Assembly: GCA_038727095.1 (NCBI GenBank) | Contig: JAVYWK010000025.1 | Span: 1 to 27,312 of the forward strand | Origin: Thermofilaceae archaeon | GTDB taxonomy: Archaea; Thermoproteota; Thermoprotei; Thermofilales; Thermofilaceae | DNA: 27,312 bases | Direction: 5' to 3' | In this document: positions 1 to 27,312 of the stretch, in pieces | Layout of the letters: every line of letters begins with the position of its first letter | How positions within the stretch are numbered: position 1 is the first letter of the stretch | Notes under the pieces: model-generated | Database searches by the model: none | Told to the model about the DNA's origin: nothing | The model's input: only the letters and a program-made list of their open reading frames with translations | Made by a program: the position numbers and the translations under genes

Positions 1-375
1 GCTGAGGGTCTGACGATAGCCGTTGTGATGAATGTCCCCAGCCAGAAGCTGGGGAGGAAGGATATCGTGAAGGTCGAGGGGGTCACATTGAGGCGGGATC
101 AAGTCAGTAAGATCGCGTTGATAGCTCCCAGCGCGACGATCAATATAATCAGGAACTATGACGTAATCGAGAAAGTAAAAGTGAGCGTACCGCCGCTCGT
201 CGAGGGCCTCCTAAGGTGCGTTAATCCGAACTGTATCACAAACCAGCCGAACGAACCTGTCACATCCAAGTTCAGAGTTTTAACCATCAGGCCGCTCAGG
301 CTCCGCTGCGAGTACTGCGGTGCCGAGCTGAACCACAACGACGTGGTAGCGCAACTAGCAGGGGGGACTAAGTGA
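1..375 (+). CDS. pyrI: Aspartate carbamoyltransferase regulatory chain (5'-truncated at window edge)
   Basis: Frame is open from base 1 (AEGLTIAVVMNVPSQKLGRKDIVKVEG). PyrI motifs NVPSxKLGxKDIVK and APxATINII, plus C-terminal Zn site CVNPNCIT...CEYC. Confidence 0.95.
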   Translation, partial: AEGLTIAVVMNVPSQKLGRKDIVKVEGVTLRRDQVSKIALIAPSATINIIRNYDVIEKVKVSVPPLVEGLLRCVNPNCITNQPNEPVTSKFRVLTIRPLRLRCEYCGAELNHNDVVAQLAGGTK

Positions 376-695
376 GCCGGAGGGAGAGGATAATCGAGAT
401 CCTCTCGTCAACGGATCAGCCACTGGACATCAACCAGATAGCAGCTCTACTCGGTCTGAGCCCGCGTGAGGCAAGGTCGATTTACGAGGATTTGGAGCAC
501 GTGGCGAAAAGCCTTCGAACGAGCGGCAAAGTGCTTCTGATGGTACCACCAACTTGTAAAACATGTGGGTACGTCTTCAAAGACCTTGATAGGCCGAAGA
601 GGCCCTCCAGGTGCCCGAGGTGCAGGAGCGAAAGGATTTCAAGCCCCCTCTTCATAATACAGCCCAAGGATGGTAGCGGGCACGGTAGGTCTTGA
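372..695 (+). CDS. HTH + Zn-ribbon transcriptional regulator (archaeal COG3357-like)
   Basis: N-terminal RRERIIEIL HTH, EDLEHVAKSL, and CKTCGYVF...PSRCPRCRSERI Zn ribbon. GTGA overlap with the pyrI stop. Confidence 0.85.
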   Translation: MSRRERIIEILSSTDQPLDINQIAALLGLSPREARSIYEDLEHVAKSLRTSGKVLLMVPPTCKTCGYVFKDLDRPKRPSRCPRCRSERISSPLFIIQPKDGSGHGRS

Positions 696-1470
696 GTTGA
701 AGAGCGAGCTACCATGGCTGAAGCTGGATGACGGAGTGTGGGCCGTTGGGCTCGGCTTATACTTAGAGGATATTGACACTCTCGTTGTAGCCGACCTGCA
801 TCTGGGGTACGAGCAGGCGCTAGAGGAGTCGGGAGTCTTCATCCCCCCAGTTCAATTCAGGTTCATTGCATCATTCATACTAGAAGCCCTCCAGGAGACC
901 GGCAGTCGACGTCTGTTGATGCTGGGCGACGTTAAGCACGAGTTCGGTAGCGCCCTGAAACAGGAGTGGGGTGAGACTATCGAGCTGCTCTCGAGGTTGA
1001 AGGAGAAGGGGGTGGAGGTCGGCGTTGTAAGGGGCAACCACGACAACTTCCTGATACCGATGCTGAAGCGTCTCGAAGTACCGCTCTACGACCCCCACTT
1101 GAGGCTTGGCAGGTACCTGTTTATGCACGGTCATAAGGAGCTGCCCATAGATGCCTGGGGTGGTGTCGAGTACGTTGTAATCGGTCACGAACACCCGGCT
1201 GTGCTTCTCCGTGACGAGCTCGGAGTAAGCATGAAGTTGAAGAGTTTCCTAGTTGGCGCGTTTGAGGGGGCTAGGCTAATCGTTTTGCCTGCTCTCTCGC
1301 CTTTGATGCCGGGGACGGAAGTCAATGCCCCACGCGTGAGGTACCTCTCACCTATACTTGAGCGCGCGGATGTCAAATCCATGCGAGTGTACGCGGTTGA
1401 TCTTGAGAGCGGAATCTATGATTTCGGCACCGTAGAGCTGCTCAGCAAGGCTCTCTTCATGAGTGGATAG
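670..1470 (+). CDS. Calcineurin-like metallophosphoesterase (archaeal ICC-like, COG1407-type)
   Basis: Motifs ADLHLG, GDVKH, GNHD, HGH and GHEHP in canonical order. The exact start is uncertain. Confidence 0.9.
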   Translation: MVAGTVGLELKSELPWLKLDDGVWAVGLGLYLEDIDTLVVADLHLGYEQALEESGVFIPPVQFRFIASFILEALQETGSRRLLMLGDVKHEFGSALKQEWGETIELLSRLKEKGVEVGVVRGNHDNFLIPMLKRLEVPLYDPHLRLGRYLFMHGHKELPIDAWGGVEYVVIGHEHPAVLLRDELGVSMKLKSFLVGAFEGARLIVLPALSPLMPGTEVNAPRVRYLSPILERADVKSMRVYAVDLESGIYDFGTVELLSKALFMSG

Positions 1471-1472
1471 CG

Positions 1473-2084
1473 TTAGCCGCGTTGATCCGAACTCTCGATT
1501 ATCATGCGCTCGTAATCCTGAAGCGGGATTTCCACAGTCTGGTCGCAGTTCTCGCACTTGAAAACTATAGTTGAGGGAGTAAAACGTATGACTCTCCTGA
1601 GCTTCCTGCCGCAGAAGCAAATGAAACCCCTTAAACGGGCTGGGTTACCGTAAACTAGTCCGTGCGCCGGAACATCGCGAGTAACAACAGCTCCCGCACC
1701 CACCATGGCGTACTTACCTATTCGAACTCCGCACACGATGGTAGCGTTCGCGCCTATGGAAGCTCCCTCCTCTATCACTGTGGGAACTATTTCCCAGCTA
1801 TCAACGAACGATCTGGGATAACGGTCGTTGGTTAACGTGGCGCTGGGGCCGAGGAACGCTTTGTCGCAGACTTTCACTCCGCGATAGACGGAAACGAAGT
1901 TCTGGACTTTAACGCCATCCCCCAACTCTGCACCTGCATCTATGTAAACGTCTTTACCGATGTTGCAGCCTTTCCCCACCTTCGCACCCTTCCTCACGTG
2001 AACGAAGTGCCAGATGCGAGTTCCTTCAGCAATTTCAGCCCCCTCCTCAACGATGGCGGATGGATGTACGTAAACTCCAGCCAC
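1473..2084 (-). CDS. Hexapeptide-repeat (LbH) N-acetyltransferase, WbpD/WxcM-like, with C-terminal Zn ribbon
   Basis: VHPSAIVE, IWHF, TNDRYPRS, GANATIVCG and GNPAR motifs, then CFCG...CENC. Start GTG overlaps the yhbY stop (TAGTG). Confidence 0.88.
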   Translation of the reverse strand: MAGVYVHPSAIVEEGAEIAEGTRIWHFVHVRKGAKVGKGCNIGKDVYIDAGAELGDGVKVQNFVSVYRGVKVCDKAFLGPSATLTNDRYPRSFVDSWEIVPTVIEEGASIGANATIVCGVRIGKYAMVGAGAVVTRDVPAHGLVYGNPARLRGFICFCGRKLRRVIRFTPSTIVFKCENCDQTVEIPLQDYERMIIESSDQRG

Positions 2085-2359
2085 TAGAACCCCCTCGTCC
2101 GGCGAGACCTCCGTCTCGGCCGTTTTAAAACGACTGTGTAACCTCTGAGCTCAACGATCGTAGCATTAAGTTTCTTGGCTAATGCGTTGGCTAACTCCTC
2201 CTTAACCTCCCTATCAACTTCGAACGTCTCTCTGAAGTTTTTCAGCAGTTTAACCTTAACGATACCCTGCGAGCGCAAGACGTTGTCGATCTCGGCGATC
2301 AACTCGTCCGTCACCCCCCTCTTTCCCACCCTGACCACTACAATGTCTTTGTCGCTCAC
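2084..2359 (-). CDS. yhbY: CRM-domain (YhbY/CRS1) RNA-binding protein
   Basis: VRVGKRGVT..LIAEID..L....IVKVKLL..GYTVVL CRM signature. Start moved from 2422 (which overlaps ttuA) to GTG 2359, about 25 bp from the TATA at 2383-2388. Confidence 0.88.
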   Translation of the reverse strand: MSDKDIVVVRVGKRGVTDELIAEIDNVLRSQGIVKVKLLKNFRETFEVDREVKEELANALAKKLNATIVELRGYTVVLKRPRRRSRRTRGF

Positions 2360-2380
2360 GAGTGCACGTATTAGTGGGTT

Positions 2381-2390
2381 GCTTATAAGC
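2381..2390. promoter_or_regulatory. Palindromic TATA box (GCTTATAAGC) between divergent yhbY and ttuA
   Basis: Perfect 10-bp palindrome with TTATAA core, centred about 27 bp from both GTG starts (2359 and 2413). Confidence 0.65.
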
Positions 2391-2412
2391 TGGTACGCTG
2401 GGCTCGGCTGAG

Positions 2413-3369
2413 GTGGGGGCACGCTTGAAGGTGGAGCCCAGCGCGACGAGGTGCTCGGTTTGCGGGGCTAAAGCTATCACGAGATTGAGCTACGCGAAGC
2501 TGTATCTGTGCTCTGATCACTTCCTCCACTTCTTCGAGAGCAGAGTTCTCGGGAGCATCCAGGCGATGGGAATGTTCCAACGCGGTGAGCGGGTGGCAGT
2601 CGCAGTCTCCGGTGGAAAGGATAGTCTCTCTCTCCTACACTTCCTCTCGAAGTTCAAGGATCTCCTCGGTATCGATCTTATCGCTGTGTTAGTTGACGAG
2701 GGGATTCGCGGTTACCGGGGTGAGAAGACTGCGGCAGCCAGGTTCTATGCCAGGCTATGGGGGGTTGAGCTGGTCGTGAAAAGCTTCGAGGAGGAGTTCG
2801 GTTTGACGCTTGACGAAGCAGTGCGCAGGTTGATGCACAAGGGCTTGATCTACAAGCCGTGCACCGTATGTGGGGTCTTTAGGCGCTACCTCCTGAATAA
2901 GGCTTGCCTCGAGCTCAGCGCAGACAAATTGGCTACTGCGCATAACCTGGACGACGAAGTTCAAGCTTTTCTAATGAATGCTGTACAGGCAAACTACCAG
3001 GCAATTCTAAGAGAGGATGCGGTGGCACCAAGGACGCACCCGCTGCTCGTGCCACGCGTTAAACCGTTCTATTTCGTCCCGGAGAGGGAGGTCCTCATAT
3101 ACGCTCTGATCCAGAAGATAGAAACCCCTGATGTAGAGTGCCCTTACATAGTGTACTCGTTCCGGCACACGCTACGCAGATGGTTAAACAGGGTGGCTGA
3201 AGAAGATCCCGGCGTAAAACACCGCGCATTATCCCTCAAAATCGCGTTGAGTAAGAGGTACCAACTAGAAGCTTCGGAAGAGCTAAAGATGTGCAAGCTT
3301 TGCGGGATGCCTTCGTCACGTGACATTTGCAAAGCATGCCAACTTAGGGAGTACCTTTCGCGCCCCTAG
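2413..3369 (+). CDS. ttuA: tRNA 2-thiolation protein, TtuA/Ncs6 (TIGR00269-like) PP-loop ATPase
   Basis: N-terminal CSVC...CSDHF Zn finger, PP-loop SGGKDS, CTVC, HNLDD, CPY, and C-terminal CKLC...CKAC. Confidence 0.88.
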   Translation: MGARLKVEPSATRCSVCGAKAITRLSYAKLYLCSDHFLHFFESRVLGSIQAMGMFQRGERVAVAVSGGKDSLSLLHFLSKFKDLLGIDLIAVLVDEGIRGYRGEKTAAARFYARLWGVELVVKSFEEEFGLTLDEAVRRLMHKGLIYKPCTVCGVFRRYLLNKACLELSADKLATAHNLDDEVQAFLMNAVQANYQAILREDAVAPRTHPLLVPRVKPFYFVPEREVLIYALIQKIETPDVECPYIVYSFRHTLRRWLNRVAEEDPGVKHRALSLKIALSKRYQLEASEELKMCKLCGMPSSRDICKACQLREYLSRP

Positions 3370-3405
3370 ACGGTAATCCATTTTTACCTCTAGCCATCAA
3401 TCATT

Positions 3406-3798
3406 ATGAGGAACATGTTCATACCCAGGTACCTTTTGAGGCAGCTCTACGTCAGAGGCAGTTTAGAGAACGTAGATCTTAACGGAGATGGCATACCGGA
3501 CGGGGTGCGCTTTAAGCTGCGAAACACGTTAGGGGGCGGCACGGTGAGAGGTAGGTTGCGCGCGAAAGTTGACAACATTGAAGTACCTACCGATAAGATA
3601 ATGCTCGAGTTCAAAGGATGGAAGCTTAAGGCTTCTGAGGCTGCCGATAAGAGCTTCTACGTTGCTGTCGGCGACGAGATAATCATCACGCTTGAGCTCG
3701 GGAAAGGCCTAGAGCCCGGCGAGCACAAGGTGGAGTTGGAGCTCGATACACAGGAGTTGGGCCCCGTGGGCTTCGACTTCACAGACACTATAAAGTAA
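3406..3798 (+). CDS. Conserved hypothetical beta-rich protein with a DxNxDG loop
   Basis: Clean ORF with host-like codon use filling the gap. Contains LRQLYVRGSLEN...GVRFKLRN and DLNGDGIPD. Start is 3406 or 3415. Confidence 0.75.
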   Translation: MRNMFIPRYLLRQLYVRGSLENVDLNGDGIPDGVRFKLRNTLGGGTVRGRLRAKVDNIEVPTDKIMLEFKGWKLKASEAADKSFYVAVGDEIIITLELGKGLEPGEHKVELELDTQELGPVGFDFTDTIK

Positions 3799-4579
3799 AA
3801 GCGAAAGTCGCAAGAGATACCACACTTTCGGTCAGGAGATTGACGATCTCATTTTTCATAAATTTTATGCCCCCAGATCTGACGGTGCGAGTACCGCATA
3901 CGTGTACCTCTTTATCAGTAAGCACGTTGCACTGGGGGCACTTATACTTGATTTGCAGCGAGGCGCCGATTACGGCATCAACGATCTCCCCAGCCCATCC
4001 CATCGCGAAAATCAGAAGAATGCTTATTGAGTTAGAAATCTTCAGCAAGCCTGCAGCTAGGGCAATTACTGCTGAACCTGCAATCGCACCAAGTTCTCCC
4101 TGCGCAGTTACGCCTCCAGAAACCCCATGAGGTACTTTTATGCGTGGATTTGTGATGAGCACTGGTTGACTTCTACTCAACGAACCGATTTCAGCGGCCC
4201 ACGTATCGGCGTTAGCATAAGCGATGGACGCGGCAGCTGCTAAAACCAGAGCCTGCCTACCGCCGGGTGGCAACATAGACGTCACGAGCGCGAGAAACGC
4301 TGGGACGGAGCCGCTGCATAGCACTTGCGACGCGCTTCTGCCAGCCTTTCTTTCAGCGGCACCAGTCTTCTCCTTTCTCTCGTATCCAAGGAAAGTGAAC
4401 GCCGACGAAGTGAAGAAGAAGAGCATCATGAGAAACAGAAGCTTCGCCTCAAAAGCCAGGAGAATGAACGCGATCATAAGAGCCGCGATTATACCCAGAT
4501 TATCAAGCGCCCTATGCTTCTTTGCGATAACCACCGCCGTGACCGTTAAAGTGGCACCAGCAATTTGCTCCAGTTGCAA
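3788..4579 (-). CDS. DUF92 / TMEM19 / VTE6-family integral membrane protein
   Basis: Multiple TM helices, R...QVL, ADTWAAEIG, GVSGGVT..G, D..IGA.LQ, N..VN, and C-terminal CPQC...HVCG. Confidence 0.88.
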   Translation of the reverse strand: MQLEQIAGATLTVTAVVIAKKHRALDNLGIIAALMIAFILLAFEAKLLFLMMLFFFTSSAFTFLGYERKEKTGAAERKAGRSASQVLCSGSVPAFLALVTSMLPPGGRQALVLAAAASIAYANADTWAAEIGSLSRSQPVLITNPRIKVPHGVSGGVTAQGELGAIAGSAVIALAAGLLKISNSISILLIFAMGWAGEIVDAVIGASLQIKYKCPQCNVLTDKEVHVCGTRTVRSGGIKFMKNEIVNLLTESVVSLATFAFTL

Positions 4580-4684
4580 AGTATCACCAGACCCACCCCT
4601 TTACAAGGCCTTTTAAGAACCTCTTTTCATGCCTTTACAACAATGCGTTTTTTAATGGGTGCTGAGAGAGTCTCGCAGACAATC

Positions 4685-5386
4685 ATGCCAGTTGAGTATG
4701 ACGCCGAGCTGGTGAACGAACTTCGGCAGGCGCTAAGCGGGTTGATCATTCCGGTTAAGCTACTGTTCTTCCGAAATACAAGGGAGGAGTGTGAACATTG
4801 CGACGATATAAGGGAGATCTTAAGTCTTCTAGAAAAAGCTTCCGATAAAATTAAGGTCGTGGAGCTGACAGAAAACTCTGAAGAAGCTACACGTCTGGAG
4901 ATCTCCTTGTTCCCAGCTATCGTAGTTCATGGAGTCGAAGAGTACAACATTCGCTTCTTTGGTATGCCGGCTGGCTACGAGTTTGGAGCCCTCGTTGAGG
5001 ACGTTATCGATGCATCGAGAGGTGAGCCGAGAAACCTTTCTCCTCAGCTAGCTAACGCGATTCGAAAGTACGTTACGCGCAAGACCCGGATAAAGGTGTT
5101 TGTGACTCCTACGTGCCCCTACTGTCCTGCAGCTGTACGAGCGGCTCACCGCTACGCGATGGTGAACCGCATGATTTACGGAGACATGATTGAAGCACTC
5201 GAGTTCGCTGGGCTAGCAGATGAGTACAGAGTTTACGCAGTCCCTAAAGTCGTCATCGAAGTCGATGGGGAGGATAAAAGCGAGTTTGAAGGGGCAGCTC
5301 CCGACAGCTACTTCGTAGCGGAAATCCTGAAAGCGAACGGCATCGATCCGGAGGTGGCGGGTCTCAAGGTGATGAGATACCGCTAG
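4685..5386 (+). CDS. Protein-disulfide oxidoreductase (PDO, two thioredoxin folds)
   Basis: CEHC and CPYC active sites, RFFGMPAGYEF, VPK cis-Pro loop and FEGA. Start reassigned to ATG 4685 downstream of T/A-rich 4648-4655, because the 4565 start overlaps DUF92. Confidence 0.9.
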   Translation: MPVEYDAELVNELRQALSGLIIPVKLLFFRNTREECEHCDDIREILSLLEKASDKIKVVELTENSEEATRLEISLFPAIVVHGVEEYNIRFFGMPAGYEFGALVEDVIDASRGEPRNLSPQLANAIRKYVTRKTRIKVFVTPTCPYCPAAVRAAHRYAMVNRMIYGDMIEALEFAGLADEYRVYAVPKVVIEVDGEDKSEFEGAAPDSYFVAEILKANGIDPEVAGLKVMRYR

Positions 5387-5401
5387 ACCGGTGCTGAAGT
5401 A

Positions 5402-5926
5402 ATGAGTGAGGGCGTAGAACCGATACACGCTTACGGATTCTTTTCGGTTAGCGAAAGCTTGGAAGTGAACCAGATCGTGGTCTACGAGTACATCGATTAC
5501 AGCCGGTATTACGCTGGCGTCGCTAGGGATATCGACCGTTTAAACGCGGAACTTGAAAGACTAGCGGCCAACATGCAACACTACTTAGATAGAGAGGAGG
5601 TGGTGATCAATGGTGATCGACTTCGCCCTAAAGTGGTTGGCGTCAACCTAGGTTTTCGAGGCGATCCTGAGGAGCCTTACTTGGTTTTCTTTATCCGTTT
5701 TCGCGGCCGACCGCGGAGGGGTTTGAACTATTATGAAAATATTTATGAAGAAAAAGTAGCAGAGTATCCCTATGAAGCTTATTGGTTCTTTCCACCTAAT
5801 GCTAAAGTAGAGGAGGTAGAATGCGCTGGTGTTTCCGAGGTAATTGGTGGTCAAATAGTGATAATGAAAGTGGAAGAAGGGGAGAAAATAACTGGGTATG
5901 AGAAAATAGTCTTCAGACTATTTTAA
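5402..5926 (+). CDS. Hypothetical protein
   Basis: 174-aa ATG ORF 15 bp after PDO, probably co-transcribed. No motif recognised. Confidence 0.8.
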   Translation: MSEGVEPIHAYGFFSVSESLEVNQIVVYEYIDYSRYYAGVARDIDRLNAELERLAANMQHYLDREEVVINGDRLRPKVVGVNLGFRGDPEEPYLVFFIRFRGRPRRGLNYYENIYEEKVAEYPYEAYWFFPPNAKVEEVECAGVSEVIGGQIVIMKVEEGEKITGYEKIVFRLF

Positions 5927-6087
5927 AAAGTTTACTTTAATGGTTACTATTTAGAAATTGCATTGTTATGTTATATCATATTATGATTAGTGTTAAGATC
6001 TTAAGATAATTGGCAAAAGTTAGGGTTAGAGTCAATTCGGATAGGTTCGGATAATATTTGGGAGAACAACTTGTTGAAAACACAGTC

Positions 6088-6094
6088 TTTATAA
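6088..6094 (+). promoter_or_regulatory. TATA box (TTTATAA) for the chlI/chlD-like gene
   Basis: About 27 bp upstream of GTG 6121 (leaderless spacing), embedded in the imperfect inverted repeat ACAGTCTT-TAT-AAGGCTGT (6082-6100). Confidence 0.65.
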
Positions 6095-6120
6095 GGCTGT
6101 AGTGTATTTCTACGCCTGTA

Positions 6121-7218
6121 GTGAGGATACTGCCGTTTCCAGCGTATGTGGGGCTAGATGATCTGAAAAGGGGGCTCCTAGCCCTCGCTGTTGATCCGAG
6201 CATAGGTGGTTTACTGATAATGGGTCCCAAGGGGACGGGAAAATCGAGTATAGTTAGAAGCTTCGCTAGGTTGCTGCCTTCAACAAGAGTTGTTTCGGAC
6301 TGTCCCTTTAGGTGCGAGCCCGATTCTCTGAGAGAGATGTGTGATATCTGCAAGTTGAGACTCGAGCGTGGAGAGGAGCTTCCAGTAGCGGAAACTCCGA
6401 TGCCAATCGTAGAGCTACCGATAGGGGCTACGGAGGACGTAGTTCTCGGGACGATAAACATCGAGCGAACGCTGAAAGAGGGAAGAATAGTGTTTGAGCC
6501 GGGTCTATTGGGAAGAGCAAATAGAGGTATCCTGTATATCGATGAAGTCAACCTCCTTCCCGATCACATTGTTGACTCTATCCTTGATGCTGCTGCCTCC
6601 GGTTGGCACACGGTAGCGCGAGAGGGGATTACGCTGCGCCACCCTGCTCGTTTTATCCTTATCGGAACGATGAACCCCGAGGAGGGTGAACTAAGGCCGC
6701 AGCTGCTCGATCGTTTCGCTATCGGTGTTCGAGCAGAGACGGTCAAAGATTCTAAACTGAGGGCCGAGATCATCAGGAGGAACATAGAGTTCGATAGCGA
6801 CCCAGCAGCGTTCGAAGAGAAATGGAGGCCGATCGAGGAGGAGATCAGGTTTCGAATTCTTAGGGCTCGAGAACTTTTACCTTATGTAAGCGTTGATGAC
6901 CTATACTACGAGCTCGTAGCTAAAGTTTGCACAAGGTTAGAGGTCGATGGTTACAGGCCGGACATCGTCACTGTGAAAGTTGCAAGGGCTCTCGCTGCCC
7001 TCGACGGCAGAACGCAGGTGAGCGAGGAGGATCTGCGCATAGGTCTGGAGCTTGCGTTAAGCCATAGGACGAGAGCTGAGGGATTAAAGCCTCCACCTGC
7101 GAAAGAGGAGATTTACGCAGCATTCAGCGAAGCATTGGGCAAGAAGCCCACGGTGCAAAGAGAGGACGGTCTCGAGAAGAAACCTCAAGTAAGGTTTTTT
7201 CCCCGATGGGCGTATTAG
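6121..7218 (+). CDS. ChlI/BchI-like (Mg/Co-chelatase small subunit type) AAA+ ATPase; N-terminal part of a probable frameshifted chlD-like gene
   Basis: PFPAYVG, Walker A GPKGTGKS, LPIGATED, PGLLGRANRGILYIDEVNLL (Walker B), and GTMNPEEGELRPQLLDRF. Confidence 0.92.
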   Translation: MRILPFPAYVGLDDLKRGLLALAVDPSIGGLLIMGPKGTGKSSIVRSFARLLPSTRVVSDCPFRCEPDSLREMCDICKLRLERGEELPVAETPMPIVELPIGATEDVVLGTINIERTLKEGRIVFEPGLLGRANRGILYIDEVNLLPDHIVDSILDAAASGWHTVAREGITLRHPARFILIGTMNPEEGELRPQLLDRFAIGVRAETVKDSKLRAEIIRRNIEFDSDPAAFEEKWRPIEEEIRFRILRARELLPYVSVDDLYYELVAKVCTRLEVDGYRPDIVTVKVARALAALDGRTQVSEEDLRIGLELALSHRTRAEGLKPPPAKEEIYAAFSEALGKKPTVQREDGLEKKPQVRFFPRWAY

Positions 7219-8281
7219 CCGAATAGTATCAGGTAAGAGCGATGTTCTGGCGTCCCTGCTCGCGCTGCTGTTATTCGTGGCGCTAGCGTTTGTGGATCTG
7301 AGGCTGGCCGCGTTAGCCATCCTTCTCTGGCTCCTCTTGAGCATGCTACTGAGGAGGGACTCGGTGTACTCGGGGAGGAGGGCGCTCATCAGGACAAGGA
7401 GGGCAATCTACGCTACGTTTTCGGGTGGGGCTGATCTCCGAAAAACGCTCCTTCAAGTTTCGCGTGGCATGAAGGTACTGGGAGTTCAGATCGAGCCCAG
7501 CCAGCTGATAGAACTGGCGATTAGAGTGTCCCGTAAAAGGGCCAGAATGCGTGGTAGGAGGAAGATGAGTGGCGCATCGATGGTGATAGACTACACGTTA
7601 CCCAAAGGACTCTACTATAAGCTTCACATTCCAGCCACGTTGAGGCGCAGCGCTGTACTGAAAGAGTTCCCACGCATCGGCTTAGATTCGCTCAGAGCGA
7701 AGCTGTTTGCGGGCAGAGCGAAAGTCTCGTTGGTGCTCGTACTTGATTCAAGCGCATCCATGATGTACTCGATCAGAGGAATTCTCACGGCTCTAAGGAC
7801 AATAGAGAGGGAGGCGCGCAGGTACAGGGATCGCGTTTCGGTCGTAGTGTGTAAGGGATTCGGTGCTGCAGTGCTTCAGCATCCTACAACGAATTTCAAT
7901 CTGGTGCAGAGCAAGCTATCACGAATCGGCCTCGACGATTTCACTCCGCTGGCCGCCGGAATGTACATGGGGCTTAACGTGGCTCTCGCGGAGAAGAGGA
8001 GAGGATACGAACCGGTCATCGTAATCGTTAGTGACGGGAACGCCAATGTCCCGCTTGAGAAACGGAGGGGAAGCGTGTGGAAGCCCGCGCTTGATCCGGC
8101 CGTTCAATCGGTCATGGATGTGGCATCGCAAATAGCGAGGAGCAGTATCGAGACCGTGGTTGTGAACACAAAGCATAGAGAGCCTTCGATGGAGGCTGAG
8201 GGCATGGTCATCAGCGGTACGGAACTCTTGATACAAGTAGCTCGCGTAACAAAGGGAAGTTATGTGGGCATTATAGGCTGA
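7193..8281 (+). CDS. TM hairpin + von Willebrand A (MIDAS) domain; ChlD-like C-terminal part
   Basis: IPATLRRSA pre-vWA motif, LVLDSSASM (DxSxS), TPLA and VSDGNANV. The frame is open from 7193, and the listed GTG 7277 cuts into a hydrophobic helix. Coordinates are the open frame, not a start codon. Confidence 0.82.
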   Translation, partial: GFFPDGRISRIVSGKSDVLASLLALLLFVALAFVDLRLAALAILLWLLLSMLLRRDSVYSGRRALIRTRRAIYATFSGGADLRKTLLQVSRGMKVLGVQIEPSQLIELAIRVSRKRARMRGRRKMSGASMVIDYTLPKGLYYKLHIPATLRRSAVLKEFPRIGLDSLRAKLFAGRAKVSLVLVLDSSASMMYSIRGILTALRTIEREARRYRDRVSVVVCKGFGAAVLQHPTTNFNLVQSKLSRIGLDDFTPLAAGMYMGLNVALAEKRRGYEPVIVIVSDGNANVPLEKRRGSVWKPALDPAVQSVMDVASQIARSSIETVVVNTKHREPSMEAEGMVISGTELLIQVARVTKGSYVGIIG

Positions 8282-8351
8282 CCAGCCCCCTCATCCTCTC
8301 GGCCGCGAACTGTTTTAGAAAAACGTTACCATTTTCAACTCGCCCCCCAGT

Positions 8352-8630
8352 ATGCTAGTTGTGGAGTGGAGAGACGCTGATCTCATGGAGGAGGAGGTAC
8401 TCGTAGTAAGGGAAAGGGGCTCGATAACGTTCAACTTCCATAGGACGGTTTTCGCTAGGGTCGTTGGGAAGCACTTGAGGAATCTGAAGCCTCTCTTGAT
8501 GGAGATTCGCGGTGAGCGAGTCGTGTTAAAGTTGAACCAGGAGGAGGGTGAGGAGCTAAGGGCCTGGCTCCTCCTCAACTTGAACAAGGGCTTCTTTATA
8601 ACTGAGCTCGAATGTCTAGAGCTCCGCTAA
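8352..8630 (+). CDS. Small hypothetical protein
   Basis: 92-aa ATG ORF with typical codon use, converging on the flavoprotein stop with a 4-bp overlap. Confidence 0.7.
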   Translation: MLVVEWRDADLMEEEVLVVRERGSITFNFHRTVFARVVGKHLRNLKPLLMEIRGERVVLKLNQEEGEELRAWLLLNLNKGFFITELECLELR

Positions 8631-9979
8631 TGCGAGATAGCTCGTGTGCCTAACCGTTTCTCCAATGCTTCCGCAGCTGCGTGAAGTGGATGTACTACGT
8701 CGTTCAGCGTTGGTGTGTAAGCGTGCTCAAGACGCCAGAGCTCTTCTACCATTGTACCCTTAGCGACGGCAAACGCTACGACGTTAAGCAGCTCAAGCAC
8801 GTTTCCCTCGCCAACGGCCTGCAACCCCAGAATCCTACCGTCCCGTCCACTAGCGATCAGCTTCACCGTTATTGCGTTTGCTTCAGTGTGAAACGGCGGC
8901 TTGTCCAGTAGGGTTACTGTAGAGGAGACGGGCTCTAAGCCTTGTTTCTCGGCCTCCGCCTCAGTTAAGCCTACTGCTCCCAGCCTAAAGGCGCCTAGGT
9001 GGGCAACCCAGCTCTGCAATGTCCCGGGGAACCTTGCCTCGCCTCCAGCAGCATTGATGCCGGCTACGCGGCCAGTGAGGAAAGCGGTACTAGCGAAGAG
9101 GCTGAGTGTAGGCTTTCCAGTTAAGATGTTCCTGACTTCGACGAGGTCTCCCGCCGCGTAAATTGAATGTTCGCCCGTCTTCATCGCTTCATCTACCTTA
9201 ATTCCACCTGTTACTCCTAACTCAAGCCCGATCCGCTTCGCGAGCCAAGTGTCGGGTTTCACACCGGTAGCGATGATAGCGAACCCGGTCTTAAGGACTC
9301 GCCCGGAGCTCGTCACGACATTAACGTCTCCCAGATCGCCTCTCACTTCCACAGCTGCTTCACCCAATAGCACTTCAACCCCCTCTCCCATGAGGTGCTC
9401 GCTCACATGCTCAGCCATCCCCTCATCAAGCCTGCCCGGTAGAAGCTGCAACTCCTTTTCAATCAAAGTAACTCGCTTACCACGCTGACCGAGAGCATGT
9501 GCAATCTCGATGCCGAGAATACTGCCTCCAATAACGACCGCATCATTGTACTTGCTGACAGCGGCTAACGCTTGGTTAGCATCCTCAAGGGTTTTTAGGG
9601 TAAAGACACCACTGCTATCTTCTACCCTAAGGTTACTGGGGATGTAGGGTCTGGAACCTGTCGCCAATACGAGCGTGTCATACTCTGCCTTCACTACGCA
9701 TCCTTTCCGGAGATCTCGGGCGTGGATTATGCGTCCTTCAACATCGATGTCCTGCACCACTGTTGACGTATGCAGTGATAGACGGGGTGTAACAGGGGCT
9801 TCTTCAACTATCCTATCCAGCGGTATCTCACCGGCTATTACCCTAGGAAGCGAACATGGATGGTAAATCGCATGCCTCCGCTTCTCGAAAACGGTGACGG
9901 TACACTGCCTGTTCGTTGAAAGAGCATAGCGCGCTGCTGCCGCTCCCGCCGCACCGTAACCGATCACCGCTACGCGCAC
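8627..9979 (-). CDS. FAD-dependent pyridine nucleotide-disulfide oxidoreductase (CoA-disulfide reductase/NADH oxidase family)
   Basis: VIGYGAAG FAD motif, single redox Cys YHPCSLP, LATGS, VIGGSILGIE, IYAAGD, and C-terminal dimerisation domain AYTP. Confidence 0.9.
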   Translation of the reverse strand: MRVAVIGYGAAGAAAARYALSTNRQCTVTVFEKRRHAIYHPCSLPRVIAGEIPLDRIVEEAPVTPRLSLHTSTVVQDIDVEGRIIHARDLRKGCVVKAEYDTLVLATGSRPYIPSNLRVEDSSGVFTLKTLEDANQALAAVSKYNDAVVIGGSILGIEIAHALGQRGKRVTLIEKELQLLPGRLDEGMAEHVSEHLMGEGVEVLLGEAAVEVRGDLGDVNVVTSSGRVLKTGFAIIATGVKPDTWLAKRIGLELGVTGGIKVDEAMKTGEHSIYAAGDLVEVRNILTGKPTLSLFASTAFLTGRVAGINAAGGEARFPGTLQSWVAHLGAFRLGAVGLTEAEAEKQGLEPVSSTVTLLDKPPFHTEANAITVKLIASGRDGRILGLQAVGEGNVLELLNVVAFAVAKGTMVEELWRLEHAYTPTLNDVVHPLHAAAEALEKRLGTRAISH

Positions 9980-10070
9980 AGGTTACTTGGTGAAGCGTTT
10001 GATAAAAGCAGTGAGTTAGGCGATTGCCGTAATCTAATTCTCTATAGCCTACACCTACTAACCTAAAGGC

Positions 10071-10076
10071 TTTAAA
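10071..10076 (+). promoter_or_regulatory. TATA box (TTTAAA) for the ACD gene
   Basis: 23-28 bp upstream of ATG 10099. Confidence 0.6.
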
Positions 10077-10098
10077 CAAACCAATGTGAGACCAGCCG

Positions 10099-12219
10099 AT
10101 GAGCGGAGTGGAGAATGGCGTGCTAAGATTGCTCAGGCCCCATAATGTAGCCGTCATAGGAGCTTCTAGAGACCCCTCGAAGATAGGGTACCAGGTGCTC
10201 AAGAATATTCTTTCCTCCGGTTTCCGTGGTCGGGTTTACGCGGTGAATCCTAATGCTTCGGAGATTTTGGGTGTGAAGTGTTACCCGAGTATCCTGGATG
10301 TCCCGGAGCCTGTTGACCTCGCTGTGGTTACTGTGCCGGCGAAGCTCGTACCCCAGGTTGTTGAAGAGTGCGGGAGGAAGGGTGTGAAAGCGGTAGCCGT
10401 CATCTCCAGCGGATTCAAGGAAGTGGGGAACATCGAGCTCGAGAAACAACTCGTTGAAACAGCAAGGAAACACGGAATCCGAATCCTCGGACCCAACATC
10501 GTCGGTGTATGTGACAGCATAACGCCTATCAACGCTAGCTTCTGCCAAGGAACCCCGATAAGGGGTAGCATTGCATTCATCTCCCAGAGTGGCGCTCTAA
10601 GCATAGCCCTCGTGGGCTGGACGGCGTTAAAGGGTGTAGGGCTCTCGGCTCTCGTTAGTCTGGGTAATAAAGCTGATTTAAACGAGGTGGACTTCATAGG
10701 GTTCTTCGGGCATGATCCTCACACCAAGGTGGTAACCGCTTACTTGGAGGGTATAGAGAGTGGAAGGAGGTTCATGGAGGTGGCATCGAAAATCGCTCTG
10801 TTGAAACCGATCCTGGTTCTCAAGGTTGGAAGAGGGGAAAGGGCTTTGGGCGCCATAATGTCCCATACAGGCTCGCTAGCTGGAGCAGATGCCGTCGTTG
10901 ATGCTGCTCTGGAGCAGTGCGGAGTCATTAGAGCACCAACTTTCATAGAGCTTTTCGACTGGGCTGTAGCGCTAGCTCAGGTTCCCCTTCCTCTTAGTGA
11001 GAACGTAGTGATCATTACGAACGGGGGAGGAGCAGGTGTCATGGCTACCGATGCAGCGGAGCAGTACGGTGTCAAACTGATGGACATCCCTTCGGACCTG
11101 GCGGAAAGGTTTAGGAAGTACATGCCCCCCTTCGGCAGCGTTTACAATCCTATTGATCTAACGGGAATGGCGACAGAGGAGTGGTACAAGGGAGCGATAC
11201 TTGAGGCATTGAAGGATGAGAGGGTTCACGCCGTTATAGTCCTGTACTGCCATACGGCGGTTACTAACCCGAAGGCTATAGCTGACGCGATACTTGAAGC
11301 CAAGAGGGAGGCCGGGTCTCCAAAACCAATCATCGTAAGCTTAATCGGTGGTGAGGAGTGCCTCAAGGAGATCGAGCGCCTTACGAGCGAGGGTGTGCCC
11401 GCCTACGAGTCCCCGGAGAAGGCTGTAGCAGCCATGGGAGCAGTCTACAAGTACAAGAGGTTACGGGAAAGGCTGCTGAAGGGGAAGACGTACCCTACGC
11501 TTCACGTAGATCGGGCGGGGGCTAGGAGCATCGTGGAAAAGGCTTTAGCCGAGGGGAGAAACGCGTTAACCCCCTTTGAGGCTGCGCAACTGGCCAAGTG
11601 CTACGGAATCCCCGTGCTCGAGAAGCGCTTGACCACGAGCGAGGAAGAAGCAGTCAGAGTGGCAGAGGAGATAGGGTACCCCGTTGTTCTTGAGGTGGAA
11701 TCCCCGCAGATAATCCACAAGACAGAGGTCGGAGGAATCTTGTTAGATTTGAAGAGTTCAGAGGAAGTTGCGAAGGGATATACGACCATCATGACGAATG
11801 TGAAAGAGAAAGCGCCCCACGCGGAGGTGAAGGGGATCGTTGTTAGAAGAATGGCACCGCGTGGATTGGAGGTACTTGTTGGCATGCACAGGGACCCGTT
11901 CTTCGGTCCGGTCATCGCATTCGGGAGTGGAGGTATTCTGGTAGAACTCGTGAAAGACATTGTGTTCAGGGTTGCTCCAGTATCTCTGGAGGATGCTGAA
12001 GAAATGGTTAAGAAGACGAAGGCGTACATGATGATGTCAGGTTTCCGCGGGCAGGCAGAGTTGGACGTTAACGCAGTTATAGATACGCTGCTGAGGGTTT
12101 CTCAACTGGCAATGGATGTACCTGAAATCAGTGACATCGACATAAACCCACTCTTCGTTTATGAGAAGGGTAAGGGAGGTCTAGCCATCGACGTTAAGGT
12201 TTTGCTCCGCCCAAGCTAG
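10099..12219 (+). CDS. acdAB: Acetate/acyl-CoA ligase (ADP-forming), fused alpha+beta subunits
   Basis: AVIGAS, GPN, SQSGAL, phospho-His SHTGSLAG, TNGGGAG, NPIDL; beta domain HKTEVGGI, DPFFGPVIAFGSGG and DINP. Confidence 0.93.
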   Translation: MSGVENGVLRLLRPHNVAVIGASRDPSKIGYQVLKNILSSGFRGRVYAVNPNASEILGVKCYPSILDVPEPVDLAVVTVPAKLVPQVVEECGRKGVKAVAVISSGFKEVGNIELEKQLVETARKHGIRILGPNIVGVCDSITPINASFCQGTPIRGSIAFISQSGALSIALVGWTALKGVGLSALVSLGNKADLNEVDFIGFFGHDPHTKVVTAYLEGIESGRRFMEVASKIALLKPILVLKVGRGERALGAIMSHTGSLAGADAVVDAALEQCGVIRAPTFIELFDWAVALAQVPLPLSENVVIITNGGGAGVMATDAAEQYGVKLMDIPSDLAERFRKYMPPFGSVYNPIDLTGMATEEWYKGAILEALKDERVHAVIVLYCHTAVTNPKAIADAILEAKREAGSPKPIIVSLIGGEECLKEIERLTSEGVPAYESPEKAVAAMGAVYKYKRLRERLLKGKTYPTLHVDRAGARSIVEKALAEGRNALTPFEAAQLAKCYGIPVLEKRLTTSEEEAVRVAEEIGYPVVLEVESPQIIHKTEVGGILLDLKSSEEVAKGYTTIMTNVKEKAPHAEVKGIVVRRMAPRGLEVLVGMHRDPFFGPVIAFGSGGILVELVKDIVFRVAPVSLEDAEEMVKKTKAYMMMSGFRGQAELDVNAVIDTLLRVSQLAMDVPEISDIDINPLFVYEKGKGGLAIDVKVLLRPS

Positions 12220-12634
12220 CCTTTACAACTCTTTCTAAATATTCGTCTGTCGATAGGAGTCTTTCGAGATCTCCAAGCTCTTCGATCTCGACCTCCGCTA
12301 TCCAGCCTTCACCGTAGGGATCCTTATTTATCAAGCCTGGATCGTCATCAAGCCTTTCGTTGCATAATACCACTTTACCGCTGACTGGGGATAGGACCTC
12401 GCTAACCGCCTTTATGGATTCCAGCGTTGCTAGAACGTCACCGCGCTTCACTTTCAAACCCACATTGGGCATATCGATGAAGACCACGGCACGTACCTTC
12501 TTCTGAGCGAAATCGGTTACTCCGATCCTCACCCTCTTTTCACCTATAACTTTCACCCACGCATGAAACTCGCTGTACTTCAGGTTTCGAGGGAAACGGT
12601 ATCCCTCGTAGACCACCTCCTCATTCACGCTCAT
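12194..12634 (-). CDS. gcvH: Glycine cleavage system H protein (lipoyl carrier)
   Basis: HAWV, IGVTDFAQ, lipoyl-Lys ESIKAVS, SPVSG and INKDPYGEGWI. Confidence 0.95.
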   Translation of the reverse strand: MSVNEEVVYEGYRFPRNLKYSEFHAWVKVIGEKRVRIGVTDFAQKKVRAVVFIDMPNVGLKVKRGDVLATLESIKAVSEVLSPVSGKVVLCNERLDDDPGLINKDPYGEGWIAEVEIEELGDLERLLSTDEYLERVVKASLGGAKP

Positions 12635-12692
12635 TCGGTTGGAGCCTGAACTTATATCGGTTTAGCCTTTACCTCGCTTCACGCGAAGGACA

Positions 12693-12698
12693 TTTAAA
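12693..12698 (+). promoter_or_regulatory. TATA box (TTTAAA) for the Lrp-domain gene
   Basis: About 22-27 bp upstream of ATG 12720; overlaps palindrome AAAGCCGGCTTT (12696-12707). Confidence 0.55.
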
Positions 12699-12719
12699 GC
12701 CGGCTTTCAGTGAGCACGT

Positions 12720-12962
12720 ATGGCTTCAGAAGAAATAAAAGTTACAGCTTATGTGATTCTAGTCGTCGAGGCAGGTAAGGAATATGAGGTTTTAAGGAAA
12801 CTTTTAGAAATGAATGCTGTGAGTGAAGCTCACATAGTTTACGGTGAGTACGATATTATAGCCAGGTTAGAGGTTACCGATTTAGCTGAGCTCGAGAAAA
12901 CAGTGATGTTCATACGAAGGGTACCGGGAGTGGAGAGGAGCATAACATTGATATCAGCCTAG
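12720..12962 (+). CDS. Stand-alone Lrp/AsnC ligand-binding (RAM) domain protein
   Basis: AYVIL.VEAGKE..V, VYGEYDII and IRRVPGV..S.TLI; no HTH. Confidence 0.9.
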   Translation: MASEEIKVTAYVILVVEAGKEYEVLRKLLEMNAVSEAHIVYGEYDIIARLEVTDLAELEKTVMFIRRVPGVERSITLISA

Positions 12963-12972
12963 ATGACTTAAC

Positions 12973-13037
12973 AGTGGGGGATGACGACCGCGTTGGTGGC
13001 CTATCTCGTGTGGCTCGATGGGCGGCCTGACCCCACT
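12973..13037 (+). ncRNA. Box C/D 2'-O-methylation guide sRNA (predicted target 16S rRNA C1402, E. coli numbering)
   Basis: Terminal stem AGTGGGG (12973-79)/CCCCACT (13031-37), C box ATGACGA (12981-87), D box CTGA (13027-30), and degenerate internal D'/C'. D guide GATGGGCGG is complementary to the universal 16S CCGCCCGUC with one G-U pair. Confidence 0.88.
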
Positions 13038-13054
13038 CAGCTCTGGCAGTGCTA

Positions 13055-13912
13055 TCAGATTACGGAGCCGAAGAGCACGTAGTTGTAGAGTAAGAATGCG
13101 GCGATCGAGAGCAGGACGGGAAGGGGTAGGGCTGGTGCGTAGCCTTTCTTTTCAACGATTTTTAGTGTCGAAAAGAGCCCTATGAGCACAGCAGCTGCGA
13201 TCACGACCAGCCTGCAGTAGTCGGGGGTAGGGGTTAAGAGAGCGACGGAGCTGAGCGAGCTGTACAGTATTACATCCCCCATTCCAAGCGCTAGACCGCC
13301 AACGTTTACAGCGAATGGTGTCAGTAGAGAGCGCCGTTGCTCCCCTGCGTCCCGTTGCTCACCGGAAACCCTCTGGATAATTCGTTTAAGCGGACCGCGG
13401 TATACTGAGTAAACGTCGTAAAGTGCGGCTGCTACGAGCATGGTTATCATGCTCAGTGGCGGAACCATCGCGGCTATTACAGCCCCGATAAGTGCGCCAA
13501 CGAGAACCTGGATCGATACTGTGTAAATTGCCAATGGCTGAAATGCGATAAGAATGATTGTGAGTGCCGTAAAAGCTGTTGAAAGCACTGTTGCATGTGC
13601 AGGATCGAGATTCAATGCTGCTAGGTAGATTTCGCCTACGGTGAAAGCAGAGAGGGCGAAAGTAGCATAGCCGAGAAGTTTCAAAGCCGATACTCTGAAA
13701 CGAAGTAGAGCGAGCAGCAATAGTGCACCGACTAGGAGCATGGCTACGAACATCGCGGCGTTGAGCAAAGCGGCGCTTGCTCCCTCCTCCCTTATGAAGG
13801 GCCCTTCAAGCTCCTCCGAAACTCCAGAAGTATGCAAAAGCCAGCCGCCAGCCCCTCCCAGTAAGACGCTTGCCAATGCTACAATTAGTGCCTTAATGAA
13901 GCTCCTCCTCAC
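13055..13912 (-). CDS. Presenilin-family (A22) intramembrane aspartyl protease
   Basis: Multiple TM helices, YD motif (LYDVYSVYRGPL), GxGD (LGMGD) and PALP. Confidence 0.93.
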   Translation of the reverse strand: MRRSFIKALIVALASVLLGGAGGWLLHTSGVSEELEGPFIREEGASAALLNAAMFVAMLLVGALLLLALLRFRVSALKLLGYATFALSAFTVGEIYLAALNLDPAHATVLSTAFTALTIILIAFQPLAIYTVSIQVLVGALIGAVIAAMVPPLSMITMLVAAALYDVYSVYRGPLKRIIQRVSGEQRDAGEQRRSLLTPFAVNVGGLALGMGDVILYSSLSSVALLTPTPDYCRLVVIAAAVLIGLFSTLKIVEKKGYAPALPLPVLLSIAAFLLYNYVLFGSVI

Positions 13913-14079
13913 AGCGCGAAAAACAGTTGAAGGGTTTAAAAACTCGTTGACAGCATTTACAATAAACGTAAGTGGTTATGGGTTAGAAGTAACGCCAACT
14001 CGCCAGAGTTTTATCGAGCAGATTTGTCTGAGCTGGTTGTGTAGCACAACGTTAAGGTTTTAGGGAAATCTGTTTTCAG

Positions 14080-15099
14080 GTGGTTATGGCAGTGCTCGAG
14101 GATCTAATGAAGTTGGGTAGCCTCATCGAAGTGGCCCTCGAGGAATACCTGTTAAGGGACACCGATGAGGAGTTTCGCGAAGCAGTCCTTTACCCCATTA
14201 AAACCGGTGGGAAGAGACTGAGACCGGCTTTAACGGTAGCTTCATCGTTAGCGGTGGGCGGGAAAGCTGAAGAAGCGGTACCCGCTGCTGTAGCGGTCGA
14301 GCTAGCCCACAACTACTCGCTAATTTTCGACGATATGATCGACCACAGTGAGCTGAGAAGGGGGCAGCCCACTTTATGGAAGAAGTACGGTCTTACAACC
14401 GCAATCCTCGTGGCTGTCCACTACAGGGAGTCGATAAGCCAGGCTCTCAATGACACCAGCGATCCCAGGCTTTTCAGTGAAATAATGGCTAGAACCTTGA
14501 AGCTGTTAGTCGAGGGGGAGCGCCTAGACGTACTTTTCGAGCAGGCTGGGAGAAGCGATGAACCTTATATTCTCGAGAAGAGGAGGACCACAGTATCCGT
14601 GAAAGATTACCTCGACATGGTTTATAAGAAGACCGGCGCGCTCATCGAAACGGCCTGCGTTTTCGGCGCTCTTTCAGGACGAGCCTCACAGCCGCTTGTG
14701 GGGGCATTGGGGGATTATGGTAGAAACTTGGGTCTAGCTTTTCAAATTGGAGACGACATAATCGATATTTTCGGACGCGAGGAAACAACCGGTAAGAAGG
14801 TTGGGAAAGATATTGAAGAGCATAAGCTGGGCAACATCGTGGTGCTTCTCGCACTGGAGGAGCTCTCCGAGAGGGGCAGAGAGGAGCTTCTTTCGATACT
14901 AAAGCGTGACTCTACTTCTGCACAGGACGTGCAGAGGGCGATCGCGCTGATATCGTCGACACACTCTAGGAAGAGGGCTGAAGAGATGAGAAGATCGTAC
15001 GCTAACGCGGCAAAGAGAGCTTTAGAACAGCTTCCCGAAAACGATGGAAAGAGGCTGCTCAGGGAGCTCGCCGAGTTCGTAGCTGTAAGGGAGTTCTGA
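14080..15099 (+). CDS. Polyprenyl (geranylgeranyl) diphosphate synthase
   Basis: GGKRLRP, ELAHNYSLIFDDMID...RRG, KTG, AFQIGDDIID and GK..GKD. Confidence 0.93.
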   Translation: MVMAVLEDLMKLGSLIEVALEEYLLRDTDEEFREAVLYPIKTGGKRLRPALTVASSLAVGGKAEEAVPAAVAVELAHNYSLIFDDMIDHSELRRGQPTLWKKYGLTTAILVAVHYRESISQALNDTSDPRLFSEIMARTLKLLVEGERLDVLFEQAGRSDEPYILEKRRTTVSVKDYLDMVYKKTGALIETACVFGALSGRASQPLVGALGDYGRNLGLAFQIGDDIIDIFGREETTGKKVGKDIEEHKLGNIVVLLALEELSERGREELLSILKRDSTSAQDVQRAIALISSTHSRKRAEEMRRSYANAAKRALEQLPENDGKRLLRELAEFVAVREF

Positions 15100-15848
15100 T
15101 GAGTACGGTTGTGATAAAGATCGGAGGTTCCCTAATCACTGATAAACGGAGGCCTTTCACGCTGAATGAACGCGCGCTGGAAGAAGTTGCCGAGGGTATC
15201 GCCTCTATCCGTGACGGAGCGAGAAGGATCGTAATAGTGCACGGGGGTGGAAGTTTCGGCCACTACGCTGTACAGCAGTCCCGCGGGGACGTTCAGAAGC
15301 TCTTGACCGACGTCGCGTACTGGATGGCCTTCCTAAACCATAAAGTCGTGCACGTGCTCATACAGCACGGCGTATCAGCTGTAGGGCTCCCCACGTGGCT
15401 CGTCGCGCGAGGCTCGAAGGAAGGCCTTCACGTTGAAACAGGACTAGTGGCGAAGCTGCTTGAGGTTGGAGTTGTACCAGTTACTCACGGAGGCTTGATC
15501 AATACCGATGAAGGCTTCAAGATCCTATCAGGTGATACCCTAGCTAGCAAACTCGCCGTCAAGTTGCCAGCTTCAGCACTAATCTTCCTTATGGATGTCG
15601 AAGGGGTTTACACCGAAGATCCACGGGTGAACCCTTCTGCAACTCTGCTCACCGTATTGAGACGAAGCGATGTGGATCGCATAAGAGGCGGGAGCTCAGG
15701 CGTTGATGTAACGGGCGGGTTAATGCTAAAACTGAATGAAGCTATCCATGCCGCAGAACGAGGAGTTAACGTGGCCTTAGGGAGCGTGAAAGCACTCAGA
15801 TCAATTGTTGAGGGAGTAGAGGGCCGCTACACTCGAGTAATCCCTTAA
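15099..15848 (+). CDS. ipk: Isopentenyl phosphate kinase (amino-acid kinase family)
   Basis: KIGGSLITDK, HGGGSFGH, SGD and DVTGG; translationally coupled (TGATG) to the GGPP synthase. Confidence 0.9.
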   Translation: MSTVVIKIGGSLITDKRRPFTLNERALEEVAEGIASIRDGARRIVIVHGGGSFGHYAVQQSRGDVQKLLTDVAYWMAFLNHKVVHVLIQHGVSAVGLPTWLVARGSKEGLHVETGLVAKLLEVGVVPVTHGGLINTDEGFKILSGDTLASKLAVKLPASALIFLMDVEGVYTEDPRVNPSATLLTVLRRSDVDRIRGGSSGVDVTGGLMLKLNEAIHAAERGVNVALGSVKALRSIVEGVEGRYTRVIP

Positions 15849-16206
15849 GCTGGGGCAAAAGGGTTCAGCTAGTATGTACGCCTTCAGCCAGCCTCCCCTC
15901 AGCTGGATTAAGACCGCTCTCCCCTCCCTGCGCGTGAACGCTATGCTCCCCGGCTTCAGCCCCGCAATTTCGAAGGCCTCCAGCGCCTCCGCCATGTAGC
16001 TCAACTTCACGCTCACCTTGAGCTCCTCCGTGCAGCCCCTCAGCAGCGCGGGGAACGTGCGTCCGCAAGCCCTTATGCACAGCTTCTCCCCCCTCACCTC
16101 AAGGAGGCAGTAGTCCTCCAGCAGCCCCCTCTCCCTCCACTTCTCCCTCCTCCACCCCGCGAACCTGAGAACCTCCTTGAAGGATTCAAGGGGAAAACCG
16201 TATCAC
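15801..16206 (-). pseudogene. Frameshifted small gene with sliding-clamp (PCNA-like) pattern
   Basis: The listed 98-aa ORF extends upstream without a stop to about 16200. Removing one base from CGG-TTTT-CCC joins it to GTG 16206 (MIRFPLESFKEVLRFA...). Fold similarity was judged by eye only. Confidence 0.4.
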
Positions 16207-17761
16207 TTCTCGGTATGGGGCGGCGTCCACTTCAGGTCGGGGGATCCCCTGCTCTGCCGCAATTCTATGGAGCCTGTCTAGGTTCACCAAGCTGAAGGAA
16301 CCGCCCCTGAGGGTTAAAACCAGCGTGGATAATAAACTGAAAGTTAACCAAAAATAAAATACACATTTGCTTCACTTTTACCAACCTTTCGGTTGCGCCA
16401 CGATCGTGGGGCGGACAGGTGAAAGCTACCCTGCGATCACGCTCTCTACCATCTGCGCTGCATACAGCTCGCATATTGCGTAAGCCCGCACGTGAAGAGC
16501 CTCTCCCACCTCTTGATTGCGAGCATCTGTTTGAAGCAGGGGATCCTCACGGTACAATCCCCTCCACATCCCTTGATCGTGTCGATACGTGAGTGGATTA
16601 CTCAAAACTGTTTGCGAAACTGATCCTAACCTCTTGGCTGTGTCTACTGCACTCTATCAGCCTCGAACCTGAGCTCCATGACGGTTGGACGCGGGTGAGC
16701 GCGAGCGGAAGAAGGCGAGCGCCTAGAGGTGAAGGAGGGTGGGCGTGGACATAGGCAACTTGGCAGCTGACGACGTCGCGAGCAAGCAGCAACCCACGGT
16801 TCTGGTTAGCCCCCACCGGCACGGCTCAACCTACACGCGGTTTAAACGGGACGGGCTTGAGGAGCTTGCTCAAGCCCGCTTCAAAGAGAAGGTTCAGGAT
16901 CGAAAGGGGGCGGGCGAAAACTCAAAAGCTGTAGTTGAGCTCGAATGCGAGAAGGCTACGACACCAGCGTTTCCCACCTAGGAGGACGATAAAGCTCCGA
17001 GAGCGCGCTGGAGGAGCTGCGGCTTGAGTTGGACTCTACGATGAACGTAATGGGACGAATGTACTGAGAAAGCCCAGGGCGATGCTAAATTTTGGAGATA
17101 TAGTTGTGAGCAGGGCATTCCATCTTGACTGTAGTCTGAGTCCTTAAGCGTTGATGAATTCAAATTGGTGAGGGTGAACTCTCTGCGGGGCTCCGAAATT
17201 TACACCTTGTTGACTGCCAACTCTCTCGTTGGCTTCAGGAGCATGCACGTGATGGTTGCAGCCGGGGAGAAGGGAGCTGTACGCCGCAATGCCTCCGGTC
17301 ATCAGCGTGGAAATACCCTGGGAGGGGCAGGGGCAAGCAACCGCCGGCCTACACGCTCGCACCGCAGCCCGCGGACACCGTGCCGATGTTTAAAGACCCT
17401 CACATGGACAAGGTGCGCGGATTAGGCGAGAACCTCAACGACATGGCAGGCGAGTACGCGAAAGCCCAGCGAGAGCAAGCCTATACAGGAGGGCAGCCAC
17501 AATAGCAGGCAACAGCAAGCTCGACGAAGCCCACAGCGAAAATGGAAAGTATACCTACAAGAGGTAAGCTTCTCCCTTTTAAGCATACTCTTTTCCCAGG
17601 CATAAACCCTATTCCTTTCAGCACCCGGTTTTCATGCACCAGCCAAGGGGCTGGTGGCCACCTTTCGGAGAGAAGGTCTCAGGAAACGTGGTGGGAGGAG
17701 TGGATCGACTAGTGCAGGCAGAGTTTCAGATAGGCTCAACCGGCAGAGGATCCTCTCTCGC

Positions 17762-20700
17762 CTAGAAGTGCAAGTAGAATAGCTTGACTAACGCCTCCAA
17801 AACCCTCTCACTCGGCCACCCTTCTTCAAGCGCCTCAGCGAGCTCTTTGAACAGCGGATCCTCACGTGCGGCATGCCGTGCGAATTTCCTAGCATACAGG
17901 AGGTGCCCTTCGATAATGTATGAGACTATGGACGCTAAATAACCCAAGCTGTTTACTAGCCTGCCCATGATGGAGTTCCTTGCGATTAGCTCCGTCAGCT
18001 CTTCTAAGACTTTATCTCTACTTACCCTGTGCTCAAGCCGGTAGAACTCCTCAACTAGGTACACCATGCCCAAAAGCATCTGATAAACTTCTCCGCCTAA
18101 GACGAACTTCTCGAGAAGCTCAGCGGGTAGTCTCCTGTCGTTGATCAAGCAGGCGAGCATATACTCCGCCAGAGTAAAGTCATGTACGTCAGGATCCTCC
18201 AGCTTCCACTTATCGGCCCTCTTCCAAAGGTTTCCAAACCCGTCCTTCCGCTCTCTCACCGCATCAAGCCCACGCTCAATCACCTCGAGCCTCAGAAGCC
18301 TGCTCCTGACGACTAGCTCATCACGTATGCTGACTGCATCACCGAGCACGCTCAGGCCCCCCTCAAGCAATCTCTTGGCATCAGTTATCTGTCCACGATC
18401 CCACAGTAAGAGTGCCAAATTGTATTGAGCAGTGTAAAGTGTTCGTTTGGCCATTATTTCAAGTCCCTCTCTTGTATTGCCGCCGAGAGGTTTGAGGAAT
18501 TTCTCTACGTGCTCGTCGCTTGCGTACTCATTCAATTCTTTCAGCACCTTTTCTGCGATTCCTATAGAAGATTTTAGGTGCATCTCTGCCTCCTCCTCGT
18601 ACCCCGTTATACGTCGCAAAGCATCGCCGAGATGTGCGCCAGCTACTACGCGCGCAATATCATGTAGTTTCAGCTTCTCAGAGTCCTCCTCCTCCAGCTT
18701 TTTAAGCAGGTTTAAGCATTCTTTATGCTTAGATTCTATATGAACCAATAGGGCGGGAAGATCCAACAGTAACCTAATCATCGCAGCACGTGCGATCGCC
18801 CTATGCGCAATAACCGCAGGGTCTTCACAGGGCTCGGCTATCAAATCTTCGCATATCCGCAATTTCTCTATTAACTCCTCTGGGGGCATCGACACCATGG
18901 CAATCGCATCTGCTAACTCAATCGAGTAGACTGCCGCATGCAAGAGAACTTCTTCGTCCTTAGCTGATCTGCTAAATAGATGCGAAGCTACTGGAACAAA
19001 CCTTATCCCGTACAGGGGACTGAATAATAACGCCTTGTGGCCCCAGTAGAGCGCCTGGATAGCCAGCCACTCACTCGTTATACCGACTTCAATGAGACAC
19101 TTAGACAGGGAGGAGTCCTCGAATACGGTGCCAAGCCATGCTATGTGCCGGAGAGCTGAGAGGATCATCCTGCCAGTACTCCTTCCGAATCTCATCGATT
19201 TTTCATACATTATTTCCAGCAACAGCTTTCTGGCTAAGGCCATCTCACGCGCCAACTCTTCATCCTTTTCCGACAACGTGAGGATTAGGGGTGGTAGATG
19301 AGCCCAGAGCTCGTTGAAACTGTAGAATTTACGCTCTTCTTGAAACCATTGCTCACGGTCCGTCTCTACGATTTCTTCACCTTCTAGGATCCACTTGCAG
19401 CCGAAACCCCTACCGTTCCTGTACTCTTCTGTTCGCTGGCAGAACTCCCTCAGCTCGTCTTCCGCTACTCCGAGGGGCTGGGCAACTAGAGCTGCGTAGG
19501 AGAATTTACTCTCCCTCAAATCCTCATACGTTACTTTAGCAGCTCTGTAGGTGTTCCTCAAAGCGAGCTCGTACAGTTTTTGGAGCTCCCTGGCCAGCTG
19601 CTCAGCTGCTTCCTTCTTCCCGACCTCTTCAGCCTTCCTAAGCTCTTCTCCCAAAGCAGCTACCTCGTCGAAAGTTGGCCACAAAGCCTCTTTAATAGGG
19701 GGGCTCAGGATCTCCCTCAAGGTCTGCTCCCCCATCGCGTAGATCATTAGGGCGAGAGCGGGGATACCCCCGCTGGCTCGGTAAAGTCTGGCGATTATCT
19801 CTTCGTCCACGTCTCCCACGTTAGCTCTGATGATCTCAGCGAAAATCTCTGGCCTGGGGCTGAGGAGTTCTACTACTTGTTCTTCTTGGCGTACATTCGC
19901 CAGCCCATGCTTGGCAAGCCATTTCACGCGATACTTCCTGTACTTAGGCCATTCCTCGAAATCGATCCTGACGACGTGCACTGTTTTAACTCCCCGCTTC
20001 AGCAATCGGCTCAACAGTGAATTTACGGCTCGCATAGCCTCCCTGCTAACCAAGGGATGGCCTCCTCTGAAGCCAAAGCCTATCGTGGAGAGGTCGTCGA
20101 TTACTAGCACAACCTTCTGAGCCTCGGTGGACTCGAGGATCCCCTCGAGCATTTCTTTCTCGAGCCACGACCTAGCGGCAGCCCCCACGACCCTGGCGAG
20201 AGCGATAGCTGCTATGCTTACCAGCCATGATGCTGGAAATGCTGAAGCTGCAAGAATAACTCCCATTCCCCCTGCTGTCAGAATCTCCCCGGCACTTCTA
20301 ACACACTCATCGATGAATTTAGACAGCCCTAGACGGTCGAGGAACCCCCCGATGCTGTTCAAGAACTCTCTGAGGCTACTTTCCGCCGCGGATCGGGCCA
20401 TTTCTAACGCGACCGACTCGGCGATAAGTCCCCGTTCCAGTTTACTACTGATGTCTTCAAGACTGGACTTTAGACCTTTCATACTGGGCTCTAGATCTTT
20501 CATTATGTCCGGCTTCTTTTCCAGCGTCCTGCCTATGTACGCTACCATGCTGATGAACAGCTTGAACTCCTCTTTCCCGATGTGCTCGGATACCCCGATG
20601 CAGGGTATGTCCGTATCAATGAACCTCTCGCATAACAACTCCGGGGGCTTTCCGCCTCTTGAAGGCTTGATGAGTACGGGAATGTAGCCGTTTTCTTGGA

Positions 20701-20869
20701 GCTTGAGGACGATCATTCTGGCTGTAGTAGACTTCCCAACACCGGGGAGCCCCACCAAGGCGACGCTCTCGTGTTTCTCCAGGCGCTTGATTAATTCATC
20801 CTCTACCCCCCGCTCGACGTAGCGCTGCAGCCCTACAACCCCGTTTTTACCCTTCAGGGAGCCTCCCAC
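17762..20869 (-). CDS. Large STAND-class (NB-ARC/AP-ATPase-like) P-loop NTPase with C-terminal TPR-like helical region
   Basis: YVER, Walker A GLPGVGKST, Walker B VVLVIDD, GxP motif SGGIPALA, then a long amphipathic helical region (e.g. AQYNLALLLWDRGQITDAKRLLE). Confidence 0.8.
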   Translation of the reverse strand: MGGSLKGKNGVVGLQRYVERGVEDELIKRLEKHESVALVGLPGVGKSTTARMIVLKLQENGYIPVLIKPSRGGKPPELLCERFIDTDIPCIGVSEHIGKEEFKLFISMVAYIGRTLEKKPDIMKDLEPSMKGLKSSLEDISSKLERGLIAESVALEMARSAAESSLREFLNSIGGFLDRLGLSKFIDECVRSAGEILTAGGMGVILAASAFPASWLVSIAAIALARVVGAAARSWLEKEMLEGILESTEAQKVVLVIDDLSTIGFGFRGGHPLVSREAMRAVNSLLSRLLKRGVKTVHVVRIDFEEWPKYRKYRVKWLAKHGLANVRQEEQVVELLSPRPEIFAEIIRANVGDVDEEIIARLYRASGGIPALALMIYAMGEQTLREILSPPIKEALWPTFDEVAALGEELRKAEEVGKKEAAEQLARELQKLYELALRNTYRAAKVTYEDLRESKFSYAALVAQPLGVAEDELREFCQRTEEYRNGRGFGCKWILEGEEIVETDREQWFQEERKFYSFNELWAHLPPLILTLSEKDEELAREMALARKLLLEIMYEKSMRFGRSTGRMILSALRHIAWLGTVFEDSSLSKCLIEVGITSEWLAIQALYWGHKALLFSPLYGIRFVPVASHLFSRSAKDEEVLLHAAVYSIELADAIAMVSMPPEELIEKLRICEDLIAEPCEDPAVIAHRAIARAAMIRLLLDLPALLVHIESKHKECLNLLKKLEEEDSEKLKLHDIARVVAGAHLGDALRRITGYEEEAEMHLKSSIGIAEKVLKELNEYASDEHVEKFLKPLGGNTREGLEIMAKRTLYTAQYNLALLLWDRGQITDAKRLLEGGLSVLGDAVSIRDELVVRSRLLRLEVIERGLDAVRERKDGFGNLWKRADKWKLEDPDVHDFTLAEYMLACLINDRRLPAELLEKFVLGGEVYQMLLGMVYLVEEFYRLEHRVSRDKVLEELTELIARNSIMGRLVNSLGYLASIVSYIIEGHLLYARKFARHAAREDPLFKELAEALEEGWPSERVLEALVKLFYLHF

Positions 20870-21201
20870 CTATGAGCCCGTTTGATCGCTACTGTTCCCC
20901 TTTTATTCCTTTCCTTATACTGCGGTTTTATTCGAAAAGAGGTTTATAAACCACTTTAACCCTCTCCCGTGTTTAAGTTGAGCTCTAGATTCATAGAGGG
21001 GTGGCGATGTAGCCCACGCTTTACAGACAGCTGTTGAAGGCTCAGAAAGGGTCGCGCTCACAGTCTTAGGGTAGAGTCCCCGAGAGATACGCGCAGGGCT
21101 CTCTTCACTATGGGGAAGGCGATTTGCGCCACGGCGAGAAGATCTGGAGGCTAGGAGCTAGAGTTGGGTCTGATCGATGAGGCTTTAAATGGAGACTGCT
21201 T

Positions 21202-22839
21202 TTACAGGTACTCGAGCAACGTGGTATCACGTTCTCTAGGCGGCCTCATCTGCAGTTCCTCTTCGCCTCTTATGGCCTCTGGTCTAGCCTCCTCCGCTCT
21301 TTGAAGCCTCCTCCTCATCATCGTTTTAGCCAGCATTTTTGCTATCCTCGCCATCTCCACTGACAGCCCGAGGATTCTCGCTATCTCCGCATCGATTTTC
21401 TCGATAACAGTGTCCCAGAGCTTCTCAACGCTCTCGCGCGTGTCCGCCCCGCCAAGCCTGCGAGCCTCAGCCTCGAGCTCGTCAAAGAGGGAGACCAGCA
21501 GCTCCAAGTCTCTCTGGCTAAGCTTTCTGACGTCCAGAACCGGAAGCTCTTCAGCATGCCTAACCTCCAGTGCTATCGGCCCCAGCCCCCCGGGTACTCT
21601 CCCATGCGTCTCTATGTAGAGTTTGACGAAGCTCGAGTTGAGGTAGGCCAGGAGGGCCTTCAGCCTCTCCGCCGGTAAGCTCACCCTGGGTACGAGCGCT
21701 ACGAAGTCCTCATCCAGCATCACCTGAAACTCCATTAGCGTAAACCTGTGGTAGTACCGCGCGTAACGTGGCACGAATATCGGCGCCTCCCTGAGGCCCC
21801 CGAGGTCGTACCAGCCGTAAAAGTGATCCCTATTTCCCTCTCTCTCGCGACATGCTAGCGCTTGGCTGCACACTCTCCCGCCGCCCCTCGTCCCCCTAAT
21901 TCCTGTGCGACAATCGGTCTCCCCCCACCTAATGTACTCCAGAACGTTTTCCGACAGTCTCTCCCTGGGTTCATGGCACATGAAGACATAGCATCTCGAA
22001 CCCCCCTTCTTTATCCGCTCCCAGTCATCTTTGGTGAAGGTGAACCACCTGGCATACCTCGGGCTCGGCAAGGCCGGGTAAGCGTAATCCCTCAAACCGC
22101 GCTGCTGAACCTCCCTCTCGTCTAAATAGAAGAACTCGTTGGCGCCTAAATCGGGTCTTCTCCCGTGCTTAATAGCCCAAATCGACCAAACCGAATTTCC
22201 ACGGCTTACATCAAATAGATCGCCTAACCGAATGGTTCTCTTCCTGAGCTCGCTCAGGATGGCGTCGGCGTCGAAGATGAGGTTGATCCACTTCCGGTCT
22301 CTCGGTATGTCTCCCTGCTTTACGACTCTGATGTAGTAGCGGCCCTCATACTTTTCCGGGTTTTCGATGGCGTCGAGGACTTCGTCGACCCTGAGCTCTC
22401 CACCCCTTTCCAAATCCAAGTAGATGAAGACGGCGCGGTTTGCGTTGCGCTCCTCCTCGTTTGAGCACTTCTCGAGCAGTATGATGCAGGCGCCGATCAG
22501 CGGTACCGGGAAGACGCGAGCGGAGATGTCGATTATAGCCTTGATCTTGAAGTGGTCTAGCAGGAAGTTGCCGAAGTTGATCCCGTAGTCTGTTTGCAGC
22601 CAGCTGTCGGAGATGATCATCCCGAGCCTCCCTCCCTCCTTGAGCATGCTCAAAGAGTGCATCACGAAGTGTATGTAAATGCCGGGTTCCACGCCTCTCT
22701 GAACTTGAGCGGTCAGGTTGTACTTCGTCAGTAGGTTTCCGATCGCATCCCTGATGGCCCTCCTGATCCCCTCCGGGATCTCAGTCCAACGGGTGTACGG
22801 CGGGTTAGCGACCACCGCGTCGAACTTCGGGATGACCAT
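21202..22839 (-). CDS. Type IIG-like restriction-modification enzyme, C-terminal half (MTase motif IV + target-recognition domain)
   Basis: FDAVVANPPY, LKEGGRLGMII, TRD region, ALLAYLNSS and LPVLD. Same frame as the upstream half. Confidence 0.88.
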   Translation of the reverse strand: MVIPKFDAVVANPPYTRWTEIPEGIRRAIRDAIGNLLTKYNLTAQVQRGVEPGIYIHFVMHSLSMLKEGGRLGMIISDSWLQTDYGINFGNFLLDHFKIKAIIDISARVFPVPLIGACIILLEKCSNEEERNANRAVFIYLDLERGGELRVDEVLDAIENPEKYEGRYYIRVVKQGDIPRDRKWINLIFDADAILSELRKRTIRLGDLFDVSRGNSVWSIWAIKHGRRPDLGANEFFYLDEREVQQRGLRDYAYPALPSPRYARWFTFTKDDWERIKKGGSRCYVFMCHEPRERLSENVLEYIRWGETDCRTGIRGTRGGGRVCSQALACREREGNRDHFYGWYDLGGLREAPIFVPRYARYYHRFTLMEFQVMLDEDFVALVPRVSLPAERLKALLAYLNSSFVKLYIETHGRVPGGLGPIALEVRHAEELPVLDVRKLSQRDLELLVSLFDELEAEARRLGGADTRESVEKLWDTVIEKIDAEIARILGLSVEMARIAKMLAKTMMRRRLQRAEEARPEAIRGEEELQMRPPRERDTTLLEYL

Positions 22840-24237
22840 CTAGCGCCTCCTCTCCCCAGCCGGAGTCCTAATGACGTAAGGTGTGAAGACCACCTGCCCG
22901 GCTCTGACCCTGAAGAAGTCCGTGAGGACGGTGTTGACGTCAGCCGATGGGGCCTTGATGTAGCGGGAGGCGAGGTTCAAAGCGGTTAAGTGGAGCGGGA
23001 ATGGGTTGATGTCGAAGCCGTAGAGCTGGCTGAGTATCTCCCTGTGCACCTTCTCGTCGGGCTCCTTGTAACCTTTCAGCTCCAGTAGGCGCTTGTACGC
23101 CTTGACCAGGAACGTCCCTGACCCGCAGCCGGGATCCAGGACTTTGTCCTCAGGGCTCCTGACAGCCCACTTCACGATCAGCTCGGCGATGGCCGGAGGG
23201 GTGTAGAACTGGCCCAGGGCGTGCCTTTCCTCGGCTGGGATGAGCTCCTCGTAAACGAAGCCGACGACGTCGGAGCTCAGCTCCTCAAGCTTGTAGCGAT
23301 CCATGTCCTCTATGAACGAGTCCACCTCCTCGAGCACCATGGGATCGTCGGGGAGCACTATCTGGTCGTAAATCCCCGTGAAGAACACCGGCTCGAAGTT
23401 CCCGGTGATCTCGACAGCTCTGGCGAAGTAGCGTTGCAGCGTCTCCAGGTACGATCTGGCGTCAGGGGCTCCGATGTACCTGAGCCTGCGCCCCCCAAGC
23501 TCCCCGTAGTGCCTCTCCAAAACTTTGTAAAACACTATCTTGTTCATGAAGATGTAAGCCATCTCCCTGGCCAGCTGGGAGGCATCGGGCCTGTAGCCCA
23601 CCTCACTTGCAAACTCCTCGTAAAGGCGCCTAAAGTCTTCATCGGCCCTTAGCCTTTCACCGACCAGAGGTTCTATAACCTCGGAGAGCCACCCGACGAA
23701 ATCCCTGAGCTTGACGATGAAAGACCAGTCGAGCGGCGTGATGGCCACAGGAGCCCGCCTGTAGAGGCGGGCGACGGTGACCAGAATCTCCTCGGCGAGC
23801 TCCTCGCTTATGGTTATACCGTCCTTCAGCAGAACCCTGTGCGTGTAGAAGGAGAACTTCTCGCCGGAGCTAGGCGTCCTGAATAGGGCGAGGATCCTAC
23901 CGTTCGTCGTGGCGAAGTAGGGGGCTCCGGAGTGGATAGCATACGACAATGCTTGTTCAATGACGGTACTACTCGTGGGCATGAAGGTTCGAACGGCTCG
24001 GTAACGGCCCTCCCTCACGTACTCCCGCTTGGTCTCGATGATCAGAAGGGGTTTCTTGGCATCAGCTAGGATGACCGCTATGTCGGCCCTGCGACCATCG
24101 ACGGGGTACTGAGTCTTAGGCTCTTCAAACCTGACACCCTCAATGACAAAACCTCTCTTCTCCAAAACGCTGTAGATGTAATGGTAAAGCCTACTCTCGA
24201 CCTCGCTTTCCCTACTTATACCAGACCACCTCTGCAA
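22840..24237 (-). CDS. Type IIG-like restriction-modification enzyme, N-terminal half (HsdR_N-like PD-(D/E)xK nuclease + N6-MTase motifs X/I)
   Basis: RADI...IIETKR...EQALSYA...TTNG nuclease, GQFYTPP, LDPGCGSGTFL and GFDINP. Ends at an in-frame TAG directly before the next ORF. Confidence 0.88.
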   Translation of the reverse strand: MQRWSGISRESEVESRLYHYIYSVLEKRGFVIEGVRFEEPKTQYPVDGRRADIAVILADAKKPLLIIETKREYVREGRYRAVRTFMPTSSTVIEQALSYAIHSGAPYFATTNGRILALFRTPSSGEKFSFYTHRVLLKDGITISEELAEEILVTVARLYRRAPVAITPLDWSFIVKLRDFVGWLSEVIEPLVGERLRADEDFRRLYEEFASEVGYRPDASQLAREMAYIFMNKIVFYKVLERHYGELGGRRLRYIGAPDARSYLETLQRYFARAVEITGNFEPVFFTGIYDQIVLPDDPMVLEEVDSFIEDMDRYKLEELSSDVVGFVYEELIPAEERHALGQFYTPPAIAELIVKWAVRSPEDKVLDPGCGSGTFLVKAYKRLLELKGYKEPDEKVHREILSQLYGFDINPFPLHLTALNLASRYIKAPSADVNTVLTDFFRVRAGQVVFTPYVIRTPAGERRR

Positions 24238-24418
24238 CTTTTACCCTCACGAATTTAAGTACAACGGATACTGTCTGAGGAATCGATAGAGCAGTCCGCA
24301 GTCAGCGGGGCAGCCTCACGCTGGAGGTTCGTTCAACCGATCGATGCCCAACCCCCCCATGCCCCACCGCGCTTTACGGCGTCTAGAGCACTCTTAGCTA
24401 GCGGGCTGGCAGCCTTTG

Positions 24419-24900
24419 CTAGCTCGCTGCACGCTGGCAGGCTCTCGGCCGCCGAGTGGATGGCGACTGGCGCAATGAGTTGGAGGTTCCTACCCCTAAA
24501 CGTTTCGCCTTCAACAGCACCTCCTCTGCCCGCTTAACAAGGCCCTCAACAAGGTTGAGCTTCCACGCGTGGACTCCAATGGTTGACGAGGGTGCCAGAC
24601 TCTCGAGGTGCCTGTTCACCCCCAAAACCCTTGAATGCCCGCCTTTCGCTGACCCTTACACCCCCCTCCCACTCTTAGAGCCGCGTATACAGCTGAAGCT
24701 GTAGTGCTCCGCAACCCTTGCAGCCCGGTGTAGCGCAGGATCCCGTCGAAGCCGGTTGGAGCGTTCACGGCTTCAAACCCCGCCTCGGGCTGGCTCAAGC
24801 TGCCCCAAGCGTACTCGCAGCTCCAGGGGTGTTTCCGGGCTACTCCGAGCGGGTGAGATTCGTCCACGCTGATGGACTGCTTCGCCGTGCAGAGGCTAAC
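24419..24900 (-). pseudogene. Degraded gene remnant
   Basis: Protein-like pieces in different minus frames (GFEAVNAPTGFDGILRYTGL; AWKLNLVEGLVKRAEEVLLKAKRLGV) broken by frameshifts. No intact gene. Confidence 0.35.
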
Positions 24901-24977
24901 CTATGTAAACTTCCCCTTATACACCGGTACGGTATTAATACCGCTACGCTTTTATCCCCTCCAGAATTTATTCTATC

Positions 24978-26729
24978 GTGGGTTTCGCCTGGTTGAGGGT
25001 GGAGCCCCCGATCCAGAGGAGCCTCCTCGTCGCGTTGAAAGCGGCTGGTAAAGGTCTCGTCTGGAACAGCGGTGGTGGGTTGAGGCTGGCTGTACCCGTG
25101 GAGTTTGAATCCGCGGTGGGGGAGCACGTGAGAGTGGAGTCATGCAACCCGCCCGTGTTGAAGCCTTCGAAGCCTTGGAGGGTGAGCGAGCTCTCCATCG
25201 AGGTCTCCTCCCTCAGGCTGGGAGCGGCCTGGTTCAAGGTGAGGGATGCGAGGAGGCTGGTAGTGGAGCTGGTTAAGCAGGGTGGCGGTGAAGTACCGCT
25301 ACTATCGAGGAGCTGGGTTTTCTCCGTGCAAGAGCTCGGCTACACCTGCTTTCAAGTCTGCGCCGTCATGTTCACGCCAAACGGGGGTTTGAGGCCGACG
25401 CGGAGGCTGCTGAAGCTCAGGAAGCCCAGCCTACTCTACGCTCCCATGCTCCTCAGCCCCGACGAACTCCTCCAACTGGTCAGGGGTTTGTCGAGGAGGA
25501 TGGTTGTCAACCCCGTTGGTAGGGGGGAGGTGGAGATGGGCTGTGCAGCTCTAGTGAAGGCTGCCGACGACCTCTACCTCGGGTTCCGCAAGTGTGGGAG
25601 CAACTCCCTCCTCGCGGTGGGGAACCCGGGGACTGGGAAGTCCGTCTATATCGACTACCTCCTCTCCCAGCTCTCCCGGTACAAGTGGCCCGGGAGCATC
25701 CTCGTCTTCGACCCGACGGGTGAGCACGCGGTACTAGCGCAGTACGGCTTCCGAGTGCTGGAGCCGGGGGTTGACGCCCTCATCAACCCCCTGACGCTGG
25801 GCGTTGAAGTGGCGTTGGAGGTGGTGGAGGGAGCTACAGTCGAGTTGAAGGGGTTGCACTGGGGCTACGGGCCTGGGAGCTACGCTGCTCTGAGGGAGGC
25901 TCTGGAATCCTCCTCCACGCTCTTCGAAGCAGCCCGGCGCTTGAGAGGCCGAGCCCACTCTGGAGGGGAGTGGGGTGAGATGGCTCAAGCCGCTCTGCGC
26001 AGGCTTCTACCCGTCCTCCACCCCTCTCTCGCCGGTTGGACTCCGCTACCGGAGGGTAGGGTGGTGCTGGTAATGCCCCGCATGTTGAGGAGCTTGGAGC
26101 AGAGGCTCGCTTTCACCATCGCCCTGCTCAGAACCGTCTACTGGGCCGCATACCGGCGATCCTGGTCCGGGCTAGTGGTTGTTGAAGAGGCCGACCGTTT
26201 GGGGCCGGGTTGCGCCGCACTAAGCCAGGTGGTTGACGAGTTGAGGAAGTTCGACGTGCACGTCTGGGCCGTGGCACACGATGTTTCAAGGGTGCCCGCA
26301 GCCCTACAGGGTTGCAGGTACCGCTTCTTCTTCCAGTGCACTGCTGAGGGTGCGGCTAAGTACCTCAACTCCCTGGGTTTTGAGAGCGCGAAGGTGGCGA
26401 CACTCCCCAAGCTCACCTTCCTCGACTGCTACGGGTACGAGCGGGTTGTACCCTACCTGCCAGGCTTTGCAGACCGGTTGAGGATGCTGGGTGAGCCGGT
26501 CGACTTCGACGGTGCAGCTAGGGAGTTCGGGTTGGATAGGCTGGAGCTAATGGAGCTGTACGCGCTCCACCTACCCCACGCCCGGGAGATCGTCAAGTTC
26601 GCTTTGAAGCAGCCGATGACTGCTGAGGAGTTGGACGCTGTAAGGGGCTTGAACCTCGATGGGGTTCGGGTGAGAGCGCTTGCCAGACTCTACCTGCAAG
26701 CCTTCAACCGGCCCAGCTTCTACGGCTAG
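24978..26729 (+). CDS. HerA/VirB4/FtsK-superfamily (DUF87-like) ATPase with uncharacterised N-terminal region
   Basis: Walker A GNPGTGKS, VFDPTGEH, INPL, Walker B VVVEEAD, and Arg-finger region ELRKF. Confidence 0.82.
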   Translation: MGFAWLRVEPPIQRSLLVALKAAGKGLVWNSGGGLRLAVPVEFESAVGEHVRVESCNPPVLKPSKPWRVSELSIEVSSLRLGAAWFKVRDARRLVVELVKQGGGEVPLLSRSWVFSVQELGYTCFQVCAVMFTPNGGLRPTRRLLKLRKPSLLYAPMLLSPDELLQLVRGLSRRMVVNPVGRGEVEMGCAALVKAADDLYLGFRKCGSNSLLAVGNPGTGKSVYIDYLLSQLSRYKWPGSILVFDPTGEHAVLAQYGFRVLEPGVDALINPLTLGVEVALEVVEGATVELKGLHWGYGPGSYAALREALESSSTLFEAARRLRGRAHSGGEWGEMAQAALRRLLPVLHPSLAGWTPLPEGRVVLVMPRMLRSLEQRLAFTIALLRTVYWAAYRRSWSGLVVVEEADRLGPGCAALSQVVDELRKFDVHVWAVAHDVSRVPAALQGCRYRFFFQCTAEGAAKYLNSLGFESAKVATLPKLTFLDCYGYERVVPYLPGFADRLRMLGEPVDFDGAAREFGLDRLELMELYALHLPHAREIVKFALKQPMTAEELDAVRGLNLDGVRVRALARLYLQAFNRPSFYG

Positions 26730-26730
26730 A

Positions 26731-27018
26731 GTGAAAGTTGGGGGCTTCATCGGCCCCCTAGGGGACTGGAAGCTCTACCTACCAGTCGTGAGGAGGGCAT
26801 TGGAGGCTGACGTGGCGGTCTTCAGGCACGAGGGTGGCGCGAGGGCGACCATCATCATCGAGAAGCTCGCCAACGGCTGGAGGGTGAAGCCGGCCAACGC
26901 GACCATCCCGGGGGAGCAGAAGGAGGGGCTGGAAAAGCTCCTCGCACTCCTCCTCCACCCAAACAAGTGGAGGTTCACACTAGAGTTAGAAATAAATACA
27001 TGCACTCCACAAGCCTGA
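26731..27018 (+). CDS. Small hypothetical protein (95 aa) coupled to the HerA-like ATPase
   Basis: GTG 1 bp after the ATPase stop (TAG-A-GTG), same frame as the listed 26680 ORF: MKVGGFIGPLGDWKLYLPVVRRAL... Confidence 0.65.
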   Translation: MKVGGFIGPLGDWKLYLPVVRRALEADVAVFRHEGGARATIIIEKLANGWRVKPANATIPGEQKEGLEKLLALLLHPNKWRFTLELEINTCTPQA

Positions 27019-27312
27019 TGGGTGCGTCCACCGGGCCGAGCAAACAAAACCCCCAAACCCCAGCGAGGCTCGGTGGACAAGAGGGGTTTGGGGGCGGTAG
27101 AACACGAAGACAGCAGGACACTAACGCGGCACTGGAAGCGGATGGACGCTAAAGCGGGGTCTCCGCTCCGCGCGCGGCTTGCAATTGGGGGGATTCTGGA
27201 GGCCCAGTCTTTTAATCAGCCTGTAACCCTCCCCTCTCCACCCTCCGCCCCAAAAAGGCGGATCCCCCTTGTAGGGGGGTGCCTGTGAAGCAGTTGTAGC
27301 GGCCGAGCGCCC

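Follow-up and report, generated by a model that had tools for sequence, protein, structure and literature searches.

Results

A ChlI-type ATPase frame overlapped by an offset vWA frame

The window analysed here is a stretch of 27,312 nucleotides from a thermophilic Thermofilaceae archaeon (contig JAVYWK010000025.1). On its forward strand, an open reading frame with a GTG start at 6121 specifies an AAA+ ATPase and, on re-reading of the sequence, finishes GTA AGG TTT TTT CCC CGA TGG GCG TAT TAG, with its TAG stop at 7216-7218 and a short-product C-terminus of ...RFFPRWAY. A second frame, displaced by +1, is closed upstream by TAA at 7190-7192 and then stays open from 7193 to a stop at 8279-8281 (Table 1). 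The frames overlap for 23 nt, or 26 nt with the stop codon, and because both are open only here, any shift between them must fall within this interval, which contains TTTTTTCCCC at 7195-7204. A scan of the +1 frame from 7193 found no ATG, GTG or TTG before the GTG at 7277. A single +1 step joins the frames into a product of 719 aa whose junction reads ...KKPQVRFFPDGRISRIV.... This layout agrees to the base with the original prediction, which had described the 0-frame tail, the TAA at 7190-7192, a +1 frame open from 7193, an overlap of about 23 nt, the position of the T6C4 run and the lack of a vWA-frame start before the middle of the first helix; the predicted product lengths of 365 and about 719 aa are likewise reproduced from the 0-frame ORF and one +1 step. 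For the long product, a four-letter code (TTTC and TTTT, each read as F) was applied to 6121-7417 and confined to that part because TTTC and TTTT also fire at other in-frame places. Upstream, an AT-rich spacer (5927-6120) holds a TATA-box-like TTTATAA, whose placement suggests a leaderless or near-leaderless mRNA.

Table 1. Coordinates of the features described at the locus
Feature	Position	Strand	Remarks
TATA-box-like element TTTATAA	6088..6094	+	About 30 nt 5' of the GTG start; predicted from sequence alone
0-frame ORF	6121..7218	+	365 aa, ChlI/BchI-type AAA+ ATPase; short product of standard decoding
Double-open interval	7193..7215	+	Between the +1-frame TAA (7190-7192) and the 0-frame TAG (7216-7218)
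Candidate shift site TTT TTT C (UUU UUU C in mRNA)	7195..7201	+	In-register motif conserved in orthologues
+1-frame continuation	7199..8281	+	Linker, two-helix membrane hairpin, middle region and vWA domain; would complete the 719-aa product
Predicted transmembrane hairpin	7244..7351	+	Helix 1 7244-7294, helix 2 7304-7351, DLR between
First canonical start in vWA frame, GTG	7277..7279	+	Within membrane helix 1; position varies among orthologues
MIDAS motif DSSAS (DxSxS) of vWA domain	7745..7759	+	D, S and S invariant in 23/23 aligned sequences

Both halves resemble chelatase subunits

The two frames match successive parts of one NCBIfam model, TIGR02442, the ATPase covering positions 2-318 (450 bits) and the +1-frame part positions 404-619. 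The ATPase further matches Pfam AAA_lid_2, AAA_5 and Mg_chelatase and, in the PDB, ChlI (6l8d, E 1.6e-101). The +1-frame part also matches TIGR02031 (BchD-ChlD) and Pfam VWA_2, and its vWA domain is closest to that of BchD (2x31_A, E 4.4e-9). All curated NCBIfam cut-offs are missed, at 397.5 bits against 466.95 for BchI-ChlI (TIGR02030), 74.9 against 499.55 for BchD-ChlD, and 450.1 and 91.4 against 779.45 for the putative cobaltochelatase model. A search of the source genome (92.4% complete) with PF02514 for a CobN/ChlH large subunit returned 0 matches; the same search gave matches in 5 of 14 control genomes.

Between the two domains, the +1 frame specifies a predicted membrane hairpin, the first hydrophobic helix of which is VLASLLALLLFVALAFV. 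By alignment and scored hydropathy windows, the hairpin is kept whether an orthologue is split or in frame. The linkers of five class-level paralogues are Pro/Gly-rich or polar and lack a hydrophobic hairpin. In the vWA domain, the MIDAS residues D, S and S are invariant in 23/23 aligned sequences, as are the T of TPL and the D of SDG downstream. Longer homologues number 44 at E<=1e-10. A natural in-frame orthologue, instead of the recoded window protein, was used for an AlphaFold model (mean pLDDT 71.8), in which the AAA+ and vWA parts are confident, the hairpin appears as a helix at residues 379-421 (pLDDT about 60) and the linker that holds the shift site scores below 50. The model adds only that the site falls within a disordered linker.

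The motif and the +1 offset are conserved in related genomes

Among 61 related genomes we found 25 strong orthologous loci, of which L028 is cut by a contig end and was left out, and 24 were analysed. TTT TTT C stands in register with the ATPase frame in all 24, the C after the T run included. The run is T6 in 23 loci and T7 in one, where the extra T lies on the upstream side. All seven motif positions are invariant, whereas flanking positions agree in only 7-18 of the 24 loci. The vWA frame is at +1 to the AAA+ frame in 20 loci and in frame with it in four. The original prediction turned on whether relatives keep both the offset and the slippery sequence, as opposed to one continuous ORF or an independently started vWA gene with no slippery site; they keep both, with the motif present in every genome locus and in 28 of 29 metagenome loci (see below). 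The interval open in both frames ranges from 14 to 158 nt among the orthologues, and the part common to all is the T6C motif. In L026 and L027 it is reduced to 14 nt, essentially the motif alone (TAA-CCTTTTTTCGC-TAG/TAA), which pins the shift site to the motif.

No conserved canonical start precedes the first membrane helix in the +1 frame of any of the 24 loci; the first such codon lies inside or past that helix in most of them, at variable positions, and the GTG at 7277 is an unlikely start for the vWA product.

The four in-frame loci come from three genera and retain TTT TTT C. Each has a +1-frame stop 1-3 codons past the motif: three loci read TTC TAA, and in the fourth the stop comes 3 codons on. 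On this layout their polarity is reversed, such that straight reading would give the long product and a shift the short one; no stand-alone ChlI gene was found in the four genomes. The +1 reading of the window aligns with one of them (L016) in a single block over the junction, with R358-F-F on R361-F-F and 63% identity across 441 columns. As the in-frame orthologues align unbroken across the junction, the fusion would be the functional long protein. Selection seems to act on the 0-frame product too, since its tail is kept through synonymous changes (Arg CGA/AGG/CGG, Ser TCG/AGT, Pro CCC/CCT/CCG); conservation over the 15-nt tail is 0.75 in the 0 frame and 0.57 in the +1 frame, a comparison biased by the choice of loci on their 0-frame tails.

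These data bear on whether the locus is simply two genes, as gene callers would divide it. Translation of the vWA part would then begin at the GTG at 7277 or at a non-canonical codon, or ribosomes would re-initiate past the TAG, and T6C would be kept solely for the Phe-Phe that it encodes. Neighbouring chlI and chlD genes are known elsewhere (PMC9227772). Furthermore, distant in-frame relatives conserve a Phe-Phe protein motif at the boundary (e.g. VFFWPKK, GFFKNA), so that part of the motif conservation may reflect the protein, but this leaves the use of TTT over TTC unexplained. We consider two separate genes quite improbable, given that the offset is invariably +1 in 20/20 split genome loci, that the first start lies at a variable place inside or past a conserved helix, that L026 and L027 share just 14 nt open in both frames with no start nearby, that four natural fusions align through the junction, and that TTT-TTT is retained despite a strong preference for TTC.

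TTT-TTT is a rare choice in these genomes

The strength of that preference is apparent in the source genome, where 19% of Phe codons are TTT and, within long open frames, TTT-TTT encodes 11 of the 408 Phe-Phe pairs. Elsewhere in the gene itself, TTT and TTC are used 1 vs 18 times in L007, 0 vs 16 in L019 and 1 vs 17 in L008. The summed log10 probability of TTT-TTT under local usage is -22.9, a value that overstates the case because the loci are related. TTTTTTC occurs at 120 sites on both strands of the 1.86-Mb genome, and only this one is in register after at least 150 open codons; the placement of T6C exceeds chance. A single tRNA-Phe gene was found, with anticodon GAA. The same gene has at least one more in-frame TTT with a C after it, at codon 6; UUU-C by itself is therefore insufficient for a shift.

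Among the codons that come next, CGA is rare, as the original prediction had it (5.0 per 1000 codons, 7% of Arg codons), but it stands one codon after CCC and not in the A-site position of the shift site, and CCC, which directly follows the two Phe codons, is the commonest Pro codon (19.5 per 1000) and not slow. CCC-C with the rare CGA was also considered as a shift site; this arrangement is local to the genus, found in the closest relatives only, and did not hold as a conserved part of the signal. A CGN codon directly follows the site in only 9/24 loci.

The scarcity of T runs in coding sequence, with one deep in-register TTTTTTC, would also suit a T6 run whose main role is that of an internal transcription stop or attenuator, lowering vWA relative to ATPase expression, possibly beside recoding, and oligo-T does terminate archaeal transcription. 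Ending at T6, however, would cut off the ATPase message before its stop codon, which lies 3-36 nt beyond, and the constant +1 offset, the conserved C and the translation of a start-less vWA frame would all go unexplained. An RNA-library contig reads through the site, from 7152 to 7362, and we regard attenuation as very unlikely.

Metagenome loci and contigs indicate an intact gene

Metagenome loci with both halves number 29, and 28 of these have the in-register motif. The computed offset puts 24 of the 28 in the split class and 4 in the in-frame class; of the latter, L081 proved on inspection to be +1 at T6C and disrupted elsewhere, leaving three that are truly in frame, of which L078 is new. 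By computed match, seven of the 28 have the same sequence around the site as a genome locus, and one repeats another metagenome locus. Two metagenome loci, L081 and L084, look degraded, with extra stops and frame changes.

A check of the T6C4 run in reads had been proposed. Contigs of three DNA runs from three studies span the site with no inserted or missing letter; being contigs and not raw reads, they drop minorities, so rare variants would not show. The RNA-library contig, which comes from a related strain and has 8 mismatches, keeps T6 unchanged; a minority of slipped transcripts would likewise not show in it. For an odd back-join in an RNA contig, a bulge-helix-bulge was considered, and the co-folded ends gave no mutual pairing.

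A one-base frame change at a homopolymer is typical of sequencing error, and degraded copies such as L081 and L084 might point to a pseudogene. A broken gene of either kind is nonetheless extremely improbable, with the same offset found at the same motif in 20 genomes, which span several families, and, by computed offset, in 24 metagenome loci (L081 being +1 at T6C as well on inspection), both halves well conserved, MIDAS invariant and the contigs from three studies in agreement.

No conserved accessory signal accompanies the motif

A stimulatory RNA structure was sought in the 60 nt 3' of the site, and none is conserved (mean z -0.15; z<-2 in 2/24 loci). Upstream, a hairpin between U6 and a purine-rich stretch is part of 18/24 minimum-energy folds, with z -3.76 in the window and a mean z of -0.85; shuffled upstream sequence pairs nearly as often, and the hairpin is therefore mostly a composition effect of Lys, Glu and Arg codons. 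An upstream Shine-Dalgarno-like element was likewise set aside, as the codon before the site varies (AGG, CGG, AAG, AAA, TCC, ACC, ATA and others).

Discussion

We propose that 6121-8281 is one chlD-like gene with two readings. Standard decoding would stop at the TAG at 7216 and release a soluble ChlI-type AAA+ ATPase of 365 aa. A fraction of ribosomes would pass this stop by a +1 shift on UUU UUU C, in which tRNA-Phe(GAA), held on the second UUU (7198-7200) by G:U wobble, re-pairs one base ahead on UUC (7199-7201) with full Watson-Crick pairing, and reading goes on in the +1 frame. In the shifted product, this ATPase would be followed by a membrane hairpin of two helices and a vWA/MIDAS domain of the ChlD type. 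As the AAA+ module is identical in both products, they probably co-assemble, and short and long forms may share a ring in which some subunits are membrane-tethered and vWA-bearing. Judged from the sequence comparisons, programmed recoding that yields two products is very likely; the complete proposal, two products together with a ribosomal +1 mechanism, we put forward as probable, with more reserve.

This reserve concerns how the frame is changed. RNA polymerase might slip on T6, so that transcripts lose one U or gain two and yield the same two products as a ribosomal +1 slip. Homopolymer runs are the classic sites of such slippage, the conserved element here is a homopolymer with no conserved RNA structure after it, and in-frame orthologues with a near +1-frame stop would also work in this manner; at the published fs-chlD sites, which are A-runs, efficiency goes with run length, according to the available part of PMC3711429. 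On the other hand, the present run is short and fixed at T6 in 23/24 loci, unlike the variable A7-A11 runs described in that part, and the +1 frame requires the loss of a base or the gain of two. The C is kept in 24/24 loci, though in-frame Phe-Phe codons do not need it, and its retention in the in-frame loci fits re-pairing of tRNA-Phe on UUC better. The lone RNA-library contig has a gapless T6, which is weak evidence coming from a contig, and from a related strain (8 mismatches). Archaeal RNA polymerase reads oligo-T runs as signals to terminate, making productive slippage there less obvious. Taken with these points, transcriptional slippage seems unlikely, if still a serious candidate. Within the ribosomal mechanism that we favour, a -2 slip on U6 would land in the same frame as the +1 slip and is indistinguishable from it in these data.

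Programmed frameshifting is barely documented in archaea: the available part of a 2021 review (PMC8211752) gives one proven -1 case, and +1 shifting only for a haloarchaeal virus. The locus described here offers a simple seven-base signal conserved across an order, and its natural in-frame and out-of-frame versions are built-in controls for +1 shifting on archaeal ribosomes. The idea of two subunits from one gene would be extended both by the membrane-anchored form and by carriers without a chelatase large subunit, the latter pointing to a further role for ChlI/ChlD-type motors. When genomes of these archaea are annotated, the two ORFs should be merged. More broadly, we give roughly even credence to the view that UUU UUU C is a true archaeal ribosomal +1 signal, used order-wide in both polarities with at least three reversed lineages, and that it fixes the balance between free and membrane-tethered subunits in a partnerless chelatase-type AAA+/vWA motor that serves some membrane process. 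On that view, no conserved +1 programmed frameshift would have come before it among cellular genes of archaea.

The protein products are closest in kind to the ChlI/ChlD (BchI/BchD) subunits of Mg-chelatase and CobS/CobT of Co-chelatase, with a ChlI-type AAA+ module and a complete MIDAS. The D subunit of these enzymes has a soluble linker between its AAA+ and vWA parts, in place of which the present long form has a membrane hairpin. It differs further in that its ATPase module is fully conserved and identical to that of the short form, in the lack of a detected CobN/ChlH in the 92%-complete genome and in scores that lie under the NCBIfam cut-offs.

The proposed shift is best compared with the UUU_CGN +1 ribosomal sites of influenza A PA-X and plant amalgaviruses. 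As described in the available part of PMC5052127, P-site tRNA-Phe on UUU re-pairs on UUC there, one tRNA-Phe serves both codons, the C after UUU is required and elaborate RNA structure is not needed. The window likewise has UUU followed by C at 7198-7201. The viral sites are eukaryotic, however, and have a rare, slow CGN in the A site in that account, whereas the host here is archaeal and the window has CCC; with CCC not slow and CGN in 9/24 loci only, the viral hungry-codon element does not hold generally. A second UUU is always ahead of the site in our loci. From the same phylum, fucA1 of the thermophile Saccharolobus solfataricus is also a cellular gene with a programmed frameshift in a short overlap; it shifts by -1 on A-AAA-AAT to make a single enzyme in few strains, as far as the available part of PMC8211752 describes it, while the present site is conserved across an order.

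The closest parallel is fs-chlD, in which one gene gives a ChlI-like small and a ChlD-like subunit by frameshift (Antonov et al. 2013, PMC3711429, in its available part; Kuznetsov et al. 2022, PMC9227772), and the original prediction was right that frameshifted chlD genes with two subunits are already published. There, as we propose here, normal decoding gives the ChlI-like product and a frameshift at the domain boundary the AAA+-vWA product; in both, in-frame fused homologues exist and annotation splits the locus in two; some fs-chlD carriers also lack the large subunit and tetrapyrrole pathways ('stage 1', PMC9227772). The following features of that family are found here: a ChlI-type ORF upstream, an offset and start-less ChlD-type vWA frame downstream, a conserved slippery site and in-frame fusions. 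The differences lie elsewhere. The tested fs-chlD sites in the available part of PMC3711429 shift by -1 on A-runs (A_AAA_AAR, 7-11 A's) in Pseudomonas, Burkholderia, Delftia, Herpetosiphon, Methanocaldococcus and Methanococcus, whereas the shift proposed here is +1 on UUU UUU C; +1 fs-chlD cases are ascribed to Antonov 2020 (Mol Biol Evol 37:2268) in PMC9227772. A predicted membrane hairpin of two helices forms the linker in the present gene, and the word 'transmembrane' is not mentioned in the main text of PMC9227772. Finally, some of our orthologues would run in the opposite polarity, reading the long product straight through and shifting to make the short one. Overall, the locus is best described as a variant of the published fs-chlD device, of which the signal and the membrane anchor look like new features.

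Overlapping frames encode the two halves of a predicted ChlD-type protein

The upstream ORF of the chlD-like gene is a ChlI/BchI-type AAA+ ATPase, matching TIGR02442 (positions 2-318, 450 bits), the PDB entry 6l8d of ChlI (E 1.6e-101) and, at 397.5 bits and under the cut-off of 466.95, TIGR02030. The +1 frame matches the C-terminal third of ChlD-like models (TIGR02442 positions 404-619, also TIGR02031) and the vWA domain of BchD (2x31_A). Combined, the two halves are arranged like a ChlD-type protein, apart from a linker that forms a membrane hairpin. The base-level description in the original prediction, comprising the end of the AAA+ ORF, a +1 frame open from 7193 and no start before the middle of the first helix, matches the sequence. 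No ATG, GTG or TTG occurs in the +1 frame upstream of GTG 7277, which itself falls within helix 1 of the hydrophobic pair VLASLLALLLFVALAFV-DLR-LAALAILLWLLLSMLL. A single +1 step gives the junction ...KKPQVRFFPDGRISRIV... and would make a long product of 719 aa. A TTTATAA box ~30 nt 5' of the GTG start, within an AT-rich spacer, hints at a promoter dedicated to this gene and at a leaderless transcript.

Features of the chlD-like locus and its upstream neighbour (window coordinates)
Feature	Position	Strand	Description
ORF, 174 aa	5402-5926	+	no Pfam family; just 5' of the chelatase-like gene
TTTATAA box	6088-6094		candidate promoter element
AAA+ ORF, 0-frame	6121-7218	+	365 aa; GTG start at 6121; end GTA AGG TTT TTT CCC CGA TGG GCG TAT TAG
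TTT TTT C motif	7195-7201	+	candidate shift site
+1 frame	TAA 7190-7192; open 7193 onward; stop 8279-8281	+	frame reading
MIDAS motif	7745-7759	+	complete, DSSAS; vWA domain in +1 frame

Conservation of the motif and the +1 offset

A search of 61 related genomes found a match in 34, with 25 strong orthologous loci (L005-L029, the window's own among them); 24 were analysed, L028 being dropped as truncated by a contig end. Both the +1 offset and the slippery sequence described in the original prediction recur among these orthologues. The vWA frame lies at +1 relative to the AAA+ frame in 20/24 loci and at -1 in none, the remaining four being single in-frame ORFs of ~720-740 aa, and TTT TTT C stands at the domain boundary, in the AAA+ register, in 24/24 (one locus has T7, with the additional T on the upstream side). 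The seven motif positions are invariant, as against 48 flanking positions that agree in just 7-18 of the 24 loci. The stretch with both frames open ranges from 14 to 158 nt; in L026 and L027 it consists of TAA-CCTTTTTTCGC-TAG/TAA and nothing more, so short that it pins the shift site to the motif. With the query used, the gene was found in none of the eight genomes of genus g7 (G010, G015, G017-G022; same family, several 99% complete) and in none of three of genus g4 (G007, G013, G016), and is therefore accessory in the family rather than universal.

Scanning of metagenome contigs yielded 35 loci, 29 with both halves, and the in-register motif was present in 28 of these 29; by the script's matching, seven of the 28 are identical to some genome locus near the site and one duplicates another metagenome locus. 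The script's offset divided the 28 into 24 split and four in frame. On inspection, one of the latter (L081) proves to shift by +1 at TTT TTT C and also carries a stop within its ATPase part and another change of frame, so the in-frame metagenome loci number three. L084, the sole both-halves locus lacking the motif, has its AAA+ part in three pieces and two frames; L081 and L084 look like degraded copies. Named genome-collection records (Thermofilaceae, Thermofilales, Thermoproteales or Thermoprotei MAGs) partly repeat the first set and do not form a second count.

TTT-TTT at the motif runs counter to codon usage: 81% of Phe codons in the window's genome are TTC, and 11 of its 408 Phe-Phe pairs are written TTTTTT. 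In GC-rich orthologues, TTT:TTC in the rest of the gene is 1:18 (L007), 0:16 (L019) and 1:17 (L008). The summed log10 probability is -22.9, a figure that overstates the case since the loci are kin. Among the 120 TTTTTTC sites in the genome, the motif site alone is preceded by 150 or more open codons in register.

Independent starts, the short product and sequence error

The orthologues share no conserved independent start for the vWA frame; in split loci the first canonical start is variable in position and lies mostly inside or beyond membrane helix 1. Split and in-frame loci both conserve the membrane hairpin (alignment A1 of 23 sequences, excluding L029, whose 3' end is cut). After Phe-Phe, the 0-frame tail in the window's family reads P-R/G-W-S/T/A-F/Y. 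This tail is retained through synonymous changes (Arg CGA/AGG/CGG; Ser TCG/AGT; Pro CCC/CCT/CCG), which suggests that selection acts on the terminated, short product as well; frame-identity figures for the tail are biased by the choice of loci and carry no weight.

DNA contigs from three runs in three studies span 7189-7218 with zero inserted or missing letters, and a 212-nt RNA-library contig from a related strain (8 mismatches) also spans it without an indel; being contigs, both kinds leave rare variants invisible. A separate 128-nt RNA-library contig (depth 13.8) follows window 7104-7186 and then jumps back to the letters of ~6128-6157, close to where the same AAA+ ORF begins; the loop measures 1059 nt, is divisible by three and stays in frame. 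This back-joined contig may represent a circular RNA, a tandem duplication carried by a related strain or a chimera; no archaeal splice-site-type pairing was found between its two ends.

In-frame orthologues and probable reverse polarity

The four in-frame genome loci represent three genera and three families (by genome labels), and all keep TTT TTT C. Each has a +1-frame stop right behind the motif (TTC TAA in three, three codons later in one), and L078, a new in-frame metagenome locus, has such a stop three codons past it. No stand-alone ChlI gene was found in the genomes of the in-frame loci, and the sole additional copy in G035, a genome of this kind, is a second fused paralogue of 657 aa. 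Standard decoding therefore yields the long form in those lineages, where slipping by +1 at TTT TTT C would produce a ChlI-like short form ending ...FF. Motif retention across at least three polarity changes is hard to explain unless the motif serves in recoding. Read with the +1 step, the window's gene aligns with in-frame L016 as a single block over the junction (63% identity, 441 columns), with R-F-F on R-F-F and the hairpin aligned too.

Distant in-frame ChlD-like proteins (P0008-P0046, 704-835 aa) keep a basic-x-Phe-Phe/Leu-Phe-Trp/Lys motif at the same boundary (e.g. VFFWPKK, GFFKNA); Phe-Phe is thus an ancient feature of the protein, and the shift site may have arisen upon it. A class-level, in-frame ChlD-like paralogue without the membrane hairpin (L032) has GAT TTT TTT AGT at the AAA+/linker boundary (codon ~347) and a -1-frame TAG directly behind the T7 run; in this one locus the run may be a further slip site of reverse polarity, though not of the same type.

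Because motif and +1 offset are kept in relatives and in-frame fusions align across the junction, sequence comparison supports the proposal of an ATPase plus a putative AAA+-TM-vWA fusion made by a +1 shift or transcriptional slippage.

Mechanism of the frame change

The genome has one tRNA-Phe gene, with anticodon GAA. This tRNA pairs with UUU by G:U wobble and would re-pair one base ahead on UUC with a full match, for which the conserved C is the exact requirement. PMC5052127 sets out the same re-pairing logic for +1 sites of the form UUU_CGN in influenza A PA-X and plant amalgaviruses. In contrast to those viral sites, the next codon in the window is CCC, the commonest Pro codon, and CGN follows in only 9/24 loci (CCN in 9, CAT in 2, CTT in 1, CTA in 3). 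Another in-frame TTT-C occurs at codon 6 of this gene, so the signal must comprise more than UUU-C. The first UUU of the motif must matter.

No conserved downstream RNA structure was found across the genome loci. A possible 10-bp hairpin between U6 and the purine-rich GAAGAAACCU directly upstream (window 7172-7201; z -3.76 in the window) was rejected as a signal, being largely a composition effect with a mean z of -0.85 over 24 loci.

We consider programmed recoding at this locus very probable. A -2 slip on U6 would arrive at the identical frame, and transcriptional loss of one U would give the identical protein. Run length and register are fixed and the C is invariant, and for these reasons a ribosomal shift is, given programmed recoding, favoured about threefold over a transcriptional one.

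Neighbourhood and possible function

Because a search for CobN/ChlH (PF02514) that was positive in 5/14 control genomes gave no match in the 92.4%-complete genome, and the adjoining genes (a thioredoxin-fold protein, a DUF92 membrane protein and a pyridine-nucleotide disulphide oxidoreductase) include none for tetrapyrroles, the protein is predicted to be a chelatase-type motor lacking a chelatase partner. From its two helices we infer a membrane-tied long form with both domains on one side; by analogy with ChlI/ChlD, short and long forms would sit in one ring. The 174-aa ORF adjoins the chelatase-like gene in 8/16 named orthologous loci, distant ones included, and its Atlas look-alikes are Thermoproteota hypothetical proteins (scores 0.96-0.97). 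Its product could be a candidate partner of the motor.

Comparison with known systems

Frameshifted chlD genes yielding both subunits are published (PMC3711429; PMC5009743), as the original prediction states. The initial report covers 23 such genes that shift -1 on A-runs, from four bacterial and two methanogen genera, and shifting of 10-63% in E. coli reporters (PMC3711429). According to PMC9227772, all major phyla contain genes of this kind, archaea among them, -1 shifts are commoner than +1, and some carriers have neither the large subunit nor the pathways. In the passages covered, a 2021 review of archaeal recoding gives a single demonstrated -1 case and brings up +1 solely for a haloarchaeal virus (PMC8211752). 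A UUU UUU C shift in chlD-like genes was described in none of the papers searched, the published +1 list and supplements lying outside the search. The literature search likewise found none on a membrane hairpin in the ChlD linker, and 'transmembrane' has 0 occurrences in the main text of PMC9227772.

Judged by its sequence, the locus fits best as a variant of the known frameshifted chlD device. It differs from that device in direction and signal (+1 on U6C) and in the membrane anchoring of its predicted long form, and it has no large subunit. The device would, moreover, be used here in both polarities inside one order.

Follow-up and report, generated by a model that had tools for sequence, protein, structure and literature searches.

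Within the window, by which we mean the whole stretch of 27,312 nucleotides that was analysed, we have identified an uninterrupted, GTG-initiated reading frame of 1035 amino acids (aa), designated P0001, preceded on the same strand by a restriction-methyltransferase gene. The features of this locus are as follows, with residues numbered on P0001:

21202..24237, minus strand: type IIG/Eco57I-like restriction-methyltransferase (R-M) gene, upstream of P0001, with an in-frame TAG at 22840-22842.
20901..20950, minus strand: TATA-like A/T-rich boxes 5' of the P0001 start, TTTATAAA at 20943-20950 and AATAAAA at 20901-20907, read from the sequence.
17762..20869, minus strand: whole gene P0001, STAND NTPase with TPR-like sensor, stop codon at 17762-17764.
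20729..20752, minus strand: Walker A motif GLPGVGKS (aa 40-47), with G40, G45 and K46 invariant in family alignments of 41 and 33 sequences.
20588..20641, minus strand: extra β-hairpin after strand 2 (aa 77-94), modelled by AF2 as strands 77-83 and 86-94, with the family motif E-x-x-D-E-x-G.
20132..20575, minus strand: all-helical insertion between strand 2 with its hairpin and the Walker B strand (aa 99-246; helices 99-246 in the AF2 model).
20174..20284, minus strand: uncharged, Gly/Ala-rich helix-turn-helix ILTAGG...VVGAAA (aa 196-232), with a SAFP turn at aa 210-213.
20093..20110, minus strand: Walker B motif VLVIDD (aa 254-259), D258 invariant and D259 at least 90% conserved, on AF2 model strand 253-258.
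19967..19969, minus strand: Arg301 at the end of strand 4 (AF2 model strand 295-301), at least 90% conserved.
19754..19774, minus strand: lid (helical domain 1) motif SGGIPAL (GxP; aa 366-372), with AF2 lid helices at 340-388.
19280..19552, minus strand: conserved block, putative winged-helix domain (aa 440-530), with Y448, Q464, E472, Y516, W522 and H524 invariant or nearly so.
17765..19192, minus strand: C-terminal helical-repeat (TPR-like) sensor (aa ~560-1035), from the comparison of the family profile with PDB sequences, ending in the family-wide VKLFY-H.
18603..18790, minus strand: strain-variable sensor patch (aa ~694-756), from contig comparison and clade alignment.
18344..18454, minus strand: clearest TPR unit (aa 806-842), at family profile positions 706-742.

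The beginning of the protein, MG(G/S)(S/P)LKGKNG, is common to the homologues P0006 and P0008 and to a second, truncated copy that this genome carries. The two A/T-rich boxes upstream of it may act as a promoter. Contigs of an RNA library resemble parts of the P0001 gene with 85-93% likeness, a faint indication of expression and no more. In RNA-library run X15 the genes were covered and the gene-poor interval 16084-17787 and the intergenic bin 20912-21195 were not; being contig-derived, these gaps say nothing on the limits of transcription. The left flank of the window consists of housekeeping genes, and Rfam and tRNA scans of the window returned no matches.

The defining features of the STAND NTPase superfamily reportedly go back to Leipe and colleagues (2004). 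They comprise a Walker A motif of the form GxxxxGK[ST], a Walker B motif hhhhDD, an arginine (sensor 1) at the end of strand 4, a helical lid with a GxP motif, a winged helix with a conserved, nucleotide-contacting histidine and C-terminal repeats that form a superstructure. The Walker A motif, the hhhhDD-type Walker B motif, the strand-4 arginine, the GxP lid and the C-terminal repeats are all present in P0001. Arg301 occupies a sensor-1-like position and may act as such. In an alignment of 10 family sequences S366 of the lid motif is invariant, G367, G368 and L372 are nearly invariant, GGIP corresponds to aa 367-370 of P0001, and the adjoining A373 is at least 90% conserved across the family. 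H524 is nearly invariant in the same alignment, and the block that contains it (aa 440-530) is a candidate winged-helix domain.

The Pfam family nSTAND3 (PF20720) matches P0001 with 33.9 bits against a curated cut-off of 27.2, the alignment covering just profile positions 1-51 of 155, and matches 31 of 33 family members at E-values up to 0.01. The AF2 model of aa 1-400, the NOD module, has a pLDDT of 79.7 and a pTM of 0.81. In VIA-align the Avs5 filament scores best against it (9nc9_D; Z 11.4, rmsd 5.3, 174 residues aligned); EfAvs5 (9jap_A) reaches Z 10.8, and both tie with other AAA+ proteins such as 2qby_A (Z 11.3, 222 residues aligned). Foldseek comparison of the 400-aa model with the PDB gave weak global matches only (TM up to 0.34), among them Get3, TrwB, HerA and RdrA.

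The C-terminal half deserves attention as the presumptive sensor. The family profile matches consensus TPR proteins among the PDB sequences at positions 706-742 (E 9e-40), as well as the TPR sensor of PH0952 (E 6.6e-5). P0001 taken alone gives weak Pfam matches at aa 814-851 (TPR_4 at E 0.07, TPR_10 and TPR_14), and Pfam TPR families were found in 5 of 33 family members. This part of the protein is also the most changeable: aa 561-800 form the least conserved region of the close clade (identity 0.80), with indels in the alignment, a 4649-nt contig of run X5 has the sensor patch swapped for 198 unlike letters, and several further contig joints fall at 18409-19038.

Another observation concerns the material inserted into the NTPase domain. 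From start to start, 214 aa separate Walker A from Walker B in P0001, and the spacing is 155-301 aa in all 41 family rows; the all-helical insertion is therefore family-wide. An Avs5 chain places only 179 residues opposite aa 16-400 of the model. E81 of the extra β-hairpin is invariant in the 10-sequence alignment. Folded alone, the insert (aa 95-250) reached a pLDDT of 70.7 and a pTM of 0.50, and its fold searches stayed at noise level, with a best Foldseek E-value of 0.73 and a best VIA-align Z of 7.4, which is below the noise level for helical bundles. Neither program returned a colicin- or Bcl-2-like fold or another pore-forming or membrane-remodelling fold for the insert, a result that is no proof of a new fold. 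The ESM Atlas offered no usable look-alikes of aa 95-250 and no model of P0001. A four-copy complex prediction of the insert scored 0.00; having been run without controls, it is evidence in neither direction.

Within the insert, AF2 models the hydrophobic element as helices 183-200, 202-208 and 212-231. It includes 30 aa without D, E, K, R, H, N or Q, or 37 if a single Arg is admitted, and Pro212 divides the uncharged stretch so that about 16 residues lie on one side and 20 on the other, not enough for a pair of transmembrane helices. The Kyte-Doolittle maximum over 19 aa, 2.01 at aa 204-222, is the highest in the protein. The flanking helices of the insert are amphipathic (muH 0.45-0.57), and aa 202-231 are uniformly hydrophobic (muH 0.09-0.21). 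The pLDDT of aa 196-232 is 66-79 in the 400-aa model and drops below 50 at aa 202-216 in the model of the isolated insert. Among 1152 crude ORFs of at least 200 aa from this genome, which served as background, 81 contain uncharged runs of 30 aa or more, and 75 of these 81 have at least two membrane-like segments. In the close clade the column identity of the element is 0.94, equal to that of the Walker A region, compared with 0.857 for the whole protein.

The element is far less uniform across the family. It has 30-37 uncharged residues in the close clade versus 9-24 in other members, where it is a single helix, often with K, R, D or E (e.g., in the G083 copy). By a simple sum on the Hessa scale, the best 19-mer of P0001 scores +1.87 kcal/mol, which is borderline; on the same scale the best 19-mers are at or below 0 in 2 of 41 members, at or below 1.5 in 4 and at or below 3 in 20. 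A basic cluster after the hydrophobic helix, resembling the positive-inside pattern, was considered and set aside, as it occurs in only 17 of 40 members and is absent from the close clade. The members with a charged single helix are effector-less too, and membrane insertion in the form suggested by P0001 is thus not the family-wide output.

In these points the analysis agrees with the preliminary description of this DNA, which had noted a Walker A motif about 40 aa from the N terminus with no effector before it, some 200 aa between Walker A and B, a Gly/Ala-rich hydrophobic hairpin at about 20175-20284, a GxP motif, a long TPR-like region and an adjacent R-M gene, and had proposed structure prediction as a check of the STAND fold; the NOD model does match Avs5 and AAA+ structures, and the hairpin is modelled as a helix-turn-helix.

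The P0001 family is small: 1.84 billion proteins yielded 57 cluster representatives, with a maximum length of 1144 aa. Walker A starts by aa 51 in all 41 family rows, which leaves at most 50 residues before it in every row examined. Searches with Pfam, PADLOC and NCBIfam revealed no effector family in P0001, and no PADLOC or NCBIfam model covers the protein beyond its P-loop. Matches to the MADS components mad2, mad8 and MADS2 were weak and far below the curated cut-offs, and we do not assign the gene to that system. Full-length copies are rare: one of 41 genomes of the order and 2 of 401 genomes of a phylum sample have one, and the gene is absent from the four other species of the genus. A search for related loci with the 10-sequence family alignment placed relatives in metagenome-assembled genomes of Methanosarcinales and Archaeoglobaceae. 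Gene decay is seen in the truncated second copy and in a fragmented copy at locus L036. The family was not found in the literature searched, and two accessions of one relative, like two taxon names, are absent from the supplement files of a 2026 STAND survey, as far as those files were accessible.

Defence-type genes lie nearby in four of five loci, a count that has no background control: two loci have type IIG R-M genes, one has OLD/GajA-like and LmuB-like genes with a second STAND gene, and one has AriA-like and DndC-like genes with a Cas4-like nuclease. The fifth, L036, lies among housekeeping genes. No conserved neighbour able to act as an effector was seen across the five loci. In four metagenome runs a C at plus-strand position 22842 turns the in-frame TAG of the window's R-M gene into the codon GAG. 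A conserved operon of R-M and STAND genes was considered and rejected, as generic methyltransferase motifs are all that the window's R-M gene has in common with that of locus L034 (pairwise BLASTP E-values of 0.001 and 8e-5); on sequence grounds, the link between R-M and STAND genes is one of shared neighbourhood, not of conserved partnership.

Taken together, we are confident that P0001 is a STAND NTPase of the nSTAND3/Avs5 type, in which a lid, probably a winged helix and then a TPR-like solenoid come after the NTPase core, with no effector at either terminus and with an inserted β-hairpin and all-helical domain of ~150 aa. It is reasonably likely to be a stand-alone receptor for viruses or other invaders, whose solenoid binds an invader protein and which then undergoes nucleotide-dependent oligomerisation, possibly into an Avs5-like filament; in short, P0001 is probably an Avs-like antiviral sensor. 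The antiviral role proposed in the preliminary description is retained in part: the effector-less STAND-TPR architecture, the sporadic distribution, the gene decay, the strain-variable sensor patch and the defence genes at four of five loci speak for it, and the R-M gene does not hold as a conserved partner. Homologue context, which it had named as a means of deciding, is of the defence type at those four loci and of the housekeeping type at L036.

For the output, the single most likely mechanism is that the inserted domain is a built-in module acting on the membrane. We put this forward tentatively, as we do the statement of all three layers (architecture, receptor role and output) as a whole. 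The events that we infer, from target binding and oligomerisation to the hiding and release of the hairpin and whatever it does to the membrane, would run as follows. In the resting state the conserved Gly/Ala-rich helix-turn-helix would lie tucked between the amphipathic helices that surround it in the insert. The variable solenoid would bind an invader protein, and nucleotide-dependent oligomerisation, perhaps into a filament as in Avs5, would follow. Oligomerisation would cluster and expose the hairpins, which might attach to the membrane or disturb it in the form of short re-entrant hairpins and not of spanning pairs of the KAP/YobI type, and the infected cell would become dormant or die. 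A stricter version is rather unlikely, namely that P0001 is an NLR-type receptor with a latent membrane-attacking hairpin within its nucleotide-binding domain, whose nucleotide-driven oligomerisation directly assembles a membrane lesion.

The alternative that survives best, itself on the unlikely side, keeps the same STAND-TPR sensor and takes the hairpin for a buried core only, that of an insertion with a structural or regulatory role, for example in oligomerisation, autoinhibition or the binding of a ligand or nucleic acid, with output by NTP consumption, target sequestration or an unlinked partner. It accords with the charged helix, not of transmembrane grade, of many members and with the AF2 model, which puts aa 181-230 into the helical insertion at a moderate pLDDT of 66-83. 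Insertions at the position of the P0001 insert, helix 2 of the AAA+ core, are DNA- or partner-binding wedges in ORC/Cdc6/DnaA-type ATPases, and such ATPases (e.g., 2qby_A) are among the tied best structural matches of P0001. The preprint on the defence system Tmn ties that defence to enhanced ATP turnover (PMC13001434), in line with an output by NTP consumption. However, a buried core leaves unexplained why 30-37 uncharged residues keep 94% column identity in the clade, uncharged runs of this length belong mostly to membrane proteins in this genome, and the lack of a conserved effector-candidate neighbour at the five loci offers little to an output through a partner.

Improbable in our view is a sensor anchored constitutively in the membrane, in which the hairpin is a permanent, monotopic re-entrant anchor that keeps the NTPase and its solenoid at the membrane, as in Tmn/YobI or KAP proteins, and which would sense viruses as they enter or assemble. 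The hydropathy maximum of 2.0, the 30-aa uncharged run, the abundance of small residues (Gly, Ala, Ser) and the low pLDDT at aa 202-216, which indicates no confident soluble packing, would suit such an anchor, and Tmn provides a precedent in its NTPase-inserted helices and solenoid arms without a separate effector, as described in its preprint (PMC13001434). Against it stand the two segments around Pro212, too short for a pair of spanning helices, the charged, non-transmembrane versions in relatives, the basic flank missing from the close clade and the failure to find KAP or YobI homology.

An equally improbable alternative is a non-immune STAND ATPase with a signalling or chaperone-like task, such as a regulator of the MalT/PH0952 type or a client-binding ATPase like Get3 with the insert as a hydrophobic groove. 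It draws on the PH0952 sensor match, the Get3 chains among the weak Foldseek matches (E about 1e-3, TM 0.17-0.20) and the housekeeping surroundings of L036. Against it, the searches revealed neither a DNA-binding domain nor any different output domain, the copy at L036 is in fragments, and a gene missing from all four further species of its genus and from 399 of the 401 phylum genomes sampled fits housekeeping poorly. The Get3-like form is rejected because its TM-scores are 0.16-0.21 and its sequence matches are confined to the P-loop.

Prokaryotic STAND/NLR-like receptors have been described as sensor-NTPase-effector proteins, and archaeal and effector-less ones are little studied. Should the insert of P0001 prove to be an output module acting on the membrane, NLR-type immunity can house its effector inside the NOD, and the family would provide a compact, testable model of how oligomerisation leads to membrane damage in archaea. 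It would also add to KAP and YobI/Tmn a third independent way in which a P-loop domain is coupled to the membrane, here in hyperthermophilic archaea, whose membranes are of the tetraether type. Should the insert have no such output role, the family would nonetheless be a new candidate for the defence islands of hot-spring archaea, and a caution against calling borderline hydrophobic helices transmembrane insertions.

Among the known systems, KAP NTPases (Kidins220/ARMS, PifA), for which a defence role is known from PifA, are said by Aravind and colleagues (2004) to carry transmembrane helices, two or four in number, inside the NTPase domain. The transmembrane insertion of this type to which the preliminary description had likened the hairpin is not borne out: the KAP family PF07693 does not match P0001 at E-values up to 10 in Pfam, its eight weak P-loop matches in the genome (E up to 1) all lie outside the P0001 gene, PADLOC has no match either, and the hydrophobic element is not long enough to supply either number of transmembrane helices. 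MalT/PH0952-type STAND proteins (6mfv) share with P0001 the arrangement of STAND module and TPR sensor, an archaeal origin and the sensor profile match, and differ in that P0001 has no DNA-binding or other output domain that we could find; to our knowledge, no insertion into their nucleotide-binding domain has been described. The plant ZAR1 resistosome and the pore formers of the colicin and Bcl-2 families share with the proposed mechanism the idea of a hydrophobic helix or hairpin that is hidden in a helical bundle and freed by oligomerisation to attack the membrane. This is a functional analogy only, as the insert has no structural match to any of them and the helical bundle of ZAR1 is N-terminal, not within the NTPase domain.

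The likeness to Tmn/YobI is conceptual. According to its preprint, the defence system Tmn is a P-loop NTPase with hydrophobic helices inside the NTPase domain, long solenoid or helical arms for sensing and no separate effector (PMC13001434). Tmn has two full transmembrane helices where P0001 has one stretch of 30-37 aa. The YobI family PF20693 gave no matches in the genome at E-values up to 1, and PADLOC did not match P0001 to Tmn. Unlike Tmn/YobI, P0001 bears the STAND hallmarks of a GxP lid and TPR. The nearest known relative in structure is Avs5 (AVAST type 5; 9nc9, 9jap), the best match to the NOD module. The Avs5 preprint gives its architecture as SIR2-nSTAND3-repeat, the repeats being of the TPR kind. 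The PADLOC Avs models do not match P0001, and the tripartite build of Avs systems, with a terminal effector, does not extend to a protein whose Walker A motif begins at aa 40. P0001 thus shares with Avs5 the nSTAND3 type of NTPase and the C-terminal helical repeats, and differs from it in having neither SIR2 nor another effector at its N terminus and in carrying ~200 extra residues, the β-hairpin and the helical domain, between strand 2 and Walker B.

The STAND gene lies on the minus strand at positions 17762-20869, where a GTG codon opens a reading frame of 1035 codons without a stop (product P0001). Its N terminus, MG(G/S)(S/P)LKGKNG, is common to two close homologues and to a second, truncated copy located elsewhere in this genome, and the GTG start is therefore credible. 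The motifs of the product and the elements of its AlphaFold2 model (aa 1-400, 41-row alignment; pLDDT 79.7, pTM 0.81) are as follows, all encoded on the minus strand:

aa 35-40: model strand 1, followed by the P-loop and helix 1
aa 40-47: Walker A, GLPGVGKS
aa 63-70: model strand 2
aa 77-94: extra β-hairpin after strand 2 (model)
aa 99-246: run of helices, the insert (model)
aa 196-232 (nt 20174-20284): hydrophobic stretch singled out in the preliminary description
aa 253-258: Walker B strand (model)
aa 254-259: Walker B, VLVIDD
strand 4, ending at Arg301; then strand 5; then a helical lid with GGIP (model)
aa 366-372: GxP motif SGGIPAL, after Walker B, in the helical lid

Residues G40, G45, K46 and D258 are invariant in the family, with conservation of 90% or more at D259, R301 and A373. 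P0001 scores above the curated cut-off of Pfam nSTAND3, aligned over profile positions 1-51 of 155 only, and has no NCBIfam model. The preliminary description had proposed structure prediction and a defence-system search as checks; the former returned an NTPase core, the helical insert and the GGIP lid, and the latter, PADLOC run on P0001, gave matches at the P-loop level only. Comparison with 48,161 PDB representatives by VIA-align ranked the Avs5 filament first (9nc9_D; Z 11.4, rmsd 5.3, 174 aligned) and EfAvs5 tenth (9jap_A; Z 10.8), neither of them statistically separable from Cdc6/ORC, RFC, NSF and other AAA+ proteins. As Avs5 covers model residues 16-400 with only 179 residues of its own, the hairpin and the helical domain are additions relative to it. 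Fold searches run on the insert by itself returned only noise-level matches.

A word-indexed search found only six close relatives (68-79% identity) and one weak match; five of the six are named as Thermofilaceae archaeon MAGs by source, and the sixth is the homologue P0008. Exhaustive HMMER searching of 1.84 billion cluster representatives extended the family to 57 proteins at E <=1e-3 (32 at E <=1e-10), none longer than 1144 aa; the clusters of ten representatives that we looked up hold one to three members each, with uninformative names. nSTAND3 was matched by 31 of 33 aligned members and TPR families by five. Among the 41 family rows with recognisable motifs, in which P0001 is counted twice (also as P0002), Walker A always starts at residue 51 or earlier and stands 155-301 residues from Walker B. 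No member has an N-terminal effector, and wide spacing of the two motifs characterises the family; the preliminary description had noted, for P0001, a Walker A some 40 residues from the N terminus and hence no N-terminal effector, about 200 residues separating it from Walker B, and a GxP motif beyond.

The long TPR-like region described for the C-terminal half is borne out in part: the family profile finds consensus TPR proteins where it corresponds to aa 806-842 of P0001, and also finds the archaeal PH0952 TPR sensor; a solenoid nature of the C-terminal half is thus only partly verified. The extreme C terminus carries a motif, (A)LVKLFY-H (17765-17800, aa ~1024-1035), which is kept family-wide even at ~20% overall identity and may dock onto another part of the protein.

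The Gly/Ala-rich stretch at aa 196-232, correctly recognised in the preliminary description as a hydrophobic hairpin, is the most hydrophobic part of P0001 (Kyte-Doolittle 19-residue maximum 2.01) and includes a run of 30 residues none of which is D, E, K, R, H, N or Q. Runs of that kind occur in 81 of the 1152 ORFs of at least 200 aa in the same genome, a crude comparison set, and since 75 of the 81 have at least two membrane-like segments, such a run is unusual for a soluble protein. It is modelled as a helix-turn-helix (H183-200 and H202-208, turn SAFP, H212-231) with pLDDT of 66-79 in the 400-aa model; in a model of the insert by itself, aa 202-216 stay under 50. These helices are uniformly hydrophobic, and the preceding helices of the insert amphipathic. 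Within the close clade, the near relatives of P0001, column identity of the segment is 0.94, equal to that of the Walker A region, versus 0.857 overall.

Classical membrane insertion of this element is argued against by its length, hydrophobicity, charges and basic-cluster counts. Pro212 divides the stretch into ~16 and ~20 residues; the best 19-mer costs +1.87 kcal/mol (a simple sum on the Hessa scale), and the same type of sum is <=0 in two of 41 members and <=+3 in 20. Members outside the close clade have 9-24 residues as their longest uncharged run, and charges are frequent in their helix, for example ...GLGWVVSLIKSVWGLVRVLREK... in the copy from G083, a complete genome of the same phylum; a basic cluster follows the helix in 17 of 40 members and is absent from the clade of P0001. 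The likeness to KAP NTPases suggested earlier did not hold by sequence: neither the KAP_NTPase nor the YobI-ATPase model matched the STAND gene, and P0001 is therefore a member of neither family.

Neighbourhoods were counted at five loci with enough readable flank. In the window, a type IIG/Eco57I-like restriction-methyltransferase gene (21202-24237) lies upstream on the same strand, confirming the adjacent R-M gene of the preliminary description, and a HerA-like ATPase is also upstream; downstream, a gene-poor 1.7-1.9 kb leads to housekeeping genes. At L034, another locus of the family, the STAND gene is preceded by a type IIG R-M gene whose end is 35 nt away, with one more type IIG fragment beyond it; the R-M proteins of the two loci share generic motifs only. 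The metagenome contig L038 carries an OLD/GajA-like nuclease-ATPase, an LmuB-like SMC protein and a second nSTAND3 protein, the locus in G083 an adjoining AriA/HEC-01A-like ATPase together with a DndC-like protein, a helicase and a Cas4-like nuclease, and L036 a fragmented copy amid housekeeping genes. Defence-type neighbours are present at four of the five loci, a raw count without background control, and no neighbour is conserved across the five.

Several features of these loci deserve mention. The second nSTAND3-type protein of L038 (413-3535, plus strand, 1040 aa), 5 kb from the family member, has normal Walker A-B spacing and a ~200-aa N-terminal domain that begins with hydrophobic residues and contains a coiled coil, so that a classical effector-first layout stands beside the insertion-type layout. 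The window's R-M gene is interrupted by one in-frame TAG (22840-22842, minus strand) into ORFs of 465 and 545 aa, with methyltransferase motifs split over both halves and NPPY just past the stop. Contigs of all four metagenome runs compared have C, not A, at plus-strand position 22842, giving GAG (Glu), and the stop is therefore a nonsense change, or an assembly error, absent from related populations. Divergent from this gene, a 583-aa HerA/DUF87-like ATPase (24978-26729, plus strand; weak PADLOC mad8 and HerA matches) is a candidate for a further defence-type gene, here close to where the contig stops; it is followed by a 112-aa ORF without family (26680-27018, plus strand).

On the other side, the housekeeping block is separated from the STAND gene by ~1.7 kb (16100-17760) that contains no ORF above 86 aa and gave no match in Rfam and tRNA scans. 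In contigs of two runs, 326-343 nt are missing at 16678/16695-17020; this spacer therefore has an indel between populations. A repeated element of ~225-340 nt (15873-16211) overlaps the ORF 15801-16097 (minus strand); eight more copies, 68-83% identical, are spread over different contigs of the genome, one congeneric species has seven matches, and depth in the metagenome runs is very high. Its aligned copies share a ~230-nt core overlapping a 98-aa ORF without Pfam match, and its pattern resembles that of a small gene family in multiple copies rather than that of a transposon with inverted ends. In the left half of the window, otherwise made up of housekeeping genes, there is also a common two-gene pair, a MoxR-like AAA ATPase (AAA_5, AAA_lid_2) followed by a VWA-domain protein (6121-8281, plus strand).

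Of the 41 species genomes compared within the order, that of the window alone has a full-length copy, and the four other species of the genus gave P-loop-level matches only. Across 401 sampled genomes of the phylum, full-length copies occur in two, the window's own and G083, with an N-terminal fragment at a contig end in one more; relatives are found in one Methanosarcinales MAG, two Archaeoglobaceae MAGs and one metagenome contig. The second copy in the window's genome is a remnant, a 75-aa ORF (L002:1384-1611, minus strand; contig C3:4838-5065) whose first 32-37 residues are 76% identical to the STAND N terminus before diverging. Variants of the gene, at 85-99% likeness, are present in contigs from four runs on hot-spring or sediment samples. 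One contig of 4649 nt spans 17021-21194 with unlike sequence in place of 18603-18790 (aa ~694-756), and several other contig joints fall within the sensor region, which likewise shows the lowest conservation when the clade is aligned. Parts of the gene are matched by contigs of a single RNA library, only a weak hint of expression.

Architecture and motifs firmly identify P0001 as a STAND NTPase of nSTAND3/Avs5 type with a TPR-like sensor. It is probably an accessory, fast-evolving immune receptor, a reading that fits because the family is sporadic across phyla, shows gene decay and defence-gene neighbourhoods, and has a strain-variable sensor. The antiviral sensor of the preliminary description agrees with these neighbourhoods and this distribution; the results on the hydrophobic element argue against a classical insertion of its embedded membrane effector. 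As the family lacks a terminal effector and a conserved partner, the insert is the only candidate for a built-in output. Our preferred, if tentative, mechanism for the close clade is a latent hairpin: at rest it would be hidden among the amphipathic helices of the insert, oligomerisation would cluster and expose the hairpins, and these, in a re-entrant arrangement, would attach to the membrane or disturb it. That the insert is purely structural or regulatory, with output by other means, is only slightly less likely; the charged helices outside the close clade are consistent with it, and the Walker A-like conservation inside the clade is not explained by it. A constitutive monotopic, Tmn-like membrane anchor agrees with the uncharged run and is improbable, the stretch being short for two spanning helices and charged in relatives. 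A non-immune STAND protein, compatible with the surroundings at L036, is equally improbable given the sporadic distribution.

Full-text literature searches turned up no STAND family described as having a helical, hydrophobic insertion in its NBD. A 2026 survey covers ~90 defence-associated STAND families (PMC13581612); six of its supplement files contain no match for two accessions of one relative or two taxon names, and the family may be listed there under other identifiers. P0001 passes the Pfam cut-off of nSTAND3 and differs from the tripartite definition of Avs in having no terminal effector. A close functional precedent, unrelated in sequence, is Tmn, a defence NTPase described as combining solenoid arms with helices inserted in its P-loop domain, and as lacking a separate effector (PMC13001434).
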